A DNA stretch of 64,000 bases from the IMG/VR virus record IMGVR_UViG_3300033489_000003, positions 40,644-104,643 of that record. One strand, given 5' to 3'. The position numbers were made by a program, and so were the translations under genes. Positions within the stretch are counted from its first letter, which is position 1. Every line of letters begins with the position of its first letter. The DNA is from a virus. This document shows positions 1-64,000 of the stretch, one piece after another. The notes under the pieces are model-generated. The model made no database searches and was not told where the DNA came from. It saw only the letters and a list, made by a program, of their open reading frames with translations.

Positions 1-1
1 C

Positions 2-163
2 AGGACGCCTGCGGGCGCACCGTTCGCGGATGCGTGCAAGCGAGCGCTCGCAGATGGTCGTTCGTGGGGAAGTAATTGCATCGCGCGCATGGCGTCGTGC
101 TCGGAGCTCGATTGCGCGTTCCGTAGCCAGTGCTGCGGGACAGCCGACGGCGGTGCCGAATGA
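2..163 (+). CDS. 3' end of a Cys-rich hypothetical protein (partial)
   Basis: Open frame ...ADACKRALADGRSWGSNCIARMASCSELDCAFRSQCCGTADGGAE*; TGA overlaps the ATG at 160. Confidence 0.55.
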   Translation, partial: RTPAGAPFADACKRALADGRSWGSNCIARMASCSELDCAFRSQCCGTADGGAE

Positions 164-1002
164 CGTTCCTCACGGGCGCACATCCTGACCGCCAAGAGTC
201 GCGCGACCGCGACCGAGTCGACTTCAACTACGCTGCGACCAGCGTACCATCTGCGCTCGAGACTGAGTCAGACTTCATTCAGCCGATCCGGTGGATCCGA
301 GCGCAGCCAAAGTTCCCCGACTGCGTCGGACAGACGTTCGCCGAGATCGTCGACGCGCTCGGCTACGATGGCAACCTGCCTGAACCTACGTGGGCGTCCG
401 GCGTGTCGATCTGGCGCGACGCTCGCCGCCGGCAAGGGCTCATCGAGGCAATCGAAATCGGGACGCGGCTCGAGTACGCGGTCGACAGCCTCGTGCTGCG
501 CGGCTGGGATCCCTACCGCGAAGGCGAAGACTACGACGATATAGAGGCCGGCAAGGGCGCCGCGCCAGCTGGCGACGATCTCGCTGACGAGATGTTCGCG
601 GACGACAAGCGGCTTGCAAAGGACATCAAGCGGTACCGCATCCTTGGACTCGGGTCGGGCGTGCTCGACCAGGTCGACGAAGCACTACGGCGCGGTTGGG
701 GCGTCGGCGTAGGAACCGGGCTATCGGATCTATTCCTGAACTACCAACAGCGAACGCCAGATCAGCCGGAGCACGTTCTTGGGCTCGACTTCATCGGTGG
801 CACCGAGAACGGTCACGCTCAACGAGTTGCTGGACGCGGCACGTACAACGGACGGCGCAAGTATCTGCTGCAAAATAGCTGGACCGAAAGCTTCGCCGGA
901 TGCCATGCGCCCGACGGCGGCTGGCTTCCTGGATGCGTTTGGGCAGACGAGGCCGTGATTGTCGGAGCGCACGACGTGCACGTGCTCGAGATTCGCGTCT
1001 GA
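160..1002 (+). CDS. Papain-like (C1 family) cysteine peptidase
   Basis: Q..C motif AQPKFPDCVG, catalytic His in NGHAQRVAG, Asn motif LLQNSW. Confidence 0.75.
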   Translation: MTFLTGAHPDRQESRDRDRVDFNYAATSVPSALETESDFIQPIRWIRAQPKFPDCVGQTFAEIVDALGYDGNLPEPTWASGVSIWRDARRRQGLIEAIEIGTRLEYAVDSLVLRGWDPYREGEDYDDIEAGKGAAPAGDDLADEMFADDKRLAKDIKRYRILGLGSGVLDQVDEALRRGWGVGVGTGLSDLFLNYQQRTPDQPEHVLGLDFIGGTENGHAQRVAGRGTYNGRRKYLLQNSWTESFAGCHAPDGGWLPGCVWADEAVIVGAHDVHVLEIRV

Positions 1003-1017
1003 AGGGGGAGTACCACC

Positions 1018-1202
1018 ATGTCGATCATAGGTATCATTCTCATCATCATCGTCGTTGGCGTCTTGCTCTACTTGGTCAACTCCGTCATTCGAAGGTCAAG
1101 GTGGTGCTGCAAGTCGTCGTGATTCTCGTCTTGCTCATATGGCTGCTTCAGGTGTTCGGGCTGCTCGGCGGGTCCACGTTCGGGACCGTCCGCGTGCGTT
1201 GA
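1018..1202 (+). pseudogene. Small two-TM membrane protein (Thivi_2564-like) with a frameshift near 1090
   Basis: RBS GGGGAG + ATG gives MSIIGIILIIIVVGVLLYLVNSVI; the second helix KVKVVLQVVVILVLLIWLLQVFG continues in another frame. Confidence 0.6.
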
Positions 1203-1476
1203 GACAGCGCCGCAAGCCCGGCACCGGCTGCGTGACGAAGCGCGGGCCGCGGCGCTGGGTAGCGTTTGAGCCGAGGCACGGCGGACACGCGGCGCGGCAG
1301 GTTCGCATAGCAACACGCCGGACGAGGCGCGCGGCTACGGCGGCGCTTGAAGCGTGGCTGAATCGGCGCGGTCGGATCGTGACGCGATCCTCATAGTTTC
1401 AATACGCATTTCACGTAGACGCATCGACCTCGGGGGAGGCCACTGAGTTGTCCGCAACAGGTACAGGAGAAGTTCC

Positions 1477-2166
1477 ATGAGTGCATTGTCAACGGCGTTC
1501 GTAACGAACCTGCTGAACCACTATTTCCAGAACGCCGACCATGCGAATATCGGTGATGCTGCCGGGATCCAGAACAGCACGGCGGCGGGCAGCTTTTACC
1601 CCGCACTGCATTCTGCGGATCCAGGAGACGCCGGCTCTCAGAACACGAGCGAGATCACGTACACTGGGTACGCGCGTCCAGCGATCGCGCGAAGCGCAGG
1701 CGGATTCTCTACGTCTGGCAAAACCGTAAGCCCTGTCGCTGAAATCAGCTTCGGCAAGCGCACGGACGTAGGGTCTACGACCGCATTCTTTTGGTCGATC
1801 GGCACGGACGTGTCGGGCGCTGGTAACCTGATTCTTCGCGGCGGCATCGGTCCTGCTCCAACGCCGTTCACTGCTGCGATAAGCGATACCGTGACGTCGA
1901 ACGCGCACGGCATGATCGTCGATGACCGCGTCGTATTCTGGCAGTACGAGGCGGGCTCTCTGCCAACCGGCATAACGGAGGGCACGGTCTACTGGATCAA
2001 GACGGCGCCAGACGCCAACACGTTCACGGTGTCGACCACGCAGGGCGGCGCGACGCTCGACATCACGGCAGTCGGAAACGGAACGGTGCAGCGCATCACG
2101 CCCATCACGATCACGCAGAACGTTCGGCCTGTGCTCGAGACCGGCACGACGATTCGGTTGCAGTAG
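1477..2166 (+). CDS. Phage tail/tail-fiber-associated protein
   Basis: AGGAG RBS; LLNHYF..ALHSADPG..EITYTGYAR motif typical of tail-associated proteins; C-terminal HGM..DRV..LPTGITEGTVYW beta domain. Confidence 0.6.
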   Translation: MSALSTAFVTNLLNHYFQNADHANIGDAAGIQNSTAAGSFYPALHSADPGDAGSQNTSEITYTGYARPAIARSAGGFSTSGKTVSPVAEISFGKRTDVGSTTAFFWSIGTDVSGAGNLILRGGIGPAPTPFTAAISDTVTSNAHGMIVDDRVVFWQYEAGSLPTGITEGTVYWIKTAPDANTFTVSTTQGGATLDITAVGNGTVQRITPITITQNVRPVLETGTTIRLQ

Positions 2167-2168
2167 TC

Positions 2169-3020
2169 GTGCTTCTCCTTGCTAGCACGAGCGACCTGCT
2201 CCGCGTCACCACAGGCCAGGCCGTATCTTCGGTCCACGTGCACGCGTCGTGGGTCGACATGCTCGCCGCAGCCGTCACGCCTGGCCGGACCAACACGCCC
2301 CCGATCACCACGGCCACGACGACGACCGTCGTCGCATCGCCAGCCGCAAGCACGTTCCGCACCGTCAAGACGCTCACCGTCCGGAACACGCACGCGTCAT
2401 CGTCCGTCGACGTGACGGTAGTGCACACCGACGGCACGAACGCGATGGAGCTAGTCAAAGCGACGCTTTCGGCTGGCGACTCTCTCCACTACGACGAGCA
2501 CAACGGCTTCACCGTGCGGGACAACCGCGGCCGCGTCATCATGCGGAGCGACGGCTTCGTGGCGGCAGCCGTTCAGTCGCTCAACACGGTCATTCTGGCG
2601 TCCGACGTCACCAATAACAACGCCGTCGCGAACACGATCGCGAACGTGACGGGGCTAGCCTTTCCGACGTCACCGAACGAGACCTACTGGTTCGAGTTCG
2701 TCATCGCCTACACTTCCGCCGCAACGACGACCGGCTCCCGTTGGTCGATCACCGGGCCGTCGTCGCCATCGCTGCTCCACTATCGCAGCGAATACACGCT
2801 CGCTGCGACGACGACGAGCCTGAACTCAGCGACTGCATATGACATTCCAGCCGCGTGCAATGCGACCAGTCTAACCGCCGGCAACATCGCGACGCTCTGG
2901 GGCATCATCCGAACCGCTGGCACTGGCGGCGACGTGACGGCGCGATTCGCGTCGGAGGTCGCCTCGAGCGCCATCGTCGCCAAGGCCGGCTCGGCTTGCC
3001 GTTGGATGCGCACGCTCTAA
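2169..3020 (+). CDS. Putative tail fiber/virion protein
   Basis: Thr/Ala/Ser-rich beta-type sequence; position in the tail cluster. Confidence 0.5.
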   Translation: MLLLASTSDLLRVTTGQAVSSVHVHASWVDMLAAAVTPGRTNTPPITTATTTTVVASPAASTFRTVKTLTVRNTHASSSVDVTVVHTDGTNAMELVKATLSAGDSLHYDEHNGFTVRDNRGRVIMRSDGFVAAAVQSLNTVILASDVTNNNAVANTIANVTGLAFPTSPNETYWFEFVIAYTSAATTTGSRWSITGPSSPSLLHYRSEYTLAATTTSLNSATAYDIPAACNATSLTAGNIATLWGIIRTAGTGGDVTARFASEVASSAIVAKAGSACRWMRTL

Positions 3021-3021
3021 C

Positions 3022-4707
3022 ATGGCTCGCCCCGGCGCATTCGACCGGCTGCTCGTTGCCGACGAGTGGTTCGACGAAGATGCCACGCCAGACTTCGCCG
3101 CTGAGTTCGCCGAGGCCGGCGGTGGCGAGGACGAGACCGTCATCGATGAGCCGGCGACCGCGAATGCCGCGGCGACAGCTGACGGCGTCGCGCAAGCGGC
3201 CGTTTCAATCCCGGTCGAGGCCGGTTGCGAATCTGCCGCGGCCGGAGTCGCGCAAGCGGCTCAATCGGTGGCGGCCGTATCGGCCGGCGATGCGGAAGCG
3301 ACAGCGGCGCCACGCGTCGACAATTCGGTAGCGTCCGAAGCTGCCGTAGCCTCCCAAGCGCTCGGAACTGGGCAGGCGGTAAGTTCGGCGGCGCCAACAA
3401 CGTCGGCGGTGAGTTTCGTGGCCACGCTCGGCGGCGCCGATGTACCTGTTACGGTTGCAGCCGTTGCGGCGACGGCGGCCACGTCGTCTTGGCTGCTCGA
3501 TCTGCCGCAGTCCGGCGCCGCGAGCTCCATCGCCTCCGCTTCGGCGGCGGAGCGCGCAGACGTCTCGGTGGCGGTGGCGGCTTCGGCCGAGTCTACATCC
3601 TCCGCGGATGGCACGGCGAACGCCAGCGCGGCCCCACAGACGGGCGGCGCGGCGTCGGCGTTCGGGTCAGGCGCCCAAGACCTTACGGCGGCACCGGCGG
3701 CCGTCTCGGCGTCTGGAGCGGCAGGCGCCGGGGCTCTACTTGTACCAGGCATCGGCGAGGCCGCGGCGGCTTCGCATGCGGCCGGCGCTGGCGCATCTAC
3801 CTACGCATCGTCGCCAGCACTATCGGCGGCGTCGAGCACATCCGCCGACCATACCGCGCACGCTTACGTTTATGGATCTGCGGCTGGCGCCGAGAGCTCC
3901 GCATACGCGCAGGGGTCGGCGGTCAGGTCAGAATCGCCAAGCGTTGGCGGAGTAGCGACCGCAACGGCGGCGCCGACTGGCGTTGCATCGTCTGCCGCTG
4001 AGGCAATCTGTCAGGCCAGCGGAGCGTCGTCGGCCCGCGCGGACGAGTACGCTGCGCCTGTTCTGCATGCTGCCTCGACGGCAAGTGCGGATTCCACTTC
4101 TAACCTTACGGCGGCGCCGGTAAACGGATCCACTTCGTCCGCGCACGCGATGGCAGCTCTAGCGCTGCCGATTGCGCCGGCCGCGGTAGGACCAAGCGCA
4201 GCTTACGGCACCAGTCTCGTCGAGCTCGTCGTCGCGCTCGACGCGCTATCGGTCCTGTCCGCCGAAGCCGTTGGCGGGGCATACGTAAGCCCAGCGCCCG
4301 AAATGTTCTCGGCAGCGCTCGCGTTCGCTGCTGCCGAGGGACTAGCGGACGTGCCCGGCGCGGCACACGCCACGTCCTCCGCGTTCGCGATCGGGAGATC
4401 CGACTCGTATCTGCCTTACGCGAGCGCTCCAGCCGCGCGCCGCATGACAGTGCACCGAGAGCGCCGCCAGTCCGCCGTCTTGGCTGAAGAGCGATCGACG
4501 GCGGCTACGGCCGAATACCGCACGGCTTCTGTCGCGGCAGAAATTCGAAGCGTCGTCGCGCTCGCCACAACGGGCATACGTATAGAAGTGCCAGCAGAGC
4601 GGCGCCGCGTCGTCGTTGCAACTGAACCGAGACGCACAGATGTGCCGCGAGAACCGCGCCGCTATAGCGTGTCGCGCGAACGGAGAAGCATCCAGGTGTC
4701 TCCATGA
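3022..4707 (+). CDS. Ala/Ser-rich low-complexity virion (fiber-like) protein
   Basis: 561-aa ORF with repetitive A/S/G content and a C-terminal repeated V.AE.R motif; coupled to the adaptor gene. Confidence 0.6.
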   Translation: MARPGAFDRLLVADEWFDEDATPDFAAEFAEAGGGEDETVIDEPATANAAATADGVAQAAVSIPVEAGCESAAAGVAQAAQSVAAVSAGDAEATAAPRVDNSVASEAAVASQALGTGQAVSSAAPTTSAVSFVATLGGADVPVTVAAVAATAATSSWLLDLPQSGAASSIASASAAERADVSVAVAASAESTSSADGTANASAAPQTGGAASAFGSGAQDLTAAPAAVSASGAAGAGALLVPGIGEAAAASHAAGAGASTYASSPALSAASSTSADHTAHAYVYGSAAGAESSAYAQGSAVRSESPSVGGVATATAAPTGVASSAAEAICQASGASSARADEYAAPVLHAASTASADSTSNLTAAPVNGSTSSAHAMAALALPIAPAAVGPSAAYGTSLVELVVALDALSVLSAEAVGGAYVSPAPEMFSAALAFAAAEGLADVPGAAHATSSAFAIGRSDSYLPYASAPAARRMTVHRERRQSAVLAEERSTAATAEYRTASVAAEIRSVVALATTGIRIEVPAERRRVVVATEPRRTDVPREPRRYSVSRERRSIQVSP

Positions 4708-4985
4708 TCGGCAACTTCGGCAAAGACCCAGACGCTACCCTAGACTACACGATCGACTGGTCGGCGTGGCTCGCTACCGGCGAAACTATCGTCATATCGA
4801 CGTGGGCGATCGCCCCGTCAGGACCGACGAACACCGGCGAAAGCTTCAGCGCGAGCGCCGCCACGATATGGCTGTCTGGCGGGACCGTTGGCAAGAAATA
4901 CAGGATCACGAATTCGATCACTACGTCGTCCGTGCCGCCACGCGTCGACAACCGGTCGTTTCAGATTGCAGTAGAGGATAGATGA
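4704..4985 (+). CDS. Phage fiber-tail adaptor-like protein
   Basis: KDPDATLDYTIDWSAWL...WLSGG..G..Y.ITN.ITT signature. Confidence 0.7.
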   Translation: MIGNFGKDPDATLDYTIDWSAWLATGETIVISTWAIAPSGPTNTGESFSASAATIWLSGGTVGKKYRITNSITTSSVPPRVDNRSFQIAVEDR

Positions 4986-5785
4986 CCACACCAAGAACTC
5001 TACGCGCAGGCATGCTAGGCGACGACGTTGCGGATTGGCAGCTGCAACTAGGAATCTTCCCGACGGGTCGCTTCGACCTCAACACCGAGACGATGACGAA
5101 GATGTGGCAGAGCGCGCACGGCTTGATGCCGGACGGGTACGTCGGTCCGCTCACGCGAGCGAAGATGGCCTCGACCGCGACGGTTCCGCCGCGGCCTGTG
5201 TCGCCACCGATCATGACGGCAAAGCCGGCTGAGTTCATCGCGGCAAAGAACTTCACGCGCGGCCGATACGGTACGCAGCCATCCGTGATCGTGATCCATT
5301 CAATGGAATCACAAGAAAAGCCGAACACCGCGCGCAACGTGGCGCTTTGGTTCGCTGGCGCGACGGCGCCGCAAGCCTCTGCTCACTTCAACGTAGATGC
5401 CGACGAGATTGTCCAGTGTGTCAATACTACCGACATGGCCTGGGGAGCACCTGGGGCGAATCGACAAGGCATCCACATCGAGCACGCTGGGCGCGCTTCG
5501 CAGACCGCGGAGCAATGGGCGGACGCGTACTCCGATGCGATGCTGCGCCGCTCCGCCGTGCTGGTCGCGGACCTGTGCCGCCGCCACGGCATCGCGATCA
5601 AGCGGATCGGGCCTGAGGAATTGAAGTCAGGCGCGCGTGGGATTTGTGGCCACGACACAGTGTCGAAGGCATTCCCAGTAAAGGGCGGTCACACAGACCC
5701 TGGCCCCAACTTCGATTGGGCCAGATACATCGACCTCGTCATGACCGCCGATGGCATGGGCGAGAAGCCCAACGTGGGCGCGTGA
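4982..5785 (+). CDS. Endolysin: peptidoglycan-binding domain + N-acetylmuramoyl-L-alanine amidase (Amidase_2)
   Basis: N-terminal LRAG..GDDV..WQ..L / WQ..HGL.PDG.VGP.T; amidase IVIHS, SAHF, AWGA, IHIEH, GH, HTDPG. Confidence 0.92.
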   Translation: MTTPRTLRAGMLGDDVADWQLQLGIFPTGRFDLNTETMTKMWQSAHGLMPDGYVGPLTRAKMASTATVPPRPVSPPIMTAKPAEFIAAKNFTRGRYGTQPSVIVIHSMESQEKPNTARNVALWFAGATAPQASAHFNVDADEIVQCVNTTDMAWGAPGANRQGIHIEHAGRASQTAEQWADAYSDAMLRRSAVLVADLCRRHGIAIKRIGPEELKSGARGICGHDTVSKAFPVKGGHTDPGPNFDWARYIDLVMTADGMGEKPNVGA

Positions 5786-5997
5786 CGCAAATGACCATGG
5801 CTGTACGCGCTGAACTCTCGCTCGAGATGCGAGTCAAAGTTCTTGAGGCTGACGTGACGCTGCTCGTCAACTACGTCCGGGAACTCGCCAAGGAACGCGT
5901 GTCGCCAGAGACGCGAAAACGCATAGAGGACGAGTACGAGCAGTGCCGCTGCGAACTCGCGGATCTGATCGCGTCTCAGCCGAGCGGCAGCGTCTGA
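5782..5997 (+). CDS. Hypothetical coiled-coil protein
   Basis: GTGA overlap with the endolysin stop. Confidence 0.5.
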   Translation: MTQMTMAVRAELSLEMRVKVLEADVTLLVNYVRELAKERVSPETRKRIEDEYEQCRCELADLIASQPSGSV

Positions 5998-6072
5998 ATC
6001 ACCGCGCCGCATAGGCGCTCCGTAAGCAAAAGCGTTTCACCACCGTGGGGGGATGGATGGAGCCTGGCCCCC

Positions 6073-6873
6073 ATGAGAACAATTCTATTTGTCGTGTGCG
6101 CGTTGTTCCTTTTCGGTTGCTCTGGTGCCGACGTGGAAAGCGTCGAGTCAACGCAATCACCGCTCGTCACCTACAGGACCGCGGTCAACGGATGGACCAA
6201 TCTGCCGGCGGCCTCGCAGTACTACTGCCACACGACCAGCATGCGGGCGACTGGCGGTCACGCCGGAGCCGTGGTCTTTAACGGTGGCCTTGGCCAGATG
6301 GTCCCGGCGGCTGGCGCGGCGTTCGGCGGAGACACGAGCGCCATCGCGGCTATCCCGTACAACACCGCGCTCGGCACCTCGACCCAGGATGTGCAATGCG
6401 ACTCGTGGTCGAACTTTCATGGATCGGGCGGGGCAATCGCCGGTCGTTACTGGCTAAGTTGGTCTGGCACCGGCATGCTGTCTGCGGTATCGGGCAGCAT
6501 TGGGGCTTACTACCAGGACTCGGTGTGCGGACTATCGGGAGCGTGGAGCATGTCCCATGCGTCCGAGAAGACCGACATCGACGTAACGAGCAACCAATGG
6601 CTCTACACGCTGAACGCCACGGGCTTTCGAGAGCTATCGGCACAGACGACTTGCGCGTGGCTCGGGCGTCCGCTCTACGGGCAGGAATGGATCACCGCGA
6701 CCACTGCCTCATCGCCGTTCAGCAGCTACAGTTCGGCGAGCGGCGTGTGTTTGGTCATGGCGATAACGGGCAATTTGGATGATGGGTCAGTATCGATCAT
6801 CGGCGGATCGCAGATGCGGCTAGAAATCACCGGACAGGTCACCGGTGCAAAGGCCATGTGCTTTCCGAAGTGA
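6073..6873 (+). CDS. Cys-rich lipoprotein (paralog of 17269-18120)
   Basis: Signal peptide with lipobox LFGC; C-terminal C...GNLDD...A.C. Confidence 0.7.
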   Translation: MRTILFVVCALFLFGCSGADVESVESTQSPLVTYRTAVNGWTNLPAASQYYCHTTSMRATGGHAGAVVFNGGLGQMVPAAGAAFGGDTSAIAAIPYNTALGTSTQDVQCDSWSNFHGSGGAIAGRYWLSWSGTGMLSAVSGSIGAYYQDSVCGLSGAWSMSHASEKTDIDVTSNQWLYTLNATGFRELSAQTTCAWLGRPLYGQEWITATTASSPFSSYSSASGVCLVMAITGNLDDGSVSIIGGSQMRLEITGQVTGAKAMCFPK

Positions 6874-7106
6874 TTGATCCACCTGAACCCGGAAGCCTGC
6901 TCGAACATCTCTGCGGCCAGGTCACTCTCGAAAGCTGCGTCGCGTGCGAGAACGTCGCCGCTCAAGGTGAGGTCTGCGAACTGTGCCAAGGCGCCGGCAT
7001 GACGACGGTCGAGCGTAACGACAAGTGGCGCGTTGCGCACGGCATGACGCCTCAACGTGGTCCACTTCCGCCAATGGCCGACCCGCCGACGATACCGCCT
7101 AAGTAA
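6870..7106 (+). CDS. Small Zn-ribbon hypothetical protein
   Basis: GTGA overlap; CVAC...CELCQGAG. Confidence 0.5.
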   Translation: MIDPPEPGSLLEHLCGQVTLESCVACENVAAQGEVCELCQGAGMTTVERNDKWRVAHGMTPQRGPLPPMADPPTIPPK

Positions 7107-7262
7107 CGGTTCCAAGAATCCGCAACAACGCATCATCCGCCGTCCACTGCGCCGGTCCGACTCCTATCGGCCTGCGCAGGGGACGGCTTTTTGCGTTTGT
7201 TCCCAAAGATCGATCTCACAACGGCTCGCTCGACTCGAATGTGATCGTGAGGCCGTGACTGG

Positions 7263-7466
7263 TTACGGCAACCCGCACCACAGCGCGTCGATTCCGCGCC
7301 GCACAACCTCCGAGCGCGAGCACCCCCACTTTTGGGCCAGCACTCCGATCAGGATCGCGACCGTGGGGTGCAGCGAAAACGACGCGACGACCGTCTTACC
7401 TTCCGCGCGCCGCTTCTCCTGCGTCCACGTTTCGCCGTGGCTGGCCTTTTTGCTACGCTTCTTCAC
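7263..7466 (-). CDS. Ribbon-helix-helix (CopG-like) DNA-binding protein
   Basis: AGGAGG RBS; VASFSL..TV..I..LA.KWGCSRSEVVR.GI. Confidence 0.7.
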   Translation of the reverse strand: MKKRSKKASHGETWTQEKRRAEGKTVVASFSLHPTVAILIGVLAQKWGCSRSEVVRRGIDALWCGLP

Positions 7467-7542
7467 GGTCGATCCTCCTATCAGGGTTGGCCCACGGCCC
7501 CGGGAGGTGTCTGCCTCGCCGGGGCCACCTCGTGGGGACGAT

Positions 7543-7776
7543 TTACTCGGCTGCCCAGCGCGCCGTTACATCGGCCTCGCCAGCGGCCGCCGCCCAATCC
7601 GATCGGCGGGACCAAGTGCCGCCAAGCACTGCGTGCAACAGGTCGCGCACCTCGCCGTCGTCGGCGTCACCAGGCTGCGAGACGAGAGCCTCCTTGCCGT
7701 CCACCTTCGCCTCGATGCCGTCGCCGAGGTAGGTCCACTCACCAACCACGTCACCCGCCTTTGCCGCGGTGGTCAT
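7543..7776 (-). CDS. Hypothetical protein
   Basis: ATGA-coupled to 7773-8033. Confidence 0.55.
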   Translation of the reverse strand: MTTAAKAGDVVGEWTYLGDGIEAKVDGKEALVSQPGDADDGEVRDLLHAVLGGTWSRRSDWAAAAGEADVTARWAAE

Positions 7777-8033
7777 AGCGCCACCGTCGTCCCCGCCGGG
7801 AACACCAGCGTGGAGCACCCGAGACCGAGGGCGAGCGTCGAAATCTGCCCGCGGATGCGGAGCCGGTCGGCCTCGGACACCCATCGGCCCTCCCACTGAG
7901 AGGCCTCCGACTCACTGAGCAGGTACCGGCCGGCCGATCGCGCCGCAGCGGCATCGGTCAGCCGCGCGACCTCCGTACGACTCGCCTGGCCGAGTAGTTC
8001 GACTTGCTCGCTGCCGTGATTGTATTTGCTCAT
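7773..8033 (-). CDS. Hypothetical protein
   Basis: AAGGAG RBS; first gene after the promoter at 8080-8107. Confidence 0.6.
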   Translation of the reverse strand: MSKYNHGSEQVELLGQASRTEVARLTDAAAARSAGRYLLSESEASQWEGRWVSEADRLRIRGQISTLALGLGCSTLVFPAGTTVAL

Positions 8034-8079
8034 CTGCCTATCTCTCCTTGGAGGCGGTGTCTGCCGCCTCACAACACTC

Positions 8080-8107
8080 AAGATATCACCGCTATTAGCG
8101 GTGTCAA
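8080..8107 (-). promoter_or_regulatory. Sigma70-type promoter with an overlapping palindromic operator
   Basis: TTGACA-16nt-TATCTT; perfect 17-bp palindrome CACCGCTA-T-TAGCGGTG at 8087-8103. Confidence 0.75.
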
Positions 8108-8334
8108 GACTGTTGTGTCGATTATTCGTAAGTGCTTGAAACCACATGATATTACTCAGCGCCAGCTGGCGCCGTGACGATCGCTTCGGCCGCGTCCTCG
8201 ACGCTCGCGATCGGTCCATCTGTGCCCCCTTGCTGACCACGCTAGCGCCGTGTTCGTGCGCTCGTCTACCCCTCACGGCGTAGCGATACTGTGGCGTAAT
8301 CGCCGCTACCCAAACGTACTTACCGCCGGGACTT

Positions 8335-8559
8335 TCAGCCGCCTTCGCCTTCGGGTGAGGGCGGCTTTTTTGCGTTTGGTGCTTCGAGTGCTGCGCGCAT
8401 CATGTCGGCGGCGCCGGCTTGGCCAACGGCCTCGACGTTTCGGATCCACTGCGCGATCGCCGTTCGGAAGCGCTCGGTTTCTTCGCGGAGACTGTCGATC
8501 TCCGCGCGCAAGTGCGCCGGCCCTTTGCGAAACATCGCGTACCATTCCTCGTCGTTCAT
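8335..8559 (-). CDS. Hypothetical coiled-coil protein
   Basis: MNDEEWYAMFRKG..LRAEIDSLREE; typical small phage gene. Confidence 0.55.
   Translation of the reverse strand: MNDEEWYAMFRKGPAHLRAEIDSLREETERFRTAIAQWIRNVEAVGQAGAADMMRAALEAPNAKKPPSPEGEGG
8337..8371 (+). terminator. Intrinsic terminator-like hairpin
   Basis: AGCCGCCTTCGCC-TTCG-GGTGAGGGCGGCT followed by a T run. Confidence 0.6.
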
Positions 8560-8789
8560 TGTTCGGCCTCGTTCTCCGCGCACGCTTTCGGTTTGAGCCG
8601 TCGGCCACCAGCTATTTGGTTGAATCGCTTTAGCAGGTCGAGCCGCTTGAATTCGAGATGAACGTTTTGATTGCGAAACGCCTTGAACCGAAACAGCGGA
8701 GTCTCCCCACGTCCTTCCCTTCCGCTCTGACCGATCGCCGTCTCCACCGCCACTCGACGCCGTCGTGAGACGCCGCCATTGCGCCAGAA

Positions 8790-9509
8790 TTACCGCAACC
8801 GACGCAGCTCGACCGCGTAGTATCGCCGTTCCCACTCCGCCCGCCCATGTCCGTCGCCGCGCCGCCCGCCTAGCGAAGCAACGCGAATGCGCGTCGCGTC
8901 TAGCTGCCCACCGAGCGAGCACGCGTAGGCCGGATGGATCGGCAGGTCGTGCTCGACGAGATACGCGAACACGTCGAGCCCGGACCACCACCCGATGGGC
9001 GCGCACGTGGACGCGCTGGACTCGCCGTATGCGCGCATCCGCGCCTTGCGTTGCCCGCTCTCGTCGGCGCGTACGCCGCTCACGTGAGCAGCGCCGAAGC
9101 GTTGCGCCGCTTCAGCGAAGCCACGCTCAAGCGTGCCCGTAGCATGCCAGCCGTCTTCGTCGCGGATGCACTGGCTCACGATCTCGTGATAGTTTGAGCT
9201 CGGGTACGTTTGAAAAAAAGCGTCTCGCACGAGCGAGCAATCAGGGTTGCAGATAGGCTCAACGCGGATCCAAACGACAGGCACCTCCGCCGCAAGCCCG
9301 GACACCATGTGAGCGATCACGACCGAGTCCTTCCCCCAACTGACACCCGCGTAGCATCGCGTCCTAGCTACGAATTCGGCGACAGCCGCGCGCGCCCTAT
9401 CTACGTGACGACGGTAGAGCGACAACGACGCGTGGGCTCGCGCTGTCCTCTCAACTATCTCCCACGCCGCAAGGTCATCTGGCGTGTGCCGCGGTGACGC
9501 AATCAGCAC
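8790..9509 (-). CDS. PAPS-reductase-family (CysH-like) protein of a type IV-B CRISPR locus
   Basis: PP-loop GVSWGKDS, SGVRADES..R, PI..W...DVFAYL..HDLPIHPAY. Confidence 0.88.
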   Translation of the reverse strand: MLIASPRHTPDDLAAWEIVERTARAHASLSLYRRHVDRARAAVAEFVARTRCYAGVSWGKDSVVIAHMVSGLAAEVPVVWIRVEPICNPDCSLVRDAFFQTYPSSNYHEIVSQCIRDEDGWHATGTLERGFAEAAQRFGAAHVSGVRADESGQRKARMRAYGESSASTCAPIGWWSGLDVFAYLVEHDLPIHPAYACSLGGQLDATRIRVASLGGRRGDGHGRAEWERRYYAVELRRLR

Positions 9510-9970
9510 GGTCGCCACGCACCGAAAACGCTCTCGGCTAGCCTTTCGTGTTTGCGCCATTCGCCAAACCCAAACCGCTGCATCTCGTCCCACGTGGCAG
9601 ATCGTGTCCAGCCTGTGTGAAGTCGATGGGCGGCGACAACGGCGCCTGTCCTATGCGACCCTTTCCAACAATGCACGAGCGTTCCACGCACAAGAAGCGA
9701 TAGCACGTTGAGCGCTGGTAATCCCAGATGCTCATCGATCGGAAATCGAACGTACTCAACGCCAAGCTTTGCGTAGGTGCTTGAGGCCAGCAGTTGGCGA
9801 GGATTGTCTCTGAGGTCGACGACGCGACGGATTGCGTTATGAGTCAATGCCAGCTTCAATTCTCCGGCGGAATACTTTCCGGATCGGAACAGCCCGCGGT
9901 CGAATTCTGCGAACCTGCGCAAGCTCGTCAGCCCGGCACCGCGCAAAGCTGCTCTCGCGAATGCATCCAA
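9503..9970 (-). CDS. Cys-based protein-tyrosine/dual-specificity (SIW14-like) phosphatase; start uncertain
   Basis: LFRSG, VVDLR, P-loop HCWKGSHRTG (CX5R). Confidence 0.85.
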   Translation of the reverse strand: MDAFARAALRGAGLTSLRRFAEFDRGLFRSGKYSAGELKLALTHNAIRRVVDLRDNPRQLLASSTYAKLGVEYVRFPIDEHLGLPALNVLSLLVRGTLVHCWKGSHRTGAVVAAHRLHTGWTRSATWDEMQRFGFGEWRKHERLAESVFGAWRPC

Positions 9971-10575
9971 TACGGAAACGTGATCGTTGCATACGCGAGC
10001 GGAGGATCCTCTAAACCTGGCCAGTCCGCCGGCAACGCGCGCAGTGGCTTACCATCTCGGACGACTGGAAACCCGTCTCCCCACGACTCATACGGGTCCA
10101 CGGCCCACTCGCGAACCCTTCCGCGCCCGGTTGAACGCTTGTGCCCAAGGTAGCGAACGAGAGTGAGCAGATCGCGAATGGCGTCAGCGTCACCCATGGC
10201 GAACCACTCAACCTCGTCGCGCTCTGCCCACGCTACTTCGCTCGGCAAGCGGTACGACTTCGTTGGCCCTGCCGATAACAGAATCCGTCTGAACTTCGTT
10301 GCGCCCATTGCCTGCGCTTCGGCAAGCGGGAACTTGCGGTTGACGTATCGCAGCTCGTGCTGGTCGAATTTAGGCGTAGCGAACGAGCACAGGTGAAACC
10401 TACCGCAGGGCTCCTTCGTAACCGGGATCTCGATGTCGGCGAGTTCGCCGAATCCTGGCGGTGGCAGTTGATCGCGCTGTGCCACGGCCCACGCGAGCAG
10501 ACCATCTAGGCGTAACGACCCGTCCCGTAGCGAGATGGGGCCATCTAGCCGCGCCGTGATTCGAAGCGGAGTCAC
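9928..10575 (-). CDS. csf3: Type IV CRISPR Csf3 (Cas5 family RAMP)
   Basis: PLRITARL..P..LDGLLA start; GDADAIRDLL; G-loop LGHKRSTGRGRV; RALP, PYW. Confidence 0.85.
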   Translation of the reverse strand: MTPLRITARLDGPISLRDGSLRLDGLLAWAVAQRDQLPPPGFGELADIEIPVTKEPCGRFHLCSFATPKFDQHELRYVNRKFPLAEAQAMGATKFRRILLSAGPTKSYRLPSEVAWAERDEVEWFAMGDADAIRDLLTLVRYLGHKRSTGRGRVREWAVDPYESWGDGFPVVRDGKPLRALPADWPGLEDPPLAYATITFPYWMHSREQLCAVPG

Positions 10576-11555
10576 GCATTCACCGTAGCGAGAAACTCTT
10601 TGATGCGCGCCGCCCTGGCTTGAACGTGCGACCTGAACATGGTCCCAGTCTTCGCGGCAAGATCCGTCGTGTCCATGGGGTGTAGCCTATCAGCCGGCGC
10701 ACTTACGGCAACGCCCTTGGCCATAATGGCGCGGAGTAGCCCATGCCCTGTTCCTCGCTTTCCGCCGACGCGCGCGTTGGCAAGCATTGCTGCCACCGTA
10801 GTGGAGAAAACGTCGACATCGAGATCGTTGTAGAGCGTGGCCTCGACTCCCCAAGAGAAAAGCGAGCCTGACGCGACGCGTTCGAACGTGCGGGGCAACA
10901 TCGTACTCTTCGTTGCCTCCCGCGCCGTTGCGATGTCGGTATCGTGCGCGGCTTCGCTCTGCAAGAGTCGGTTCTCCGCATCGGAAGCGGCGCCAGCAGA
11001 TAGGAGCTTACGCTTGCCTGGGTCGAGCGTTGGGTCCATGCGCACGCGCTGCTCTAGTTCCATGTGCGCGCGTGACGTGTCGAACTGACCTACGTGATCA
11101 ACGATCCACTTTGGCAAAAGGTGCTTTGACTCCGCGCAAACCAGCAACGCGTCCTCCACGACGAGTCGCCCAGGGATGACGCGATTGCCTGCGCACCCGC
11201 CCAGCAGCGACAGGGACGGCACGAGATCACACATCTCTCGATAGGTGTCGAGTTTGATGGTGCTGGCGTCACCACGTCCAGTGATCATTCCGCCAGCAAA
11301 GAGAAGGCGGAGAGCGGCCTCCGACAGCGACGGGTCGGCCAGCAGCCCAGCGGCGTCGAGAAACGCGTACGCGATGGCCTCACGGCAAGCGTGGCGCATC
11401 GTGTCCGACGTCACGCACGCCACTTGCGCCCACGCACCATCAGGCATGCGGATCTTGCGACGGAACGCGACGGCGCTGTTCCCGTGCACTTCAGAGTGGT
11501 GCGCTATTGGCGTTGCCGCCTCCAGCAAAAACTCAAACCGTTTGATCTCGTGCAT
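10572..11555 (-). CDS. csf2: Type IV CRISPR Csf2 (Cas7 family backbone)
   Basis: GGAGG RBS; TPIAH, MRH..RE, LFAGG, PSLSLLGG, PGRL.V, G-loop VGGKRGTGHG. Confidence 0.88.
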   Translation of the reverse strand: MHEIKRFEFLLEAATPIAHHSEVHGNSAVAFRRKIRMPDGAWAQVACVTSDTMRHACREAIAYAFLDAAGLLADPSLSEAALRLLFAGGMITGRGDASTIKLDTYREMCDLVPSLSLLGGCAGNRVIPGRLVVEDALLVCAESKHLLPKWIVDHVGQFDTSRAHMELEQRVRMDPTLDPGKRKLLSAGAASDAENRLLQSEAAHDTDIATAREATKSTMLPRTFERVASGSLFSWGVEATLYNDLDVDVFSTTVAAMLANARVGGKRGTGHGLLRAIMAKGVAVSAPADRLHPMDTTDLAAKTGTMFRSHVQARAARIKEFLATVNA

Positions 11556-11916
11556 CTCTAGCCTCCTTACGTTCTTCGGCAATCTTTCTAGTCAAAACCA
11601 ACAGGAACGCGTATTCCCGCTCGATAAGGTCCAGCCACTCACTTGCGCACCCGCGCTCGTGCACGAGGTGCGTCAGTTGGAGTAATGATGTCGAATAGCG
11701 AACACTGGGCGCCGACAGTTGGAGCTGTCTTGCGATCATCGTCGCCCACTCCTCCGGACCCGACGACATCCGCGCCGCCGCTCTCATTCTGTCCTGCAAC
11801 TGCTCCCAATGTTTCAGCACGTTCACGTGCGGCGTCGACAGGTATGCCGCTCGGATCTCGAGCAGCACGTCTACCGTCGCGCTTCGGAGTTGCTCCTTCA
11901 CCTTTTCTTCTATCAC
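11533..11916 (-). CDS. Small alpha-helical subunit (Cas11-like)
   Basis: GGAGG RBS + GTG; 127-aa helical protein (HWEQLQDRMRAAA) between csf1 and csf2, as in subtype IV-B. Confidence 0.7.
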   Translation of the reverse strand: MIEEKVKEQLRSATVDVLLEIRAAYLSTPHVNVLKHWEQLQDRMRAAARMSSGPEEWATMIARQLQLSAPSVRYSTSLLQLTHLVHERGCASEWLDLIEREYAFLLVLTRKIAEERKEARDARDQTV

Positions 11917-12646
11917 GCTGAGCCTCCTTCTTTGCGGCCCGCGCCGCCTTCTCTTCTTCCATTCGTTTGGCGACCGTTTCTTCATCTCGTTGCGCCAGCC
12001 ATAGCGCGAGCGCGAACCACGGCGAGCGGCGCTTGTCCGACCAGTTCTCCTCGAAACGGCGAATCTCTTCGGCGCACCGTTGGTATGAGCCCTGTCCGTA
12101 CTCACCGCGCTCCACTTCTTCTTTCGTCGCGCCAGCCGTAAGCAACGTCGTCATTCGATCGACAAGCGTCCACCCGGACGCATGATCGATCGGAATCGTT
12201 ACGAGCGTCTCCTCGAACATGATGGCGCCTCGCCGTGTATTTGGCGGGTTCACTGGCGTCCAAGGAATCACGTGTTTTTGGCCGCTGTCAGCAATAGCTG
12301 CGAACCACGGCCCCTCTTTCGGCGCACGCAGCCACGCGCGCATCTCCGGCTTGTTTCCCTTGTTGAACTTGAGCACGCATCGATCATCTACGAGCCACGA
12401 ATACATGCGCATCGTATCCGGCGGTCGGCCGGCCATCACGTGGACGCATGAAGCGCAAACATGTGCGCTGGACGGCGACCGAACGCGTGACTGACCGACG
12501 AACGTACTGCCTAGCCACCGCTCCACCGGAACACCGAACACGCTCGATCCGGCGCAGACCCAGCAATGTTCAGCGGCATGCTCTACAGCGTCGGCGACCT
12601 TCGCCCCGCCGAGACGGTCGCTCAAAAGTTGAGAGGCCATCATCAC
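11639..12646 (-). CDS. csf1: Type IV CRISPR Csf1 (Cas8-like large subunit)
   Basis: CWVC...CASC Zn site; P..PWFAAIADSGQKH..PW.PVN motif. Confidence 0.82.
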   Translation of the reverse strand: MMMASQLLSDRLGGAKVADAVEHAAEHCWVCAGSSVFGVPVERWLGSTFVGQSRVRSPSSAHVCASCVHVMAGRPPDTMRMYSWLVDDRCVLKFNKGNKPEMRAWLRAPKEGPWFAAIADSGQKHVIPWTPVNPPNTRRGAIMFEETLVTIPIDHASGWTLVDRMTTLLTAGATKEEVERGEYGQGSYQRCAEEIRRFEENWSDKRRSPWFALALWLAQRDEETVAKRMEEEKAARAAKKEAQRDRRKGEGATPKRDGRRAARDPSGIPVDAARERAETLGAVAGQNESGGADVVGSGGVGDDDRKTAPTVGAQCSLFDIITPTDAPRARARVRK

Positions 12647-13587
12647 AGCATCATGTCCGTTATTATGACACGACCGCACCCGAATGCCGTTCTGCCTCCG
12701 AATCCAATCCTAGCCGCCGCCTCGAGCAGCCACCGCGAAACCGCGTTCACCTCAAGCACGAGCGATCCGCTCCACCCACGCACGGGCCCATACTTACCAC
12801 CGAATGGTATCGTTTCCGGATGCGTGTCCTGTGACACGATCTCAACGCAGATCCTCTTGGCGACATAGCGCGCCCACTCCTCTGACGGGGCGAGTCGTCG
12901 AACGAACTCAACACCGATCGCGCTTGCTATGTTGACGGCGCCAGGTCGAACGCATTCCGACGCACCACCGCCCGAGCGAATGACGATCGGAGTGATGGCG
13001 TCGAGCCGAACCAGCTGCCGCCCGCGCCTTTGGATCGCAGGTGATCGAAAGCGCCACGCCGGTCCAAACGTTAGCGTAGTCGGCCGGTCGAACAACGGAA
13101 CGTGTACCGACTTTCCTGCTAGCTTCATTCCTTCCTGTCTGAACCAGTGTACTCCCCATCCGGATCCATGCGGGACGAGAGAGAAGTTTGGAATACGCGG
13201 CACGTGGCCGGCGCCGAGTACAGCCGTAAGCGCGCCATGAAGAGCGGGCGAGTTTCTTAGTTCGATGGGCCAACGCGGCAACGGTGAATAGTGCACCGTC
13301 ATGGCGCATCCCGGAAGGTGGACATGGTATGGAGGAGCGCCGGCAAGCCAATGGTTTTGGCGCGTGCAGTTTCTGTTCCTCCTCGCCCACGCTTCGCACC
13401 GAAGCCTTACGGCAAGCGTTTCGCCAATCGGTCGGCGTCGCTCTCTAGTCTGTTCGCGAGCGCTGTCTAGCGTGCGTTTGCGTTTGCTCCTACAGGCTTC
13501 AGAGCACGTCGCCGCGTTCGCGCACAGTTTCCGGAACGTTGACCCGCATTGAACGCACCAAGCTTGCCTTATTGAGGACAACGGCAT
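12643..13587 (-). CDS. cas6: Cas6-family endoribonuclease with an N-terminal Zn ribbon
   Basis: TPIVIR; GWSG; C-terminal G-loop IGFGGRTAFGCGRV; N-terminal CVQC...CSEAC. Confidence 0.8.
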   Translation of the reverse strand: MPLSSIRQAWCVQCGSTFRKLCANAATCSEACRSKRKRTLDSAREQTRERRRPIGETLAVRLRCEAWARRNRNCTRQNHWLAGAPPYHVHLPGCAMTVHYSPLPRWPIELRNSPALHGALTAVLGAGHVPRIPNFSLVPHGSGWGVHWFRQEGMKLAGKSVHVPLFDRPTTLTFGPAWRFRSPAIQRRGRQLVRLDAITPIVIRSGGGASECVRPGAVNIASAIGVEFVRRLAPSEEWARYVAKRICVEIVSQDTHPETIPFGGKYGPVRGWSGSLVLEVNAVSRWLLEAAARIGFGGRTAFGCGRVIITDMML

Positions 13588-13589
13588 TG

Positions 13590-13886
13590 CTACTCTCTCC
13601 TCCTGTAACGCTCAACACATCTAACGCAGCTCGGCACGTTGGCGCTCGTCACCGTGTGCGCCGGCTTGCTGCAAAAATAGCATTCGAAGATTCCACGCTG
13701 CTTACGTGTGCCGTCGAGTTGTTCGCCAGTCTCCGGCTTGCGCCGCGGCGTCGCAGCTTGCTGCGTGATTGACACCGGTTCGTTGGCGTTATCCCAAACG
13801 AGCATGCCCACCGGAAACATCACCCCGACCTCCCGCATGTCGGACACCGCGCGATCAATCCCATCAGCCGCGCGTGCGTTTTGCAC
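13590..13886 (-). CDS. Small Zn-finger hypothetical protein (start uncertain)
   Basis: CYFC...CVRC; fills the tnpB-cas6 gap. Confidence 0.5.
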   Translation of the reverse strand: MQNARAADGIDRAVSDMREVGVMFPVGMLVWDNANEPVSITQQAATPRRKPETGEQLDGTRKQRGIFECYFCSKPAHTVTSANVPSCVRCVERYRRRE

Positions 13887-14030
13887 GGAACGCGCGGTTG
13901 CGTGACAACTCCTTCACGAAGCATTGTCTGCCTCGCTACGGCTTCTCGGTTCAACGAGGCGCTTACAGCTCGCCCCTCCCCGATCGCGGTGCCCCCGCGA
14001 TTGTACGTTCTTGGCAGCGTTGACGTCGCG
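13882..14030 (-). ncRNA. Putative TnpB omegaRNA (scaffold ending GTCAC at 13902, guide about 13901-13882); 5' end uncertain
   Basis: GAACCGAGAAGCC...hairpin CGAGGCA-GACAA-TGCTTCG...GGAGTTGTCAC resembles IS605 right ends overlapping the tnpB 3' end. Confidence 0.65.
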
Positions 14031-15107
14031 GTCCAGTACGAGTCCGCAATGCGGACAGTCGTGGACGCGAACGCTTAGGCTCTTGCGAACCGTAGCGCCG
14101 CAACCGCTGCATTCTTGTGATGTGCCGCGTGGTTCCACCTTGATGAACTCGCGTCCGGCGCTTTCAGCCTTGTACGCGAGAATCCTGATGAATTGTGCCC
14201 ATCCGGCGTCGTGAACTTGTTTGGCTAGGCGCATCTGCGCCAAACCTTTGATGCTGAGATTTTCGACGGCGACCGAATCGAAACGGGCGACGATGCCGCG
14301 CGCCGCCTTGTGGTGGAAGTCGAGCCGAGCTCGCCTGACGCGGTCGTGTTGCTTCGCTAGCAACACAACCGCTTTGCGACGCCGACGCGAACCGCGTTTG
14401 CGGCGAGTGACCTTACGGTCAGCCGTTTTGAGCAATTGTAACGCGGACTCGTAGCGCCTTGGATTCTCAACAGTCTCGCCGGTGCTCAGAGCGGCGAAAG
14501 TGGTGACGCCAACGTCGATGCCAACGCTGGCGCCTGTTGCCGTTAGATGTTCGACGCGGACGTTGTCGCACACGAAAGTCACATACCAGTGGCCGTCTCC
14601 GGCGAGCGTGACGCGGACTTGCTTGACCGTGCCTACGATCGGGCGATGCAGCTTAACCTTGACCTTGCCGATGCAAGACAGTTCCACCTTGGTTCCGCCA
14701 GCAACAAGGCGAGCGCCGTTGCGATTTATCGCGTCACGGAACGTGAAAGTGCGGTAGCGCCCACGCCCCTTGAACCGTGGAAACCCAGGAGTCTCGCCGG
14801 CCTTGCAGCGACGGAAGAACGCACGGTAGGCGCGGTCGAGACGCGTGATAGCGTCCTGGAGCAGGTGGACGTGAATGCCAGTGTACTCTGGCCGTACAAC
14901 GCGAACTTCCTTCAGCTCAAGCTGCTGTTGGTACTCGGAAATGGATCGCCCCTGCTTCTTGTAAGCGTCTCTTCGCTCCTGTAGAGCAGCGTTGTATAGT
15001 TCACACAGTAGGCGCATCGTTTCTCGCAAGCGCGCCTCTTGGGCCCGCGTAGGATAGATACGATAGCGATAGGCGCGGATCACAGCGCCATCCTTGACTC
15101 TACTCAT
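13914..15107 (-). CDS. tnpB: TnpB RNA-guided endonuclease (IS200/IS605 family); alternative start GTG 15083
   Basis: RAYRYRIYPT HTH, GFPRFK, RuvC-I GIDVG, RuvC-II VENL, Zn finger CSGC..CPHC, RuvC-III DRDVNAA. Confidence 0.95.
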   Translation of the reverse strand: MSRVKDGAVIRAYRYRIYPTRAQEARLRETMRLLCELYNAALQERRDAYKKQGRSISEYQQQLELKEVRVVRPEYTGIHVHLLQDAITRLDRAYRAFFRRCKAGETPGFPRFKGRGRYRTFTFRDAINRNGARLVAGGTKVELSCIGKVKVKLHRPIVGTVKQVRVTLAGDGHWYVTFVCDNVRVEHLTATGASVGIDVGVTTFAALSTGETVENPRRYESALQLLKTADRKVTRRKRGSRRRRKAVVLLAKQHDRVRRARLDFHHKAARGIVARFDSVAVENLSIKGLAQMRLAKQVHDAGWAQFIRILAYKAESAGREFIKVEPRGTSQECSGCGATVRKSLSVRVHDCPHCGLVLDRDVNAAKNVQSRGHRDRGGASCKRLVEPRSRSEADNAS

Positions 15108-15388
15108 TTAGCCACCGCCGCACCTTCTCGCCCGGCACGTCGGACTTGCAGCGGTCGGCTTCGCGGCCTAGGCGCAGCCAGTAGCGTGGTCCGAAGTGGG
15201 AGGCGAAGGCGGCGGTCATAGGAAACAATCACACGGTGTGGATGCGCCGCACTCCGGACAGGCATCTACCTCACAGCATGCGCGTAGAACTTTTTTGCGT
15301 CGCGCCTGTCGCCGCTCGAACCATTGGTTGGCCAGCGTGCCGACAAGGCCGACGGCGGACATTGCGACGGTCACGAACAGCACTGCGG

Positions 15389-15904
15389 TCATGCTGGTCT
15401 GCCGCGGTAGAGCGACACCGGTGAGTCGTACCCGGGACGAGAAGGGTGCAGAGGCGAGCCCGCTCGCGTCACTCCGATGCACATCGGTTTCTTTCCTGTC
15501 GCCGCGAGAACCTTCATCACTGCGATGTCGCGATCGCGGTAAAGACCGATGTCTCCCCAGCCGACGAAGACGTCCATGCAACGCTCGGCCATCGCCAAGA
15601 TGTGAGCATCATTGTCAGGCCCGATCGGGTCGTCAGCCGCATACATGCCTGCCGGATCGGTCGAGATGAACGCGAACAGATTGGCGAGTGACAGCGCGCC
15701 GTAGCCCCAGCGCTTCGCGAAACCTATGAGCTTGCGGCAAGTCGCGTCGTTCACGTCCGCCGTGGCGATCGACGGGTTCGCGCAGATGGCCAGCAGCCGC
15801 GGACCTGCCGCCCATCGTTCGCGGTGGAGTTCGTACCGATAGCGACCGCATGGCGATAAGACGGCGCTGCCGCGCTCGAGACCGGGTAGGACGGCGGTGG
15901 TCAC
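15389..15904 (-). CDS. DUF1643 family protein
   Basis: SPCGRYRYEL.R.W; NPSIA...ND.T; NLFA..STDP; VGWG; PLHP. Confidence 0.85.
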   Translation of the reverse strand: MTTAVLPGLERGSAVLSPCGRYRYELHRERWAAGPRLLAICANPSIATADVNDATCRKLIGFAKRWGYGALSLANLFAFISTDPAGMYAADDPIGPDNDAHILAMAERCMDVFVGWGDIGLYRDRDIAVMKVLAATGKKPMCIGVTRAGSPLHPSRPGYDSPVSLYRGRPA

Positions 15905-16215
15905 AGCGCGTTTCCGGTCCTTCGCTCAGCTTCGACGCAGCAGTCGAAAAAAAGATCAACGTCACGCACTCCGCATTTCTTTAGCTCGCGCGCAGCGGCG
16001 GCAAAACAGACGCGATGCGCCTTATGTACATCACCGCCCTTCTCAAAGCCCAAGGCGCCAACCATGCACGCCAACTCGGCGGTAATGCGGGCCGATCGGT
16101 AAACGTCCAGTGCGCGCTGGAATAGTTTGTCTTTCAACATCACCGCTGCTTCTTTTGTAGTGGCCGGGGGCAACCGGACGCGTCGCAGACTCTTTGGACT
16201 AAATTTCTTGATCAT
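15901..16215 (-). CDS. Hypothetical protein
   Basis: 4-nt stop/start overlaps on both sides. Confidence 0.5.
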   Translation of the reverse strand: MIKKFSPKSLRRVRLPPATTKEAAVMLKDKLFQRALDVYRSARITAELACMVGALGFEKGGDVHKAHRVCFAAAARELKKCGVRDVDLFFDCCVEAERRTGNAL

Positions 16216-16727
16216 TCGCTCGCGCTTCCTTTCGCGCCTTCGGCTATCCACGTCGTGATGAGCCTCATTTCTTCCTCCTGCCAATAGGGTGAACCCTTGG
16301 GCATCCGGTTGGATCCGAATTGTCCGCGAAGCGCTTGCACGATCGCCGACTCGTCGGGCTTGCCAGGAACGATGATGCGAGTACCGGTAGAGCCGCCGCC
16401 TTGGCGGAGCTCGCCCAGCGTGGTCACGTCAAAGCCAGACAGCGCCGTTCCTGTCGAATTGGTCACTCCGCGAAGGTGACACGGCGCGCAGCCGCGTCCG
16501 ACTCCCATGGCGGTCGCCTGGTCCTTTGTTCGCATGATGATGGGCCGGATATCCAGCGCGAAGCTCACGGTCCCCGGTGGCTCATCGTCGTCGCCATCCA
16601 CGGCGTCCTCCGCCGCGCCAGCGTCACCAACGTCAACCGGCTCAACGTAGAGCCGGCCCACGTTGGGGTCGAGTTCGGAGCAGCCCACCATCACGATCGC
16701 GATCACTGCGATTCTTGAGCTTTTCAT
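16212..16727 (-). CDS. Lipoprotein with a c-type cytochrome domain (planctomycete cytochrome c-like)
   Basis: Lipobox MVGC; VSF..DI.PI, heme motif CAPCH, IVPGKPDES, RMP, I..WI.EGA. Confidence 0.82.
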   Translation of the reverse strand: MKSSRIAVIAIVMVGCSELDPNVGRLYVEPVDVGDAGAAEDAVDGDDDEPPGTVSFALDIRPIIMRTKDQATAMGVGRGCAPCHLRGVTNSTGTALSGFDVTTLGELRQGGGSTGTRIIVPGKPDESAIVQALRGQFGSNRMPKGSPYWQEEEMRLITTWIAEGAKGSASE

Positions 16728-17254
16728 GGCGTCACCGTTTCACATCCCGCCGGCCGCGTCGACGGGCATCCGTAGCCATTGCGGCACGCCTCCGCGATGT
16801 CCTCGCTCGTCAGGCAGTTGAGCGACGCGTCGCTGCCCTTTGGCGCCATGATGGCGCGCTCGTCACTCACGTGCTCAAGCCCCATCGCGTGACCGAGCTC
16901 GTGCGCGAACACGATTCGAAGCGGGTCGCCGTGGAGCTTGTCCATCAGAATCACGATCTTCGTCGGCTCGAGCGGGCTGTGTACGCGTGCCGCCACGCCC
17001 GTCGTGTGGTCTCGGAAGTAACGGTCGATGTTGCTGGCGCCGCGCGAGTTGCTTCGGATGATCATGTTTCGGTCGCTGGCAACGTCGGAGAACCCGATGC
17101 CGAAGATGAGATCGCGGTGCAGCCCGGTCGGCGCCCACAGAGCAGCGCCGACGCGGATCTGCTCTGCTTCTTCTGGCGTGAATCGTTGATCAACATAATA
17201 CAACTCTCCAAAACACGCCGTGCATAGCACCGACAGCAACGCCGCGCTCGACAT
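16724..17254 (-). CDS. Secreted metzincin (matrixin-like) zinc metalloprotease
   Basis: HELGHAMGLEH plus Met-turn IMAP; N-terminal signal/lipobox. Confidence 0.85.
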   Translation of the reverse strand: MSSAALLSVLCTACFGELYYVDQRFTPEEAEQIRVGAALWAPTGLHRDLIFGIGFSDVASDRNMIIRSNSRGASNIDRYFRDHTTGVAARVHSPLEPTKIVILMDKLHGDPLRIVFAHELGHAMGLEHVSDERAIMAPKGSDASLNCLTSEDIAEACRNGYGCPSTRPAGCETVTP

Positions 17255-17268
17255 GCGCGTCGCGCTGC

Positions 17269-18120
17269 TTACGGGAACTGCGCGCACGACATCTCTGCGT
17301 ACGGGATTGTGTCGTTGTCGTTGTACGCCGTGACCGATAGCCACCAGCTTCCTTGCGCGGCGTAAATCTGCACCAAGGCATCGTCCAGGTTGCCCTGGAG
17401 CAGCGTAAGACCGCAAAACGTACGGGCCGTGCTAGGGCCTCTCGTCGTTTGACCAGGTCCAGCAGAAAAGACGCGCCAAATGTTGAACGGGCGGTTCGGG
17501 TGCAAACACTTGACCCATGCGGCGAGCGCTGGCGTACCGAACGCGCGCAGCTTCCACATGTTCACGACAGGATCGATGGATACGTACTCAAGCGTGGTTT
17601 CATCGTCCCCGCCGGCCGACATGCCACTTACGCCGGTTATCCAGCAGAAATTGTCAGGGTACGAAAACAGGTCGATCTGCTGATCTACATGACCCGAGCC
17701 GGCACCCTGCGGCCAATAGAGCTGGAAAGGATTCGTGTCTGACGAGCCGAATGCTCCAGCGGGTAGCGAGTAATTGGAGAACGACTCGCAACGTGCGCCA
17801 GCCCGTGCGAATTCACCTCCGCCATATCCGCCCTGCGGGGAAGCGACGAAGTTGCCCGGCAACACAAGCCACGTCGCACCGCTCTTCGCTACACCGTTCG
17901 GCCAATTCGCCGACCCTGCATGCGCAAGCGATGCCTGAAAATATGTCGGCCGACAGAATCTCAGAGGAGCGGCCGGAATCGACCCGTAGCCATTCGTGGT
18001 CGCGTAGTCGATCGTCAACCCTTGCGCCTGCTCATCTGGCGCTTGGTTTAGCGTCGCCTCAGGCGCGTTACCGCACGCGGCGAGCAGGGTGACCATCAAC
18101 AACATCAGACTTCGTTTCAT
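17269..18120 (-). CDS. Cys-rich lipoprotein (paralog of 6073-6873)
   Basis: Lipobox LAAC; FCWITGVSGM, CGL..LQGNLDD, AEMSC. Confidence 0.72.
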   Translation of the reverse strand: MKRSLMLLMVTLLAACGNAPEATLNQAPDEQAQGLTIDYATTNGYGSIPAAPLRFCRPTYFQASLAHAGSANWPNGVAKSGATWLVLPGNFVASPQGGYGGGEFARAGARCESFSNYSLPAGAFGSSDTNPFQLYWPQGAGSGHVDQQIDLFSYPDNFCWITGVSGMSAGGDDETTLEYVSIDPVVNMWKLRAFGTPALAAWVKCLHPNRPFNIWRVFSAGPGQTTRGPSTARTFCGLTLLQGNLDDALVQIYAAQGSWWLSVTAYNDNDTIPYAEMSCAQFP

Positions 18121-18488
18121 GATTGGTTTGCTTCCTTCTCCCCGCCCTTAGAACTTCCACCGAGCGCAGCCAGACAGTGCTCACATGTCGGCCGCATCTT
18201 GGCGCTGCCCCACCGAAGCGTGACGTACATGCCGCACGCGGTCGGATCGCACGTCGCGTCCGCCGACGGCTTGCGGCCGTCCTTCGTCGCGCACCAGCGG
18301 TCGCGAGACTGCACGCACCAGACGTCATCCGCATTCATCGCCGCGACGATGCGCTTCGCGAGCCGCAACATCTTCGGCGTGTCGCCCCACATCTTCGCCA
18401 CCGGCTCATCGTTGAGGCGGATCGAGATGCTTCCGTAGCGGCCACCTGGCAGATGGTGGTTGACGGTCCATTGCTTGGGCTTGCTCAT
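18117..18488 (-). CDS. Hypothetical Cys-containing protein
   Basis: Coupled ORF; TACG...TCEHC. Confidence 0.55.
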   Translation of the reverse strand: MSKPKQWTVNHHLPGGRYGSISIRLNDEPVAKMWGDTPKMLRLAKRIVAAMNADDVWCVQSRDRWCATKDGRKPSADATCDPTACGMYVTLRWGSAKMRPTCEHCLAALGGSSKGGEKEANQS

Positions 18489-18769
18489 CGTGCGCCTCCG
18501 TCTCGGAGTTCGAAGACGCACCCGCAGCCGTCGTAGACGCGATAGATGGCAGACGATGCGCCGCGCTCTCGGCAGCGAGAGACGCAGCCGGCCATGGCGC
18601 CGTCTTGGTAACTAGGGCCGGGGTTGCAGCCGGCGAGGAGTAGCGAGGCGCCGCTAGCCAACACGAATTGGCTTGTTTTGCGCCATTTCACCAGTGCAAA
18701 GGCGCGTAGTATCTCACTTATTCTTTGGCACGCAGACTCCAAGGGTGTGCTTTCCCGCGCAAGCTTCAT
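18485..18769 (-). CDS. Hypothetical lipoprotein-like protein
   Basis: LLLAGC followed by a Cys-rich tail; ATGA overlap with the integrase. Confidence 0.45.
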   Translation of the reverse strand: MKLARESTPLESACQRISEILRAFALVKWRKTSQFVLASGASLLLAGCNPGPSYQDGAMAGCVSRCRERGASSAIYRVYDGCGCVFELRDGGAR

Positions 18770-20235
18770 AGCCGCTCATCTCCCGCGATCTCTTCAGCCG
18801 ATCGCCATTCTACCACCGGATCGCGATCTCGCTCGATTCGTACCGCGTGCGCTAGCTCATGAAGCGCCGCGCGCTGCACCTGTCGGTCGGCCCTTTTCCA
18901 AATCGTCTTGATGTTCTCGATCCGCAAGAGCGCCTCACGCCGAAGACCTGCGTTCTCGAGCGGCGACGGCCTGGCTTGCTGAGCCGCCTTCGACTCCAAC
19001 CGCGTCCGCGCCTCGTCGACCTTGGCCAAGGATGCGACCAGCTCAGCCTTGGTCATTCCCGCGTCTGAGAACGCCTCCAGGAATCGCTCGCGCTTCTTCT
19101 GGAGTCTGACCCGCTCCGCCACGAAGTCGACCGTCTTAGCCGGCTTCTGTGGCTCTGGCCCACGGCCCAACTCGTCGCGCAGTTCCACAAGCCGAGCCAG
19201 CGTCATGTCAGCCACCAATGGGTCGAAGTGTTTGACCTGCATGTAGTGGGACCCTGGGCAGGCGCGATGGCACCGGTAATAGTAAGTGTAGTTCTTGGCG
19301 CCAGTGTAGAAGCCGCCGCCGTAGGATGCGCCAAGCCTTGCTCCGCATCTTCCGCACCGCCCGATCTCACGAAGCAGCCAGTCCTTGGTGCGGGACCCCG
19401 CCTGCGGCGCCGCACCGACGAGGCGCCGAGAATCAAGAGCTGCCTGCGCGCGCGCGAAGACATCCGCGTCGATGAGCGGCTCGTGCATGCCCTTGATCCA
19501 AACGCCGCGCGTATCTTTCGTCTCGCCGAGGTAGATGCGGTGACGCAGCGTCTTGTTGACGAGCTTCTTGTCCCAGCCACGATGACGATAGGTCTTCGTG
19601 AGGTGGTCGAGAATCGTCCCGATGGCCGCGCCGCGGATGCACATCCGGTACATCTCGCGAACGATCGCTGCGCCATCGGCGTCGACGATGAGCACGTTGT
19701 GTTCGAGTCGAGAGACGCCCTTGCGCGGCGGACGCACGTAGCCGATCGGCGCGAGTCCGTCGATGTAGTAGCCGCGATCTCGCAGCAGACGTCTCGTTCC
19801 AACCGTCCGCTCTTTGATGCGCTTGTGTTCTTCCCTGGCGACGAGCACTCGAACGCCGAGCATCGTGTCACCGTCTCGGGTCGACGGGTCGCACCTGTCG
19901 CCGACGGCGTAGAACGAGACGCCAGCCTCAAGCAATCTTCTGATGCTGCCGTATGTGAACTCTGGATCGCGCGACCACCGGTCGAGCTTGTCGCACACGA
20001 CGAGGTCGCCCTTGCGCGCCTCTTTGAGCAGAAGCTGGATCTGCTCTCGCTTTTCGATCCGCTCGTAGACTGCGCTCTCGGCTTCAACATAGAACCGCGT
20101 TACCTTTAGGCCGCGTGCTTTCGCGTACGCCGAGATGGCGTCTTGCTGATCTTGGAGTGACGTTCCCCTTGCTTGATCTTCGCTGGAAACTCTCGCGTAG
20201 CCGAATACTCGGCCGACTGTTCCGGCTCCGGACAT
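18766..20235 (-). CDS. Large serine recombinase (integrase)
   Basis: GYARVSS catalytic Ser, DRWSR, recombinase domain, Zn ribbon CGRCG..YYYRC..C, coiled coil. Confidence 0.93.
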   Translation of the reverse strand: MSGAGTVGRVFGYARVSSEDQARGTSLQDQQDAISAYAKARGLKVTRFYVEAESAVYERIEKREQIQLLLKEARKGDLVVCDKLDRWSRDPEFTYGSIRRLLEAGVSFYAVGDRCDPSTRDGDTMLGVRVLVAREEHKRIKERTVGTRRLLRDRGYYIDGLAPIGYVRPPRKGVSRLEHNVLIVDADGAAIVREMYRMCIRGAAIGTILDHLTKTYRHRGWDKKLVNKTLRHRIYLGETKDTRGVWIKGMHEPLIDADVFARAQAALDSRRLVGAAPQAGSRTKDWLLREIGRCGRCGARLGASYGGGFYTGAKNYTYYYRCHRACPGSHYMQVKHFDPLVADMTLARLVELRDELGRGPEPQKPAKTVDFVAERVRLQKKRERFLEAFSDAGMTKAELVASLAKVDEARTRLESKAAQQARPSPLENAGLRREALLRIENIKTIWKRADRQVQRAALHELAHAVRIERDRDPVVEWRSAEEIAGDERL

Positions 20236-20726
20236 GCGAGGAGCGGTAACAGCATCGCGGCGAGTCGGTCAAAGCCGTTCGACATGATGAACTCCTATTC
20301 TTTCTCCACACTTGCGCGCATGTTCCGGCTTGCGTCGGACGGATGTTCAGCGAACGACATCTGGCGCCGCCTTTCTCAAGTAGTTCCTCGACGTGACCAC
20401 CCTGAATCCGTCCGCAAACTCAACTAACGCGCTGTTGAGCGCGCCTCGCACGACGACGCGACATCTCTGCCCGAAACGCTCGGCCAGCCTAGTGCGCACG
20501 CGCCACACGCGGTCGTATTGGTCAACGCGCATCGCGCTTCTCCAAGAGCCGGTGGAGGATTATCTCCCCGATGGGTTTCACGCCGCTCTCGCTGCGTATT
20601 CCGCTCAGCGCCGCTTCGAGTTTCGCGGCCCAGTCAACCGCCGCTTCCTTCTCCGCCCGCACGGCGTCTAGCTCGGCGAGGAGCGCGAACCTGTCGGCCT
20701 GCGTAAACTCAGAACGCGGCTTCTTG

Positions 20727-20863
20727 TGGGAAGCGGGCAGGACTCGAACCTGCGACCCAAAGATCCGGTAACGATTCTCGGCCGGCCCGTCACCGGGCAA
20801 AGATGTGAGAACCGATATCCCTTGCGGGAATTCTTTTGCTCTACCGACTGAGCTACCGCTTCC
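20727..20863 (-). ncRNA. tRNA-shaped Y-like RNA B (anticodon loop replaced by an insert carrying a Ro-binding-type helix)
   Basis: Acceptor GGAAGCGG/CCGCTTCC; D arm TAGCTCAGTCGGTAGAGC; anticodon stem AAAGA/TCTTT; T arm GCAGG-TTCGAGT-CCTGC; insert contains CTTTGCCCG-GTGA-CGGGCCG. Confidence 0.85.
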
Positions 20864-20876
20864 AAAAAACGAACAG

Positions 20877-20937
20877 CGCGGATAAAGAGGCAGCAGACCG
20901 ATTTCTATTAGCGAGAACAGTCTGCCTGCGACCCGCG
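20877..20937 (-). ncRNA. Minimal Y RNA-like hairpin 2
   Basis: Terminal stem CGCGGGT-C-GCAG / CTTTATCCGCG with a bulged C; inner stem GGCAGACTG/CGGTCTGCT. Confidence 0.75.
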
Positions 20938-20939
20938 TC

Positions 20940-21063
20940 GGGGATCCGTCCCGGAATCGAACCGGGATATCTACCTTAAATGGGTAACGGTCACTCAGCG
21001 GCCCGCGAACGGGCAAAGTACGACTGACCGGTTTTAGCGTCCTGCCTTTAGACGAACGGATCC
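20940..21063 (-). ncRNA. tRNA-shaped Y-like RNA A
   Basis: Acceptor GGATCCGT/ACGGATCC; Glu-like D arm TCGTCTAAAGGCAGGAC; T arm CCCGG-TTCGATT-CCGGG; insert contains CTTTGCCCG-TTCG-CGGGCCG. Confidence 0.85.
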
Positions 21064-21067
21064 ATAA

Positions 21068-21127
21068 GAGCGAATAAGGAGCGCTACCGGAGTCATCCCA
21101 AAGATAACCGGTAACTTCGACTCGCTC
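21068..21127 (-). ncRNA. Minimal Y RNA-like hairpin 1
   Basis: GAGCGAGTCGAAG.../...CCTTATTCGCTC; contains the bacterial Y RNA GNCGAA motif; lies 38 nt after the Ro60 stop. Confidence 0.8.
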
Positions 21128-21134
21128 AACACAC

Positions 21135-21162
21135 ATATTCCCCATTCCTTTCGAATTGTCAA
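21135..21162 (-). promoter_or_regulatory. Candidate promoter for the ncRNA array
   Basis: Perfect TTGACA, 16 nt, weak GAATAT; predicted start falls at the 5' end of hairpin 1. Confidence 0.5.
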
Positions 21163-21165
21163 TAG

Positions 21166-22854
21166 TCAGTTTCGAGCAAAGTCGGCCATGAGGGCCGGCG
21201 CCGCAGAATCGAATCCTACGAAGTCCAACATTCCGGCATCGTTGGGATCGGCGATCGTGAACTCCGTTGCTGTCATGCCAACTACGGCTAGTTTGGCTGG
21301 TCGGCTGAGCTTCTCCCGGTACGCGCGGAGCGCCTGGAATGGATGAATCGTCCCTGCCCAAGTTTCGTTGTCCGTGTAGACCTGGAACATGTCGACCTCG
21401 ATATCGGAGCCGGCTGCGTAGAGCATGGGCAATGCGCAATCGGTTCCGCCCATGGGCAGCTTTGCTATCGCGCGGATGACGTCGTCGAGGCGCTGCTTGG
21501 GGCTGATATCGATCGGCGTGAAACCCGGCGCTCCGCCGCCATGCATGCCACCGTACCCGCGTCCGTTCATCGGTGCCGTAAACCCGAATATGTGCCAGTT
21601 TTTCTCTGTGCGAGCAGTCACCATTGCCATCGCTGCGCTGGCCACGCGCGGCGTGAGACCAGGGCAGCCAGCGATTGCGCCGCTTTCCATAGACCCTGAG
21701 ACATCAAGGCCGATCAGGATGTTCTTGCCCGTCGGCTCCACCGCCTGAAACGCCAGGTAGAACGCTTCGTCGAGCGCGTCGACAATCTCCCGCGCTGGAG
21801 CCCAGGTGAGCTTGCCCTTATCCCCGTGGCCTTGCTGATAGACGCGCAGCGCCGACAGGAGCGCGATCGGGTGAACGCGCGCCTTCTTGATCCTGTCGGC
21901 GTCGGCGATCATGCCGGCCGCCAGCTTGACGTGCTCGCCCATCGGCTTGAAGAGCCCGACTGCCGTCATCTTCGCGAGGTTGCGGACCAGCGCCGTCTGC
22001 GGCATCTCTTCGAGCAGCGCTTCCCACACGTCCACCGAGTTCTTGTGCTCTGTCGGGATCATCTCGTGGGTGAATCGATGTTGCCGGATGAGCTTCGCGG
22101 TCGTCTTCGGATCCGGCGACGCCTTGAGCTCATCGTACGCGGCGAGAAGTGCTGGCAACGCTTCCAGCCTGCTCGGGTACTGGACTGCGCGCTCTTCCTT
22201 TCCGGCCATGCGCTTCATGCCGCGCTCGCCCATCGGGGCGCCTACGCACCAACGGAACGCGGCGTCATGCTGCGGCGTGGGCGCCTTCGGATGCGATAGA
22301 CGCAGCACGTCACGATGGGCCCAACCGTAGCGCTGTTGATACTTGAGCAGCTGCTGAGCGAGCCTGTCGGGCTCCTTCGCGGTGTACCACCGAGCAACCG
22401 CCGAGCGCAGACCTCGCCCCCACTTGCGGAAGTTCTCCACGTCACGAACGAAGTGGAACAGGTGGGTGCCGATGCGGCAGACTTTCGGGAGAGCAGCAAG
22501 CGCAATAGCCCTTGTTTCCGGCCTGCTATCAGCGGCCGCCATCGCGAGCGCGAAGATCGCCGGGTCGTTCTTGGGCGCGCGACCGGCGTCGGAAATCTCG
22601 ACGATCCGAGCGACCGTGCGCGCCCCGTCTTCTGCGAGGCAGTCGAGGACGACTTGCGCGTTGTCGCGCGTGAGCGCCCGCTCAGAGGCGTAGTAGGTCC
22701 CGCCGTCAGCGCCCAAGATGAGCCAGCGATCAAGCCGCGCCCACTTGTCGAGCGTGAACGCGAAGCCCCCAGCGGAGTTCTTCTTCTGGTCGCTCCGCGC
22801 AGACTCCGACTGCGGCGTCTTCAGCGTGGAAAAGTGTTGCCCATAGTTCGACAT
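21166..22854 (-). CDS. rsr: Ro60/Rsr ortholog (TROVE + vWA RNA-binding protein)
   Basis: AGGAG RBS; NSAGGF, LILG..GGTYY, GWAHRDVLRLSHPK, ALVRNLAKMT, VHP, MIDAS DVSGSM, GGTDC, TDNETW, IADP.D.GMLD.VGFD. Confidence 0.95.
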   Translation of the reverse strand: MSNYGQHFSTLKTPQSESARSDQKKNSAGGFAFTLDKWARLDRWLILGADGGTYYASERALTRDNAQVVLDCLAEDGARTVARIVEISDAGRAPKNDPAIFALAMAAADSRPETRAIALAALPKVCRIGTHLFHFVRDVENFRKWGRGLRSAVARWYTAKEPDRLAQQLLKYQQRYGWAHRDVLRLSHPKAPTPQHDAAFRWCVGAPMGERGMKRMAGKEERAVQYPSRLEALPALLAAYDELKASPDPKTTAKLIRQHRFTHEMIPTEHKNSVDVWEALLEEMPQTALVRNLAKMTAVGLFKPMGEHVKLAAGMIADADRIKKARVHPIALLSALRVYQQGHGDKGKLTWAPAREIVDALDEAFYLAFQAVEPTGKNILIGLDVSGSMESGAIAGCPGLTPRVASAAMAMVTARTEKNWHIFGFTAPMNGRGYGGMHGGGAPGFTPIDISPKQRLDDVIRAIAKLPMGGTDCALPMLYAAGSDIEVDMFQVYTDNETWAGTIHPFQALRAYREKLSRPAKLAVVGMTATEFTIADPNDAGMLDFVGFDSAAPALMADFARN

Positions 22855-22879
22855 GTAGATGCTCCTATCTTCCGTTGCG

Positions 22880-23173
22880 TCAGCCTTCTGTACTCCCAAA
22901 CCACCCAACGCCCAACCTCTTCGCCCACTCGCCAGCGGTCCGCGTCACGACGTCCGCGCCATCCTGGTCAATCTGCGCGATGTCACCGTCCTCGTCACAC
23001 CACATCCCAAGCTCCTCCTCGTCCGGCCACTGCCGCCACAGCGCGTCGTCCGTCTCGTCGTAGTTGTCTCGGCATTCGCCCGTCTGCTCGAACAGCGCCG
23101 TCCACGCGTCCGCGACGTCGGCCGCGACGACGAGATCGCAGTCGGAGAACTCGAAGACGTGGAGGGGGGTCAT
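22880..23173 (-). CDS. Acidic hypothetical protein
   Basis: ATGA-coupled ORF. Confidence 0.6.
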   Translation of the reverse strand: MTPLHVFEFSDCDLVVAADVADAWTALFEQTGECRDNYDETDDALWRQWPDEEELGMWCDEDGDIAQIDQDGADVVTRTAGEWAKRLGVGWFGSTEG

Positions 23174-24222
23174 CGGCCTTCCAGCTTGTCGAGGTCAACG
23201 TGTCCGCCTGTCGCAGCAAACAAAGCATCGGTTAGAGTACGCACGCGCGCTTCGGCGGCTTCAACGCTCTTGAGCAGTTCATCTATGCGCTCTCGCTGGT
23301 CCATCGTCTGGTCAAGGAGCGCCTCATTGCATGCATGTGTCCTCGCCTGCGTTGCCTCCGCCTCGGCCAGCTTCGCCTCGGCGATAGCCGTTCGATTCTC
23401 CCGTTCGCATACCGCCTTCTGGTACCACTCCTCTTGCTCGGCCAGCTTCGCGCGCAACTCACCCAGCTCGGCCACCAATTCGCGATTGCGCTCTTCCCAG
23501 TGCCGGGCGCATCCAGGCGGCGTGGCGCAAACTAAATCCTGGCAGCAGTCCATCTTCGAGCGCAGCTCGTCTCGCTCCGATTCGACCTCGTCGAACAGGC
23601 GGACCATGTCGTTCGCTTGCGTGCGCACCGTTTCTAGTTGTGCTCGCAGCTCTTCAATGGTTCTCGACTGAACCGACCGAATCACCCCATCAACGTTCTC
23701 CAAGCCTTCGGCGATACGGTTGATGCTCTGCGTGGCAGGGTGAAATACGCGCGCCTCGGATTCCTTGAGCGCTTCGCGCAGCTCGTCTCGCTCGGCAATT
23801 AGCTTCGCAAACTGCGCGTCGGAGGCAAGGTCGCTGGCAATTGCGTCGTCACGCTCCACGGTCAGGTCGTCCACCATGCGAATCAGCCCGCCGAGAATGT
23901 TCCCAGCCACGGCATGGCCGGAGGCGTGACGACTGCGCGCGACGGTGAGAATCTTCTCGTCTTGACCTCCGTCCTGAGGCTCAGACACGACCACCGTTCC
24001 GCGGCCGTCGCACCGCGGGCACGTCGTTCGCTCGTCCCACACAGACGGTTCTGGTGCCGACGAAGCGAGCACAGTGACGTCCAGCGGACCCGCTTGCTCA
24101 ACGCGTCGCTGGAATCGCGCGCCTGGCACTTCGGGCGGTGACTCAGCTGGCTTGAACACGCCAACGCCGCACGCTCGACTAATGTGCAATTCGCCGCATA
24201 GGCTACACTTACTCTTCGGCAT
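23170..24222 (-). CDS. Coiled-coil hypothetical protein
   Basis: 350 aa with ERDELR heptads and a CPRCDGRG motif. Confidence 0.65.
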   Translation of the reverse strand: MPKSKCSLCGELHISRACGVGVFKPAESPPEVPGARFQRRVEQAGPLDVTVLASSAPEPSVWDERTTCPRCDGRGTVVVSEPQDGGQDEKILTVARSRHASGHAVAGNILGGLIRMVDDLTVERDDAIASDLASDAQFAKLIAERDELREALKESEARVFHPATQSINRIAEGLENVDGVIRSVQSRTIEELRAQLETVRTQANDMVRLFDEVESERDELRSKMDCCQDLVCATPPGCARHWEERNRELVAELGELRAKLAEQEEWYQKAVCERENRTAIAEAKLAEAEATQARTHACNEALLDQTMDQRERIDELLKSVEAAEARVRTLTDALFAATGGHVDLDKLEGR

Positions 24223-24482
24223 CGGATGGACCTTTCAGCTCGTCCAGGCGTTTCCAAACGCGCGGCGTCATGCCCGTGTAGCTCTCGTCGCAGTTGAGGC
24301 AACGTACGAACGGCATTGGATACGTGCAGTCACGCCGCCCACACTCCGTGCAAAGCATCGGCGGGTCAAGGCGCTCAAACAACCAAAACGCCGCCCTGGC
24401 GAGCTGCATTCGAATGTGCATTCCGCGCCCGGTGCAGCATGCAAACACTGATTGATTACTCTTCGGCATCGGATGGACCTTT
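24209..24482. repeat. 27-bp exact direct repeat at gene junctions (24209-24235, 24456-24482)
   Basis: TTACTCTTCGGCATCGGATGGACCTTT twice; each copy holds the MPKS start of a - strand gene. Confidence 0.9.
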
Positions 24483-24809
24483 AGGTTGCAACCTGGCGAG
24501 ACGAACGGTCGCGCGCCGGCAACCCCAAATAAACTCCCAGACCCCAATGGCAATCAGAGCAACCCATGCGTCGTGCTCACTCACGTTCCACCGCCTTTCC
24601 GCGCATCGCGCAGCGTCTTATGCCCGGCGACTGGACCTTTCATTCCTGGCATTGTGGGCAAAAGTCAGCGCCGCCCGTTTCAAGAGCAACGTCCATGTCC
24701 CAACCATCGTCTTCCGCTAGATCGACGGCACCATACTCTGTATAAGAGCCCGGCCCGCGGAGACCGCATCTGTCGCATACAACGTGGTACGGGTAGTCCC
24801 ACTTAATGC

Positions 24810-25157
24810 TCACGTTCCCTTGCCTTCCAGCGCATCGCGCGCAACCATAAGCACGTCGTCTCGGTTCAAGAGCGACCCGCGAATGTAGGCGTTTGCGCCA
24901 GCGAGAGCTTCCCGGAGCCGCGCGTTCTCTCGCACAACGAAGCCTTGTCTATCCTGCTCGAGGTTCGCCTTGACTTCGGCCTGAGCGCGCTCCTCTTTCT
25001 CGTAGGTCAGTTGTTGTTGGAGCCGCGCGTTCTCGGCACGGAGTTCGCCGATCGTGTTGGCGTAGCTCTTCAGCAGAACCTGGTCAACGCGCCATTCCTG
25101 GTGCTTCTTCTCCAGCGCCGATTGGAGGTCGGCCACGTCTGTTAGCTCACTTCCCAT
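24810..25157 (-). CDS. Coiled-coil hypothetical protein (paralog of 25311-25709)
   Basis: GAGGAG RBS; MGSE...LRAENARL...ARDALEGKGT. Confidence 0.7.
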   Translation of the reverse strand: MGSELTDVADLQSALEKKHQEWRVDQVLLKSYANTIGELRAENARLQQQLTYEKEERAQAEVKANLEQDRQGFVVRENARLREALAGANAYIRGSLLNRDDVLMVARDALEGKGT

Positions 25158-25310
25158 CGTCGTTCTCCTCTTTCCGGTCGCAGCAAAACTCGTAAGGCGC
25201 CTCGGCGCACGGCCGACACACGGCTCTGCCGCATATTGGACAGCAGCCGACGATATCGCCGTCCTTCCACTTGCCGCAAATGGCACAGCGTGCACTGTTG
25301 AGCGCTCTGC

Positions 25311-25709
25311 TCACGTTCCCTCGCCCAGCGCATCGCGCGCCATGTCCTCCAGCCGCTTAAACGCCTCCGTCGATCGAGGCCCCACGTCGATGTCACCCGT
25401 GACAACGCCGTAAGCCGCCGCGCTCCAATCTTTTGCAGCCTCCCGGAGTCGCACATTTTCGGCAAGCAACGGCGCTAGATCTGTCGTAGGGCCATGCGGG
25501 CCGTAACAATCGACGAGGCGTTTCAGTCTACGGACCTCGGTCTCGGCCGCGTCTAGTCGTTGCTGTCTATCGTCAAGGCGAATCTTCGCGTCAGCCTCAA
25601 TATCCCGAAGCCGCTCGTTCTCTGCGCGGAGCTTGGTTAGCTCGTCGTATGTCTCGCAGACTTTACGAAGCTCTTCTGTGGTCAGGTCGTTCTTTGACTC
25701 ACTTCCCAT
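25311..25709 (-). CDS. Coiled-coil hypothetical protein
   Basis: GAGGAG RBS; MGSE...LRAENERL...ARDALGEGT. Confidence 0.7.
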   Translation of the reverse strand: MGSESKNDLTTEELRKVCETYDELTKLRAENERLRDIEADAKIRLDDRQQRLDAAETEVRRLKRLVDCYGPHGPTTDLAPLLAENVRLREAAKDWSAAAYGVVTGDIDVGPRSTEAFKRLEDMARDALGEGT

Positions 25710-26716
25710 CGTCGTTCTCCTCTATCGCGGCACGGAGGTTAGCCGCAGCCAGCGGCGACAGCACCTCGAGGTGCTTCGCTTCCAGCTTCATCGCCTCAAG
25801 CAGCTTGCAATTGCGGGAGCGGAGCCGTTCACAGTGACTCGCGAAGAACTCCGACGAGTAAAGTTTTGGGTACGGAAGAGCTTGACTAAGCATGTCATCT
25901 TGGATTTGGTCAGCACTCATCGGCTTCTCCGCGTTCATCGTCTCCGCTCCTTCCACCACACGTCGTATTCTTTTGACGCCCAATTGAGCATCTGTCTCCA
26001 GCTCTTCCAGACTCTCTCCAGCTTCCACCGCAGCAGCCCGACCAGCACGGCGTCTGCTTCGGTGTGGCTGATCAGCGCAGATTCTCCGCGGCCGGCTTGA
26101 ATGAATACGGCTTCGCCGGAGCCGTCGTTATCCAGCGCCGAATCGGTCACCGTCACGCCTTCATCTTGCAGGTAGATCATTTCCCGCTCCGCCTTCTTGC
26201 CCACCAAAGCAACGCCTGAACGCCGATGTTGGCGCCGATCAGAAAGCCGATTAGTGCTCCGCTCCAGTACGCCGCCACCATCACACCGCCTCCTTGCAGA
26301 ACGCGCAACGCATGCCGTCGCCGTCCCCTTCGACGTACGTGCCGTGGCAGTCCGTGCGGCCGGTCGGCGAAACGCATCGCGGCGGCTCGTCGTTAGCGAT
26401 TAGATCGTAGATGGCGCCACCCGGGCAGGTCGGGCAAGTCTCTCCATCGTCCGCGATGACGGAGTGGCATCTGGCGCAGTGGGAGACGTACATGGTCATC
26501 GTTTTCTCCTCAGCGCTTTCGGTTTCCACAACTCAGCCCAGAAGCGTTCGCGCAGGTGCGCTAGTTGTTCTTCCGCGTCGGCGTCGGCGTAAGTTCCGAT
26601 TAGCTTCTCCATCCGTAGTAAATGTGCCGCAACGAACTCAGCTGCGTACTTGCGACCGTACGCAGTGGCCTTGACGCGTATGGCGTAGTCGTCCGGATGC
26701 TCTCCCGGATTGCGTT

Positions 26717-27046
26717 TCACCGCGGCCCCGCTTTCTGCGCCTCAACGGGCGACAGCTGTGGTCGAAGCGATTCACCACCGCCGTCGCGCCGCGACCCCCA
26801 AAACGGACCTGGGCCGCCGACGTACGCGCAATACCCGCCGGGCCGGCAAACTTCATCCTCCGCGCAGCAACCGCCGCTTGGGCATTGGTGATAGATTCGG
26901 CCGCAAGGCAGACCTGGCTCCGCGACGATTGGCGTCGGGCGGCTCCAGGACGCGTCGCACCCGCCTCCAACCGCCAGCGCCAGCGCCGCAGCGCCAAGGA
27001 CGCAGATCGCGACACGCAGCGCCGCGGCGACGCCGAGCGGGCTCAT
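26717..27046 (-). CDS. Cys-rich secreted/lipoprotein-like protein
   Basis: Hydrophobic N-terminus + GGC; CG...CPSGGCC....CRPGGYC. Confidence 0.55.
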   Translation of the reverse strand: MSPLGVAAALRVAICVLGAAALALAVGGGCDASWSRPTPIVAEPGLPCGRIYHQCPSGGCCAEDEVCRPGGYCAYVGGPGPFWGSRRDGGGESLRPQLSPVEAQKAGPR

Positions 27047-27328
27047 TCCCGCACCATCGACGCATCGTCGCTGAGATACTCAATGCAGCTGACGACGCCG
27101 AGCGCGCACGCGACGGCGACCACGATCGTTGCTAGGAGGATTCGAACTTCGGGGGATGGCATGATGATGTTGCCTTTCGGCGGAGTTGGTCGATGGCGAA
27201 GGTGGAGGACGTCATGCGGCACGGCTCCGCTTGACTGACACTGTGAAGGTTCGTGATTGGCCGCCTGTTGGCTTTCTGGAGGTAGAAAGCGTCGAGCGGC
27301 TCGTCAAATTTGCACTTAGTACATGTTT

Positions 27329-27748
27329 TCAAAACGGAATTTCATCCTCTCCGCCAACGTCGCCTAGGCCTTCGTCCGCCAGCTCCTGCCGTTTCGCTTG
27401 CGGCTTCGGCTTCGACTGTCCGCCTCCACCTTGCGCGCCGTCTTTCTTGCCGCCTCCGCCGAGTTCGATGTCCTCCGCACGCATATCGAGAGATGACTTC
27501 TGCTCTCCCTTCGACTCGTACGATCGGACCCACATCTGGCCACGCACCACGACGTAAGCGCCCTTCGTCAGGTACTGCGCCAGCTTCTCGCCGCGGTCGC
27601 CCCACATAGATACGTTGACCCAGTCGGTTACCTTTTCCTTGTTGCGGTAGGCGCTCGACGCGATCGAGAACGACGTGACAACGGTGTTGCCGACCTCTTT
27701 GGTCTCGGCGTCGCGTCCGAGATGGCCAGATACAGTTGATGAGATCAT
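27329..27748 (-). CDS. ssb: Single-stranded DNA-binding protein
   Basis: GHLGRDAE, W..V..WG...E.LA.YL.KG..V.V.G, acidic tail DEIPF. Confidence 0.95.
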   Translation of the reverse strand: MISSTVSGHLGRDAETKEVGNTVVTSFSIASSAYRNKEKVTDWVNVSMWGDRGEKLAQYLTKGAYVVVRGQMWVRSYESKGEQKSSLDMRAEDIELGGGGKKDGAQGGGGQSKPKPQAKRQELADEGLGDVGGEDEIPF

Positions 27749-28767
27749 TCGATGTCCGCCCGGTCTTCTGACTCTGCGCCACCGTTGGCAGCTGTAGCAT
27801 CGTCGATGCGTTTGCTTGCCTCGTCTGCCGCTGTCTTTAGCCTCGCCTTGTCGTCTTTGCTTGCGCCGGCCCAGATGGCTCGCCTTTCTTCCTCGAGAAC
27901 GCGGAGCGTTGCCGCATCCGAGCACGCTTCGTACTGCGCGAGCAGTTTCGAGATGTCGACTGGCTGGCGCTTTTCGCCTGGGCCGCCAGCTGCCCATTTC
28001 GCCAGCGCCTCGCCGATGTCCTCGCTCAACTGGGCCGGCTCTTTGAAGAGATGCCGGAACTGCTGCGGTATTTTCATCATCATCTGCTCGCCAGCGTATT
28101 CTGATTTCCACGTCGGGAAGCCGTTCGCGCCCGGCATGAGAAGGCACTTCAGAACCATCTCGTACACGAACTCCTCGCCCGCGATTGGCATCATGCCTAG
28201 AGCTTCAGGATCCTTGCCTGGTTTGATTTTGAGCTTCTCCTTTGCGCGCCAGCAAAAGATGAAGTTGCAATCCATCTGAAGCACGGCGTTGATGAGGCGG
28301 CGGCGCTTTTTCTTCGGCTCGCTCCACGCCGACATCTGTGCTTTCGACTCGGACACGCCCCACAGTTTGGCCAGACGCTTGGTCTCGGATGCGTGTTCTT
28401 CCAATACGCCACCCACCGACTCGTGCTCATGACTCATCGAGTCGACGATGATGATCTTCGCTCCCTTCTTAGCGCAGTGCTCGATGGCCTCCAGGTAATC
28501 GAGCGGCGAGAATGGTGCGCCGAAAGGGACGTGTGTGAACTTGAAAGTCTCCGGCGGCTTCGCTGTTGTGCCAGGAGATGGCGCGTAGTGCAGTGATCGC
28601 CGCGCCTCGGTGTCGATCACGAAGATGTCGCCGCCGGTGACGCGTTGAATGCCGGTGCCAAGGCGCAACGCGCTCATGGTTTTGCCTGTTCCGGACGGGC
28701 CTATGAGGCCGAGCAACAGGGGTGTTTTTTCTCTTATTGCCGGCGAATCAACGAATGTTCGTGACAT
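27745..28767 (-). CDS. AAA ATPase, Sak4-like ssDNA annealing protein
   Basis: Walker A GPSGTGKT, IDTE, IIVDSMSHE, RAKEK; sits between the exonuclease and ssb. Confidence 0.82.
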   Translation of the reverse strand: MSRTFVDSPAIREKTPLLLGLIGPSGTGKTMSALRLGTGIQRVTGGDIFVIDTEARRSLHYAPSPGTTAKPPETFKFTHVPFGAPFSPLDYLEAIEHCAKKGAKIIIVDSMSHEHESVGGVLEEHASETKRLAKLWGVSESKAQMSAWSEPKKKRRRLINAVLQMDCNFIFCWRAKEKLKIKPGKDPEALGMMPIAGEEFVYEMVLKCLLMPGANGFPTWKSEYAGEQMMMKIPQQFRHLFKEPAQLSEDIGEALAKWAAGGPGEKRQPVDISKLLAQYEACSDAATLRVLEEERRAIWAGASKDDKARLKTAADEASKRIDDATAANGGAESEDRADIE

Positions 28768-28805
28768 GGCCTTTTCTCCAATCGGTTGCGTTGTGAAAGA
28801 CGGAG

Positions 28806-29660
28806 CTACGCCGCAGCGTCACTCCCAAGTTCCAGCGCCATCGCCCACGGCGGCGCTTCGATCTCGATTATTCTGTCGGCGTACCCGCGCCACTTTCCAG
28901 AAGTCATGCAGAAGTTCCACGACTCGACCGCGCGATCCCACTTGCTCTGCCCGAGCTGTCGCATCGACCCACTCGGTCGCACCGGCGTAATGCAGTACGG
29001 CGGTTCAATCTCACAGAACAGGAAGACGAAGTCCGTGCGGCCGGCAAGATTCGGAACGAGCTTCCCGAGCGCACTCGTGTATGCCGCCCACTGCACGTCA
29101 TATCCATAGTCGATCATGTGCCGCTGGCAGACCTTCGGATTTGCCGACCGGATCGTTTTGACGTCGTAGATAGTTCCGCGATCGACGATGAGATGGTCCA
29201 TCATCCCGCGGCACAGCACCTCGGCGCCGAATTGCGTCTTTTCTTCCCACGCGACCGCCACCTCAGAAGCTCCGTCGAACTTGACCCCGAGGTCGTCTAG
29301 CTGATCGCGCAACGCTTCCACGACCGTTTCGGCACCGTCGATGTCACCGCGCAGCACCGGCACCTTGCCAATGAGATGCGCCGCGTCCCTGGCTTCGCGT
29401 GCCACCTTCGTCTTGAAGTCCTCCGCTTCGACGATCACGAGCCCCTTGCCGCATCCGAGCAAAAGCTCATGGATGAGCGACCCGGAATCGAGTGAGCGCG
29501 AATGCCGCGACGATGCGCCGCCGAGTTTCGGATGCGCGAGCCACGCATGCTTCGGTGATGCCGAGATCAGCATGTTGGCGATGCTTGAACTGAGCGACGG
29601 AGTAGGCAGCGGGTCGGCGTGGTACTCCGCCGCTGTGCAGTTGAGAATGCGCGCGGTCAC
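28806..29660 (-). CDS. PD-(D/E)XK exonuclease, RecE/ExoVIII-like (DUF3799)
   Basis: EYHAD..LSSS, GSLIHELLL, RGMMD, DVKT, YGYDVQWAAY, EIEPPY. Confidence 0.85.
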   Translation of the reverse strand: MTARILNCTAAEYHADPLPTPSLSSSIANMLISASPKHAWLAHPKLGGASSRHSRSLDSGSLIHELLLGCGKGLVIVEAEDFKTKVAREARDAAHLIGKVPVLRGDIDGAETVVEALRDQLDDLGVKFDGASEVAVAWEEKTQFGAEVLCRGMMDHLIVDRGTIYDVKTIRSANPKVCQRHMIDYGYDVQWAAYTSALGKLVPNLAGRTDFVFLFCEIEPPYCITPVRPSGSMRQLGQSKWDRAVESWNFCMTSGKWRGYADRIIEIEAPPWAMALELGSDAAA

Positions 29661-29838
29661 AGCTCCACCTCCGCAACCGGACTCGCCGACTCCACGAGCT
29701 CCACGCTGAACGAGCGCCCCTCGCGTCCGGTCAATTGATCCAGTTCCGCCTTCCGCAGCGGCAGCGTGAAACACCTGCCGTCGTACTCCATGAAGGCGCG
29801 GCCGTTTTTGATCTCAATCAAAGTTGCTTGGACGGTGA

Positions 29839-30270
29839 TCACTTGGATGCCTCCAGCTCGATCTCGCTAAGCCTGTCTTGCCAGGTAAACCGATCGCCTT
29901 CATCAAACGTCACTAGCGCTTCGATCTCGATAAATCCGGCCGCGGCTAGGAGCTTGTTCGTCGCCTCTGGCTCATACGGAAACTCCGCCACCCACGCATC
30001 GTATTCCTCGGCCGTGCCGCGTGGCGTTCTCATGACACGGTTCACCCTGCCACGTTGCCACTCCCAGCCGACATCGACGGCGGGAACGCCGAAGATTCGC
30101 CGCGCCGCCTCTTCCTTCCTAGCCTCCCACGCTTCCAGCTCCGCACGGAGCGGCGGTAGATGTCGCAGCAGCAGCGCCTTCAGTTCCGCCACCGTCATCT
30201 TCTCAGGATGAGAGAACCACCGTTCGCTGTAATCGGAATACGATCCGCTGGTGAATCGATATAGGTTCAC
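29839..30270 (-). CDS. Hypothetical protein
   Basis: Coupled ORF; TSGSYSDY motif common in phage genes. Confidence 0.6.
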   Translation of the reverse strand: MNLYRFTSGSYSDYSERWFSHPEKMTVAELKALLLRHLPPLRAELEAWEARKEEAARRIFGVPAVDVGWEWQRGRVNRVMRTPRGTAEEYDAWVAEFPYEPEATNKLLAAAGFIEIEALVTFDEGDRFTWQDRLSEIELEASK

Positions 30271-30654
30271 GATGCCGCGATCTCCTCGTTTATCCTGTCC
30301 GAAAGCTCAAGCACCGCGTCCAACCTGTTGCAAAGCATCGCCTGCCGGTGCTGCGCCACGAGCGCCTTCTGTAGCGCGCGCTCCGCGATGTCGTCGGCCC
30401 CGTTGACCATCGTCGCTTCGCTGAGACGCTTGACGACGTAGCGGAGTCGAAGCAGCTCGCGGCGCGCGTCTAGCAGCTTCAGCGCGAACTCTTGGTCGGA
30501 CGGCGGGCGGGTGGTCATGGTAGTACCAGGGTCGCTTTGGTTTGCAGGACGGCGGCGTGAAACTGCCTAATGGCGCCGCGAAAGTCCTCCATTTGAACAA
30601 TCGCAAGCCGCACCTTCTTGCGCTGGCGTTGCAGGCGGCGGCGCTTGTGACGCA

Positions 30655-31392
30655 TCAAAACGCCACGTCGTCCTGCGTCTCAGCCTTGAGCGCAGATGCC
30701 TTCTTGGGGGTCTCGTCCTTCGACGCATCCGGCAGGCCAATCGCCCGCCCGGTCCACTGCGACGCTTCCTCTATCTGGTCACGCGGAAACGCCTTAAGCA
30801 AGAACTTGGCAGCTATGGCGCCGTCGCCAGCGGTCGCTACGTACTCGTCGTACGTCTTTACGATGCGCCGCATTGCGGCGTCTCGGTCGCGGCAACGGCG
30901 CCAATCGGTCCACATGTCGACAAGCGCCTCCTCCTGTGCCCGGACCGCCTTATCGTGCTCCTCGCGGCGCTTGTCGTTAGACGCCGAGATCTCCGCAGCG
31001 CGCTTCACGGTCGTCAGAACTGCGCTGCTCTCTTCCTCGGATCGAAGCTTCTGCGCGCTGACCGTCGCGTCTTTGCCAAACGCCTTCGCTGACTCGATCG
31101 GCGTGCGTCCGCCGTGGTAGTTGGTTTCGACGATCACAGGATCGAGCGCCAAGAACTTCATGGCGTCTTCCGAAGAGCGGAAGGCGATGTCGAGCTTGTG
31201 CCAGGTGTCGCGGCTGACGCGGTAGAACGAAAGCGATGGCTCCGGTACTTCCGGCACGGCTTCGAGCTCCAACGTCGACGTGCGGAGAACGCCTTTAGCC
31301 ATCAGCTCGTACTCGGCGAACCGATCGACCTGTTCTTGCGTGAGTGCCGCGCGCTCTTCTTCGGGCAGCTCCCAGTAGTCTTTCGTGTTCAT
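30655..31392 (-). CDS. Hypothetical protein
   Basis: 245-aa coupled ORF with an acidic C-terminus DDVAF. Confidence 0.7.
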   Translation of the reverse strand: MNTKDYWELPEEERAALTQEQVDRFAEYELMAKGVLRTSTLELEAVPEVPEPSLSFYRVSRDTWHKLDIAFRSSEDAMKFLALDPVIVETNYHGGRTPIESAKAFGKDATVSAQKLRSEEESSAVLTTVKRAAEISASNDKRREEHDKAVRAQEEALVDMWTDWRRCRDRDAAMRRIVKTYDEYVATAGDGAIAAKFLLKAFPRDQIEEASQWTGRAIGLPDASKDETPKKASALKAETQDDVAF

Positions 31393-32005
31393 TGTCCCTC
31401 AGCCCCTTCCTGCGGTCCATCGCTGTCCCGCTCCAACACGACGGCGCCAGCCCTGACCTTTGCTTCCGCCGCGATCAATGCATCGACCACAATCCGCCGG
31501 TCATTCTCGTCGGCGGTGCCACGCATCCAGCGTTCGACCGCGGCATCCGCCTCAGCGTCCGAGTACATGCGCAGCCGCGTCTCGTGCACCAGCAGCGACA
31601 CGATCGACCCGTCTTTCTTCTTCCCCTTTCCACCAATCATCCGCAACATCTCATCCTCCTATTTGCAAACGTGCTCCCGATACCGCGCCCACCCTTCGTG
31701 AAACCGCTCTTCGTACTTTGCTGCCATCGGTTGTCGGTGCCGGTCCAGTTCCAGCACGTACGCGCCGTCATCGGCCGCCGCCCAGTCGAGCCGAATCGCC
31801 TTCTCGTCCGTGCCGATCACGATGCACGTCGCCACGCCGCAACATTTTCCGTTGCAGTACGAGCGCCCAAACGACGTATGGGGCAGGACTGGCGGCGGCG
31901 GCTTGATGTCGGGAACGTTCGCGTAGTACGACGCGCGGTCGCCGCCACCGCCGGGCAGATCGGCCCATTCGCCGGGGAAGTATTGGCGTTGGCTGGTCAT
32001 CCGGT

Positions 32006-32530
32006 TCACCAGTCCTGGCACATTGCCTCGCCCTTTTCGGCGAGCGCTGCGCGGTTCGACCGCATCCAATCGAAGTCTTTGCGGCGACCGACGACGCTAA
32101 GCGATTCGCCTCCGACGTAGAGCGTAAAGGCTTTCCAATAGCGGCCACCCGCCGCCTTGAGTTTCTCGCGCATCGTCACCGCAGCTCGCTCCGCCGACAG
32201 CGCGTTCGACGCGCAGACCTGCGCGGGCGTGTACGGTCCGAGTCGGTCGGCCTTCAATTGAAACAGCCCGAATGCCGTCGGTCTGCCATGCTTGTCGGAA
32301 TCGCATTCGCGTCTGCGCGAGACCGGGTCTACCCTCGGGCACTGGCAAGTCTCGATCTCGTGGCGAAAGTTAGATTCCCACTTAGCATTTGCTACCATCG
32401 CGAAACCCAAGGGGAGCTCGTCTTCCTCTATGGCGTTGTCGATGTCGATCGCGTACCGCGCCACCGTCTCGTTCGGCAGGTTCGGCGCTGACCACGCGAT
32501 GGCGGCTGCGATGATGTGGGCCGAGCTCAT
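32006..32530 (-). CDS. Lytic transglycosylase (SLT)-like protein
   Basis: AAGGAG RBS; WESNF, AFGLFQL, C-terminal Y.GG. Confidence 0.6.
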   Translation of the reverse strand: MSSAHIIAAAIAWSAPNLPNETVARYAIDIDNAIEEDELPLGFAMVANAKWESNFRHEIETCQCPRVDPVSRRRECDSDKHGRPTAFGLFQLKADRLGPYTPAQVCASNALSAERAAVTMREKLKAAGGRYWKAFTLYVGGESLSVVGRRKDFDWMRSNRAALAEKGEAMCQDW

Positions 32531-35500
32531 GTGTGAGTCTCCTTCAATGCGTCGATCAACCGACATTCAAGTTCGGTTAGTTCGTCAGCTTCAATAACTG
32601 TCAACTTCGCCGACTCGCGCTCTGCCCAGAAGCCCATGACGCCACGCGCCGCCTCTGCGAGTTCACTGTGTGAGGCGCGAAGTCGGTCGACCTCGACCAG
32701 AAGCGCAGCGCGGTGGCGACCGGCGACGGTATCCATGCGGCCTCGCGCCCATTCGGCGGCGTCGAGACGAATAAGATTCAGTTCTGCGGCCTTCATCGCC
32801 CACCTCGCGCGAACGCGATCCGCGCCAGGATGCACAAGTATCCCTCCCACTCCGTCGCCGCATCCAACGTGATGCCAGCCGCCTCAGCGAGTGCGCCATG
32901 CCCGTCGGGTAGCCGCACGCCAATCACGTCGTCGCCGTTATGAACGACGACGCATTCCGCGAAGATGGCGCCTCCGCTCTTCGACGGGAGCTCGATTCTG
33001 ACGGCAGTGCGATCGGCTTCGGAGTGCGCCCGGTGGATCTCATCCGCGCGCCGCAAGATGCTATCGGTGATGTGCCTGGGAACTAGGCGTCGAGCCGCTA
33101 CAACGTCCGGCGTACCGAGCGATGAGCGCGCGATCAGGTCGTCGATCTCGTCCAATTCATGGATGATCATTTGCCCTCGGCTTTCGCAATCAACACGTCG
33201 ATGCTGTGCAGTCGCTTGACGATGCGCGCCAGCGCCTCGGTTGAGATGTTGCGGTCGTAGTCGGCGATAAAGTCGCGCGCGGCCTTGAGTTCGGCGAGCA
33301 CGCTCGACGCGTAGGCGAAGAGCCTGGCCTCGTCGTCCGAGAAGATGGCCAGGCGTTCGTCGTCATAGGAAATCATCGGTCGCTCCTGTGCTTGGGGCAG
33401 TAGTCACGAACCAATTCTTGCCCGATGACATCGCCCACCCTTGGCGGCGCCGAATATCCGGCCACCTGCCATCCCATCTCTCTGGCGTAGCGCATTGCCT
33501 CATCCTGAGATGGCGCGGTCGGCGTGTGGCCCCCACAATCGCGCTGATCGCACCGAAGCTGCAACACTCTCGATTCAATGCTTGCGATGCTCATGTGCAG
33601 TTGACCTCTTTCAACGCGTCTCGCAGTGCTTGCTGTGCGAGCTCAACCCGCTTAAGTTTCCAGTCAGCCCAACCGCCGCGCTTCGCTTCGATGAGCGTCG
33701 CGTCGATCACTCCTTGCGCAAGTTCGCAGGCGCGCTTCAGGAGCTCGACGTGACGCTCCAGCCGCCGGACCTGCGCCCACGCTTCCTTGTCATCGGGTGA
33801 CCAGTTGTTGGGTCTCATAACTGCCACCACCTTTCCCGCGACAGTTCTGCCGAATGCAGGTTGCCAAGGCAGCAAACACGCGCTCGCTTTTCGCCATGAG
33901 CCCGACAAAAATCCACCTCGAATTGCGCGGCCTCACGACTGTCGTACAGGTTGCCAGTGGTATCGATGTCGCCGTCGCAAATACAGACAGCGTAGACCTT
34001 CTGTTTAGCGGCAAGCCGATACTGCCATGTGATGATGTCGCTCGGCTTCATGGGCCCGGTCATCGCTTCCAACTTTCTTCCGCAATCTTGTCTTGTAATG
34101 TCAGCTTTGCTTCCAAGTCGCGCTCCCGCTTGCGCAGACGATCGACTTCGTTCAGAAGCATACGGGCCTTCCCGATGTCAGAAGCTGGCCCGCAGTAGTC
34201 CGGGTCGTGGACCCAGGACCGGAGTCGCTGCAAATCCTCCTCCGTCATCGGATCAGCGCGCTCATCAGTGCGCATTAGGCTCCACTCTTCACCGCAACCA
34301 GGGCACACGACTTCGTCGCCGACGCTAGCGCTCTCATGCGTCTGCGATTCGTCGCAATGCGGACACCTGAGATCCTCGGCCGCCGCCAGTGGCGACGTCA
34401 GGACTTCCAGCTCCGACGCCTCTTGCGTAGTCACGATCAATAGAACGCGCCCGTCCTCAAGATCAATTCGTCCGCGATTCTTCACGTGTCCGCAGCAGCA
34501 CGCGACCGTAGCGACACCGCCGGCATTGAGCGCGGCTACGATATGGTGGATGCAACGGTCGATGGACCGTACGCGCCCGCCAAGCGGCAGCTGCACGACG
34601 TCCGTGTAGGCGCCGAGTTCACCGCACATGGTGGCTCTCCCTGGGAAGTGCAGCGATTGTTTCGCGCAGCGTAGCCGCTGCCTTTTCCAGCTCGGCGGCG
34701 TATTGGCACATTCGCTTCCGCCAAAACTCGACCGGCGACCCCTGGGCAACGGCGCGTTCACAGCGCGCCGCTTCGCGCCTTGCCGTGCGAACAACGGATT
34801 CGTAGCAGCGCTCGCTGAGAGAATCTTCAAGCTCAATGGTCATTCTGACCTCCGCTCCTTCGGCTTCAGCGCGCGGATTGCCGCGGCGTGCACGGCGCAA
34901 GCTTCCTCGCCGCCAGTGCCAGGGTGCCACTGCGATGCGTCGGCCTCGACCATCAGAGCGGCGAACTCTAGAGCGTGCCTAGAGCCGCGCTCGTACCAAT
35001 GCCTGGCCATCGTATCCGCCGTGCCGCCGCAATTGATGCAGCGGTGCGTGCCGCCGAATTTCTTCTCAGGATCGACAGCCTCGAACGTGTGTCGCTCGCA
35101 GCCGTCGAGCTTGCGGCCATTGGCTTTCACTTCTTCCCAAAGCCCGACCATCTCCTCGCGCGACATCACGACTTCACCTCGTCGGCGCACCTTACGTAGC
35201 GGACAACGCTAGCGTCACTCGGGACCGACGAGTGAACGCGTGTCGGTTCGTCTAACGACACTTGCCACGGCCCGGAAGTGCGCGCGCTCATCGCGCGGCT
35301 CCCCGCGGCGGATCCTCGTCGTCGGCCGGCGCATCCATCTCCTGCCGTGCCGCTAGCTCTTCGACCGTCAGCAGCACAACCCGCTCCGTCGTCCCCATCC
35401 ACGATGCGAGTTCCACAACGTCGAGATCGCCGGGCCGCGTCCACAGCGACGCCTTACCGTCTTCGTCAATGTCGGCCGTGACCTGTAGCTCGCCGTCGTT

Positions 35501-36219
35501 GGCGCCGTAGAGCGTGACGGTTGCGACGCGATTCACGACTGCCTCCGCGGCATCGGCATCGCAATCTCAGTCGCCAGTTGCCGCGCGTCCGATAGCACCG
35601 CGCGAGCCGTCGACGTGTCGCCGTGCTTGGCCGCCAGCGTGGCGTTGTGGATGCGTAGAGCTGTGGTGGAGTTGTACTCGCGGACGGTCTTGTTCTTCAG
35701 CATGGGTTCCCCTCGGTTTCGACTTTCGTTACGTGATGCGCGGACGTCGTCCGCTAGTTCAATGAGCAAGCTGCGCAGCGTGATCGCGACCAGCATGAGC
35801 AAGCACGCGCAAGCTGCCAGCGTGTTGACGGCGGCGCGGATGGCTAGGTCGCGGGGGTTCATCGCACCCTCTCGACGCTGACGACCATGCTGGACATGCC
35901 GACCTTGAGCACGTTGCCGACGCGCATCGCTTGGAGTTCGACTTCCGCTTGGCCGCCGCGGTCGAAGTGTTGTCCGCACGCTGCCAAGAAGACCGCCAGC
36001 GGAACTTCCGCCACCGTCTCAAGAGACGGCATTGTCCAGCGAACAACGGCGCTCATGCCGCCCTCACGGCCAGCGCGAACGTGCGCGGCGTGGTATGGCA
36101 ATCTGCATTGCAGTTCACGAGCACCATCGCGGGCGCCTCGCCCGCCGCCAACGCCATCCCGTCCTCGTTCGCCGGGACGCCGGTCGACGGGAGGAGCGCG
36201 CCGCAGTCGCAGGCGGTCG

Positions 36220-36429
36220 TTACGCCGGCGAGCGCTTGCGGGCCACGCGCAACTCGGCTCGGATCATGTTGCGAAATGCCATTCGCTTTTCCCGCAGCTT
36301 CGACACGGTCGACCAGACCTTGTCCGCCACCTTGTCCTCGTAGCTCTCGTCGCGCGCATCGAAGTCCCGGGTGTTGGACAGCACGATCTTCGAATAGTCG
36401 TCCCAGAGTCTCGTCAGGTACTTCGGCAT
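36220..36429 (-). CDS. First gene of the early-left operon, hypothetical
   Basis: GGGAG RBS, directly after PL. Confidence 0.55.
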   Translation of the reverse strand: MPKYLTRLWDDYSKIVLSNTRDFDARDESYEDKVADKVWSTVSKLREKRMAFRNMIRAELRVARKRSPA

Positions 36430-36457
36430 GGCTCCCGTCTCCGATGAACATGATCGG

Positions 36458-36498
36458 AGTCTACGGTCTATTAAGACCGGTGTCAATAAGACCGGTCT
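36458..36498 (-). promoter_or_regulatory. Early-left promoter (PL-like) with operators
   Basis: TTGACA(36486-81)-17nt-TAGACT(36463-58); palindrome CGGTCT-ATTA-AGACCG in the spacer; TAAGACCGGT repeated. Confidence 0.85.
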
Positions 36499-36500
36499 AA

Positions 36501-36968
36501 TTATTTTCTCATGAACCGTAACCCAGCGGGGCAAGGTCGGATTCCAGAGCGCGGCCCCGGCCTCCCTCTCGTTAGGGCATCCATTACCCAAGCCGGGACG
36601 GGCACCGCCGGTTCGACGCCGTCTTCGGCGCGATGCTCGAGAATCGGATCGGGCGCCGCAAGGGCGAATGCTAGCCGCAGCACATCCGCGCCGGAGTCTT
36701 TCAGATGTGTCGGCAGAGCGGACCTTGCAATCGCGGCAAACGCCACCAGCTCACCTAGGGCAGCGTCCGTCTTACGTACCGGCGGCAGGTCAATCCCGAG
36801 CGCGCGCGCAAGCGTGGTCGGTGAACACGGTGGGACGATGCGCGCGTTTACGTACAGCGACGCGACGATGCGCGCACGTCGGGCATTGCCGAACATGGGC
36901 GTCGCGGCCATCCAACGTCGGACGGCACCTTCTGTGAAGGTATTCCCCACCTCATTGACTAATGTCAC
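36501..36968 (-). CDS. Hypothetical protein downstream of the repressor (position of ImmA-like genes; no HExxH)
   Basis: ORF and context only. Confidence 0.5.
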   Translation of the reverse strand: MTLVNEVGNTFTEGAVRRWMAATPMFGNARRARIVASLYVNARIVPPCSPTTLARALGIDLPPVRKTDAALGELVAFAAIARSALPTHLKDSGADVLRLAFALAAPDPILEHRAEDGVEPAVPVPAWVMDALTRGRPGPRSGIRPCPAGLRFMRK

Positions 36969-37119
36969 AGCCCGATGTCATCGTAAAGAAGTAGGAGCGA
37001 CCTGGCCAGTCGATTCCTGCCGACGGGCAAAGTTTTACTGCGGATCGGTCGCATCCGACCAAGCGGTTGCCCTGTCGTGTTTCGCTATCGGGCCAAACTG
37101 TCACGCTTCGCCAGCGTTA

Positions 37120-37719
37120 CTATTTGCTGCCCATCTTTGCGCTCGATGGTGAGTGTGGCGGGATCGTTGGTCGCAACAGCCGCTGCGCTTCGCGCCGCAT
37201 CTCTTCTGTCGCGACTTGCTTCCACAGCCAGGCGACGATCGTAACGAACCGCGGCGTCACGTCTACTGGCACGCCGAACGCCGGCCAGTTGCGCGCGCCT
37301 GAGAAATCGATCGGCGTCAGCCCGCTGTCCGTCGACGCCGCGATTTCTGCGGCTTCCTTTTCTGAGACATCCCAACCGCGCAACTCACCAAACCGCAGCG
37401 CCTCGGTCGCGAGCTCCGGGTCGACAAGCCGAACGGTCTGTCGACGGAGAAGATCGTCCAGCGAAATCCGCCCGTCTAGGTAGTCGTTCAGCGCGAGCCT
37501 GTGCAGCTTCATTCCAGCAGCAAGACCACCGCGGATCTTCTCGGTCGTTGCCTGGTTGAGCCCCGTGCAGACCTTGTTGACGTCGTTGCGAGTCAAGCTG
37601 CGACCAGCTGCCACGGCCGCGAGCGCGACACTTTCTTGCGTCATGCCTAGTCGATCAAGAAGCGCCTGCACGCGAGCGGCACTTTCCGGTGGTTTCTTCA
37701 GCCCTTTTCGCCTGTCCAT
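37120..37719 (-). CDS. XRE-family HTH repressor (CI-like)
   Basis: RVQALLDRLGMTQESVA...TRNDVNKVCTG; divergent from a Cro-like gene. Confidence 0.72.
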   Translation of the reverse strand: MDRRKGLKKPPESAARVQALLDRLGMTQESVALAAVAAGRSLTRNDVNKVCTGLNQATTEKIRGGLAAGMKLHRLALNDYLDGRISLDDLLRRQTVRLVDPELATEALRFGELRGWDVSEKEAAEIAASTDSGLTPIDFSGARNWPAFGVPVDVTPRFVTIVAWLWKQVATEEMRREAQRLLRPTIPPHSPSSAKMGSK

Positions 37720-37726
37720 GAGCCCG

Positions 37727-37754
37727 ACGCTAGCGCCTAACACACCGGTGTAAA
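37727..37754 (-). promoter_or_regulatory. Candidate repressor promoter (leaderless mRNA)
   Basis: TTTACA-16nt-TAGCGT-7nt-ATG, no Shine-Dalgarno. Confidence 0.55.
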
Positions 37755-37787
37755 TGGGGGCTCGTGTGTCGAAATGCACCGGTCGGT

Positions 37788-37816
37788 TTGACACGGTCGA
37801 TAAAGCGACATATAAA
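37788..37816 (+). promoter_or_regulatory. Early-right promoter (PR-like)
   Basis: TTGACA-17nt-TATAAA with overlapping CGGTC half-sites. Confidence 0.85.
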
Positions 37817-37843
37817 GGTCCGGAGAGGAAGGGTCGCCGTCTG

Positions 37844-38131
37844 ATGGCCAAGACGAGAGAGATTTTCATCACAGGCGGCGCTGAGGATCTCCGTGCATGG
37901 CTCGACGCACGCGGACTCAGCATCACCAGATTCTGCGATGAGCACGACCTCGATCGCATCGAGGTGCAGCGCCACCTGCGAGGCTTGCGCGATCGCGTCT
38001 CTGTCGACTTTGCGGTCTCGATAAGAGACGCGACGAAAGGGTCTGTCAAGGTCGAGCGCTGGGCGCACTCGGAGGAGGTCCGCCGGAAACTGTTTGAGAG
38101 GCGAAGCCGCACACGACGAAAGGCGGCCTGA
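37844..38131 (+). CDS. Cro-like HTH protein
   Basis: LRAWLDARGLSITRF...I.DATKGSV....W. Confidence 0.75.
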   Translation: MAKTREIFITGGAEDLRAWLDARGLSITRFCDEHDLDRIEVQRHLRGLRDRVSVDFAVSIRDATKGSVKVERWAHSEEVRRKLFERRSRTRRKAA

Positions 38132-38134
38132 CAG

Positions 38135-38692
38135 ATGTCGTTCGCCTGGCCAGCACGCTCGTTCGCGATTCTCGAGGCTGCTCTCGAGTGGGAGCACAAC
38201 GAGCCCCTGCTGGCGCTCGCGCATTTCGCGATCAACCGCGTCAACGTCGAGCGGTTCGAGTCGTACGTGCTGCGCGGACCGGGATGTTGGGAGTGGCAAG
38301 GGCGAAGATTGCCGGCCGGCTACGGGATTCTCCAGTTTGATCGACGCATCTACTACGCACATCGCTTTGCTTGGATGCGGCTGAATGGTCCAATCACCAG
38401 CGATATACAGGTCTGTCACAAATGCGACAACCCGCCATGCTGCCGGGACGATCATCACTTTCTCGGTACGGCCACTGAAAACGCACAGGACTCCGCATCG
38501 AAGGGCCGACGAACTGGCGCGCGGCTGAGCGCTGAAGAGCGCCGGACCATCTGCGATCTTAGCATCGGCGCCAACTCCTCTCGCCTTATCGAGATAGCTG
38601 CCGAGTTCGGTGTCTCGTACACGACGGTAGCGGCGTATGCGAAGGGCCGAAGAGATCCAACCATCAGGACCCGTGCCGGAGAAGCCGCATGA
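38135..38692 (+). CDS. HNH homing endonuclease with a C-terminal HTH
   Basis: CWEWQG...GYG...AHRFAW...VCHKCDNPPCC..DH.FLGT..ENAQD. Confidence 0.9.
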   Translation: MSFAWPARSFAILEAALEWEHNEPLLALAHFAINRVNVERFESYVLRGPGCWEWQGRRLPAGYGILQFDRRIYYAHRFAWMRLNGPITSDIQVCHKCDNPPCCRDDHHFLGTATENAQDSASKGRRTGARLSAEERRTICDLSIGANSSRLIEIAAEFGVSYTTVAAYAKGRRDPTIRTRAGEAA

Positions 38693-39478
38693 CCCCCACC
38701 CTCCACCCGAAAGCCACCGCCCATGCGCACGCTGCGATGCCGGTACTACGAGCACGTCGACACAGTCCGGTGGTGCGGCTTCGTGGAGCCGCCGAGTCGG
38801 CTGTGGGTCGGCTTTCTTGGTCCAGACGGCAAGCTGCGGATCTTCTACCGGCGCGACCGGGAGACGGGCGCGGTGCCGTTGGAGCTGCCGGCGACCTAGC
38901 GCTTCTTGGGCGGCACGGACTTGGGCGGGGCGGGCTCGCGCTGCCACGCGACGGCGGCGCCGCACATGCCGGCTTCGGTCCGCTCGGTGCACGGTGGGTA
39001 GAGCTCGTTTTGCGCGAGCAAGATTCGGTTCGTGTGATTTCGGCTGCAAACGCAGCGATAAACGCCGGTGTTCGGAACTGTCTCGCCGGTTGTTCCCATT
39101 CTGATCTCCGTAAGCTGCCTTCTTTGGCAGGGTCGGCATGGTCGCCTGGGTCGCGGCGGACCGCAAGGGTGGGCCATGCGGCATAGCAGCGCCCCCGCCC
39201 GCCCGATCAGCCGCGTTGCGGAAACGGCCCGTCCGCCCGCAAGCGCCGCCCGCGTGCGTATTCCGCAGCTGAGACCGCTGCGCGGTCTCTCGATTGCGGA
39301 GCGGCACGAGGCGGAGCCGTTCGTGTGCCAGGCGTCGTGCGCGGAGAATGCGGATGCTGATTCGACCGTGCGCGTGCGGGTCGGGCCGCTGGAAGTCGTC
39401 GTGATGTTGTGCCGCTTGTGTGCGGCGAAGTTGCCGGCACGGCTCCGCGCTGTGCCGATCAAGGAGCCCCGTTAGGTC

Positions 39479-39952
39479 ATGCCCGCTGAGTCGTCGTCCA
39501 CCAAAATCCCTACTGCACATCAGGTTCACAAGGGGGAACTTAGCCATCGCTTGTCTGTTCAGTCCACACTGAACGGACTTGGGTCACTTGCTCAAGGTAC
39601 TGAACAGCGCCCCAAGCACATAGGGCTACGTCCGCATCCGTTGCCGCCGTCGCACGCGGTGTACGCGCCAACGGATCGCGACAGCACACGCGTGCTTCTG
39701 ATGCCGAGCGGCAGGGTCGGCGTCATCTTCTCGCGCGACGCTGACGGCAATCGACCCACGCAAAAGCTCGTCTCGTCGCTTGCGATTGCGGACACGATGG
39801 TGCGTGAGCACAAGGCGCGGAAGGTCATTGTCACGTTCGTCGCGTGGCTGGCGAACCTGATGCCGCGCGTAGGCGGCTCGTCGCCGCGCATCGATGTTGG
39901 CCGGTCTGGCATCAGGTCGAAACCGGGCGCGCGAAAGGCTGGCGCGCGATGA
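39479..39952 (+). CDS. Hypothetical protein
   Basis: ATGA overlap with the helicase. Confidence 0.45.
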   Translation: MPAESSSTKIPTAHQVHKGELSHRLSVQSTLNGLGSLAQGTEQRPKHIGLRPHPLPPSHAVYAPTDRDSTRVLLMPSGRVGVIFSRDADGNRPTQKLVSSLAIADTMVREHKARKVIVTFVAWLANLMPRVGGSSPRIDVGRSGIRSKPGARKAGAR

Positions 39953-41475
39953 GCGACGAAAAGTACGGGGCGATGCGCGGCTTTCAGGAGTCGCTCTATT
40001 CGTTGGCTGTCGACATTGTCGACGGCAGACGTACTGAGCGAACCTTCGTTTTGAGCGCTACGCCTGGCGGCGGGAAGACGCGGGCCTATTCGATCTTTGC
40101 CCACGAACTGCTCGAGGCCGGCATTGTTCAGAAAGTTCTCATCGTTGTGCCGCGCGACTCGCTTCGCTCGCAAGTGCGAGAGGGTTTTACGGATGGGCAA
40201 TACCTTTTCCGCGCGATCATAGACGACCCGAAGCAAATCAAGTCTGGCCAGGAGAGCATCCTTGCCCGTTCTGGATGGGTCACTACGTACCAAGCAATCG
40301 CCGCAGCGCCGAAGCGGTGGCAACGTCTTGTTGCGGACTTCAGGCTTCTTCTTGTTCTGGATGAAGGACATCACCTGTCCGAGCGCCCGACCGATGATCC
40401 CGAGATCGCGGAGGGCGCCGCTTGGTGGCAAAGCCTTAAACCGATCGCCGATGTGGCTGAAAAGATTTTAGTCGGCAGCGGCACGCTTTGGCGTGAGCGT
40501 GGCCAAAAGATTCCGTTGGTCCCGTACCGAGAAGACGGTTCTCTCGTTGCCGACGTGACCTACACGCGACGAGAGGCGCTTGCTGAAAAGGCCATTCTGC
40601 CTATCAACTTCAAACGCATCGACGGCCGCGCGATCTACGCCTCCAAGGGCAACGTCAAAAACGTCACGCTGTCGAGCGCCAAGAAGTCGGAAAACGCGAA
40701 GGCTCTCAAGACGCTTCTTCTGTCGCCCAACTATCGCGACGACGTTCTGGGCAGGCTTTCCGAGTGGGCGACGTATCGCCGGACGACCTATCCGTCCCGC
40801 GCGATCGTTGTCACGCATAGTCAATCGGCGGCGCGGTCAATCGCCGACATTGTCGGCAAACAGCTAGGCGTCAAGGTAGCTCTTGCCATAAGCGATGATG
40901 CGGCCAGTAAACGCCATCTGAAGGCGTTTCGTCGAGACCGGGTTGGCGATGTTCTCGTTACGGTTGGCATGGCCCACGAAGGGCTGGACGTGCCGGATTG
41001 CACGCATCTCATCTGCTTGACCGATGTCCGTTCTCCTGGATGGCTAGAGCAGATGTTCGGACGCGTGACGCGCTTCGATCCTTCCTGCGGTCTTACGTGG
41101 GAGCAGCAATGCGCGTACATCTATGTGCCAGATGATCCGCCGATGCGTGCGGTCATAGATGGCCTATTGGCCGAACAGCATCTTGCTTGGGAGGAGATGG
41201 CGCGCGGCAAGCCGAAAGGCATTCGCGTTCACCCGTTGGCCACCTTCCGACCGCTTGAAGGGTCGGCTGGAGAGACGCGCTACTCGTCCGTTGACGGCAA
41301 TTTCACCGATGAGCAGTCGCGGCTGATCATGCGCACGCTGAAGACGTGGCCAGAACTGGAAGTGCTCCCGTGGCACAAGGTGCTTGAGATTGGCACCCAC
41401 ACGGACTGGAACACGTTCAACGGACAAGGCCACGGCGGGGTCGGTTCGGCGGAGGCGACTGGCGATGCGAGCTGA
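39949..41475 (+). CDS. Superfamily 2 (DExH) helicase
   Basis: TPGGGKT, DEGHH, SGT, EGLDVP, QMFGRVTR. Confidence 0.9.
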   Translation: MSDEKYGAMRGFQESLYSLAVDIVDGRRTERTFVLSATPGGGKTRAYSIFAHELLEAGIVQKVLIVVPRDSLRSQVREGFTDGQYLFRAIIDDPKQIKSGQESILARSGWVTTYQAIAAAPKRWQRLVADFRLLLVLDEGHHLSERPTDDPEIAEGAAWWQSLKPIADVAEKILVGSGTLWRERGQKIPLVPYREDGSLVADVTYTRREALAEKAILPINFKRIDGRAIYASKGNVKNVTLSSAKKSENAKALKTLLLSPNYRDDVLGRLSEWATYRRTTYPSRAIVVTHSQSAARSIADIVGKQLGVKVALAISDDAASKRHLKAFRRDRVGDVLVTVGMAHEGLDVPDCTHLICLTDVRSPGWLEQMFGRVTRFDPSCGLTWEQQCAYIYVPDDPPMRAVIDGLLAEQHLAWEEMARGKPKGIRVHPLATFRPLEGSAGETRYSSVDGNFTDEQSRLIMRTLKTWPELEVLPWHKVLEIGTHTDWNTFNGQGHGGVGSAEATGDAS

Positions 41476-42247
41476 TCCCGGCATAGGTCGCGAGTCCGCC
41501 CCGATCGGCTCGGTCGAGTGGGCGCAGAACGTCCGCCTGCACTTTCAAACCGCCATGAAGCGCTTGGAAGAGGCGCCAGAGCGGGTGCAGGCGTTCGTCG
41601 ACCAGGTCATCCAACACCGAGCGTGGACGCTCATGAGCAAGCCAGATGGGTCGTTCTTTTCCACCTGGGATGAGTTCTGCGCGTTCCCGCAGCCGTACGG
41701 ACTCGGTAAGCCGTGGGACGAGTTCAGGCCATTCCTAGAGGCGGCCAAGGGCAAGAAGGTGGTGCAACTGGGAACGGTGGCGGAAGACCGCCGTCGAATG
41801 AATGGGGCGAACCAGCACACAGGGGCCAAAGAGGATTCTCCGCCCGGTGCGGAGAATGCAGACACGCCAGACGTAGACACGCGCCTCCGCGCCATCCTCC
41901 GTGCCCCCGAGCAGGTACGCGACCTCTACCGCGCCGACCTCATCGGGCAGAAGGAAGCGGCGAGGCTAGGGCCCAAGAATCCTACTCCGGAGGAATCGGC
42001 AAAGGTTACCGAGGTCGCGATCGCAGTGGCGGATGTGGTCAAGACGGCCCCTAAACCGGCGACGTCGCGCGCTAAGCGGGACATCCAGCGGCAGGTCAAT
42101 AAGACGGTGCGCGAGATGACCGGGTCAGAGCCGGCCCCGGCCGAGCGACTCTTCCGCGAGCTCGTGAAACTTCATCCCGACGACCGACGGACATTCTTCG
42201 GTGCCGCGATTCAACGATTCTCGAACGAGATTGGATGGGCGCGATGA
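41465..42247 (+). CDS. Hypothetical DNA-binding protein
   Basis: Overlaps the helicase end; F.TWDEFC..P.PYGLG motif. Confidence 0.6.
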   Translation: MRADPGIGRESAPIGSVEWAQNVRLHFQTAMKRLEEAPERVQAFVDQVIQHRAWTLMSKPDGSFFSTWDEFCAFPQPYGLGKPWDEFRPFLEAAKGKKVVQLGTVAEDRRRMNGANQHTGAKEDSPPGAENADTPDVDTRLRAILRAPEQVRDLYRADLIGQKEAARLGPKNPTPEESAKVTEVAIAVADVVKTAPKPATSRAKRDIQRQVNKTVREMTGSEPAPAERLFRELVKLHPDDRRTFFGAAIQRFSNEIGWAR

Positions 42248-42395
42248 CGGTATTCTGTTTCGCTGCTTCCGGAAACGCACATGCACTCTCGCCGGGCGAC
42301 CTTGCCGATAACGCATTAGCAAATCTACGGGCACAAGGGTTGGTGACCGAAAGCCGCGGCGCGGACAGCCAGCGCCAGAAGTCTGACGGAGGCGA

Positions 42396-43583
42396 GTGAT
42401 GACGTTTCAAGTTGGCGATCGCGTACGGCTAAAACTGACCGGTGCTGTCGGAACGATCCTAAGTCGCCCCACCATCGGCGGGCGCGTTGACTACGAGCAG
42501 GACTTCCGACCGTCGGCCGTATGGGAGACTGACGATACCGAGCTAGAGCCCCACGTTGACGTATTCCCGATCGCGGCGGACAAGGACCCGTGGCGGGAGA
42601 GCGAGCCGCGTGCCGAACGTGGCGCCAGCTACTGTGGATCCTTGGGGTCTTCTGTTGGCTACAACTCCGGCGGAGTTTGGGCCTGCACCCGCGCGCAACA
42701 CAGCACCGGGCACCATGTCTCGCGTGATCTTGATGGCAACGTCAACGCCCGCTGGCCGCAAGCCGCGCCAGCCGAGAAGCGCGGCAACTGGAAGCGCGAG
42801 CCGCCGCCAGTCGGCGCCGTTGTCACCTACGGCAACGGCCTCAACGAGATTTTCGCTACGGTGTTTCGTGTCGACGGCGACGCCATCCTTGCCCGCTTTT
42901 CGTCGGGCGTGGAGTGGGAGATCGAGCGCGCCGCCTGGGAACTCGGCAGCGTCAATTTGCGGACTGAGAAGCGCGGTCCGCGGGTCGGCGATGAGGTTGT
43001 TCTAGCCGAGCCTAAGCCGAACTCTGTCGGCCGAGTCGGTGAGCGCGGGGCCGTAGACCGCCACGACGGCGACCACTTCCACGTGATGTTTGAGAGGTGG
43101 GGATCCACGCTGCATATGTCGGAGTTTGGAACTGTTGTCGTGCCCCCGGCCGAGTGGGATGCACGGCAGAAGCGCGACACGGAGCGTGCGCCGGCACTGA
43201 AGGTGTTCGATGGCGAATCTGGACAACGTCTCATCTCCGAACCGCCGCCGGAAGGTCGCTTCGACTTCATCAAAAACGGCGACGTCACCGGCACCTATCC
43301 GACGCCGAAGTGTCAGCCGACAACGCCGGAGTCGATCAAAGCCGCCGCTGATGCGCTGACGCGGCACCTCGAATCCGTGACGGTTCACCCGTCGGCTGTT
43401 GCCCGCAGTCTCTTCGAGCTCGACTTCGCCGAGCACGCGATTCGCGTCGGCGACGACGGCCGCGGCGGCATCGGCAAGGCCGCAGTTCTCGAGCGCATGT
43501 GGTCGCGCGCGTCGGCGGAGACGCTGGCGGAGTACGGCTGGCGCGCGGCGATAGTTCTCAAGAGAGCGGGAGAGATTCAATGA
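42396..43583 (+). CDS. Multidomain hypothetical protein with repeated VGD.V (SH3/KOW-like) modules
   Basis: FQVGDRVRL, PVGAVV, RVGDEVVL. Confidence 0.6.
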   Translation: MMTFQVGDRVRLKLTGAVGTILSRPTIGGRVDYEQDFRPSAVWETDDTELEPHVDVFPIAADKDPWRESEPRAERGASYCGSLGSSVGYNSGGVWACTRAQHSTGHHVSRDLDGNVNARWPQAAPAEKRGNWKREPPPVGAVVTYGNGLNEIFATVFRVDGDAILARFSSGVEWEIERAAWELGSVNLRTEKRGPRVGDEVVLAEPKPNSVGRVGERGAVDRHDGDHFHVMFERWGSTLHMSEFGTVVVPPAEWDARQKRDTERAPALKVFDGESGQRLISEPPPEGRFDFIKNGDVTGTYPTPKCQPTTPESIKAAADALTRHLESVTVHPSAVARSLFELDFAEHAIRVGDDGRGGIGKAAVLERMWSRASAETLAEYGWRAAIVLKRAGEIQ

Positions 43584-44890
43584 ACGACAACGCCAAGCTG
43601 ACGTATTCGCTCCTCGGCTTCTACCTCGCGGGTGCGCTGTCGATGCTCATCCCGACGCCGTTGAACTTCGTTGCCGGCGGCGTCGCTGGCTTGGTTGCGT
43701 ACGCGCTATCGGCGAGGTTAGCGGCATGACGCTCCTCACCCTCACCCTCGAAGCCGGCGACATCGTCTCCGCGTCCGCGCTCGACGCCGCTGCGCCGGTC
43801 GTTGCGGTTGCGGGGCTCGCCATCTTCATCGTGCTGGCGGTGCTGGAGATGCGGGAAATGCCGCGGGGAAGGAGGCGGTTGTGAAGGTCTTTATCTGGGA
43901 AGAGTGCGACTACGTCAGCGACCGCTACCACGACGACGGCGGTCTTACGGTTGTCGCGCGTGGTCTGGAAGCCGCTAGAAGGCTCATTGCGGAGACGTGC
44001 CCAAAGAAGTGCGCGGCACTAACCGCTGACCCGACGCTGGAACTCGACGTCGTCGACCCGGGAGAAGAGCGGATCTTCGTATTCAGAAACGCAGGGTGCT
44101 GCTGATGAAACGCGCCCTCATCATCCTCTGCGTCCTCTTCCTCGCGTGCGACCGCGCCGACGAGCTCCTGGCGTCCGCCGTCCTGGAGGCGCTTGCGGAG
44201 CCGGCGGTGCCGCACAGTGACCACGCAGCCGACTGTGCGCGGGGCGAGGCGCGCATGCTGTCGCCGGATGTGCAGGCTACCGTTGACTGCCGGCATATCG
44301 ACGCAGGAAGGCGGGCGCGATGAAGTCCGAAAAAACATGCGTGCACTTTCGCGGCATCCAGCACGATACCTGTCTGGCGGGCGTCGTCGTGCGCTCGGTG
44401 CGCGTGGTGCCGGAGAAAGGCCCGTATCGCTTGCCCTGCTTGCCGGTGATCGGCGGCGGCGACATTCCGAACAATTGCGAGCAACGCCGCTATCCCACGG
44501 CGGAAGAGGTCGCTGCGGACCACGCGATGTGGGAGCGCGCCTTCGCCGCGTTCGCCGCTGGCAAGTCGCCATGTTGTGACGCTCCGCTCGAGTCTCGCGG
44601 GACAGCCAGGTTCTGCTCCAAATGCCGTGAGTTCGTTGGTCGCGAGTGCGGCGCCGAAGACATTGGAGACGGCGCCAAATGAAATCTCACAAGCCACGCG
44701 CCATCAATCGCGACTTCGTCGCCATGCAGGCGAAGACGTCGAAGGGCAAGCGCGTCGGCGAGTCGTTCGTGCGTCCGCTGTTGCCGGGTGAGACGAAGCG
44801 GACGGCGGGCACGCTGTTCGCCGAATCGATCTTGAATCAGCCAGACGGCACGCCGTGGCCAATCCCGAAGCCGATTCGACGGAGGAGCGC

Positions 44891-45619
44891 GTGAAACGCG
44901 ACACCGTGTCTTCTGGCGCCGTCCTTGCGGCGCTGCGCAACGGACCGTTTCGGGAGCCGCTTAGAAAGCGATGCCGCACAGACAGGCCCTTTGGTTCAAG
45001 GCGCGGACAGCACTTCATAGTTCGCGACCGTGCGGATCAATTCCGCAGTGGAAAATTAATTCCAGTCAACGTCGGATTTAGGTGCGAATGGTGCGCATGC
45101 ACCGTCGAGTTAAACCGATCGATCCGATCGCACGGAGAGCCGCGCTTCTGTTCCAACATTTGTAATCGATTGGCTGCTTGGCAGACATCAGAAAAGCAAC
45201 AAGCGTGCGCCATGCGCGGCAAGGTCAACCCACAGTGGAAAGGGGACCATGCGTCGGCGCAGGCCGGGAGAGAGCGCGCGAGATCTATCTATCGACGGGT
45301 CGGCCCTTGCGACCGGTGCGGCAGGTCGCCTGCCGAGCGGCACCACAGCGACGGTAACACGCTCAATAATGAGCCTCGCAACGTTGACCTTCTATGCCGT
45401 CGCTGTCACATGCAAGAGGACGGTAGAGCTTCTGCGTTTATGGCGGCGCGGTCCTTTTCCGGACAACGTCGGGGCCGTCTAACGGAAGACGACGCGAGGC
45501 GCATTCGTGAACGCGTAGCGACCGGTGCCACGCGGCGTTCGATGGCGGCCGAATACGGCGTGAGCGCGACAACAATCAGGCGCGTTGTTAGACGCGAGAG
45601 TTTTGGTTGGGTCTCATGA
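44891..45619 (+). CDS. HNH endonuclease (Zn ribbon-HNH-HTH) with an N-terminus copied from the downstream gene
   Basis: GGAGGAG RBS; CEWC..FCSNIC, NPQWKG, CDRC..HHSDGN..NN...N...LCRRCH, C-terminal HTH. Confidence 0.85.
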   Translation: MKRDTVSSGAVLAALRNGPFREPLRKRCRTDRPFGSRRGQHFIVRDRADQFRSGKLIPVNVGFRCEWCACTVELNRSIRSHGEPRFCSNICNRLAAWQTSEKQQACAMRGKVNPQWKGDHASAQAGRERARSIYRRVGPCDRCGRSPAERHHSDGNTLNNEPRNVDLLCRRCHMQEDGRASAFMAARSFSGQRRGRLTEDDARRIRERVATGATRRSMAAEYGVSATTIRRVVRRESFGWVS

Positions 45620-46452
45620 AGGAGCGGAAGTACACATCCAGCAACGTGTTGGCCAGTCTCCGCGCTGGCCCGTTTCGAGAACCGGCTCACGCGTTCTTGT
45701 ACGAAGTGCGCAACGGCACCGGTTACAGCCGCAAGGTAACGAGGTCAGCGGACGCCATCGTAGTGTCGTGCTGGCCGTCGCGTGGGATTTGGATCGCCGG
45801 CATCGAGGTCAAGGTGTCGCGCCAGGACTGGAAGAACGAACTCGACCAGCCAGAGAAAGCCGCAGAAATTCTGAAGTGGTGTGACTTTTGGTGGGTCGCC
45901 GCCCCGGCTGGCGTTGTGGAACTTGCCGAAGTTCCGCAAACGTGGGGCGCGTTCGAGGCGCCAGGTCCACGCGGTAGTGTAAAGATGCTCCGCGAGGCGC
46001 CGCGGCTGACGCCGGAGCCGTGGGATCGCTTGTTCGTTGCGAGCATGCTGCGCAATGCGGCAGCGACGCAAGAGGCCGCTAGGCTCGCAGGTCGCGACGA
46101 AGCGCACCAGAAAGCGCGCGAAGAGTTCGGCGTCGATGCAATCGAGAAGATGCGCGGCGAATTGGTGGAAGCACAGCGCGAGCGCGACCGCTTCGAGCAA
46201 CAGCTCACATACAAGACGAATGACTACGACAACCTCATCCGCAATGTGCTCGCATTTGAGATTGAGGCAGGCTTGCCGGCGCAATCGGTCGCGATCAGGT
46301 CCCGCGGGTGGGATCGGACGAATACGGTAGGCGCGCAATTTAAAGCCGCACAGCTACTCGCTGAGCGCCCGCCCGGACAGCTCGCGAAACACTTCCGCGA
46401 TGTCGCAGACGCCCTCGACGCTGTCGCTCATGCCACGAAGGTTGCCTCATGA
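45616..46452 (+). CDS. MmcB-like PD-(D/E)XK nuclease family protein
   Basis: EVRNGTG, ADAI....WPSRG, GIEVKVSR.DW..EL..PEK, CDFWWVAAP. Confidence 0.75.
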   Translation: MKERKYTSSNVLASLRAGPFREPAHAFLYEVRNGTGYSRKVTRSADAIVVSCWPSRGIWIAGIEVKVSRQDWKNELDQPEKAAEILKWCDFWWVAAPAGVVELAEVPQTWGAFEAPGPRGSVKMLREAPRLTPEPWDRLFVASMLRNAAATQEAARLAGRDEAHQKAREEFGVDAIEKMRGELVEAQRERDRFEQQLTYKTNDYDNLIRNVLAFEIEAGLPAQSVAIRSRGWDRTNTVGAQFKAAQLLAERPPGQLAKHFRDVADALDAVAHATKVAS

Positions 46453-48029
46453 CGGCCCGCACGGTCTTCGGGTACTCTGTCGACGCCTCGGCGATCGATT
46501 GGTACGGGCGCTGCTCGACCAGAGAAGCTGCCATCGCTGAAGCACCGGTTTTTCTGGAACTCTGCCCGGGTGATGTTTTCTATGTTTGTCGCGGCGAATA
46601 CGCGTCCCCGTCCGACCACGTGCCGAGCGCCTTCCACCTGAAGGACTGGATCGTCACGGCGATGGAAGAGTCGCTCGACGATCGCAACAGCATGGATGAC
46701 CAGGGATTCGACGTGAAGGAAGGCGCGTTCGAAGAACTCGAGGCGTATCTGAAAACGTGGTCGGAGAAGAATCTGTCGGCAAGAAAATGGTTGCTGCAAG
46801 GGGAGCCCGAAAGAATCCAATTTGGAAGTGGTGTCAACGGTATTGCGGCGGGGATTGAAAAGGAGAGCGCGTGATGTTCTACGTTGAGTGTCTTCTAATC
46901 GCCGCAGCAGGCGTATCCGGATACTTCGTCGGCTGGGTCCTTACGCGCGAGCAGGGCAAGCAAAATGCGATGCGGCTGTGTGCCTTGCAGCATCGTCTAG
47001 ACCTCGCACTCGAGAAAGCGGCGCGACGCGTATCGCTGCCGCCGGCCCCCGCGGCGTTGGCGCTCGACGCCACCATCGCGTACCAGATCGCGCAACGCGA
47101 GGCCGCGCAGCGAGTGCCGGCCGAGATGGTGTTCCTAAGCCTCAGCACGGAGATTTCGCAGCCGATATTCGGCGATTTCCCGCGGCTCATTGACGACAAT
47201 GACGTGCTGGTTATTCGGCACGATTGGGGGAAAAACTAGGATGAAACTCACCGTAAACGTCAAGCTAACGCCCGCCGAACTGGCAGCCGCGTTCTGCGAA
47301 CTGGACGATGAGGCGCAGGCGCAGTTCTTCATCGACGCCGCTCGCATTGCTGAGACGTGGGGCGGCGCCGGGCCGGCGATGCAGTGGTTCACGGTCGGCA
47401 GGCATCTAAAAACGTGCGCGTGTTCGACGTACGAAGCGCGCGCGATGGTGCGCGAGATAGCTGACGCGATCGAAATGGAGACCGCATGATCCGCACCGTA
47501 ACCGCCATCCCGCTCGCGATCGCCGCTGGCGTCGTCACGTTCGTCGGCGTCCTGCGGCTCGCGCGGCAGGAGATGAAGAGAGAGCGGCTCGCGGCACCGC
47601 CAATCACTCTCACGCCGCATGAGCACCGCACTGTTTTGCAATACAGGGGTCGCAAATTCCTCCAGCGTTTTCTGGTGAAGCGATGACGAAGCGTAAGCCG
47701 TTCCATAGTTGGAGACTACTCGCGCAGTCTGGGTCACGCCGGTGGGCGATCGACACGGACGACAAGGAGGGTATCGAAGGGCTACTACCGCCGCTGCCGC
47801 CCTTTGATGAACTCGTCATCCGAGACGCGCCAGCCGTCCACCTTGAGCGCATGGACACGCGGCACCTGCACATCCAGATCGGCGACGTGACGCTGTCGGC
47901 ATGGGTCGACCGCGCTGGCAAAACTCGCCTCCGTCTCATCGATGGCAAGTTCGTCCCTCGGACCTGGGACATCGTGCCGCTGGACGATGGTGAGCTCGTG
48001 CGTGGCGTGCGGAGTAAGCGGGGCAAGCG

Positions 48030-48308
48030 ATGAAGACCTGTTCCAAGTGCCACGACGCAAAGCCGCTCGCGTGCTTCGGCCTTCAGTCCACGTCCGCATG
48101 CGGGAGACGCGCCGCGTGCCGCCTCTGCGAAGCGGAGCGGATGCGCGGATACAGAGCCAGCGGCGCTGGCGTGAACGCCAAAGGCACGGGCGGGCTGTCG
48201 CATCGCGAGATCGCGCGGCGGCTTGGGATGAGTAAATCGAGAATCCAACAACTCGAGGCGTCGGCCATGCGCAAGCTGCGGGCGGCGCTCGCGGAGGGCT
48301 GGAGATGA
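48030..48308 (+). CDS. Zn ribbon + sigma70 region 4-like HTH protein
   Basis: CSKC..CRLC; LSHREIARRLGMSKSRIQQLEASAMRKLR. Confidence 0.78.
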   Translation: MKTCSKCHDAKPLACFGLQSTSACGRRAACRLCEAERMRGYRASGAGVNAKGTGGLSHREIARRLGMSKSRIQQLEASAMRKLRAALAEGWR

Positions 48309-50146
48309 GCGCCAAGGAGATCGCGCAGGTCGTTGCAGGTGAGCGCAAATGGCATGTCGAGCAAGGCGATTGCCGCGATCTCCTCCGTCTCCTACAAGAC
48401 AACTGCGTCGACGCCATCGTGATCGATCTGCCATACGAAATTGGATTCATGTCAGCGACGTGGGACCGCACCGGCATCGCGTTCGATGTCGCGATGTGGA
48501 AAGAGGCGCTGCGCGTTCTCAAGCCAGGCGGTCACATTCTCTCGTTCGGCGGCACGCGCACCTATCACCGTATGGCGTGCGCGATTGAGGACGCCGGCGC
48601 TTGGTTTCGTGATCAAATTGATTGGTTATATGCACAAGGAATGCCGAAAGGACAGAATGTCAATAAGTTTGCCTACGGCGTCTGTCGTTGTGAAGAGGTA
48701 TCCCAACACGACGTGTCGCGTGTGCGGTCGTCCGACGTACAAACGTCCTTACCAGTTGGCGATGGGGAAGGGTCTGTACTGTTCGAGGGGCTGCCGGAAC
48801 AAGGCCCATCCACAGAAGGGGAGGTGCCCGCCGCGTCCTTACATGCGTGGAGCCCTCAACCCGGCATGGAAGGGTGGCGTGACGATTCGGAAGGCCCACG
48901 GGAACTACAAGGGCGGTCGCTACGTGCGGTGTCCGCCGGAACTGCTGACGATGGCGCGCCCGGACAAGTATATAGCGGAGCATCGACTGGTGATGGCGCG
49001 GTTGGTGGGCAGACCCTTGACGAGCGTCGAGGTAGTTCACCACGAAAACCACGACTCCCACGACAACGCGCCAAAGAACCTAGAACTTTGGCCAGACAAC
49101 AGGAGTCACAAGCTAGCGGAGCATGGCCGATTTGTGGAAGGTGCGGCCAACCTCGTCTTGCCACGGGTCTTGGCACTGGTCTGAAGCCATCTCATGAGCC
49201 GATCGCCATGGCGATGAAGCCGCTCGACGGCACATTCGAGCACAACGTCCGCAAGTGGGGAACGGGCGCGATCAATGTTGACGCGTGTCGAGTTGGAACC
49301 ATTGGTGGCACCCATAAATTTGATGCACCAAAAGACTCATCAGTTGGTGTTTTTGGCGACGGGCTAAATGGTGGCGGAGGTAAGGGGAGAGAAATAGATG
49401 CCGGCCGCTGGCCCGCAAATCTCATCCTCTCGCACGCAGAAGGCTGCCAGCGCGTCGGTGTCCGCAAAGTCAAAGTCGCGCCGCCGTGGAACGATAACCG
49501 GCCACCTTCGCTCTTCACTGGCGCGGAGACGTCACCGGTGCACCACACGGACGGCGACGGATTCGAGACGGTGGACGACTACCGCTGCGTCGAAGGGTGC
49601 CCAGTGGGGATGTTGGATGGGCAGAGCGGGGTGAGCGGACCAAGCGGTCGCCCTAACAGTTACGGCAATGTGTACCGCAATACCGGGTTCGGTGATTTTG
49701 GTCACAGCGAGTACCACAACCTGCATCTAGACTCAGGCGGCGCCTCTCGCTACTTCACCACGTTCCCCTACGAGCCGTTCTTTTACGAGCCGAAAGCGTC
49801 GCAGGCAGAACGGGAGCGCGGCTGCGAGTGGATGGACGAGGAAGTCGTCGACGACGGGCGTCACACGCCGAACGACACGCCCTACCAGCGCGGCAAGAAG
49901 AAGCGGAAGAACACGCACACGACGGTGAAGCCCGTCGGCGTGATCCGCTGGTGCACGCGTCTCGTGTGCCGTCGCGGCGGCCTCGTGCTCGACATGACAT
50001 GCGGGAGCGGTACCGGTGGGATCGCGGCGCTCGCCGAGGGCTGTCGCTGGATCGGTTTTGAGCTCAAGCCGAAGCACGTTGAAATCGCCATCGCGCGAAT
50101 CATCGGCGACGCGCCGCTGCTTAACACGATCGGAGCCGTCCGATGA
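48305..50146 (+). CDS. N4/N6 amino DNA methyltransferase (beta class) with a large insertion
   Basis: GDC, motif IV DLPY, RVLKPGG, LKPSHEPI, GRWPAN, HTTVKP, motif I DMTCGSGT. Confidence 0.9.
   Translation: MSAKEIAQVVAGERKWHVEQGDCRDLLRLLQDNCVDAIVIDLPYEIGFMSATWDRTGIAFDVAMWKEALRVLKPGGHILSFGGTRTYHRMACAIEDAGAWFRDQIDWLYAQGMPKGQNVNKFAYGVCRCEEVSQHDVSRVRSSDVQTSLPVGDGEGSVLFEGLPEQGPSTEGEVPAASLHAWSPQPGMEGWRDDSEGPRELQGRSLRAVSAGTADDGAPGQVYSGASTGDGAVGGQTLDERRGSSPRKPRLPRQRAKEPRTLARQQESQASGAWPICGRCGQPRLATGLGTGLKPSHEPIAMAMKPLDGTFEHNVRKWGTGAINVDACRVGTIGGTHKFDAPKDSSVGVFGDGLNGGGGKGREIDAGRWPANLILSHAEGCQRVGVRKVKVAPPWNDNRPPSLFTGAETSPVHHTDGDGFETVDDYRCVEGCPVGMLDGQSGVSGPSGRPNSYGNVYRNTGFGDFGHSEYHNLHLDSGGASRYFTTFPYEPFFYEPKASQAERERGCEWMDEEVVDDGRHTPNDTPYQRGKKKRKNTHTTVKPVGVIRWCTRLVCRRGGLVLDMTCGSGTGGIAALAEGCRWIGFELKPKHVEIAIARIIGDAPLLNTIGAVR
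48657..49184 (+). CDS. HNH homing endonuclease nested in the +1 frame of the methyltransferase
   Basis: AAAGGA RBS; CRVC..YCSRGC, NPAWKGG, YIAEHRLVMA..VGRPL...EVVHHEN....DN...NLEL. Confidence 0.9.
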   Translation: MSISLPTASVVVKRYPNTTCRVCGRPTYKRPYQLAMGKGLYCSRGCRNKAHPQKGRCPPRPYMRGALNPAWKGGVTIRKAHGNYKGGRYVRCPPELLTMARPDKYIAEHRLVMARLVGRPLTSVEVVHHENHDSHDNAPKNLELWPDNRSHKLAEHGRFVEGAANLVLPRVLALV

Positions 50147-50817
50147 TCCACCCGGTCCGCTGCCTCCAGCGCCACCAATCGACTTATTTGAGCGACGTCA
50201 TCAATCGAGACGGCAGCATCTCGCACTTGTGCGGAGACTGTCAGCGCGAGGCAAGCGACCAGCTCGTTTTGGTCAACCTCGTCCGTCTGCTTTTTAAGAG
50301 GTCGAGCGAGCTGACGGCGGATGAGCGGAAGGAGAGTGGGACGTGAGAACAGCGCCCCCTTGTCCGCCGCACGTCATTGACGCGATCAATTCCGCGATGA
50401 AAGACGCATATATCGCAGGGCTCAAGGACGGGTTAGCGGTTGCCGAGAACATTCGTGGCTGGCTCACTAGAGAGCCTGACACCAACAGGCAAGCCGAGGC
50501 CCGAGCGTGGGCGGACGCGGCAATTGAGCGAGCGAAGAAAAGAGTGTTGCTATGAGGGATCGCTGGAAAGACACCAGTTCCTGGAGCCAGCGCGACCCGT
50601 CGGATCTTCGCGTCCCAAAGGAGTGGACTCTTCGCACGGCCAACGTCCGAATCGTCGTGCACCATCACATGGATTACGAGCCCGACCGGTGGTTCTGCTC
50701 CGCGTATCCGTTGTTCGACATGCAAGGTCTGATGGCTGGCGACGCTGAGGCGGCCAAGGCTGAGGCTGTGGAGCTCGTTGGACAGTGGTTGCGGACGGCG
50801 CTGAGGGGGCTGGAGAC

Positions 50818-51237
50818 ATGATCGTTCTTGTTACAGGAGGTCGTGACTTCGCCGACGAAGCGCTGCTGTATGCGACGCTCGACCGCGTCCACGCGGAGAC
50901 GCCCATCCTTGCCGTCATCCACGGCGGATGCCACGAGCGCGGCAAGTCGGAGTTCTGTGGTGCCGATGGGCTGGCTGACGATTGGGCGAAGAGCCGCGGC
51001 GTGCGCGTTGAGCCGTATCCGGTCAGCGATGAGGAAGGGGAGCGAAAGGGGAAGCGTGCGGGGCCTGAGCGAAACGGCTTCTGCGTTGGTCGCCTGGCCA
51101 CGCTGGCTGGGTCGCTGGGCGCCGAGAAGCTGTGCGTGGCGTTTCCCACGGGCGGACCTGGCACGCGCGACTGCATGCGGCAGGCGCGCGGCGCGCGGGT
51201 TGAGGTTGTTGTGATTGAGGGCGGTGAGCATGCTTAG
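50818..51237 (+). CDS. DUF2493/SLOG family protein
   Basis: VLVTGGRDF, VIHGG, GADGLA..WA, AGP.RN, VAFP.GG.GT. Confidence 0.85.
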   Translation: MIVLVTGGRDFADEALLYATLDRVHAETPILAVIHGGCHERGKSEFCGADGLADDWAKSRGVRVEPYPVSDEEGERKGKRAGPERNGFCVGRLATLAGSLGAEKLCVAFPTGGPGTRDCMRQARGARVEVVVIEGGEHA

Positions 51238-51721
51238 CTTCCGCATCGACGGAGAGAGGCTGTTGCACGACAACCGTTATACCGATAGGAGCGACGCTGG
51301 TTTCCGTGCCTACATCAGTTCAATCGCGTACTGTTGCGAGTTCAGTCTTTGGGACTGCCTTGTAACTAGGGACGCGACGTGGATGTTCAGTAGGCCGGAA
51401 TGCCTTGAAGCTGTCGAAGAGGAACTATTTCGTGCCCGATTGTGGGTAGTGGACGGCCGCACGCTGCAAGTCTTTGGCAAAGGCAAATTGTTCGAGCTCG
51501 TAGCGAGAGAGCCAATCTCAAAGGCTCTGCGAGCAAAAGTGGTTGCTCGCGACGGGCTACTGTGCGGTATCTGCGGTGGCGACGTCGAGTACAATGATGT
51601 TCACCTCGACCACGTCAGACCTGTGCTGCTTGGCGGACCTACAGTCGCGTCGAATCTGCGCGTGACTCATTCTCAGTGCAACTTGCGACGCCCGAAGCGG
51701 CCGGAGGAATTTATCCAATGA
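51230..51721 (+). CDS. HNH (McrA-type) nuclease with a Rep-like N-terminal domain
   Basis: ARDGLLCGICG..HLDHVRP...GG.....NLRVTHSQCN. Confidence 0.85.
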   Translation: MLSFRIDGERLLHDNRYTDRSDAGFRAYISSIAYCCEFSLWDCLVTRDATWMFSRPECLEAVEEELFRARLWVVDGRTLQVFGKGKLFELVAREPISKALRAKVVARDGLLCGICGGDVEYNDVHLDHVRPVLLGGPTVASNLRVTHSQCNLRRPKRPEEFIQ

Positions 51722-52542
51722 CTTCGTCCAACTTCGACTCCAGTGCTCGCGACCACGCCAAGTGCCAGAAGGCAGGCAACGAGGCTGCCGCGTTCTGGAT
51801 GTGGTCGATCCAGTGGTCACGCAAGAATGGCACGCACGGCTTTCTCGAAGAGGGCTCGCTTCACACGATTCCGCCGACCCACATCAAGCCTGCGCTCGCC
51901 AAGAAGCTTGCTGATGCTTGCGTTGGCGCCGTAGTCAAGAAGGGCGGCGTCGGCCTCCTGGAGCGCGTCGAAGGCGGCTACCAGATCCACGACTTCGTCG
52001 AATGGTACCAGCCCGACGACGAGGAGGCGGCGAAGGAGAGGGCGCGCGTCCGTATGCGAGATGTTCGCGCGAACGATCGCGCACACAAACAACGAACGTT
52101 AGACGAACTACATGGTCACGTTGGCGATGCGTTTGCTGATGGTTCGCGTTCTCGCGCGGCCGCGGGCGGGATCTCCCCTCTGGTTCTTTCTGGATCTGAT
52201 CCGGATCCTACCGGAGATCCAGATGGATCCAGTAACCGCGCGAGGGGTGGGCGGGGGTCTCGGTTGCCGGCTGGGTGGGCGCCGACCGACGTTGACCGGG
52301 CGTTCGCGGCGAAGCGCGGTTGGGGTGACGAGCGCATCGCCGATGAGGCGACGCACTTCGCGGCGCACCACACGGCCAAAGGGACCGCGTCCAAAAGCTG
52401 GGCTGCGTCGTGGATGACTTGGGTCATGCAGAGCCGTCGGTGGGAGCGCGGGAACGGCACACCACGCAGCGGCGTCCAGCGCGCCGTCCAACCGGCCCCG
52501 CTCCCCATCTCCGACGACGACGCCCCGACGGTGGTCCGATGA
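51718..52542 (+). CDS. Phage replication initiator-like protein
   Basis: DHAK...AG..A...W N-domain, GYQIHDF.EWYQ, low-complexity linker, RLP.GW.P..F..H...W..SW.TW; upstream of a DnaC-like gene. Confidence 0.72.
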   Translation: MTSSNFDSSARDHAKCQKAGNEAAAFWMWSIQWSRKNGTHGFLEEGSLHTIPPTHIKPALAKKLADACVGAVVKKGGVGLLERVEGGYQIHDFVEWYQPDDEEAAKERARVRMRDVRANDRAHKQRTLDELHGHVGDAFADGSRSRAAAGGISPLVLSGSDPDPTGDPDGSSNRARGGRGSRLPAGWAPTDVDRAFAAKRGWGDERIADEATHFAAHHTAKGTASKSWAASWMTWVMQSRRWERGNGTPRSGVQRAVQPAPLPISDDDAPTVVR

Positions 52543-53276
52543 TGTCCAGGTTCGACGAGATCGCGCGCAAGGCCGGTCTAATCGCCAAGCTGCCGGCTGT
52601 TCCTGCTCGCCGCCGGTTCACGTGCGGACGCTGCGAGCGCGAGCTGTCGGCCAACGTCTGCGTGTGCGACGAGTGCGCGCAGGCCGAGCGGTACGAGCGC
52701 CGCGGGTTCGAGCTCAACCGTGCCAGAGAATCGATCCCTAGCCGGTTCCGGTGGTCCCGACTTACCGCGCCAGAGCTCGCCAAACGGCTCAAGGCGACGC
52801 CGAAGGTTATCCGGGCGGCTTGGACTGCCATTGGCGGCGCAAACCCCACCGTGACGATCGTGGGCCAATCAGGGACCGGTAAGACGTCGCTCGCCGTGGC
52901 GATGCTGGCCGAGGTCATCGAAGCCGGCGCGGCGATGTCGTGCGACATGAAGACGCTAGAGCGGGCTCGGTTCGCTCACTTCGCCGACGCGCCGCAGCTC
53001 GCGATCTCGCGCAAAGAGCACAAGCTTGGTGCCGACGCTCCAGGTGAAGTGCTGCGCGCTCGACGCGCCAGCGTGCTGGTGCTCGACGAAGTCGGCAAGG
53101 AAGGCCGCGGAGAACTCGACGTCGCCAAGATCATTCACGAGCGCGAGGCTGCTTGCGCATTGACGATTGTGACAACGTGGCTAGATGAAGCTGGCATCTT
53201 AGCGGCATACGACGGTGGGCTGGCCCGTCGACTCTTTCGCAAGTCGATCCTGTTCGAACTCGGAGGCGCGAAGTGA
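52539..53276 (+). CDS. DnaC/IstB-like AAA+ helicase loader
   Basis: IPSRF, GQSGTGKT, LVLDEVGKE, TIVTT, ARRL. Confidence 0.85.
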   Translation: MMSRFDEIARKAGLIAKLPAVPARRRFTCGRCERELSANVCVCDECAQAERYERRGFELNRARESIPSRFRWSRLTAPELAKRLKATPKVIRAAWTAIGGANPTVTIVGQSGTGKTSLAVAMLAEVIEAGAAMSCDMKTLERARFAHFADAPQLAISRKEHKLGADAPGEVLRARRASVLVLDEVGKEGRGELDVAKIIHEREAACALTIVTTWLDEAGILAAYDGGLARRLFRKSILFELGGAK

Positions 53277-53511
53277 TCACGAAAGAACTGGCGGATCGCG
53301 GCAAGGAATACGGCTTGTCGCCGGCCATGACGGAAGAACTCTTCTGGGCATTCCGGCACGCGAAGAACGGCGTTCCAGTGCACACGCACGCGGTCGGTCG
53401 TGAGCGCCGGACAGTGGAGGCGCTGGATCGCCGCCGCCTCTTGCGTTGGAAGCGATCCGGCGGGCGCGTGCTCAGCGCCAAAGGCCGACGTCTCGCCGAA
53501 AGGATGTTCGC

Positions 53512-53841
53512 GTGACGGCCGCTCCCAAACTCAAGCCATGCGTCGGCGTCTGCGGCCGAGTGCTGGCGCTCTCCGAGTTCCGACGCGACCCGTCGCACCA
53601 TGACGGCCATGCCGACTACTGTCGCGACTGCGCGCCAATCCGTCACCTCATCGCGATGCGGCTGGACGATGCCGAGGAACTGTCGCCGCAAGAGCTCACG
53701 CCCGCGATGACGTTCGAGGAGATCGGCGAAGAGTTGGGACTCACGCGTCAGCGCGTGCAGCAGATCGAGGCTACGGCGCTGCGGAAGCTACGAAACAACG
53801 CGTTCGCGATGGCGGCCATACGGAGGTTGTTGGAAGCATGA
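53512..53841 (+). CDS. Zn ribbon + sigma70 region 4-like HTH protein
   Basis: CVGVC..CRDC; MTFEEIGEELGLTRQRVQQIEATALRKLR. Confidence 0.82.
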   Translation: MTAAPKLKPCVGVCGRVLALSEFRRDPSHHDGHADYCRDCAPIRHLIAMRLDDAEELSPQELTPAMTFEEIGEELGLTRQRVQQIEATALRKLRNNAFAMAAIRRLLEA

Positions 53842-54161
53842 CACCGCAAGAGATTATCGAACGACTCCCGCCATTCGCTCGGTTGCTTCTCGACAAGGCT
53901 GCCGACGTGTACGGGGTCGCGCCCGAACTCATCGTCGGACATTGCCGGCTCAAGCCGATCGCGTTGGCGCGGCACGCCTGGTGGGCCGCACTCTACGGAC
54001 TATTCCCGCATTGGTCGTTCCCGTATATCGGCGCGCTCACTGGGCACGATCACACGTCCGTTATGTACGGGCGAGCCGAGTATCTGAAGCGCGGCCGACA
54101 GCCACTCATGCTCAGCGCGCCGGCGCCAATCGTCGTCGCCATCGAGGAGAAAGTCGCATGA
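53838..54161 (+). CDS. DnaA domain IV-like HTH protein
   Basis: R.K.I..ARH......SFP.IG...G.DHTSVMYG. Confidence 0.75.
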   Translation: MTPQEIIERLPPFARLLLDKAADVYGVAPELIVGHCRLKPIALARHAWWAALYGLFPHWSFPYIGALTGHDHTSVMYGRAEYLKRGRQPLMLSAPAPIVVAIEEKVA

Positions 54162-55135
54162 CCACAATCGAAATCATCCTGACGGTGGCGCTGGTCGTCA
54201 TCGCGATAGCGGACCTGCTGACGCACCAGCGAGCGGACGCTCGGCTCAACGACGCGGAGCGAGACATCGCGAAGCTCGACGCCGTTGGGCTCAAGCTCAC
54301 GGTGGATCTCGACAAGCTAGCGGCCCGCATCCCGCCGGTTAAGGCGCGCAAGCCGCGGAGCGAGTCGGGGCCGATCAAGCGATCCGACGCGCCGATACCG
54401 TTCGTTCCCACGAATCCGAACGCGCCGTTCGTCGTTGACCTGTCGACGCCGCTGGCGGAGCCGGCGCGCGTCAGTGCGCCAGATAGACCCGCGAGCGTAG
54501 CGGTCGGAGCGTCGTCGTTCCGCGGGACGCCGAAGAAGCCGGAAGGCGATGGCGGAGGAGATGCGGCGTGATGGAATACGGATACGGCTGCTTCTTCGAC
54601 TCGGCATCTCTGCCGTGGGCGATGTTTCACGAGCGCGACGACGCGATCGCCTACGCGAAAGCCGAAGTGGCGAAGCGGTTGGCAACCGGATTTTACCGAT
54701 ACTGCCAAATGCATGTTCACTTCAAGGACCACGACAAGCCGTGGGAGAAGACTGCGGTTTGGGATTCTGACGATTGGGCGCGGGACACGCCGGCAGTCGT
54801 CTCCTACCAGCCGAAGCAACTCGAGCCGCTTGAAGAGCCGTCGGAGTTCGAGCGCGGGCTGGCGGACGTTGGCAGGGTTGACGACGGGAAGGGATGTGGA
54901 GAATGACTGATCGCGTTCTGCACTGCTGGAAAGACCGCAAAGAAGCCACCGAAGAGACCTACGAGTCGGAGCACGGTGCCGGCTCGTTCTTCGGTTCCGA
55001 CGCGTGGGTCAACACGTGGCATGACGACTGGAAGAACGGCACGTGCATGCTTGAAGCTGGGCACGATGGGCCGCACGACTTCACGGATGACGACGACATC
55101 GGCGTGTCGTTCGTTGCGCAAGAGGATCAAACGTC

Positions 55136-56002
55136 ATGACCGCCGCAATCCTTTCCAAAATCCAAACGGACGCCTTCGCGTGGCAGCTCAAGAACTTCGG
55201 CAAGCCAGACGGTCTGCTCATGATTGCGGGCATGACCGAGGAATTTGGCGAGGCCCAGGAGCACGTGGCGGACACGGAAAGGTTCATTGACGGCGTGTCG
55301 GATTGCGCCATTTACTGCATGCAGCTCTGTTCGGTGTGCGGATGGGACATCGGAGAATTGTGGGACGCGCGCGACCTCTACGAGATGCCGTCGCGGCCGT
55401 GGCCGATCTTGCTTGGCAGAATCTCGCACCACTACGTCAAAGGGCGCGTGTCGCGCTACCGTGGCACGCAGCAAGAGCACGACGTGCGGTGTCGCGCCGC
55501 AATCTCAGGGCTGCTGAAATACTGGGACGTCCTGCTGAGCGGCATGGGGCATGACGTGATCTCAGCGATCGAGAATACGTGGAAGGAAGTAGCGCGACGC
55601 GACTGGACGAAGGTGAGGCAGGTGCCGATAGACGATCCGTATGAACTGCTCCTTGTTCGCGTGGCGCGACTAATAGGGCCTACCGCGTTCACCAAAACGG
55701 AATGGAACTTCATCATGGCGATGCATGGCGCAAATGTCGGCGCTGCGCCGCGTCAGCCAACGGGCGACGTTGTCCGTCGTCTGGACGGCTACCAGTCGCG
55801 ATGTAAACGATGCGACAACCGCCTCCGTCTTACACGCATGCACCAAAATGTCGCGGTCGGCGCCAGCGTTGCCGACGGTGACGGCGCGACGCACGAGTCG
55901 ATCGCGGCAGAGTTGGGCGTCACGCGGGCGAGAGTGCAACAGATCGAAGCGGCAGCGATCCGAAAGCTGAGAGCTGCCGCAAGAAAGCTGGGGCTCACAT
56001 GA
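55136..56002 (+). CDS. MazG-like NTP pyrophosphatase fused to a sigma70 region 4-like HTH
   Basis: W..KNF, EEFGE...DGVSD; C-terminal THESIAAELGVTRARVQQIEAAAIRKLR. Confidence 0.68.
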   Translation: MTAAILSKIQTDAFAWQLKNFGKPDGLLMIAGMTEEFGEAQEHVADTERFIDGVSDCAIYCMQLCSVCGWDIGELWDARDLYEMPSRPWPILLGRISHHYVKGRVSRYRGTQQEHDVRCRAAISGLLKYWDVLLSGMGHDVISAIENTWKEVARRDWTKVRQVPIDDPYELLLVRVARLIGPTAFTKTEWNFIMAMHGANVGAAPRQPTGDVVRRLDGYQSRCKRCDNRLRLTRMHQNVAVGASVADGDGATHESIAAELGVTRARVQQIEAAAIRKLRAAARKLGLT

Positions 56003-56440
56003 CCCACGCCAAGCACATCACGGTCCGCTGCCTAGCGCGCAAGCTCGAAGTCCTATGCGACGAATTCGAAGCCGCGCGCGGCCCCAACACATTCGTCGGC
56101 TCGCCGGAGTGGCGCGCGACGCTGCACCAGGATTGGCGTGATGGGACTTGTTTGCGCGAAGCGGGGCATGCGGGAAATTGCGAGTTCACCGACGACGTGC
56201 GGCGGGATGAGAAGGAGAGGAAGGCGTCGTAATGTTGAATAAACCGCATCCGCGAGTGCGCGTCATATCATGGTCGAAGACAATGCGACTGAAGCGACGG
56301 CACGAGGTGCAGATCGCGCATGCGCCGTGGTGCGACGGCGACGAAGTGCCTATCGCTCGTTTCGGCAAGCGATCGGAGGCAGATGAGTACGCCAAACTAC
56401 TGCGGTTGGTGTTGCCAAACGGCGGTAAAGGAGTTTGCTG

Positions 56441-56794
56441 ATGCGAATCGTTTACGTGGCCGCGCCGTACAGAGCCCCAACGACATGGGAGCGCGAATGC
56501 AACATCCAATCTGCGCGGCGCGTCGGCGCGGAGGTGGCGAAGCTTGGCGGATTCCCGCTCATTCCACACAGCAATTCGGCGCACATGGACGGGCTGTGTG
56601 ACGATGCGTTCTGGCTCTCCGGTACGCTGGAGTTGCTACGTCGATCCGATGCCGTTGTGCTCGGGCCGCGGTGGGAGCAATCATCGGGCGCGCGCGCCGA
56701 GAAGAATGAAGCCGAACGGCTCGGCATTCCGGTGTTCGACAATCTGCCGGACCTCGAATGGTGGCTGAAGAACGTTCCGGCGAAGGTGGCGTGA
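56441..56794 (+). CDS. DUF1937/DUF4406 (nucleoside deoxyribosyltransferase-like) protein
   Basis: YVAAPY, PH.N, L.RSDAV, WEQSSGARAE. Confidence 0.8.
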   Translation: MRIVYVAAPYRAPTTWERECNIQSARRVGAEVAKLGGFPLIPHSNSAHMDGLCDDAFWLSGTLELLRRSDAVVLGPRWEQSSGARAEKNEAERLGIPVFDNLPDLEWWLKNVPAKVA

Positions 56795-58106
56795 TGCTCC
56801 GCGTCCTCCTCCAGATCGTTCCAGGTGGCGACGAGCGCCGCACGCGCGAGATCGGCCGGCTCGAGATCTCGAACGTCTATGAGTTTGCGGACGTGTCGGA
56901 TTACGCGTGGCAGATGTTTCATGAGGGCAAGCCGTACAAGACGGGCGTGCATCCGGGGCATCCGCGCAAAACGGGCGCGCGGCGACTGCTGCGACAGATC
57001 CTAGTTGGAATGAACCTACGGGAGTTGCCAGTTGCCCAAGATCAAGCGTCGCCCGAAGCGTCGAAGGAGTAAGCCGGTGCAGAAGCAGATCGCCATCATC
57101 AAACGACCAACAGTCATCGACGACGCCGACGACTGGATCGAGTCGGTCATGACGGCGGTGTGGCGGATGCTCGACGAGCAGAGCGACGGCGCAGCGTGCA
57201 TTACGACGCCGCGTGGTCGCGCGTGCGAAGTGACGGTGCGGTTCACCGTGGGAGGCTCAGCGTGATCAGCAACGATGCTCCGTTGACATGTGGCTGTACA
57301 TCGACGCAGCCATGCGAGAAGGCCGCGCAGATCTTCGCCAAGGGCACGCACTGGCGCGGACCGCTTCTCCAACACTTGGCGGCCGGCGCGAGACTGCCGA
57401 AGCTGCGCCGCAGTCGGCTCCACAACTGGGCTTACTGTCGCGACGGCGTGGTGCTGAAGCGGTGCCGCAATTGCAATCTCGAGCACACGTCGGGCCGGCA
57501 ACTCGGCAAGTCCGCGGGCGCGACCCGGTACACGCGGCACGTCGGCGGCGAGTGGGTCGAGTGTCCGCCGTTGCCGGATTGCGTGGTTGTGACCGCGGCG
57601 AACATCGAAGAGGAGAACGGGCCGACATGAAGACGGCGAGAGAATTGGCCAATAGCGTATCCGACAAGTACTGGGTAGGCGACGATGACAACGCGTGGAT
57701 CCCAAATCTTTTGCCGACCGAGTTTGAAGAGTTCATCCGTGGGGTGCAGGCTGACGCTCTCGACACCGCGGTAGAGCTTTGCCTTACCGCCGCGAATGGT
57801 GTGATTCGGTGCGGCACAACTGGCCCGCTGGAAGAAGCGTTGCAACGGCACACGGCCGACGTCTCCATGATGTGCGGCGCGGCGATTCGCATTCTGAAAG
57901 AGACAGCGCTACCGCAGCCAAACGTGCCGACCGGCAACAACCCAGCGCCGGAGCCGAAACAATGACCATCACCAGCAACGCCGTCGTCATCTTCGCGTTA
58001 TCGACGTGGCTGGTCATGTTCGTTTGGCAGATGGTCAGCGGCCACTTGGAGCGCAAGCGAGCGCGAAGGCTGCTTGAGGAGATGATGGGCGGAGAGGACG
58101 GCGAAG

Positions 58107-58610
58107 ATGGCGGCTAACCGAATCAGCTTGGCTGAGTGGCGCAAGCTAGCGGGCAAGCCGCGCAAGGCGGCAAAGGCGAAACCCGCAGCGAAGAGACCGC
58201 GCAAGCCTACGCCGTTCGTGGCGCCGGCATACGGCATTGTCGACGGCGGCATCGAAGTCACGGTCCCGCTTCGGCTCAAGAGCCTGAACAAGCAGGAGAA
58301 CGGATTTGCGCGGCACAGAAGGGTCAAGATGGAGCACGAAGCGATTGTGCGTCTATTGAATCGAGCGATGCGCGTGTACGGCTTAATAGGCCATCAGCTT
58401 GTGACGCTCACACGTCTCGGCCCAGTGTTATTAGACGACGATAATAATTTCGGTGCGCTGAAAGCGTCGACAGATGCAACGGCGCGCTGGCTGGGCGTTA
58501 GCGATGCGCCCGACAGCCCAACGAAGTTCGTCAGGAAGCAGGAGAAGTCGCCAGCGTTCGGCGTCAAGATCCGCATAGAGCCGTTGAAGAAAGAGGCGTC
58601 GAATGGCTGA
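58107..58610 (+). CDS. RusA-like Holliday junction resolvase
   Basis: SLN, VTLTR, LDDDN...ALK...D, GVSD. Confidence 0.7.
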   Translation: MAANRISLAEWRKLAGKPRKAAKAKPAAKRPRKPTPFVAPAYGIVDGGIEVTVPLRLKSLNKQENGFARHRRVKMEHEAIVRLLNRAMRVYGLIGHQLVTLTRLGPVLLDDDNNFGALKASTDATARWLGVSDAPDSPTKFVRKQEKSPAFGVKIRIEPLKKEASNG

Positions 58611-61600
58611 ACTGCAAATCGACTGGACGCCAGACGGCGACACCGTTTCCGGCCACACCGCGGACCTGCCGCACGCGCTCGTGCTGATCGTGCCGGCCGC
58701 GTGGGGCAAGGTCGATCTGCGCGTCTACCACCGCGGCGAGATCAAGTATGAGAGACAACTGTCGGACGTCGATGCCGCGAAGACGGCGGCCAAGCTGGCG
58801 CTGCGGCTGCTTTTGATTAGGGAGACGGCCGCATGAGCCTATTTGGCAAGCCCACCGGCCGCCCGCCGTCGCTACCGCCGCTAACTCCGGTGCAGCCGGC
58901 CGACATGCAGCCCGAGATCCTGGTGGCGTCCCAGATCACGCTGCGCGCCGTGAGGGTCGACGTGATCGGGCTCGGCCACTTCACGCTATCGCGCGCGGTG
59001 TCGTACCGGTTTGCTGAACAGATCAGGATGGCGGCGGATGCGCTGCCGCCCGACGACGCGCCGACGGCGGAAGTAATCGTAGACGTGACGGACGCGGCGG
59101 AGGAGGAGGCTAGGAATGGGTAATCACTGCGCCACATGCCGCCATTGGGTCGTACCGGCGTGTGAAACGGAAGGCTTCGGAACATGCCATCTGCCTAGCG
59201 CTCGCCGAGACGCGAAGCTTCCGCCGGTGTTGAAAATGCTGCCGGTCAAGGCGTTTGCGTGGGTCGCGACGCATGAGACGTTTGGGTGTGTGTGGCACGA
59301 GGGAAAGGAGGCGGTTCATGCTGGGTAGTTGCAGACACTGCGCGCATTGGATGTCACCAGAAGAATTGATCGCCAGGGAAGGATGTGAGGGGCGGCGATA
59401 CGCGCGAGATCGCAAGTATGGAAAGGCAGGATTTGGCTCGTGTACCGAGCTATTTGGTGTTTCAGGTGAGCCGAACGACCCCCACGGGATCGCATTCGCG
59501 GCAGCTTACGGGTGCAACAATGCGGCGCTTCTGACAAAGCCAGAGTTTGGGTGCAGCCAGTTCGAGGAGGACAAAGATGGCTGACGACATAACGGAACTC
59601 CGCACGCTAGGTCGCGAACTGCGCGTCCGAAAGGGCGCATCACAGGCGGCTTACGAAAAGATGTGCGAGCTAAACGTGGAGTTGCACGCAAACGGCAAGG
59701 TCGCGTACTGGCCGAGCGAGAACGAGCCCGGCTACTTCAGCGCCTACTGGTCGCATCCCGGCGACGGCGCTTTCAGCTGTGGCGCGGAAGACGACGCTGG
59801 ACGAGAGACGCCGAGCGCACCAGTGGAGCTAGCCGGTAGGATTCACGCCGGCTACCGCGCATGGCGAGAAGCCGCGCTGGCGTGCACGGCGGCACAGGAT
59901 CGGTTCGACAAGGCCGCGGCGGTGTTTTTGGAGAAGATTGTGGAGGACGGTGATGGCTGAAACGACGCACGAAGCACTCCGCGCGCACATGGCGAAGTGG
60001 CGGAAGCAAAACCGCAAGCACGGGATAGAGACGAATCCACTGGGCGACACGGATGAAGCTATCAAGTTTCTATGCCGTGAGATCGACCGCGTGAAGCGCG
60101 AGGAAGAGAAGGCGTCGCGTGGGTGACGAGAACCGCGTCGGGTTCGTAATCGCCCTCGAGCCAGAGGGGCTGCGCTTCATTGCTGGCGCGAGCTTCGACG
60201 GAAAGGTATCCGTCGTCCGCGATCCGACTGAGGCGATACTATTCCTGGACCGCAAGTCGGCTGCTGCGTGCTTTAGAGAGCGCTGCGATGTGAACGTGAT
60301 GACGCTCGCAGACGCGATCGTCGCGGCGACGCCGAAGACGTTGGGGCAGATCGCGATTGAGAGAGCAAAAGTGTGCGGCTTTCCGAACTGGGCCACAGAT
60401 GGAGGCCGAGACGACGACTGGGAGTCGATCATGCGTATGGGAGCGCGCCGTCGAACGCGACAGCGACGGCTGCTGGATTGAGGCCGAGCCAGGCCAAAGT
60501 ATCGGAGTGAGCGCAATCATGGGATGGCTAGACGTCGGCGACCGCGTGCGGTTGACGATCGAGAAGTTGACAAACGAAGGAGGCAGCGATGGCGATGGGG
60601 AATAAGTCATGACCTGCCCCCGCTGCGGCGCGACCGCTTACCTCATCAACGCCGACTACGGCTACGGCCACGGCGCTGAGTACAAGTGTTATCACCACCG
60701 AGAGTTCCTCGACGGCTATCGCTTCGTGTCGCGCTCCGCTGAGGCGAAGGCGGAGTCTGATGCGGCGAGGGCGCTATCGCGGGCGAATGCGGAGAGGATG
60801 AGGGCGAAGGGATGAGCGACAGCATGCCCATGCTCGAAATCGACTTCGGCGCCGACGCTCCGAAGTGGGAGCTCAAGTGGTACTTCGTGGTCGTGCCGCT
60901 AGAGAGCCTTGCCGAAAGACGCGTACTTGGTTTCTGCAAACAGTACGCGGTGGCCACGCACGCGGAAGCGCTGCGAATGTGGAACGAAGACGGCCCGGCG
61001 GTCGAGTGGTTCGCCGACTTCTGCGGGCGCCGCAGGTCGCGCGTTGACGGCTACTACGTGGCGCGGTGGAGTGAAGAGTGCCTGAACCGGCCAACGATCG
61101 ATTGGAAAGAGATGCGACGGATGCGTGATGAGGCGAAGTGGGTCGAGGCGAGGTGGTTTGATGCGGATGGGAATGAGGTGGCGACGCCATGAACGGCACC
61201 TTCAGCAACGGGCCCGCCAAGCCTTTCAACTGGCTCCAGATGGTTCGCGATTGCAATCGGACGATGCGCGCCATCGCCACGGAGAACGGACCGCCTCCGA
61301 AAATACTCTACGTGCGCCACGACGTGTGGCCCGAGATGAAGGCTAGGATTGCGGAGAAGGCGATGACGCCTGATGAGACGATGCGCGGGCCGCTAGGCGA
61401 CGCGCAAGCTATGGCATGGGGGATTCCGGTGCGCGTCGTTGATTGGCTGCCGGCGCATGTGCCGTGGTGCACTGACGTGGAGCTGGAAAGGATTGGGGTG
61501 AGGGTACCGACGTGAAGTGCCGGAAGTGCAACTCAGTGCTCGACGCGTACGACCAGCGCAACGTCTTGCCGACGTTGCTGGGCCTATGCTGTGATTGTTT

Positions 61601-63990
61601 TCGCGGCGCGATGGTGAGCCGCGGCAGAAAGCGTCGCGTCGCAAAGAAGCAACTGGCGCGGTCACTGCGCACCGAGCGAATCCACTGGAAACGCCTGCGC
61701 GGGAGTCACGATGTGGCGATTAGGATGGTGAAGGTGAGCCTTACGACGGCGCCATTTGGCGACTGGATGGAATGCGTGGCGTCTGGGCACGTGGCACCGA
61801 GTGCGGATTTGAAAACGATTCTGATTGGAGGCAAAGATGGACCCTGAATTGAAGGCGATGCACACGGTACAGAAGTCACTCGACGGGCTCGACGAGGCGA
61901 CGCGCGCGCGGGTGCTGGATTGGATTTGGAAGAAGTTCGGCATGCAGGTGGCGGTCGGGACGCTGGAGGAGTTGGCGGAGAGTGTGAGGTTGCCTGACCC
62001 GTTGGCAATGCCTGTGCTGCCGGCCATGAGGGGCAAGTGAACGCGGAGCTGTGGCAGCGGTACGTGGAGGCGCGACGCGCCGAGCGTATGGCAAAGCAGA
62101 CGCTTCAGCTCGCGGAAACGCGGCGGAGTGATGCGTCACTCACGCACTCGATGATGCAAAGCAGATTGTCTCAGGCTCAGTACGAACTCGAGTGTGCCGC
62201 TTACGAAGAAGCGTTTCCTGGCGAGAAGGCGCCACCGTTCGTCGAAGGCGAGCCGGTGACGTTGGAGGTCGGCGGCGTCACTTTCACAACCGGCGGAGTT
62301 GGGAAGATGGCGGAGGAAACGTGATCGACGTCACAGCGATGCTGCGCCGCGCGCTTGTTCTATGGCCTGACGTGACGATCACGCGCACGGCGCCAATGAA
62401 CCTGAAGAATCACAAGTTGTGCCGGTTCTCGTGGGACGTCTTCGTCACCGTCTACGGAGACAAGAAATCGACGCGGAGTCACTTCCGAGCGAGGTCTCTG
62501 CCTGAGGCGCTTACCCGAGCGATCGACGCGGGCGAACTCAAAAAAAGCCGAGCGACATGGCGGTCAAAGAAAAAGAGGACAACATGAACCGAAGAGAAAC
62601 GATTCTGGGCATGCTGATGACGCCGTTTGCAACGCTGTTTGCGGGTAAGGCGAAGGCGGCGGAGGTGACGACGGGCGGGATTCAATACCCGCTTGACCTG
62701 AGCGGGAAGACGCCCCGTTTGACGCAGGGCGAAACGCTGCTGTGGAACGAGAGCAAGTGGCCCGCGATGCCAGCACCAAAGCTGACGCTCTACCCGCCGG
62801 TTGAGCCTGGCCATGTGCGGATGTTCGATGGGCACTGGGAGATCGAGATCAATGGGCAGAAGTTTGAGGTGCCGTTGAAGGTGCCGGTGATGGTGGTGAA
62901 GCCATGAGCGACGTCGAACGCATTCGGAACATGTGGGTGGAAGGACAGACCGAGTTCATGTCTGCCGCCACCGGCGAAGACCGCGGGCGCATACGGGCGA
63001 AGCTTGAGGCATTCTTCAATGAGAAGTGCGCCGACAGGATCGCCAAAGAGAAAGCGAGGATGAGCTGATGTCATCCGACCGCGAGGCGATGCGCCGCCGG
63101 CTGCTTGCGCGGCGAGAGAGGGATGGGGAGGCGGACGACGAGGACAACTTGCCTCAGGCGCTTGGCGTGATGGCAATGCCGTGGGGTCGAGGCTGCGGCT
63201 TCACTCGCTGCCGCGAACTCGACGACGTCGAGATCGTCGGCGTGAGTGACAAGGAGGCGCACATCGTCAAGCCGAAGATGGCGCCGGGTGAGACTGTGGC
63301 GCATAGGGAGAAGGAGGCGTCGTACGATGTGCGAGTCACCGGGCTACCGTCGTTGGCTACGATCCGCTCAAATCTCGAGACCACAATCGGCATCTTTCGC
63401 GAGGCGTGCGCCAATCCTCGCGAGGACGCTAGCGAGGAAGAGCGGGCGGAGATCCGAGCTGACCTTGCGGCGATGCAGGCGCGGCTCGCTAAGCTCGACG
63501 AGCGGCAGCGCGTCAATGATGAGTTGGCGGATAAGAGCGCGGTTGGCGAGCTGGACAGAAATGGCGCCAGGGTGAGGCCGTGAAACGAAACATGCTCGCG
63601 CTTACACGACGCGACGCGAGACTCATCGGGTGGTCTTTCGTAAACGGATACCTGCTGGATGAATGCGCGTCATGTAAGTTGTGGCCGGCAGAATACCAAT
63701 GGGGGGAGGACGGCGACCCATACTGCTACCGGTGCGTCAACCAGCCGTACCCGAGCTCGCCTGTCGATATGATGAACTGGTCTGACGAGGACCGCGGCGG
63801 GATGCCGTACGAGCGATACGCGGCGGCGAGCGGTTACCGTCTAAGAAATGGCCGTTGGACGCGGGAGCTAAGTCTCGATCGGGTCACGCGTATGATTCCA
63901 GTCGACGTGAGTGGAGACCGCCGCGTCATTCTTGATGTTTGGAAGCGCCTAAGGGCCCAGCTGTGGACGAAGAAGGAGGCAAAGCCATGA
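58603..63990 (+). other. Run of about 20 short, translationally coupled hypothetical genes (nin-like region)
   Basis: Consecutive + strand ORFs with GGAGG RBS and ATGA/GTGA overlaps; no recognisable domains. Confidence 0.7.
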
Positions 63991-64000
63991 TGGACCAAGA

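Follow-up and report, generated by a model that had tools for sequence, protein, structure and literature searches.

A phage-encoded type IV-B-like CRISPR effector cassette with a Cas6-like protein and no array

A complete soil phage genome of 104,643 bp (104.6 kb) encodes a type IV-B-like CRISPR effector together with Cas6, without an array, adaptation genes or a helicase. The phage is temperate and myovirus-like, and its terminase, major head protein, tail sheath and baseplate genes mark it as tailed. The cassette occupies positions 13587..8790 of the window, i.e. the whole 64-kb stretch (64,000 nucleotides) of this genome that was analysed, and comprises seven minus-strand genes in the order cas6-like, csf1, cas11, csf2, csf3, Cys-phosphatase and cysH-like. 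The first-pass annotation had described these genes as a coupled operon; all seven were recovered at that place, on that strand and in that order, every reading frame is intact and open, and the overlapping stops and starts (TGATG, GTGA and GTGCTGA, as read from the sequence) indicate translational coupling. Its typing as a IV-B-like effector is likewise borne out, as every subunit was typed by profiles and the cysH-like gene is adjacent. The system has the Csf2, Csf3, Csf1, Cas11 and cysH of subtype IV-B and shares its lack of helicase, adaptation genes and array, but not its lack of Cas6/Csf5. Because a Cas6-fold gene heads the operon, it is filed as a IV-B variant and not as a standard member. 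The reading favored here, at about even confidence, is a working array-less effector module with a dedicated Cas6 subunit, which would take its RNA from an external source, be recruited to the sliding clamp and act through the CysH-like enzyme.

The Cas8-like large subunit Csf1 (334 aa, 11639..12643; TIGR03114 1.3e-13, PADLOC Csf1_0_IV 1.1e-29), the type IV Cas7 protein Csf2 (327 aa, 10572..11555; PADLOC typeIV_Cas7 4e-38, TIGR03115 1.6e-6) and the type IV Cas5 protein Csf3 (215 aa, 9928..10575; TIGR03116 3.6e-15, PADLOC Csf3_0_IV 1.1e-34) were identified by their family profiles, the three TIGR scores all lying under the NCBI equivalog cut-offs. Csf1 has CxxC pairs at residues 27 and 63, and its ATG overlaps the cas6 stop (TGATG); similarly, the GTG start of csf3 overlaps the csf2 stop. 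The best solved relative of Csf2 is the Csf2 of 7JHY (2.5e-9). The all-helical Cas11 (127 aa, 11533..11916; PADLOC Cas11_1_IV 2.4e-8) had earlier been given a separate reading window, which has to be corrected: cas11 overprints the csf1 tail in another frame, over the last 277 nt (~92 codons) of csf1. Its start is GTG 11916, preceded by AGGAGG and located within the csf1 reading frame, and GC3 over 11900-11660 supports the cas11 frame. The AF2 model of Cas11 has a pLDDT of 96, and its top PDB match is chain g of 7JHY (IV-B Cas11) at a TM of 0.59 with a Foldseek E of only 0.79; a profile search with Cas11 against PDB sequences gave no match.

The first gene of the operon (12643..13587, 314 aa) matches Pfam Cas6 at E=0.006 and PADLOC Cas6 at 2.9e-6. 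Every top Foldseek match of its AF2 model (pLDDT 92) is a Cas6, and the model aligns to 6FJW over 212 residues (Z 16.8, rmsd 3.8, covering residues 93-311) and to Sulfolobus, Thermus and type IV Cas6 structures at Z about 15. The model thereby predicts a true Cas6 fold with two RRM/ferredoxin-like domains and a C-terminal G-rich loop (12717..12664). Ahead of this double-RRM core, residues 1-88 comprise an N-terminal Zn ribbon and two helices; in structure comparison they fall outside the Cas6 fold, and they contain CxxC...Cx3C, in agreement with the extra Zn ribbon described at first pass. In an alignment of 179 diverse members, His117 (13239..13237) is kept in 173/173 relatives (100%) and His128 (13206..13204) in 168/176 (95%), and the glycines of the loop GFGGRTAFGCG are invariant among relatives. 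Conservation makes the two histidines candidate catalytic residues; a weak HMM alignment pairs His128 with His39 of the S. thermophilus Cas6 (6FJW), and counting by offset places it where TTHA0078 has His37.

The Cas6 family is large: clustering at 50% identity yields >200 clusters, with 214 counted at E<=1e-30. Of the loci, 39/46 found via Cas6 hold further genes of a IV-B cassette. This tight linkage in relatives, together with the invariant His117 and the 95% conserved His128, runs against the possibility, raised earlier, of a Cas6-like protein that is inactive and unlinked. Over dozens of phage lineages Cas6 is inherited jointly with Csf1, Cas11, Csf2, Csf3 and CysH, and sequence distances indicate that it co-diverges with Csf2 (Mantel r 0.80; 0/2000 permutations as high). 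Members of the family sit on contigs binned to several phyla. Among 34 viral loci found via Csf2, a sampling unbiased for Cas6, Cas6 is present in 20; it is the majority state in the phage/metagenome branch of IV-B and not a phage oddity. The view that Cas6 is unusual for IV-B thus stands for the subtype as usually described, but not for this branch, and the statement that the module retained its Cas6 agrees with a tree that falls short of proof. Cas6 seems losable or replaceable, because ~40% of sister lineages are without this family. In locus L063 a Cas6e-like gene occupies the slot otherwise held by this Cas6, and since a different Cas6 family fills the same slot, a shared activity is suggested and not a shared interface. 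The occurrence of the same gene set on many related phages offers practical ways to test what the unexplained IV-B does.

The IV-B loci of actinobacterial plasmids (Mycobacterium sp. JS623, 7JHY, PMC7937560; Rhodococcus fascians pFiD188) have the core of csf1, cas11, csf2, csf3 and cysH-like in common with the window and are likewise without array, adaptation genes, helicase and nuclease. Their Csf2 proteins are 23-28% identical to that of the window (about 25%), with a very long branch between, and neither these loci nor all of PLSDB hold a relative of this Cas6. In contrast to the plasmid loci, the present cassette is phage-borne and has the additional Cas6, the phosphatase and a cas11-overprinted Csf1 tail with a clamp-type motif. 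IV-B loci with Cas6 have been described as rare exceptions, with “only 12 instances” (Pinilla-Redondo et al., NAR 2020, PMC7038947). Those 12 loci similarly combine an array-less IV-B gene set with Cas6; they were left unanalysed in that paper. The Cas6 of the window belongs to a large dedicated family with an N-terminal extension. Type IV-A Cas6/Csf5 (6NJY, 7XFZ, 8RC3) shares the fold, with Z 15.2 to 6NJY and Z 9.4-9.6 to IV-A complex subunits, and presumably the role, in which the enzyme, seated at the head of the Cas7 filament, cuts a hairpin RNA and remains on the 3' end. However, IV-A has a CRISPR array and DinG and is without Cas11 and CysH, while the window system is the reverse and carries a Zn-ribbon domain on Cas6. 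In the Fuxivirus IV-B of Bathyarchaeia viruses (PMC10848311) the effector is likewise virus-encoded and accompanied by a CysH-like gene; there is a two-repeat mini-array, whereas no repeat pair was found anywhere in the window's genome. Unlike that of Fuxivirus, the host of the present phage is bacterial, as judged from its tailed-phage nature and the bacterial-type clamp motif. The only cultured phage in INPHARED with a Csf2 relative is Skermania phage SPI1 (Orf40-44, KR011061), in which Csf2 (26% identical), Csf3 and CysH-like genes, annotated as hypothetical, lie in a row with no Cas6-like gene.

The absence of an array, cas1/2 and dinG, seen earlier in the 64 kb, extends to the full 104,643-bp genome: no CRISPR array, mini-array or repeat-spacer pattern occurs elsewhere in the phage, and cas1 (PF01867), cas2 (PF09827) and the DinG-type helicase domain (PF13307) have no match in the whole genome. 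A Pfam scan found no helicase among the neighboring genes, and the Rfam CRISPR repeat models gave no match. Arrays are absent from five phage genomes, i.e. that of the window and four other complete or near-complete ones, and no cognate repeat RNA for Cas6 was found in these genomes or in ~80 related loci. A solitary repeat unit had been offered as one possible Cas6 substrate; the searches do not favor it, as no solitary repeat, mini-array, shared flank motif or conserved non-coding element was found.

Cutting CRISPR repeats is the sole known job of Cas6 enzymes, and with five phage genomes free of arrays the phage Cas6 might cut host pre-crRNA and load it onto the nuclease-free Csf complex. 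Host transcripts would then be the sole substrate and sequestration the main function, whether guides are drained from host effectors (an anti-CRISPR sponge) or host spacers are reused against competitors. The Cas6e-like gene of the L063 sister lineage, whose family is associated with the repeats of types I-E and IV-A3, is consistent with such capture, and the idea has been discussed in the literature (PMC7038947, PMC8175902). However, a Cas6 family that is cassette-specific, co-diverges with Csf2 and sits on contigs binned to several phyla is a misfit for the matching of each host's Cas6. In most cases IV-B is not accompanied by another CRISPR system, and Pinilla-Redondo et al. deemed so complex a sponge unlikely (PMC7038947). 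Since capture also leaves CysH, the phosphatase and the clamp-type motif unexplained, it is regarded as a doubtful account of the module.

The cysH-like PP-loop gene is of the CasCysH type (8790..9509, 239 aa from GTG 9509; PF01507 1.1e-9, 39 bits against a Pfam cut-off of 22.5), with its PP-loop SWGKDS at 9341..9324. The start at 9593 chosen at first pass is replaced: relatives align only from residues 27-30 of the long ORF onward, and the true start is most likely GTG 9509, which overlaps the phosphatase stop. The gene is found in nearly all related loci. CasCysH has been described as having lost the catalytic C-terminal Cys, and CysH has been proposed to modify bound nucleic acid, with the function of IV-B left open (PMC8175902); in the present protein the loss of this Cys was judged by eye only. 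The Cys-based PTP/DSP-fold phosphatase (9503..9970, <=155 aa, alternative TTG start at 9922) matches PF03162 at 1.2e-6 (28.6 bits against a cut-off of 27) and PF22785 and PF22741 at 1.6e-4, and its catalytic loop HCWKGSHRT, an HCX5R(S/T) motif, spans residues 100-108 (9673..9647). Among the related loci compared, it lies between csf3 and cysH only in this window, and a weak relative fused to a SpoU-like domain is found 3' of cysH in L008 and L033. Few lineages carry it, and its insertion may be unrelated to the cassette. The variable enzymes in or next to related cassettes are PTP, PTP-SpoU, cupin, radical SAM, SLOG and DNA methylase.

The Csf1 tail carries a conserved motif of the beta-sliding-clamp-binding type, the pentapeptide QCSLF (11693..11707, residues 313-317 of 334), a putative clamp-binding site. 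Of 45 unique Csf1 tails from relatives, 23 contain the strict motif, where shuffling predicts 0.03, and 10 others contain a Q..LPGF variant. In many relatives the motif forms the very C-terminus of Csf1, while the copy in the window lies 17 residues from it; the motif overlies a stretch where Cas11 itself varies. The consensus given by Dalrymple et al. in 2001 is reportedly QL[SD]LF, from which the window motif deviates by a Cys at position 2. A search of the phage genome for a sliding clamp gene of its own found none.

In the favored array-less module, Csf2 and Cas11 would assemble into a helical filament along an RNA, one end of which would be capped by Csf3 and Csf1, and Cas6 would cut a hairpin-bearing precursor and remain on the other end, as modeled on the solved IV-B (7JHY) and IV-A complexes. 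The RNA in the complex would be defined and not random, because Cas6 is proposed to cut the precursor and stay on the end. It would be supplied from outside the cassette, with host pre-crRNA and a phage or host transcript unrelated to CRISPR standing as equal candidates, each somewhat short of an even chance. QCSLF would bring the loaded complex to DNA-loaded host sliding clamps, where the CysH-like PP-loop enzyme, and in this phage the inserted Cys-phosphatase likewise, would act on or block the bound nucleic acid. Such a system would probably serve in conflicts that set the phage against its host or mobile elements against one another. A bolder form of this proposal, considered unlikely at present, is a replisome-riding, RNA-guided nucleic acid modifier: Cas6 would load one defined RNA, the Csf1 tail would park on the clamp, and the CysH-like enzyme with lineage-specific enzymes (Cys-phosphatase; elsewhere PTP-SpoU, cupin, radical SAM, SLOG) would mark or block complementary DNA or RNA. 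If true, the output of a CRISPR-derived system would be chemical modification or replication control and not cleavage.

Alternatively, Cas6 could be structural only, a cap or assembly factor for a Csf filament on arbitrary RNA that cuts nothing. Some Cas6 relatives act as single-turnover binders, no substrate was found in the genomes and loci searched, and many sister cassettes are without this protein. Such a filament would resemble the solved Cas6-less IV-B complex of Mycobacterium, in which the bound RNA was heterogeneous and was not the co-expressed crRNA (PMC7937560). However, two histidines at the expected catalytic positions, 100% and 95% conserved among the 179 diverse members, and the other Cas6 family in the L063 slot, which points to a shared activity, make a purely structural role improbable.

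Directly upstream of the cassette, on the same strand, lies a gene for TnpB, an IS200/IS605-type RNA-guided nuclease (13914..15083, 389 aa; NF040570 2.4e-88). Among related loci only L050 has it at the equivalent position, and TnpB is a neighbor and no conserved part of the cassette. A decaying CRISPR remnant carried without function, as the adjoining transposon-type gene and the missing array, nuclease and adaptation genes might suggest, is highly improbable given that every gene is open and coupled, subunit order and sequence are conserved in >45 loci at 40-75% identity, AF2 confidence is high despite small alignments, and the module moves as a whole from one phage backbone to another that is unrelated.

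Both TnpB and the clamp-type motif in the Csf1 tail had been overlooked in the first-pass annotation. Between tnpB and cas6, a small minus-strand ORF (13590..13886, likely start ATG 13820) has its stop codon 2 nt ahead of the cas6 ATG and encodes a Zn-ribbon-like C-terminal CxxC...CxxC, as read from the sequence; it had no match in family-profile scans and no homologue among related loci, and its membership in the module is uncertain. At the other end, 3' of cysH, two small minus-strand ORFs (8753..8556, with a partial DUF4942 match at 2e-6, and 8559..8335; span 8335..8753) are followed by a hairpin at 8337-8366, which together probably form the end of the transcription unit.

The seven-gene cassette is best read as encoding a functional, array-less type IV-B ribonucleoprotein whose RNA is defined by Cas6. 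Type IV-B is the sole CRISPR-Cas subtype that still lacks an established function and RNA partner (PMC8175902, PMC7038947). Read on the minus strand, the genes follow the order proposed in the first-pass annotation, and profile searches type each of them: cas6-like (13587..12643; PADLOC Cas6, 2.9e-6), csf1 (12643..11639; PADLOC Csf1_0_IV, 1e-29), cas11 (11916..11533; PADLOC Cas11_1_IV, 2.4e-8), csf2 (11555..10572; PADLOC type IV Cas7, 4e-38), csf3 (10575..9928; PADLOC Csf3_0_IV, 1e-34), a Cys-phosphatase (9970..9503; Pfam Y_phosphatase2, just above cut-off) and a cysH-like gene (9509..8790; Pfam PAPS_reduct, above cut-off). The three Csf equivalogs of NCBIfam were matched, each with a score below its strict cut-off. 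The closest solved structure for Csf2 is Csf2 of the Mycobacterium type IV-B complex 7JHY. The Cas11 profile found no match among PDB sequences; the top PDB match of the Cas11 model (pLDDT 96) is the 7JHY Cas11 chain. The system has every feature that positively defines subtype IV-B and departs from the definition solely in possessing a Cas6.

Stop and start codons overlap within the operon (TGATG, GTGA, GTGCTGA), so its genes are translationally coupled. Two gene boundaries had to be redrawn. Instead of occupying a separate stretch, cas11 starts at a GTG within csf1, in a different frame, and overlaps the last 277 nt of that gene; an AGGAGG site precedes this GTG, and GC3 in the overlap favours the cas11 frame. 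The cysH gene itself stands, but it most likely starts at the GTG at 9509 and not at the beginning of its long open reading frame, because relatives align to that frame only from residues 27-30 onwards. Upstream of cas6 lies a small ORF with a Zn ribbon, for which neither a family match nor a homologue in relatives was found. Neither phage nor plasmid records gave a megablast match to the locus, and a scan of viral contigs with the single Csf2 protein gave no relative.

The AlphaFold2 model of the Cas6-like protein, built from 30 homologues, has a pLDDT of 92, and its leading Foldseek matches are all Cas6 enzymes. In VIA-align, residues 93-311 align to S. thermophilus Cas6 with a Z of 16.8, and the model aligns to Sulfolobus Cas6, Thermus Cas6 and the type IV Cas6 6NJY with a Z of about 15. 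The additional N-terminal Zn ribbon noticed at first pass is borne out: residues 1-88 are not part of the Cas6 fold and contain a CxxC...Cx3C pattern as well as two basic helices. The glycine-rich loop is present at the C-terminus. Among 179 family members, His117 is kept in 173/173 and His128 in 168/176. His128 lies opposite His39 of S. thermophilus Cas6 in a weak HMM alignment and, judged by its offset, would correspond to the catalytic His37 of Thermus TTHA0078. When 1.84 billion representatives were searched exhaustively by profile, 214 clusters were found at E<=1e-30, so the family is large; the closest relative, on a 22-kb contig, is 77% identical. This Cas6 is predicted to be an integral and probably catalytic subunit of the IV-B ribonucleoprotein.

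Linkage of Cas6 to the cassette was examined from both ends. Scanning the Cas6 alignment over viral, genome and metagenome collections gave 46 loci, and in 39 of them tblastn detected further cassette genes beside Cas6; each of the remaining seven is a short contig or a partial match. Three gene orders occur, with cas6 first, between csf3 and cysH, or after cysH. One partial Cas6-like match in a 20-kb viral locus (L007:10001-10594, covering query residues 6-198) has no csf or cysH gene detectable in its vicinity and is possibly a solitary or broken copy. An unbiased sample, drawn by searching viral contigs with a Csf2 alignment, comprised 34 loci, of which 20 carry the window's Cas6 family and 13 lack it. 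One of these 13, L063, has a Cas6e-like gene between csf3 and cysH (L063:7568-8413; PF08798, 5e-8; PADLOC Cas6e, Cas6_0_IVA3) and represents replacement by an unrelated Cas6 family. Presence and absence of Cas6 are scattered over the Csf2 tree, with at least 8 changes, and a very long branch separates the whole phage and metagenome group from the Rhodococcus fascians plasmid pFiD188 and Skermania phage SPI1. Pairwise distances of Cas6 and Csf2 are strongly correlated (Mantel r 0.80; 0/2000 permutations as high), which shows co-inheritance, not function. The closest relative with readable context, L011, has a Csf2 74% identical to that of the window, and synteny between the two ends at the cassette edges; the module is thus transferred as a whole from one phage backbone to another. 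No relatives of the window's Cas6 were found in PLSDB or in the cultured-phage set.

Csf1 also carries a conserved feature. Its segment overlapping cas11 is a low-complexity linker that includes the pentapeptide QCSLF (11707..11693, minus strand; residues 313-317 of 334). The pattern Q[LIVC][SDGAET]L[FLW] is found in 23 of 45 distinct complete Csf1 tails of relatives, compared with 0.03 for shuffled tails, and often forms their final residues; another 10 tails end in Q..LPGF. Cas11 sequences vary in their alignment at the codons beneath QCSLF, so the constraint there comes from the Csf1 frame. The bacterial beta-clamp-binding consensus, said to have been described by Dalrymple et al. in 2001, is QL[SD]LF, and at the level of sequence the Csf1 pentapeptide matches it as a putative clamp motif. 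In the literature library searched, no paper connects Csf1 with the sliding clamp, and no clamp gene was found in the phage genome.

The enzymes of the cassette vary between loci. The cysH-like protein has the PP-loop SWGKDS and agrees with the description of CasCysH (PMC8175902). Although the Csf proteins of L011 are 59-74% identical to those of the window, its cysH-like product (L011:13702-14397) is just 29% identical to that of 8790-9509. When all loci are compared, identities to the window's CysH cluster either near 50% or near 27%, a split that would fit an exchange of two CysH lineages between cassettes. The phosphatase has an intact catalytic loop, HCX5R(T), and occupies the csf3-cysH position in the window only. 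A weak relative follows cysH in two other loci, where the PTP-like segment is joined in one protein to a SpoU-like methyltransferase domain, just under the Pfam cut-off (L008:11639-12397; L033:4636-5547). Wedged into or beside other cassettes are a cupin (L012:7452-7853), a radical SAM protein (L015:8481-9977) and a YAcAr/SLOG-family protein (L002:14287-14658), and DNA methylases are inserted in or adjacent to those of L036 and L055. This variety suggests a conserved ribonucleoprotein core with exchangeable chemistry. A TnpB gene lies directly upstream of the window cassette (13914-15083, minus strand; 2.4e-88); L050 is the sole other locus with TnpB so placed, on the same strand (L050:1114-2295), and in L052 a Cas12-like gene follows cysH (L052:8577-10574). 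The window TnpB, whose homologues gave no pointer to the host, is taken to be an insertion that does not belong to the IV-B system. In L050, two TGA stops stand in frame ahead of cas6, and the TnpB insertion there may have clipped the Zn ribbon.

The initial impression that no array is present holds for the complete genome, which has no repeat-spacer array, no Rfam CRISPR repeat match and, as was also first proposed, no Cas1, Cas2 or DinG-type helicase domains. No mini-array was found in this genome either, nor any array or mini-array in four further phage genomes with Cas6, complete or nearly so (67-90 kb), or within 6-10 kb either side of about 80 related loci. All that these searches picked up were low-complexity repeats within coding sequence and palindromes resembling operators. 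Palindromes of the latter appearance, GGAGTACTCC and CTCCGGAG, cluster between genes in a related phage (G003 bases 63360-63520, L097), and were rejected as CRISPR repeats because they look rather like operator sites. A permissive Rfam search of the whole genome gave a tRNA-like match and chance-level matches only, and the cassette flanks share no 12-mers except among near-identical phages. A hidden RNA was sought at the cas11-csf2 junction, where in almost all loci the two genes abut or overlap; abutting and overlapping genes leave the cassette with no internal non-coding gap. The tnpB-cas6 intergenic RNA shows no folding advantage over shuffled sequences (z -0.66), and a TnpB guide RNA was discarded as a general Cas6 substrate since TnpB or Cas12-like neighbours occur in just 3 lineages. 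A tract of about 400 nt with a strict 5-nt period of GGCNN units lies outside the window (L048:2075-2475, in genome bases); it was dismissed as the Csf RNA because the flanks of no related locus contain one. Before it stand ORFs 576-1454 and 1451-2056, neither with a Pfam match, and the former matches just a PHROG of unknown function. A defined substrate of Cas6, if there is one, is either encoded at another site or concealed within coding sequence.

In the best-supported reading, Cas6 would define the RNA of the IV-B complex, with host pre-crRNA and a non-CRISPR transcript about equally probable as its source. The clamp-type motif and the enzymes suggest that this complex would act on DNA-loaded clamps and that its output would be chemical or blocking. 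The main rival explanation is that the cassette does nothing but capture crRNA, as a sponge or by hijacking it. Substitution by a Cas6e-type enzyme favours such capture, but the window's Cas6 family is specific to the cassette, IV-B loci mostly occur without other CRISPR systems (PMC7038947), and CysH and the clamp motif would be left unexplained. A purely structural Cas6, or a cassette that is a dead remnant, is less likely because the histidines and the whole module are conserved.

Virus-borne IV-B systems have been published (PMC10848311), and Pinilla-Redondo et al. noted 12 IV-B loci with Cas6, calling them rare exceptions without analysis (PMC7038947). Cas6 is common in phage IV-B, which corrects that picture; the new measurements show how large and how conserved the Cas6 family is, how often Cas6 occurs in an unbiased sample, and that Cas6e can replace it. 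Csf2 of plasmid IV-B systems from Rhodococcus, Gordonia and Mycolicibacterium is 23-28% identical to that of the window. The cultured actinophage SPI1 (L103, KR011061) has an unannotated IV-B-like row of genes (Orf40-44) with Csf2 26%, Csf3 31% and the CysH-like protein 31% identical to the window's, but without a Cas6-like gene. A large phage-borne IV-B branch with its own, apparently active Cas6 provides three experimental handles: pull-down of the complex with and without Cas6 makes the RNA findable, the conserved clamp-type motif on Csf1 gives a lead as to the complex's cellular site of action, and the variable enzymes inside the cassette, here the Cys-phosphatase, point to a chemical output.

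The window covers bases 40644-104643 of an IMG/VR virus record of 104,643 bp, rated complete by CheckV; the G+C content is 62%. The first and last 11 bases of this record are identical (bases 1-11 and 104633-104643), so the 'linear' contig is probably a circular or circularly permuted assembly. Genes for a large terminase, a major head protein, a tail sheath and a baseplate protein lie outside the window, and one for a large serine recombinase with Resolvase and Recombinase domains lies within it (18766-20235, minus strand). These genes indicate a myovirus-like tailed phage, which is probably temperate given the recombinase. Sequencing runs containing the phage DNA are soil metagenomes, and no RNA sequencing runs were listed for the locus. 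About 7 kb from the IV-B operon lies a Ro60 homologue with TROVE and Ro60 vWA domains (21166..22908, minus strand; 2e-59 and 7e-48), followed by a 134-nt tRNA-like RNA (20729-20862, minus strand; Rfam tRNA, 53 bits) that is too long for a plain tRNA. The two look like a phage Ro60 and Y-RNA-like pair.

What the first reader, a model, noticed from the sequence alone, without database searches (positions are those of the whole stretch)
20727..22854. Phage Ro60 with tRNA-shaped RNAs whose anticodon loop is a Ro-binding helix (un-permuted Y RNAs)
Seen: two RNAs after the Ro60 gene (20940-21063, 20727-20863) have normal tRNA topology: open acceptor stem, D arm and TTCGA T arm. The anticodon loop is replaced by an insert of about 60-70 nt. 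The two inserts share CTTTGCCCG-tetraloop-CGGGCCG...CGTTACC. That element matches the terminal helix of the neighbouring plain Y-like hairpin (5' CGGGTCGCAG / 3' CTTTATCCG) with the strands in swapped order and closed by a tetraloop. Known: YrlA-class bacterial Y RNAs are permuted tRNA mimics, with their ends in the Ro-binding stem at the anticodon position and a closed acceptor stem. Inference: these are the circular permutants, real tRNA bodies with a free and potentially chargeable 3' end tethered to Ro60. The two bodies derive from different tRNAs (Glu-like versus Lys/Phe-like D and T arms), so the architecture appears to have been selected twice. I do not know of a described example. Possible roles are decoys for anticodon nucleases or tRNA-sensing defences, or adaptors bringing Ro60 to tRNA-handling enzymes.
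Basis: partly seen in the sequence, partly recalled or inferred. Interest (0 to 1): 0.95.

Follow-up and report, generated by a model that had tools for sequence, protein, structure and literature searches.

The report
tRNA-shaped Y RNAs beside phage Ro60
A phage Ro60 gene is followed by four partner RNAs, two of which are real tRNA-shaped molecules carrying a closed Ro60-binding hairpin; this is a widespread, apparently undescribed 'open-ended' version of the known bacterial YrlA Y RNAs.

Summary
On the minus strand a full-length Ro60 gene (21166-22854) is followed by four RNAs: a plain Y hairpin, tRNA-shaped RNA #1 (21062-20943), a second plain Y hairpin, and tRNA-shaped RNA #2 (20862-20730). 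All four carry the bulged-C Ro60-binding helix. In the two tRNA-shaped RNAs its strands come in swapped order and a tetraloop closes them, while the acceptor stem is open.

One detail is wrong. Only RNA #2 has the insert in place of the anticodon loop. In #1 the Ro hairpin lies between the D arm and a retained short anticodon-like hairpin.

The architecture is not peculiar to this phage. A covariance model finds 72 members in 46 Ro60 loci. They come from viral contigs, Myxococcota, Chloroflexota, Armatimonadota and Gemmatimonadota. Covariation is strong, including the 15:48 tertiary pair. In 121 sampled Myxococcota genomes, all 8 with Ro60 have such an RNA beside it, and none of the other 113 scores as high.

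Reciprocal permutation tests show the family is colinear with circularly permuted YrlA. I found no description of this open topology in the papers I could read; three reviews were not held.

The scan has often noted Ro60/Y-RNA modules on other DNA. It noted the open topology only on this same stretch. Function, Ro60 binding and charging are untested.

The parts
21166..22854 (-). Ro60 (Rsr) gene: 562 aa, TROVE ring plus vWA domain with a DVSGS MIDAS motif
21068..21127 (-). Plain Y hairpin A (YrlB-like). The ends lie in the Ro helix. It has a GUCGAAG motif with a bulged C, and UUAUC at the top of the upper stem
   Evidence: z -3.16 for the core; sequence; same position in related virus L003
20943..21062 (-). 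tRNA-shaped Y RNA #1 (type A). Order: acceptor, Glu-like D arm, A-rich linker, Ro hairpin, UUACC, short anticodon-like hairpin, variable loop, T arm, acceptor. G-1 at 21063, C73 at 20942
   Evidence: R1 77.6 bits; fold; ortholog L003:4206-4326
20988..21030 (-). Ro-binding hairpin of #1. Outer stem is CGGUCA/UGACCG. Core is UUUGCCCG-UUCG-CGGGC[C]G (21017-20998), with the bulged C at 21000
20972..20986 (-). Anticodon-like hairpin of #1: UACC [CAUUUAA] GGUA
   Evidence: In the family, 35/69 have a 3-5 bp stem plus 7-nt loop here
20877..20937 (-). Plain Y hairpin B: 5' CGCGGGU[C]GCAG / 3' CUUUAUCCGCG, followed by a U-run (20869-20864)
   Evidence: z -3.27
20730..20862 (-). tRNA-shaped Y RNA #2 (type B). 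It has a full cloverleaf frame with anticodon-type stem AAAGA/UCUUU (20836-20832 with 20763-20759). The loop of that stem is replaced by a GNRA hairpin plus the Ro hairpin. G-1 at 20863, C73 at 20729
   Evidence: Rfam tRNA 53.4 bits; R1 76.2 bits; type-B consensus with compensatory changes
20819..20828 (-). GNRA-capped small hairpin of #2 (CCC-GCAA-GGG)
   Evidence: It covaries with L003 (CGC-GAAA-GCG), L001, L101 and L109
20772..20814 (-). Ro-binding hairpin of #2. Outer stem is CGGUUCUC/GAGAAUCG. Core is UUUGCCCG-GUGA-CGGGC[C]G (20801-20782), with the bulged C at 20784. CGUUACC follows

Best explanation
The two tRNA-shaped RNAs are Ro60-partner Y RNAs of the YrlA class with a different topology. 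In canonical YrlA the 5'/3' ends lie in the Ro60-binding stem and the acceptor stem is closed. Here the Ro60-binding bulged-C helix is a closed hairpin inside the molecule, and the ends lie in a tRNA-like acceptor stem.

Likely working (inferred):
- The Ro60 gene and the four RNAs are transcribed together.
- Host RNase P and 3' trimming/CCA addition release the two tRNA-shaped units as they would tRNAs. This also frees the plain Y hairpins that lie between them.
- Ro60 binds the conserved UUGCCCG / CGGGC-C-G helix.
- The L-shaped tRNA body acts as the effector module. It would bring a tRNA-recognising or RNA-degrading partner to Ro60, such as PNPase in RYPER-type complexes or tRNA-handling enzymes.
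- In the phage this would serve RNA surveillance or counter-defence.

Shown here: the sequence and structure anatomy, covariation, colinearity with permuted YrlA, and strict linkage to Ro60.
Inferred: Ro60 binding, processing, and the partner.
For: 1. Ro60 is intact.

2. Family size and structure. There are 72 open-form RNAs in 46 Ro60 loci, all on the Ro60 strand.
- 93.3% of cells are paired, against 75.1% when shuffled and 37-47% when the partners are slid.
- 27 of 32 pairs show double changes.
- All 9 pairs of the outer Ro stem are compensatory.

3. tRNA core. U8 is present in 71/72, A14 in 72/72, G18/G19 in 72 and 67 of 72, and A21 in 71/72. The Levitt pair is G15:C48 in 40 and A15:U48 in 28 of 72. 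Chen 2014 used this same covariation for closed YrlA (PMC4201824).

4. Ro site. The bulged C and the following G are invariant in 72/72, and GGUUAYC follows the stem. This corresponds to the published GNCGAA and YUAY motifs of YrlA (PMC4201824) and to the conserved bulged C of Y RNAs (PMC4030889).

5. Permutation tests.
- 32 closed YrlAs against the open-form HMM span 60.5 of 124 positions (19.5 bits) in native order. They span 117.5 positions (51.6 bits) when permuted.
- 66 open forms against the closed-form HMM span 56 of 127 positions (20.5 bits) in native order. They span 122 positions (45.4 bits) when permuted.
- Window #2 rises from 14.8 to 45.0 bits; window #1 rises from 5.8 to 11.7 bits.

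6. Linkage to Ro60.
- In 5 whole genomes (3.9-16 Mb), every hit of 86 bits or more lies in the Ro60 locus.
- In 121 Myxococcota genomes, 8 have Ro60. All 8 have an RNA of 81 bits or more on the same contig and strand, within about 1 kb.
- None of the 113 genomes without Ro60 has one.

7. The virus has no ordinary tRNA. These two are its only tRNA-shaped genes.

8. The same alternating hairpin/tRNA-shaped array occurs in related virus L003.
Against: - There is no binding, transcript or end-mapping data.
- The window RNAs have GCCGCU and GCCGGC rather than the published GNCGAA; only GNCG is kept.
- Ro60 is reported to open the Y RNA stem on binding (summarised in PMC12135203). A G+C-rich hairpin closed by a tetraloop might resist this.
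- Three tRNA-shaped RNAs with a different insert, lacking the Ro motif, lie in genomes without Ro60 or away from Ro60. So an extra arm at this position is not in itself proof of Ro60 binding.
- My alignment A4 was fitted to the model, which inflates pair counts somewhat.
- The 80 cellular loci were chosen as the best matches to this Ro60, so family proportions are not a census.
Confidence: 0.72

Rival explanations
1. After release, the RNA is also cut in the terminal loop of the Ro hairpin. The working form would then be a two-piece or canonical-topology YrlA (ends in the Ro stem), as with the RNase P-cleaved two-piece M. smegmatis YrlA.
For: M. smegmatis YrlA exists in vivo mainly as two base-paired halves bound to Rsr (PMC4201824). 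Ro60 is reported to separate the strands of the Y RNA stem (PMC12135203), which free ends would make easier.
Against: The terminal loops are short (3-7 nt, often stable tetraloops such as UUCG and GUGA) on a 5-bp G+C stem. These are poor nuclease targets. No processing signal is conserved in the loop.
Confidence: 0.1
2. They are ordinary phage or host tRNA genes carrying an intron or insert that is spliced out to give decoding tRNAs.
For: The Rfam tRNA model scores #2 at 53.4 bits with the insert treated as an insertion in the anticodon loop. Many family members keep a 7-nt loop with the U33/R37 signature (26 of 69, against 0.65 expected).
Against: - The insert is the most conserved part: the bulged C and following G are present in 72/72.
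- It is far too small for a group I intron (established knowledge: bacterial tRNA introns are group I).
- In type A it lies between the D arm and a stem of only 3-5 bp, so its removal would not leave a normal anticodon arm.
- In #2 no anticodon loop remains.
- The RNAs occur only beside Ro60.
Confidence: 0.03
3. The tRNA-shaped units serve mainly as processing punctuation. They would be RNase P/RNase Z handles that release the plain Y hairpins from the Ro60 transcript. They would not themselves be stable Ro60 partners.
For: The array alternates hairpin / tRNA-shaped / hairpin / tRNA-shaped, here and in L003. In cellular loci the open forms sit 6-10 nt from true tRNAs in arrays.
Against: Punctuation does not need an invariant Ro-type helix inside the tRNA body. 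Many loci have open forms without intervening plain hairpins.
Confidence: 0.07
4. Chance or decayed tRNA pseudogenes with no function.
For: ARAGORN calls no tRNA in the window.
Against: CM E-values are about 1e-20. Covariation is seen in every helix and in a tertiary pair. Co-occurrence with Ro60 is strict.
Confidence: 0.01

Closest known systems
YrlA RNAs (Rfam RF02553; Chen et al. 2014 PMC4201824; structure in Wang et al. 2018, 10.1101/312249)
   Same: - Encoded beside Ro60 on the same strand.
- GNCG motif in a bulged helix, followed by YUAY.
- A hairpin before the T arm.
- tRNA-like D and T arms with the same near-invariant GCUC/GAGC D stem.
- R15:Y48 covariation.
- Several copies per locus.
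   Different: Module order is circularly permuted. The acceptor stem is open (7 bp plus discriminator), and the Ro helix is closed by a 3-7-nt loop. RF02553 gives only 13.3 bits (E 0.48) on the window. Both strands of the Ro helix are recognisable, whereas the 2014 paper reports that only the 5' strand is recognisable in the Salmonella and M. smegmatis RNAs.
[quoted passage not shown]
   Same: A Ro60-bound tRNA mimic with an opened 7-bp acceptor stem and a CCA end.
   Different: That RNA is made closed and becomes two base-paired pieces. The RNAs here are encoded open and would be a single chain.
D. radiodurans Yrn1 and metazoan Y RNAs / nematode sbRNAs
   Same: Bulged-C Ro60-binding helix with both strands conserved. 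The Rfam nematode sbRNA model RF01656 even hits plain Y hairpins in related bacterial loci.
   Different: Their ends lie in the Ro helix. They have no complete tRNA body with an open acceptor stem.
Thermus phage phiLo phiRo60 with Yrl1/Yrl2 (PMC12135203)
   Same: A phage-encoded Ro60 with adjacent Y-like RNAs carrying a CGAA-type motif. The authors propose hijacking of host PNPase.
   Different: Yrl1 and Yrl2 are plain stem-bulge-stem RNAs, like hairpins A and B here. No tRNA-shaped partner is described.
tmRNA and viral tRNA-like structures; permuted tRNA genes of algae and archaea
   Same: tRNA mimics with a free acceptor end (tmRNA, TLS). Natural circular permutation of the tRNA gene order (discussed in 10.1101/312249).
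   Different: No Ro60 link. Permuted tRNA genes are re-joined into normal tRNAs. Here the canonical tRNA order carries an added protein-binding arm.

Membership tests
YrlA-class Y RNA (RF02553) | Encoded within 4 kb of a Ro60/TROVE gene, on the same strand | tested here: met
   The RNAs start 39-304 nt after the Ro60 stop codon on the minus strand. In the family:
YrlA-class Y RNA (RF02553) | Ro60-binding motif GNCGAA(N0-1)G in a bulged helix | tested here: inconclusive
   GNCG and the bulged C are invariant in the family (72/72). The following AA is only partly kept: the first position after the G is A in 47%. The window has GCCGCU and GCCGGC
YrlA-class Y RNA (RF02553) | YUAY after the Ro stem, then an optional hairpin, then the T arm | tested here: met
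   UUAC in both window RNAs. GGUUAYC is near-invariant in the family
YrlA-class Y RNA (RF02553) | tRNA-like D and T arms with tRNA tertiary nucleotides and 15:48 covariation | tested here: met
   U8, A14, G18, G19 and A21 conserved; G15:C48 in 40 and A15:U48 in 28 of 72
YrlA-class Y RNA (RF02553) | Order Ro 5' strand, T arm, closed acceptor hairpin, D arm, Ro 3' strand; ends in the Ro stem | tested here: not met
   The order is acceptor 5', D arm, Ro hairpin, T arm, acceptor 3'. RF02553 gives 13.3 bits, E 0.48 (gathering score 69), on the virus genome
YrlA-class Y RNA (RF02553) | Bound by Ro60 in vivo | not testable with these tools
   Needs co-immunoprecipitation or EMSA
tRNA (RF00005) | Cloverleaf with 7-bp acceptor stem, D arm, T arm and elbow nucleotides | tested here: met
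   #2 scores 53.4 bits against a gathering score of 29. #1 is not reported by Rfam but has all these elements in the R1 alignment
tRNA (RF00005) | 5-bp anticodon stem with a 7-nt loop (U33, R37) able to decode | tested here: not met
   #2: the loop is replaced by 65 nt. #1: a 4-bp stem with loop CAUUUAA, which has A at position 33. ARAGORN finds no tRNA
tRNA (RF00005) | Aminoacylation and use in translation | not testable with these tools
   CCA is not encoded in the window RNAs (encoded in 10/72 of the family)
Ro60/Rsr protein | TROVE HEAT-repeat ring plus C-terminal vWA domain with a MIDAS motif | tested here: met
   PF05731 at 5.9e-48 and PF25045 at 1.9e-59. PDB Ro60/Rsr at E 1e-108 or better over the full length. 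DVSGS is present

The most novel reading that the evidence does not exclude
The open acceptor end is used. After CCA addition these Ro60-bound RNAs would be aminoacylated. For the viral members the amino acid could be histidine, because both window RNAs and 10 of 14 viral members carry the G-1:C73 pair. That pair is the main HisRS identity mark (established knowledge). The particle would then present a charged, non-decoding tRNA. It could engage EF-Tu, ribosomes or tRNA-sensing defence and stress systems, or act as a decoy for them, while tethered to Ro60.
Probability: 0.1. Interest if true: 0.9.

Novelty: new variant of a known kind. Interest (0 to 1): 0.68.

Why it matters
Y RNAs are defined by a Ro60-binding stem formed by their own 5' and 3' ends, and bacterial YrlAs are described as permuted tRNA mimics with a closed acceptor stem. 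The RNAs here show that the same modules also exist in true tRNA order, with free acceptor ends.

- **Missing candidates explained.** This form predominates in the Ro60 loci I fetched from several phyla: Myxococcota, Chloroflexota, Armatimonadota and Gemmatimonadota. The published search found few candidates in delta-proteobacteria, and it discarded anything overlapping annotated tandem tRNA genes (PMC4201824).
- **Open question made testable.** What the tRNA-like module of Y RNAs is for, and whether a Ro60 RNP can carry a CCA end or an amino acid, can be tested in cultivable hosts such as Sorangium and Chondromyces.
- **Annotation.** tRNA finders will miss these genes or mislabel them as tRNAs with insertions.
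- **Evolution.** Verrucomicrobial tandem arrays of closed YrlAs have the same module order as the open form. This suggests duplication followed by a shift of boundaries as a route between the two topologies.

Tried and rejected
The nearest loci studied are at 58-65% identity.
- The first genome-contig scan with the single protein found nothing. An alignment query worked.
- RNAalifold on the raw MAFFT alignment recovered only the acceptor, D, T and 3 bp of the Ro helix, because of register shifts. Realignment to a covariance model solved this.
- The Pfam TROVE genome search at E 1e-20 was too strict (3 of 121 genomes, no control genome rang). I replaced it with a protein search.
- My first hairpin finder for the anticodon-like hairpin was noisy. 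An anchored test replaced it.
- blastn of the #2 insert against isolated phages found nothing. Three isolated actinophages with Ro60 (Targaryen, Forza, Sparky) have no open form.
- The supplement of Chen 2014 and three reviews (PMC10870794, PMC6047535, PMC6542706) are not held. So 'undescribed' rests on the papers I could read plus my own recollection.
- Pairing of -1 with 73 is also common in ordinary tRNAs of these loci (58%), so it is not a general mark of an 8-bp acceptor stem. Only the specific G-1:C73 pair is enriched.
- PHROGs and Pfam gave nothing for the flanking ORFs except the serine integrase.
- The promoter/terminator scans were uninformative.
Full report
**What is in the window**

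All features lie on the minus strand. The ORF 21166-22854 encodes a 562-aa protein. It matches Pfam TROVE (5.9e-48) and the Ro60 vWA domain (1.9e-59). It also gives full-length matches to human and Xenopus Ro60 and to D. radiodurans Rsr, at E 1e-108 to 1e-117.

The window is part of a 104,643-bp virus record rated complete. A large serine integrase gene follows at 18766-20235. The closest cellular Ro60 proteins are from Polyangiaceae and Sorangium, at 61-65% identity.

Four RNAs follow the Ro60 stop codon:
- Plain hairpin A, 21127-21068.
- tRNA-shaped RNA #1, 21062-20943.
- Plain hairpin B, 20937-20877, followed by a U-run.
- tRNA-shaped RNA #2, 20862-20730.

ARAGORN calls no tRNA anywhere in the window. 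Rfam's tRNA model matches #2 over all 71 positions at 53.4 bits, with 65 nt inserted in the anticodon loop. It matches nothing else in the region even at E 10.

**The Ro helix**

Hairpins A and B have the classic Y RNA layout. Their ends are in the helix, and a 5' strand of the type GU-C-GA or GGGU-C-G pairs with UUAU or UUUAUCC around a bulged C.

In #1 and #2 the same helix reads UUUGCCCG, tetraloop (UUCG or GUGA), CGGGC-C-G. The strand that is 3' in an ordinary Y RNA comes first, and a loop closes what would be the RNA's termini.

The bulged C is the primary Ro60 determinant of Y RNAs (PMC4030889). GNCG and the following YUAY correspond to the two motifs published for YrlA (PMC4201824).

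**Correction on anatomy**

#2 (type B) keeps an anticodon-type stem, AAAGA/UCUUU. The loop of that stem is replaced by a GNRA-capped hairpin plus the Ro hairpin. Five such RNAs give a consensus with compensatory changes in that stem and in the small hairpin.

#1 (type A, the commoner type) has no such stem. After the D arm come an A-rich linker, the Ro hairpin, UUACC, a short hairpin with a 7-nt loop, a 5-7-nt variable loop, and the T arm.

Across the family, 35 of 69 members have a 3-5-bp stem with a 7-nt loop at exactly this place. Of those, 26 carry the U33/R37 anticodon-loop signature, against 0.65 expected from shuffling. In #1 the loop is CAUUUAA, with A at position 33.

**A large family, not a phage oddity**

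I fetched 36 viral and 80 cellular Ro60 loci.
- A simple scan for a T arm, a 7-bp acceptor and a D arm found open tRNA-shaped elements of 100-165 nt in 60 of 117 loci, always on the Ro60 strand.
- Closed (canonical) YrlA-type elements were found in 39 loci.
- A covariance model built from 57 open forms (R1) finds 72 members at 63 bits or more in 46 sources. Window #1 scores 77.6 bits and #2 scores 76.2 bits.
- Ordinary tRNAs score about 35-62 bits on the same model.

Structural support:
- On the model-fitted alignment, 93.3% of cells pair. The figure is 75.1% in shuffles and 37-47% when partners are slid.
- 27 of 32 pairs show changes on both sides, including all nine pairs of the outer Ro stem. 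The inner Ro helix is nearly invariant.
- The tRNA core is conserved: U8, A14, G18, G19 and A21.
- The tertiary Levitt pair covaries almost perfectly: G15:C48 in 40 members and A15:U48 in 28, of 72.
- The bulged C and the G after it are present in 72 of 72.

**Relation to YrlA**

Rfam's YrlA model (RF02553, gathering score 69) matches the closed forms in my loci over its full length. Scores are 36-50 bits, at E 4e-10 to 5e-7. This includes mycobacteriophage Sparky. On this virus genome it gives only 13.3 bits (E 0.48), a partial match starting at the GNCG of #2.

Two reciprocal permutation tests, run with sequence profiles in my own scripts, show colinearity:
- 32 closed units cover half of the open-form profile in native order (median 60.5 of 124 positions, 19.5 bits). 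They cover nearly all of it after cutting the acceptor loop and joining the Ro strands (117.5 positions, 51.6 bits).
- 66 open forms behave the same way against a closed-form profile: 56 against 122 of 127 positions, and 20.5 against 45.4 bits.
- Window #2 rises from 14.8 to 45.0 bits. Window #1 rises from 5.8 to 11.7 bits, with the span growing from 52 to 124 positions.

Closed forms also carry the same hairpin with an anticodon-like loop after GGUUAUC. Some also carry the GNRA hairpin after the D arm.

The two topologies separate largely by lineage in this sample:
- Open: Polyangiaceae/Sorangium, Kofleriaceae, Haliangiales, Sandaracinaceae, Chloroflexota, Armatimonadota, Gemmatimonadota, and the viral contigs nearest the window.
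- Closed: Verrucomicrobiota, Rhodomicrobium and other viral contigs.

In verrucomicrobial tandem arrays, unit-specific extensions of the Ro helix pair long-range. This confirms the closed reading there. In the open arrays, unit-specific acceptor stems exclude the closed reading.

**Linkage to Ro60**

In five whole genomes (3.9-16 Mb), every hit of 86 bits or more lies in the Ro60 locus.

In 121 sampled Myxococcota genomes, Ro60 was found in 8. An RNA of 81 bits or more was found in exactly those 8, on the same contig and strand within about 1 kb.

Three lower-scoring long hits (63-69 bits) lie in genomes without Ro60, or more than 6 kb from any Ro60 gene. They are tRNA-shaped with an arm at the same place but without the Ro motif.

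The virus itself has no ordinary tRNA gene. R1, which also detects tRNAs, finds only these two RNAs in the whole genome.

The related virus L003 (58% Ro60 identity) has the same alternating array of hairpin, type A, hairpin, type B, hairpin.

**How it probably works**

Shown: the anatomy, the conservation and the linkage.

Inferred:
- Co-transcription with Ro60.
- Release by RNase P and 3' trimming/CCA addition. Supporting points are the 7-bp acceptor plus T arm, and the 6-10-nt spacing from true tRNAs in cellular arrays. CCA is encoded in only 10 of 72 members.
- Ro60 binding to the closed bulged helix.
- The tRNA body acting as the effector module.

Known parallels:
- Y RNA tethers Ro60 to PNPase.
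- YrlA is modified by TruB and DusA.
- M. smegmatis YrlA is cut by RNase P and gains CCA (PMC4201824).
- A Thermus phage Ro60 with its Y-like RNAs binds host PNPase in vitro (PMC12135203).

Which partner the tRNA body recruits, and what the phage gains, remain open.

**An extra observation**

Both window RNAs, and 19 of 72 family members, have G-1 paired with C73. Only 16 of 262 ordinary tRNAs of the same loci have this pair (Fisher 6e-6). It is present in 10 of 14 viral members but only 9 of 58 cellular ones. These counts are not phylogenetically independent.

G-1:C73 is the hallmark of tRNA-His (established knowledge). This underlies the bolder reading given in the section on the most novel reading.

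**Novelty**

The papers I could read describe only closed YrlAs, the RNase P-opened two-piece M. smegmatis RNA, and Yrn1 (PMC4201824; 10.1101/312249). [quoted passage not shown]

The 2014 search found few candidates in delta-proteobacteria and discarded hits overlapping annotated tandem tRNAs. That would hide this form.

A 2026 preprint on bacterial tRNA mimics does not cover it. Three reviews were not held, so a prior mention cannot be excluded.

Earlier notes of this scan record many phage Ro60-like/Y-RNA modules with closed, permuted tRNA mimics on other DNA. The open topology is noted only for this same stretch.

I class it as a new variant of a known kind.

Noticed in passing
L037:1250-6470; also L039, L050, L052, L057, L096, L098, L108, L109: In Polyangiaceae, Kofleriaceae and Haliangiales genomes the Ro60 gene is embedded in dense arrays of ordinary tRNA genes. 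There are up to about 30 in 6.6 kb, on the Ro60 strand, with the open-form Y RNAs interleaved at 6-10-nt spacing.
   Followed up: partly
G001:C1:4251865-4251997 (L120:5866-5998, minus); L121:101-229; L122:101-206: These are orphan tRNA-shaped RNAs in genomes without Ro60, or with no Ro60 within 6 kb. They have an extra arm at the same position (between the D arm and an anticodon-like hairpin) but no bulged-C Ro motif. Two share GUUCUC-hairpin-CAGUGAG. They may be a sister family with another protein partner.
   Followed up: partly
L100:1055-1126, L100:1890-1959, L093:2366-2435: The Rfam model for nematode stem-bulge RNAs (RF01656, Y RNA homologues) passes its gathering score on plain Y-like hairpins beside bacterial Ro60 genes. 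It does not hit the window's own hairpins.
   Followed up: no
window 21063/20942 and 20863/20729: Both tRNA-shaped RNAs have G-1 pairing with C73, the tRNA-His identity mark. It is enriched in the family (19/72 against 16/262 ordinary tRNAs) and especially in viral members (10/14).
   Followed up: partly
L061, L064, L065, L069, L073, L079, L085, L091, L092, L102 (Verrucomicrobiota): These loci hold tandem arrays of 3-5 canonical closed YrlA units separated by short U-rich linkers. Read across unit boundaries they have the same module order as the open form (R1 hits of 47-58 bits). This is a plausible evolutionary route between the topologies.
   Followed up: partly
window 18766-20235 (-): A large serine recombinase (phage integrase, phrog_95, 1.7e-77) lies about 500 nt downstream of RNA #2. 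The short ORFs between them have no family match.
   Followed up: no
whole virus record (G000, 104,643 bp): The model R1, which also detects tRNAs, finds no ordinary tRNA gene in the whole virus genome. ARAGORN finds none in the 64-kb window. The two Ro-linked RNAs are the virus's only tRNA-shaped genes.
   Followed up: yes
window 8790-15219: First-stage notes from this scan report a type IV-B-like Cas module and a TnpB on the same strand upstream. I did not examine them.
   Followed up: no

What the first reader, a model, noticed from the sequence alone, without database searches (positions are those of the whole stretch)
20727..21063. Both tRNA-like RNAs have an 8-bp acceptor stem with G-1:C73, the tRNA-His identity element
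Seen: counting from U8, both RNAs have an extra 5' G pairing with a C discriminator (GGAAGCGG/CCGCTTCC and GGATCCGT/ACGGATCC), although the stems are otherwise unrelated. Neither encodes a full CCA after C73 (CA and CCG follow). Known: G-1:C73 is the main determinant for bacterial HisRS and shifts RNase P cleavage to -1. Inference: these anticodon-less RNAs could be histidylated, or could use the extra pair to control processing.
Basis: partly seen in the sequence, partly recalled or inferred. Interest (0 to 1): 0.7.

Follow-up and report, generated by a model that had tools for sequence, protein, structure and literature searches.

The report
Phage Y RNAs with histidine-tRNA-type ends
Two tRNA-shaped partner RNAs of a phage Ro60 protein carry the extra G:C end pair that otherwise marks histidine tRNA; 35 of 85 related RNAs carry it too, so it looks selected, probably fixing where the 5' end is cut and possibly allowing loading with histidine.

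Summary
On the minus strand, RNA1 (21063-20942) and RNA2 (20863-20729) each have a 7-bp acceptor stem plus a G-1:C73 pair. Neither encodes CCA.

They are not tRNAs. They lie just downstream of a phage Ro60/Rsr gene, and a hairpin-closed Ro60-binding helix replaces the anticodon loop. They are Y RNAs in tRNA gene order. This scan noted that layout before, on cyanobacterial DNA, but did not examine the -1:73 pair.

I collected 85 unique homologs from phages and at least five bacterial phyla. G-1:C73 occurs in 35 of them (41%), against 1 of 240 ordinary non-His tRNA genes in the same loci. C73 comes with G-1 in 35 of 36 cases.

In this G:C class the leader is shifted by one base (A-3, U/C-2, G-1), exactly as in the tRNA-His genes of the same loci. 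These are the published determinants that move RNase P cleavage to -2/-1.

Outside the C73 class the -1:73 pair is no more frequent than chance, so there is no general 8-bp rule.

The best reading is a selected tRNA-His-type end set by RNase P. Histidylation is plausible but untested, and it cannot be a family-wide function.

The parts
21166..22854 (-). rsr: Ro60/Rsr ortholog. The open frame runs back to 22908; the database copy is 562 aa.
   Evidence: Pfam TROVE (6.8e-48) and vWA_Ro60 (2e-59). It is 61-65% identical to Polyangiaceae Rsr proteins and 48% to the Ro-like protein of cluster C mycobacteriophages.
21134..21162 (-). Promoter-like TTGACA-N17-AATATG directly after the rsr stop codon, in front of the RNA array
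   Evidence: Read from the sequence. It falls below the consensus scanner's threshold, so it is only a lead.
21078..21127 (-). Plain Y-RNA-like hairpin 1 (GAGCG-AGUCGAAG-UUACCGGUUAUC...GCGCUC)
   Evidence: It contains GUCGAAG, which matches the GNCGAAN0-1G Rsr-binding motif of Chen et al. 2014, and GGUUAUC.
20942..21063 (-). RNA1, a Y RNA in tRNA gene order. G-1 21063; acceptor 5' strand 21062-21056; D arm 21053-21039; Ro-helix hairpin CUUUGCCCG-UUCG-CGGGCCG 21018-20999; GUUACC 20988-20983; T arm 20966-20950; acceptor 3' strand 20949-20943; C73 20942.
   Evidence: ARAGORN intron mode gives c[20940,21062]. The 8-bp closing helix is in the minimum-free-energy fold (z = -3.15).
20940..20941 (-). 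C74 C75 after RNA1: a partial CCA, followed by G
20877..20937 (-). Plain Y-RNA-like hairpin 2 (CGCGGGUCGCAGGCAGAC...GUCUGCUGCCUCUUUAUCCGCG), followed by a U run that ends at RNA2's G-1
   Evidence: Read from the sequence. The Y-RNA assignment is tentative.
20729..20863 (-). RNA2, a Y RNA in tRNA gene order. G-1 20863; acceptor 5' strand 20862-20856; D arm 20853-20838; extra GNRA hairpin 20828-20819; Ro-helix hairpin CUUUGCCCG-GUGA-CGGGCCG 20802-20783; GUUACC 20772-20767; T arm 20753-20737; acceptor 3' strand 20736-20730; C73 20729.
   Evidence: Rfam tRNA 53.4 bits with a 65-nt insert in the anticodon loop. The fold has an 8-bp closing helix. Coordinates.
20727..20728 (-). C74 A75 after RNA2: no encoded CCA

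Best explanation
RNA1 and RNA2 are Y RNAs, the RNA partners of the phage's Ro60/Rsr protein. Each is built on a complete tRNA body. A hairpin-closed Ro60-binding helix with a bulged C, plus a GUUAYC motif, replaces the anticodon loop.

The G-1:C73 pair is a selected element carried by about 40% of this RNA family. Together with U-2, it most likely makes host RNase P cut one nucleotide upstream of the normal site, between -2 and -1, as it does for bacterial tRNA-His. The mature RNA would then keep G-1 and have an 8-bp acceptor helix with a fully paired 5' end. After 3' trimming and completion of the encoded C74 by the CCA-adding enzyme, it would carry a 3-nt CCA overhang, which is a tRNA-His-type end.

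Shown here: the anatomy, the linkage to rsr, and the family-wide enrichment of the pair together with its leader signature. Inferred: the RNase P cleavage site and the CCA completion. Open: whether this end serves stability, exclusion of other synthetases, or charging by HisRS.
For: (1) Identity as Y RNAs.
- They lie directly downstream of rsr on the same strand.
- The insert CUUUGCCCG-loop-CGGG(C)CG-N10-GUUAYC is the 3' strand, a loop and the 5' strand of the Y/sbRNA Ro-binding helix. Compare the consensus of Rfam RF01656, CGGUCCGG...GGGUUAUC...CUUGACCG.
- Plain Y RNAs beside homologs pass RF01656's gathering score (L086 48.7 bits, L045 39.5 bits).
- In 80 viral loci retrieved through Rsr alone, all 27 such RNAs are on the rsr strand.
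- rsr is adjacent in four cellular genomes.

(2) Enrichment.
- G-1:C73 occurs in 35 of 85 unique homologs: 27/63 retrieved by pattern and 8/22 retrieved through Rsr. Among non-His tRNA genes in the same loci it occurs in 1 of 240 (Fisher P = 2e-22). C73 has G-1 in 35 of 36 cases.
- The G:C class has 29 different acceptor 7-mers, 34 clusters at 85% identity, and 19 pure plus 6 mixed clusters at 75%.
- Its bodies are not tRNA-His-like: His is the best match for 1 of 35.

(3) Processing signature.
- In the G:C class, -2 is a pyrimidine in 35/35 (U in 27) and -3 is A in 21/35.
- In the other class, -1 is a pyrimidine in 43/50 and -2 in only 23/50 (Fisher P = 1e-8).
- tRNA-His genes in these loci have the same A-U-G leader.
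- PMC5499578 names U-2, G-1 and C73 as the determinants of -2/-1 cleavage by bacterial RNase P. RNA1 (..uaU-G-G) and RNA2 (..uuU-G-G) have all three.

(4) tRNA-type 3' ends.
- C74 is present in 52/85 (61%).
- CCA is encoded at 74-76 in 8/85 (P = 6e-5).
- M. smegmatis YrlA is cut by RNase P and receives CA onto an encoded C (PMC4201824).

(5) The 104.6-kb phage genome has no ordinary tRNA gene, so processing must use host enzymes.
Against: No transcript, 5'/3' end or binding data exist. No RNA run holds this DNA, so the cleavage site is inferred only from sequence rules established mainly in E. coli.

Fifty-nine percent of homologs lack the pair, and the apparent ortholog of RNA1 in L024 has G.G and a weakened T stem. 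The element is therefore dispensable for Y-RNA function as such.

Four G:C-class members have N-CCA after C73, which fits an 8-bp stem plus a separate discriminator (tRNA-Sec-like) rather than the His register.

My homolog set was retrieved partly by an exact core motif and parsed with my own rule-based scanner. Its register was checked against the Rfam tRNA model in only about 14 cases.

The host is inferred, not known, so its RNase P and HisRS rules are assumed to be the common bacterial ones.
Confidence: 0.6

Rival explanations
1. Charging is the point. The G-1:C73 class of Y RNAs is matured like tRNA-His and then histidylated by host HisRS. This would protect the 3' end, titrate HisRS, or signal amino-acid status.
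For: The -1:73 pair is the major HisRS determinant. The anticodon is a weak determinant, and mini- and microhelices and transplanted tRNAs are charged (PMC4357726). Loss of G-1 lowers charging more than 100-fold (PMC5499578). The exact His-type pair is what is enriched: G:C 35/85, never G:U, and C73 with G-1 in 35/36. When CCA is encoded in the G:C class, it directly follows C73 in 5 of 9 cases. Chen et al. raised possible aminoacylation of RNase P-cut M. smegmatis YrlA.
Against: Nothing here tests charging. There is no anticodon and no encoded CCA in the window. Fifty-nine percent of family members, and whole arrays such as L003 and Chondromyces L088, lack the pair. All the comparative signals are equally explained by RNase P site selection alone.
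Confidence: 0.2
2. Helix length is the point. Any 8th pair is selected to give a 13-bp acceptor/T helix (tRNA-Sec-like) that keeps the mimic away from EF-Tu and from most synthetases. G:C is just the strongest solution.
For: Overall, 65/85 RNAs can pair -1 with 73, while -2:74 pairs only at background level: 15/49 (31%) and 22/70 (31%) in the pattern-retrieved sets. Four G:C-class members have N-CCA after the pair, that is 8 bp plus a discriminator. E. coli tRNA-Sec also gets its 8-bp stem through a G:C pair and shifted RNase P cleavage (PMC5499578).
Against: Outside the C73 class there is no covariation: 30/49 are pairable against 27.3 expected from column shuffles (P = 0.18). Ordinary tRNA genes are equally 'pairable' (87/166 against 91 expected), because U-1 and A73/G73 are simply common. 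A:U and G:U are rare or absent.
Confidence: 0.1
3. There is no function. The pair is a chance coincidence in this phage, or a decaying relic of a tRNA-His ancestor of the scaffold.
For: The pair is absent in most homologs. The two window RNAs could each have inherited it.
Against: The pair occurs in 35/85 homologs against 1/240 tRNA genes. It is kept across 29 different acceptor stems and bodies that are not tRNA-His-like (1/35). C73 and G-1 almost never occur alone (1 and 3 cases), which neutral decay would produce. The leader signature co-varies with it.
Confidence: 0.05

Closest known systems
Bacterial tRNA-His acceptor end (encoded G-1:C73, RNase P cleavage at -2/-1, HisRS identity)
   Same: G-1, C73, U at -2, A at -3 and C74 are all present, and the leader is the same as in the tRNA-His genes of comparable loci. 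The result would be an 8-bp helix stacked on a 5-bp T stem with a standard T loop.
   Different: There is no anticodon loop or GUG anticodon; a Ro60-binding hairpin takes its place. CCA is not encoded. The body is not tRNA-His-like. The gene sits in an rsr-linked non-coding RNA array. Processing and charging have not been shown.
YrlA, the bacterial Y RNA with a tRNA-like domain (Rfam RF02553; Chen et al. 2014, PMC4201824; Wang et al. 2018, 10.1101/312249)
   Same: Both are encoded next to rsr on the same strand. Both have tRNA-like D and T arms; RNA2's UAGCUCAGUCGGUAGAGC and GCAGGUUCGAGUCCUGC match the YrlA consensus arms. Both have a YUAY/GUUAYC element before the variable region and a Ro-binding module.
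   Different: YrlA is circularly permuted (T arm, closed acceptor hairpin, D arm), with the 5' and 3' ends in the Ro-binding stem, and it lacks a free CCA end. Here the acceptor stem is open and the Ro helix is closed by a tetraloop. RF02553 gives no hit in the window.
M. smegmatis YrlA after processing (RNase P cleavage in the acceptor loop, CA added to an encoded C)
   Same: [quoted passage not shown] It ends in a tRNA-type acceptor with a partly encoded CCA, as inferred here.
   Different: It becomes a two-piece RNA. Here a one-piece RNA is expected. I found no report of a -1:73 G:C pair or a shifted cleavage site.
E. coli tRNA-Sec (8-bp acceptor stem made by shifted RNase P cleavage)
   Same: An extra G:C pair gives an 8/5 acceptor/T helix by the same RNase P mechanism (PMC5499578).
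   Different: tRNA-Sec has a separate discriminator, a 6-bp D stem and a long variable arm. Only 4 of 35 G:C-class Y RNAs show the N-CCA register, and the window RNAs do not.
Aminoacylatable tRNA mimics: tmRNA (Ala) and plant-virus tRNA-like structures, including the histidine-accepting TMV type (the TMV example is from my own knowledge, not checked here)
   Same: These are tRNA-shaped RNAs without decoding function that use a synthetase identity element at the acceptor end.
   Different: For those RNAs charging has been demonstrated. Here it is only a possibility. The partner protein is Ro60, not SmpB or replication factors.

Membership tests
tRNA-His identity set (bacterial) | Genome-encoded G at -1 | tested here: met
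   G at 21063 and at 20863. The register is fixed by the T arm, by the Rfam tRNA model and by ARAGORN.
tRNA-His identity set (bacterial) | C73 pairing with G-1 | tested here: met
   C at 20942 and at 20729. 8-bp helices appear in the folds.
tRNA-His identity set (bacterial) | RNase P determinants for -2/-1 cleavage (U-2, G-1, C73) | tested here: met
   U-2 is present in both RNAs. Family-wide, -2 is a pyrimidine in 35/35 of the G:C class. The determinants are as listed in PMC5499578. Actual cleavage was not tested.
tRNA-His identity set (bacterial) | GUG anticodon in a 7-nt loop | tested here: not met
   The anticodon loop is replaced by inserts of about 45 nt (RNA1) and 61-65 nt (RNA2) by ARAGORN and Rfam.
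tRNA-His identity set (bacterial) | 3' CCA and charging by HisRS | not testable with these tools
   Only C74C75 (RNA1) or C74 (RNA2) are encoded. No RNA data exist.
Y RNA (Ro60/Rsr partner) | Encoded beside rsr, same strand | tested here: met
   The RNAs start 103 and 303 nt after the rsr stop codon. In loci retrieved through Rsr, 27/27 homologs are on the rsr strand.
Y RNA (Ro60/Rsr partner) | Conserved Ro-binding helix with a bulged C (GGUCCG / UUGACC type) | tested here: met
   GGG(C)CG pairs with UUUGCCC in both RNAs and is invariant across homologs. It matches the RF01656 consensus helix. Here the helix is hairpin-closed.
Y RNA (Ro60/Rsr partner) | Physical binding to Ro60/Rsr | not testable with these tools
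YrlA (Rfam RF02553) | Score at or above the gathering threshold (69 bits) | tested here: not met
   No RF02553 hit in the window, even at E <= 10.
YrlA (Rfam RF02553) | Permuted order (T arm, closed acceptor hairpin, D arm) with the ends in the Ro stem | tested here: not met
   The order here is acceptor 5' strand, D arm, Ro hairpin, T arm, acceptor 3' strand.
tRNA (Rfam RF00005) | Cloverleaf with a decoding anticodon arm | tested here: not met
   RNA2 passes the score threshold (53.4 bits) only by treating 65 nt as an insert. RNA1 is not reported by Rfam. Neither has an anticodon loop.

The most novel reading that the evidence does not exclude
A large subclass of bacterial and phage Y RNAs is matured exactly like tRNA-His and is charged with histidine by HisRS in vivo. 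This would make it an aminoacylated Ro60-bound RNA, linking the Ro60 RNA-surveillance particle to a synthetase or to amino-acid status, or using the aminoacyl end as a protective cap.
Probability: 0.18. Interest if true: 0.85.

Novelty: new variant of a known kind. Interest (0 to 1): 0.62.

Why it matters
Bacterial Y RNAs are known tRNA mimics, but the described ones (YrlA) have a closed acceptor end, and what the tRNA-like module does is unknown. Here the mimic has an open acceptor end. In 35 of 85 cases it also carries the one acceptor-end signature that is otherwise reserved for tRNA-His, together with the matching RNase P leader.

This gives a concrete, cheap set of experiments: RNase P cleavage mapping, CCA addition and HisRS charging. 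These could show what the tRNA module is for. It also shows that a synthetase identity element and RNase P site-selection signal has been recruited outside translation in phages and in at least five bacterial phyla.

For annotation, these genes are easily miscalled as intron-containing tRNAs.

Tried and rejected
- **General 8-bp rule.** My first reading was a conserved 8th pair with covariation (40/49). I dropped it after the control on real tRNA genes. U-1 with A73/G73 is common there without covariation, and the non-C73 Y RNAs show none either.
- **tRNA-His ancestry of the scaffold.** Only 1 of 35 G:C-class bodies is closest to tRNA-His.
- **Intron-containing tRNA.** Rejected: there is no anticodon context, the insert is the conserved Ro helix, and the genes are linked to rsr.
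- **Covariance model.** The MAFFT alignment of 10 homologs mis-registered the 5' halves, so I built no model and used a T-arm-anchored scanner instead. I checked it against Rfam tRNA coordinates.
- **ARAGORN coordinates used directly.** In intron mode it sometimes starts at -1, giving false registers, so these were not used for counts.
- **Searches that found nothing.** ARAGORN in default mode found no tRNA in the window. The genome-wide Rfam tRNA search found nothing in the phage. blastn of the RNAs against GenBank phages gave no match. The single-protein Rsr scan of viral contigs gave nothing.
- **Sequencing runs.** No RNA holder is listed, so I laid no reads.
- **Cyanobacterial rsr loci** had flanks too short, or motifs too different, to add usable cases.
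- **The Annual Review on bacterial Ro60** (PMC10870794) is not held, so my statement that this layout and this pair are undescribed rests on the few papers I could read.

Full report
**What is in the sequence**

The finding lies on the minus strand. RNA1 runs from 21063 to 20942 and RNA2 from 20863 to 20729. Both have:
- a 7-bp acceptor stem (GAUCCGU/ACGGAUC and GAAGCGG/CCGCUUC);
- U8;
- a D arm with G18G19;
- a 5-bp T stem with a UUCGAnU loop;
- no spacer between the T stem and the acceptor 3' strand.

In both RNAs the base before +1 is G and position 73 is C. Position -2 is U and cannot pair with C74, so the closing helix is exactly 8 bp. C73 is followed by CCG in RNA1 and by CACA in RNA2, so CCA is not encoded.

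The register does not rest on my eye alone:
- The Rfam tRNA model aligns RNA2 end to end (20862-20729, 53.4 bits) with a 65-nt insert in the anticodon loop.
- ARAGORN, when allowed introns, places +1 at 20862 and 21062.
- The minimum-free-energy folds contain the 8-bp helices.

**What the RNAs are**

The open frame immediately upstream on the same strand (21166-22854) is a Ro60/Rsr ortholog with TROVE and Ro60-vWA domains. The window is part of a 104.6-kb virus record rated complete. The closest Rsr proteins, at 61-65% identity, are from Polyangiaceae, so the host is probably a myxobacterium.

The two inserts share CUUUGCCCG-tetraloop-CGGGCCG-N10-GUUACC. A scan of viral contigs for that core found the same insert inside other tRNA-shaped genes, again next to rsr.

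In one such locus (L031) the neighbouring small RNAs hit Rfam RF01656, the nematode stem-bulge (Y RNA) family. Its consensus is 5' CGGUCCGG...GGGUUAUC...CUUGACCG 3'. Read against that consensus, the insert is the Y-RNA Ro60-binding helix with its bulged C. The ends are closed by a loop: UUUGCCC is the 3' strand, GGG(C)CG is the 5' strand, and the GUUAYC motif follows.

RNA1 and RNA2 are therefore Y RNAs on a tRNA body in normal tRNA order. The described YrlA RNAs are the circular permutation of this layout. In them the acceptor is closed and the ends lie in the Ro stem, and they 'lack a free CCA end' (PMC4201824; 10.1101/312249). The Rfam YrlA model does not hit the window.

I reached this reading before consulting the scan's notes. 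Those notes show the same reading for this window, and for cyanobacterial loci seen earlier. None of them looked at the -1:73 pair.

**Is G-1:C73 more than chance? The homolog set**

I collected homologs in two ways:
- an exact core pattern in viral, metagenome and genome collections;
- independently, 80 viral loci retrieved only through their Rsr protein.

A scanner found the RNAs by three anchors: the Ro motif, a 5-7-5 T arm, and a perfectly complementary 7-nt 5' strand. Its coordinates equal those of the Rfam tRNA model wherever both exist, about 14 cases.

After removing duplicates there are 85 unique RNAs from 58 loci. They form 80 clusters at 85% identity and 53 at 75%. They come from phages and from Myxococcota, Abditibacteriota, Armatimonadota, Planctomycetota, Gemmatimonadota and Chloroflexota genomes. 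rsr adjacency was confirmed in four cellular genomes. In the Rsr-anchored set all 27 RNAs lie on the rsr strand.

**First reading, and why I dropped it**

In the first 49 RNAs, -1 could pair with 73 in 40, with G:C, U:A, U:G and C:G. Positions -2:74 and -3:75 paired at chance level. That looked like a conserved 8th pair with covariation and argued against histidine identity.

The control reversed this. In ordinary non-His tRNA genes of the same loci, -1:73 is 'pairable' in 87 of 166. That equals the shuffled expectation of 91, simply because U-1 and A73/G73 are common. Within the Y RNAs that do not have C73, pairing is also at expectation: 30 of 49 observed against 27.3 expected (P = 0.18). 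There is no general 8-bp rule.

**What is really enriched**

The exact tRNA-His pair is what stands out.

| Set | G-1:C73 |
|---|---|
| Y RNAs, all | 35 of 85 (41%) |
| Y RNAs, pattern-retrieved | 27 of 63 |
| Y RNAs, Rsr-retrieved | 8 of 22 |
| Non-His tRNA genes, same loci | 1 of 240 |
| tRNA-His genes, same loci | 5 of 7 |

The Fisher test for Y RNAs against non-His tRNA genes gives P = 2e-22.

Further points:
- C73 occurs 36 times, 35 of them with G-1. G-1 occurs 38 times, 35 of them with C73.
- The 35 RNAs have 29 different acceptor stems.
- They fall into many clusters, some of which mix G:C with other states. L050 has U:A and L064 has G:C on the same GGCGACG stem.
- Their D/T bodies are not tRNA-His-like: His is the best match in 1 of 35.
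- Fourteen of 19 arrays with two or more such RNAs contain at least one G:C member.

A neutral relic or a coincidence would not look like this.

**The processing signature**

In the G:C class, position -2 is a pyrimidine in 35 of 35 (U in 27) and -3 is A in 21. In the other class the pyrimidine sits at -1 (43 of 50), A is the commonest base at -2 (20 of 50), and -2 is a pyrimidine in only 23 of 50 (Fisher P = 1e-8).

The leader pattern is therefore displaced by exactly one nucleotide. It is identical to that of the tRNA-His genes in these loci, where the leader is A-U-G in four of seven.

Published work on E. coli RNase P states that U-2 and G-1 are positive determinants for cleavage at -2/-1. 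G-1 and C73 are negative determinants for the canonical site. The pair prevents C73 from contacting the L15 loop. tRNA-His and tRNA-Sec obtain their 8-bp stems in this way (PMC5499578).

RNA1 (..uaU-G-GAUCCGU) and RNA2 (..uuU-G-GAAGCGG) carry all of these determinants. The most economical inference is that host RNase P leaves G-1 on these Y RNAs.

**The 3' end**

On the 3' side, C74 is present in 52 of 85 Y RNAs (61%) and in 232 of 240 real tRNA genes here. CCA is encoded at 74-76 in 8 of 85 (P = 6e-5).

M. smegmatis YrlA is known to be cut by RNase P and to receive CA onto an encoded C. These facts support tRNA-type 3' maturation.

The phage has no ordinary tRNA gene, so host enzymes must do this work.

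**What the end is for**

This step is not shown. HisRS relies mainly on the -1:73 pair and the 5' phosphate of G-1. The anticodon is a weak determinant, and mini- and microhelices are fair substrates (PMC4357726).

Against histidylation as the selected role:
- 59% of the family lacks the pair.
- So do whole arrays, namely L003 and Chondromyces L088.
- So does the apparent ortholog of RNA1 in L024.

Four G:C-class members have N-CCA after the pair, which is the tRNA-Sec-like register. That hints that helix length may matter in some lineages.

My odds:

| Reading | Odds |
|---|---|
| A selected tRNA-His-type end produced by shifted RNase P cleavage, purpose open | about 0.6 |
| Histidylation as the purpose | about 0.2 |
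| Helix length as such | about 0.1 |
| Chance or relic | about 0.05 |

**Novelty**

In the papers I could read, Y RNAs in tRNA order are not described, and neither is a -1:73 G:C pair in any Y RNA. The 2020 Annual Review was not available.

The layout itself was already noted several times by this scan. What is new here is the family-wide tRNA-His-type acceptor end with its RNase P leader. I class it as a new variant of a known kind (Y RNA tRNA mimics).

**Limits**

- There are no RNA data.
- Part of the sample was retrieved by an exact motif.
- Relatedness among sequences was handled only by clustering.

Noticed in passing
window 21078-21127 (-) and 20877-20937 (-): Two plain hairpin RNAs alternate with the tRNA-shaped ones. 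The first carries GUCGAAG (the GNCGAAN0-1G Rsr motif of Chen 2014) and GGUUAUC. RNase P cuts at RNA1 and RNA2 would also create the 3' ends of these hairpins. The second is followed by a run of six U that ends exactly at RNA2's G-1.
   Followed up: partly
window 21134-21162 (-): TTGACA-N17-AATATG directly after the rsr stop codon could be a separate promoter for the RNA array. It falls below the consensus scanner's threshold.
   Followed up: no
whole phage genome (G000, 104,643 bp): There are no ordinary tRNA or tmRNA genes. The only tRNA-like genes are the two Y RNAs.
   Followed up: yes
L031:1900-2520 (-), upstream of rsr: One array holds all three Y-RNA layouts side by side: plain Y hairpins (RF01656 hits), two tRNA-order Y RNAs, and a permuted YrlA-like RNA (RF02553, 37 bits).
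   Followed up: partly
L040, L041, L043, L044, L053, L065 and others: Many tRNA-order Y RNAs sit inside phage tRNA gene clusters. ARAGORN in intron mode calls them intron-containing tRNAs of arbitrary isotype, including 'SeC', 'Pyl' and 'Stop', which is an annotation trap.
   Followed up: partly
240 non-His tRNA genes in loci L001-L169: C74 is encoded in 232 of 240 tRNA genes. In the first 166 examined, full CCA was encoded in only 37. U-1 is the commonest leader base (136/240).
   Followed up: no
L057:7477, L072:3549, L077:3471, L132:3359: Four G-1:C73 Y RNAs have A/G-CCA after C73. This is an 8-bp stem plus a separate discriminator plus encoded CCA, a tRNA-Sec-like register. It never occurs in the non-G:C class.
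   Followed up: partly
L024:9122-9250 (+): The apparent ortholog of RNA1 in a related phage has a G.G at -1:73, a U.C at 1:72 and a G.A at the T-stem closing pair. It may be a decaying copy.
   Followed up: no
window 18766-20235 (-) and 13914-15107 (-): A large serine recombinase lies just downstream of the RNA array, and a TnpB (OrfB_IS605/Cas12f-like) gene further on, both on the same strand.
   Followed up: no

Follow-up and report, generated by a model that had tools for sequence, protein, structure and literature searches.

The window, a 64,000-nucleotide stretch of viral DNA (positions 40,644 to 104,643 of IMG/VR record IMGVR_UViG_3300033489_000003), contains a phage DNA methyltransferase gene with a complete HNH endonuclease gene nested in its +1 frame. 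The arrangement is likely to represent a mobile homing-endonuclease cassette that the methylase is translated through, and that carries, in the methylase frame, cysteines that probably bind zinc. The common view is that homing endonucleases persist in genes by means of self-splicing introns or inteins. An earlier note, made from the sequence alone, had described the complete HNH gene with its own AAAGGA and a pair of cysteines (C-R-C and C-G-R-C) on either side, and all of these are found where it placed them. The features of the locus are:

48305..50146, + strand: beta-class N6-adenine/N4-cytosine DNA methyltransferase ORF, 613 aa (PF01555, E 8e-24)
48425..48436, + strand: catalytic motif IV, D-L-P-Y (D41 and P43 invariant in alignment A1)
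48647..48652, + strand: Shine-Dalgarno-like AAAGGA, 4 nt before the ATG at 48657; putative ribosome-binding site of the HNH gene, judged from sequence
48657..49184, + strand: HNH homing-endonuclease ORF, 175 aa, +1 frame relative to the methylase (PHROG match phrog_20891, "HNH endonuclease", E 8e-16)
48683..48691, + strand: N-side cysteine pair C127-R-C129, methylase frame (within the pLDDT ≥50 island at residues 125-131)
48698..49117, + strand: HNH gene as read through in the methylase frame, some 140 aa (residues 132-271), predicted to be disordered and looped out (AlphaFold2 pLDDT 29-42; no family match in Pfam or PHROG searches)
48714..48794, + strand: N-terminal zinc finger of the HNH protein, C20, C23, C42 and C46 in the HNH frame (nearly invariant columns in alignment A2)
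49038..49112, + strand: HNH catalytic motif H128-H129 ... N137 ... N141 ... H151-K152 (invariant columns)
49133..49144, + strand: C-side cysteine pair C277-G-R-C280, methylase frame, overlapping the C-terminal tail of the HNH gene (within the pLDDT ≥50 island at residues 272-286)
49166..50146, + strand: C-terminal part of the methylase, comprising the GLGTGLKPSHEPI strand, a variable region, motif X (NTHTTVKP) and SAM motif I (alignments A1 and A3; PF01555 stretch 491-595)
49991-50020, + strand: SAM motif I, DMTCGSGTGG, within the C-terminal part

The methylase is placed in the beta class by its PF01555 match, its fold neighbours and the order of its motifs, with motif IV preceding motif I. 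Its core is modelled by AlphaFold2 at pLDDT 85-98, and the best Foldseek matches to the model are CcrM (6PBD), M.BceJIV and M.RsrI. The ORF is open from start to stop with the insert included, and the methylase motifs on both sides of the insert are all intact.

The HNH ORF lies entirely inside the methylase ORF, on the same strand and in another frame. The Lys and Gly codons of the methylase's GMPKG motif supply its AAAGGA, and an alternative in-frame GTG start occurs at 48690. The encoded protein carries the His, Asn and His residues of the beta-beta-alpha metal finger that define the HNH superfamily, and H129, H132, N137, N141 and H151 are invariant in alignment A2. It has 414 homologues at about 60% identity, and its match to Pfam HNH_3 (22.4 bits) falls below the cut-off of 24.8. 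Comparison with solved structures by sequence, whether as a single sequence or a profile, gave no match. Its AlphaFold2 model (pLDDT 77) has no significant Foldseek match; VIA-align gave weak neighbours, of which I-HmuI (1U3E, Z 4.5) is the best and most of the others are also HNH nucleases. A frameshift fusion of the N-terminal part of the methylase to the HNH protein was considered and set aside: in most relatives the HNH frame is not open immediately before the gene.

The open methylase frame across the HNH gene is not due to chance. Stops in the methylase frame were counted in 20,000 synonymous-codon shuffles of the HNH gene; only 0.0001 of these were stop-free, with a mean of 6.05 stops against the 0 observed (P about 1e-4), while the third frame across the same region has 10. 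The frame is likewise free of stops in 95 of 98 distinct HNH relatives, where 6.1 would be expected on average; these span a GC content of 0.35-0.69 and have 1-16 stops in the third frame. The absence of stops had been claimed for the window in the earlier note, and retention of the open frame in relatives had been fixed beforehand as a point on which its proposal could fail; both are borne out by these counts. The methylase frame is shown to be held stop-free by selection on synonymous sites of the HNH gene. HNH codons that precede codons starting with AA, AG or GA are never seen to end in T, and in all 90 relatives the His151 codon ends in C, never T, so that no TAA arises in the methylase frame. 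A free-standing HNH relative (L022) has 4 stops in the corresponding frame. Both methylase halves flank the HNH gene in a single frame, with the HNH gene at +1, in 81 of 108 loci. Since the methylase frame is kept free of stops, translation of the enzyme probably continues across the insert.

Such a reading presupposes that nothing removes the insert before the methylase acts. Removal by some unrecognised route, whether splicing of the RNA or protein or ribosomal bypass, is very unlikely, even though the same HNH family occurs inside true inteins of related methylases. No intron model was matched in an Rfam search of 48200-50300 at E values up to 1, and the HNH ORF takes up the entire insert, so that the core of a group I or II ribozyme would not fit. 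The Hint/intein family search of the window's methylase protein was equally negative, and the insert has neither an N-terminal Cys or Ser nor a terminal (His-)Asn followed by Ser, Thr or Cys, so that nothing would excise it. The lack of intein signatures and of a group I intron had been noted from the sequence, and both observations stand. A spliced or bypassed RNA, moreover, would need no selected open frame. It is extremely unlikely that the methylase is instead dead, its frame being kept open only for translation through the operon (avoidance of polarity, or expression of the HNH gene). The methylase is dispensable in some phages (PMC11855218) and motif IV reads DLPY, a variant of DPPY, but the same variant is common to the closest insert-free relatives (P0002, P0003, P0004, P0005 and P0006; alignment A1). 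Against a dead enzyme also stand the intact motifs on either side of the insert and the 81 loci, with G+C from 0.35 to 0.69, in which both halves are recognisable in one frame.

The methylase is therefore best regarded as probably being translated through the insert as a floppy loop, giving one 613-aa enzyme; this view is drawn from sequence. The read-through stretch had been called disordered-looking, which agrees with its low predicted pLDDT and its lack of family matches. Within the methylase core, residues 100-109 and 296-304 are predicted as neighbouring strands, and the cassette occupies the loop that separates them. The earlier picture of a simple insertion does not hold, as alignment with insert-free homologues shows that the cassette takes the place of a conserved native loop of 69 aa, kept by the seven closest insert-free methylases. 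Cassette boundaries were set at the protein level, and the junctions in the window read NKF/AYG and LAT/GLG. When viral contigs were scanned with one of the insert-free relatives (P0002), nothing closer than 46% was found. Hydrophobic residues are slightly depleted in the read-through peptide (0.179 vs 0.190 in shuffles, Wilcoxon 4e-12). This depletion is not counted as selection for disorder, because avoiding stop codons that start with T also removes Tyr, Trp and Cys codons.

The distribution of the cassette over the methylase tree is patchy. The window's methylase nests, with a support of 100, among the seven insert-free methylases that share the 69-aa loop, and because the cassette replaces a loop that these closest relatives keep, the element looks horizontally mobile. 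The insert state changes at least 15 times on the methylase tree, 7 of these changes being forced by well-supported branches. HNH identity exceeds identity of the methylase core (0.57 vs 0.47), and the two are weakly correlated (r = 0.25). The cassette lineage is very widespread, in contigs assigned to many bacterial phyla. From this distribution, the HNH protein is inferred to have a homing role.

The four methylase-frame cysteines probably bind zinc and tie the ends of the loop together, as judged from sequence conservation and the structural model. Conservation of the bracket in relatives, as the earlier note had expected, is seen in 51 of 69 complete loops, which carry both pairs; 13 carry neither and 5 are mixed, with one pair. 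Among 113 close homologues, 35 methylases have a bracketed long loop (≥150 aa), all of 170-272 aa, and the remaining 4 long loops (140-157 aa) are without a full bracket. In the AlphaFold2 model, the loop region 111-295 has a pLDDT of at least 50 only in the two islands that contain the cysteine pairs, and these reach just 50-65. HNH residue 159 is the most variable column of the HNH protein (3.35 bits), and T is the third base of its codon in 62% of relatives, compared with 15% on average; this T is the first base of a methylase-frame cysteine codon. In two loci (L035 and L048) the same cysteine-bracketed cassette occupies a second site; it lies upstream of GFPKS, and the native loop further downstream is intact. 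This indicates that the cysteines travel with the cassette. The clasp cannot be indispensable for tolerance, as the bracket is absent from about a fifth of related cassettes.

That the bracket is no zinc clasp, but a by-product of constraint on the HNH frame, of shared ancestry or of some other use such as DNA contact or a disulfide, is unlikely though a serious contender, and the nested HNH gene and the read-through would otherwise hold. A similar HNH tail (GRFVAGSVNR) is also present in the free-standing L022, so that part of the conservation of the C-side pair may stem from the HNH frame. Co-occurrence of the two pairs (Fisher p 8e-10) is inflated by shared ancestry; each cysteine trait changes only about 4 times on the HNH tree, and an independent-pair test of N-side against C-side cysteines on that tree has no power (median p 0.5; 2-4 pairs). 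The loops that lack both pairs and the low pLDDT of the islands point the same way. On the other hand, in most loci the N-side pair coincides with the HNH start or precedes it and is thus free of HNH-frame constraint, the third-position T at the hypervariable codon 159 is enriched fourfold, the placement of the C-side pair over HNH codons varies by sub-lineage (for example EPCxFCKQ over the NLVLF motif), and both pairs shift together to the second site in L035 and L048. A different doubt concerns the HNH protein itself. Rather than a homing element, it could be a nuclease that has been domesticated and is inherited vertically with the methylase, for example as half of a nested pair resembling a restriction-modification system, or for use in packaging or repair. 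The arrangement is old, with frame and site conserved across many phyla, and non-homing roles exist for phage HNH proteins (PMC11855218). Vertical partnership is nonetheless improbable given the nesting of the window's methylase among insert-free relatives, the repeated changes of insert state, the weak correlation between HNH and host identities, and the presence of the same cassette at a second site and inside inteins.

Under the favoured explanation of a mobile, read-through cassette, the methylase would be translated straight across it with neither RNA nor protein splicing, yielding the 613-aa enzyme, from which the alternative-frame stretch of about 140 aa would hang out as a disordered loop. 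The HNH protein would arise by internal initiation at the ATG at 48657, via the upstream AAAGGA, and would cut insert-free methylase alleles. Repair from the occupied allele would then copy the cassette, the crossovers falling in GFPK and GTxLKP, its conserved flanks. C127, C129, C277 and C280 would belong to the cassette, with probably one zinc ion joining the ends of the loop.

The layout had been put forward in the earlier note as a third way for a homing endonuclease to sit in a gene. Its nested, splicing-free nature is supported, but its novelty is not, since a hidden out-of-frame HNH gene, the ShiLan domain, has been published for the mycobacteriophage DNA methylases ShiLan gp65 and Mantra gp64 (Gosselin et al. 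2023, PMC9957025; Arsenault, Gosselin and Gogarten 2025, PMC11855218). The hosts belong to the same methylase family (Mantra gp64 shares 65% identity over 55 aa with the N-terminal part of the window's methylase) and the HNH proteins are homologous (38% identity over 126 aa). In both, the HNH ORF lies wholly within a stop-free host ORF in another frame, distribution is patchy, intron and intein signals are lacking, and the host-frame product is a predicted loop. The window thus shows the ShiLan-type hidden out-of-frame layout but differs from ShiLan proper in site and frame, and is a separate lineage. The ShiLan insertion follows the HEPxxxARKP strand (HEPVVVARKP in Mantra), is flanked by a repeated 11-aa host segment and is in the +2 ("third") frame, whereas the window's cassette stands before that strand, ahead of GLGTGLKP, inside the preceding loop that it replaces, in frame +1. 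The ShiLan HNH protein has 195 aa and two zinc fingers, and starts at a GTG that lacks a ribosome-binding site; that of the window has 175 aa, one finger, an ATG start and the AAAGGA. ShiLan is known from mycobacteriophages, while the window's lineage occurs in contigs of many bacterial phyla. A cysteine bracket is not reported in PMC9957025 or PMC11855218, and none was seen in the Mantra sequence. Pacc40 gp60 is another methylase that contains a nuclease-like ORF in a different frame, and there too the host-frame product is disordered, but it is set apart, by its description, by a helicase-methylase fusion family and another site; its HNH assignment was rated less certain by the authors (PMC11855218).

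Other homing systems are more distant. Phage-methylase inteins are selfish elements placed by the same GFPKS motif, in which the host frame must likewise stay open, but Hint blocks and splice-junction residues are absent from the window. Related methylases (L099, L100, L103 and L105-L108) carry a canonical intein between YG and SGFPKS, and the same HNH family is found out of frame inside canonical inteins of related methylases. I-HmuI of phage SPO1, encoded by a group I intron, is also an HNH homing endonuclease interrupting a phage gene, whereas the window's insert has no ribozyme and no non-coding room. In nrdA of Aeromonas phage Aeh1, the free-standing homing endonuclease mobE splits its host gene into two ORFs that give two working polypeptides. 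There too a homing endonuclease sits in a coding region without intron or intein, but the window's host gene remains a single ORF.

A broader proposal, about which we are slightly more doubtful than convinced, is that the cysteines form an element-encoded zinc staple that makes an out-of-frame insertion of about 170 aa harmless in any loop and that, together with the intein-borne HNH family, this gives a series in nature that connects homing elements borne by inteins with those that need no splicing. If true, an element-borne clasp would be a specific means by which a large junk insertion is tolerated, and could serve as a design rule for inserting cargo into protein loops. For annotation, the arrangement means that gene callers give the long methylase or the HNH gene, never both. 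The ShiLan papers described a splicing-free alternative in a handful of mycobacteriophages (PMC9957025, PMC11855218); the separate lineage described here, in hundreds of metagenomic contigs, always in the +1 frame and with clear codon-level selection against host-frame stops, makes that strategy a general one.

The DNA methyltransferase gene of the window encloses a complete HNH endonuclease gene in its +1 frame; the earlier note described this arrangement correctly, and it goes far beyond what chance would produce. The two overlapping features are:

48305-50146, plus strand: methylase ORF of 613 aa, N6_N4_Mtase family (PF01555, E 8e-24)
48657-49184, plus strand: HNH ORF of 175 aa in the +1 frame, wholly within the methylase ORF (PHROG HNH-endonuclease families, best E 8e-16)

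AlphaFold2 models the methylase core with confidence (pLDDT 85-98), and the structure of the core resembles those of the beta-class adenine methylases CcrM, M.BceJIV and M.RsrI. The HNH protein has 414 homologues at about 60% identity, and its alignment reveals an N-terminal Cys4 finger and the invariant residues H129, H132, N137, N141 and H151. Its start codon and the preceding AAAGGA are made from the methylase's conserved GMPKGQNVNK codons, while its stop falls within the methylase codons for GLGTGLK. The source genome is a complete virus record of 104.6 kb, where the gene lies in the replication module; its neighbours there include a replication initiator, a helicase and a repair protein, as well as a second HNH gene, which is free-standing (51215-51721; best E 3e-11 among several PHROG HNH families). 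A nearby ORF of 254 aa (44855-45619) is nuclease-like too, its HNH and HTH matches being weak. Directly upstream, a 92-aa protein with a sigma-70 region 4 helix-turn-helix (48030-48308; PF04545, E 9e-9) ends in an ATGA that overlaps the methylase start, and an ORF at 50143-50346 overlaps the methylase stop in like manner; the methylase is therefore part of a tightly coupled operon.

Four lines of evidence show that the open methylase frame is not due to chance. Synonymous-codon shuffles of the HNH gene gave a mean of 6.05 methylase-frame stops, and only 1 in 10,000 was stop-free. Loci encoding HNH relatives were collected from viral, metagenome and genome contigs (108 loci, 98 distinct sequences), and 95 of the 98 contain no methylase-frame stop at G+C contents of 0.35 to 0.69, against a mean expectation of 6.1; the other remaining frame contains 1-16 stops. 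The stop-free frame noted earlier in the window is thus kept in its relatives. In 81 loci both methylase halves flank the HNH gene in one frame, with the HNH gene at +1. Individual codons reveal selection for the open frame: T never ends HNH codons that precede codons starting with AA, AG or GA, and the codon of the catalytic His151 ends in T in none of 90 sequences, because CAT-AAR would create a methylase-frame TAA. A natural control is provided by L022, a free-standing HNH relative that is flanked by unrelated genes and has a ribosome-binding site of its own; it contains four stops in that frame.

Alignment with insertion-free homologues, which the earlier note had proposed, shows that in the seven closest methylases (57-72% identical) a conserved loop of 69 aa separates GMPKGxNISK from GWGTGLKP. 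This loop is absent from the window methylase, which instead has about 170 aa that are the out-of-frame reading of the HNH gene. On a tree of methylase cores built with FastTree, whose topology is approximate, the window methylase nests inside this insert-free group (support 100), and the long-loop state requires at least 15 changes, seven of them forced by well-supported branches. HNH identity correlates weakly with host-core identity (r = 0.25), the HNH being the more conserved of the two. Together, the nesting, the repeated changes and the weak correlation form the pattern of an element moving between diverged alleles. Most likely, an allele lacking the cassette would be cut and then repaired through crossovers in the flanks, which are conserved. 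In three of the methylase's closest relatives (P0004, P0006 and P0007), motif IV is immediately followed by about 250 inserted residues in frame (DLPYEL, then SNDGKAS...). This insertion is conserved at the protein level among the three, absent in the window and without obvious intein ends.

Removal of the insert by splicing finds no support, in agreement with the earlier note. An Rfam search of the methylase locus returned no family, intron or otherwise, at E up to 1, and the ORF takes up the whole insert, so that a ribozyme core could not fit. The methylase protein of the window matched no Hint or intein family, and the junctions lack intein residues. The methylase-frame stretch matched no family in family searches, and residues 132-271 are predicted to be disordered (AlphaFold2 pLDDT 29-42), in line with the disordered look remarked on in the earlier note. 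The insert is flanked by predicted strands 100-109 and 296-304, which, from the strand order of the model, would be strands 6 and 7. In the class I methyltransferase fold these strands are adjacent and antiparallel, so the loop ends would be close in space anyway.

The window loop has no cysteines other than the four at its ends (C127-x-C129 and C277-x-x-C280), and both pairs are conserved in relatives. Among 113 close methylase homologues, 35 combine a loop of 170-272 aa with both pairs; the full bracket is absent from the 74 short-loop proteins and from four loops of 140-157 aa. Where both loop ends were on the contig (69 loci), 51 loci have both pairs, 13 neither and five are mixed. In most cases the N-side pair is located upstream of the HNH start or right at it, and is hence constrained only by the methylase frame. 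No column of the HNH alignment varies more than residue 159 (3.35 bits), which lies at the C-side pair; its codon nevertheless ends in T in 62% of sequences versus 15% overall, this T being the first base of the cysteine codon. The C-side pair is placed over different HNH codons in different sub-lineages. Within the loop region (111-295), which the AlphaFold2 model otherwise shows as disordered, pLDDT reaches 50 or more only at 125-131 and 272-286, the two cysteine motifs. In two loci (L048:2089-4269 and L035:1691-3694) the whole cysteine-bracketed cassette is found elsewhere in the methylase, ahead of GFPKS, and the native loop is still intact further downstream. The cysteines are therefore part of the cassette rather than of the methylase. 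This second site is flanked by NIARFYG and (L/I)AWVMGSGFPKS and precedes the site used in the window; a host segment is apparently repeated on both sides (IARFYG / (L/I)AWVMG). The proposed zinc clasp thus gains comparative support from the conserved pairs, codon 159 and the second site, but a fifth of cassettes lack the bracket and keep the native loop's end segments instead. Each of the cysteine traits has only about four changes on the HNH tree; a Fisher p of 8e-10 exaggerates the association, and an independent-pair test had no power. Free-standing L022 retains an HNH tail similar to the window's. On the comparative and modelling evidence, a zinc clasp is a somewhat favoured reading of the four cysteines.

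A hidden HNH insertion, the ShiLan domain, is known from mycobacteriophage methylases (Gosselin et al., 2023, PMC9957025; Arsenault, Gosselin and Gogarten, 2025, PMC11855218). It is patchily distributed and has no intron or intein features; the host frame is free of stops, the hidden HNH occupies the third frame, and the host-frame product is predicted to form a protruding loop. The splicing-free nested reading of the earlier note is supported in its main line but is not new, having been published in 2023-2025. The layout was confirmed in Mycobacterium phage Mantra gp64 (L001:1422-3746; hidden HNH ORF 2321-3010, frame +2), whose HNH is distantly homologous to that of the window (38% identity) and whose host methylase is of the same family. 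The window differs in insertion site, frame and HNH architecture, in its visible ribosome-binding site, in replacing a loop where ShiLan has a flanking host-segment repeat, and in its cysteine bracket; neither paper mentions host-frame cysteines or zinc. Mantra gp64 also has a second insertion, close to the N terminus, which is in frame and of LAGLIDADG type (AYWLAGLIDGEGCF); it corresponds to the 'second endonuclease' in PMC9957025.

In related methylases, a canonical intein is found between WVYG and SGFPKS (L108:1906-4059; also L099, L100, L103, L105, L106 and L107). It starts with CLSEDTE, contains an SRNHR block and ends in GAFVARRNGKVF(I/L)TGN followed by Ser. Its middle holds no in-frame endonuclease and is the out-of-frame reading of an intact window-family HNH gene at +1, the intein frame being stop-free. 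Intein-borne sequences nest beside cysteine-clasped ones on the HNH tree. Neither PMC11855218 nor PMC9957025 describes an intein whose homing nuclease is overprinted out of frame. Elsewhere in the collection, an identical locus occurs twice on each of two metagenome contigs (L036/L038 and L048/L049, about 38 kb and 29 kb apart), which probably reflects concatemer or terminal-repeat phage assembly and not two gene copies.

The window thus adds to the hidden-HNH insertions a distinct and very widespread lineage, clean codon-level proof of open-frame selection, and comparative support for a putative, cassette-borne cysteine clasp.
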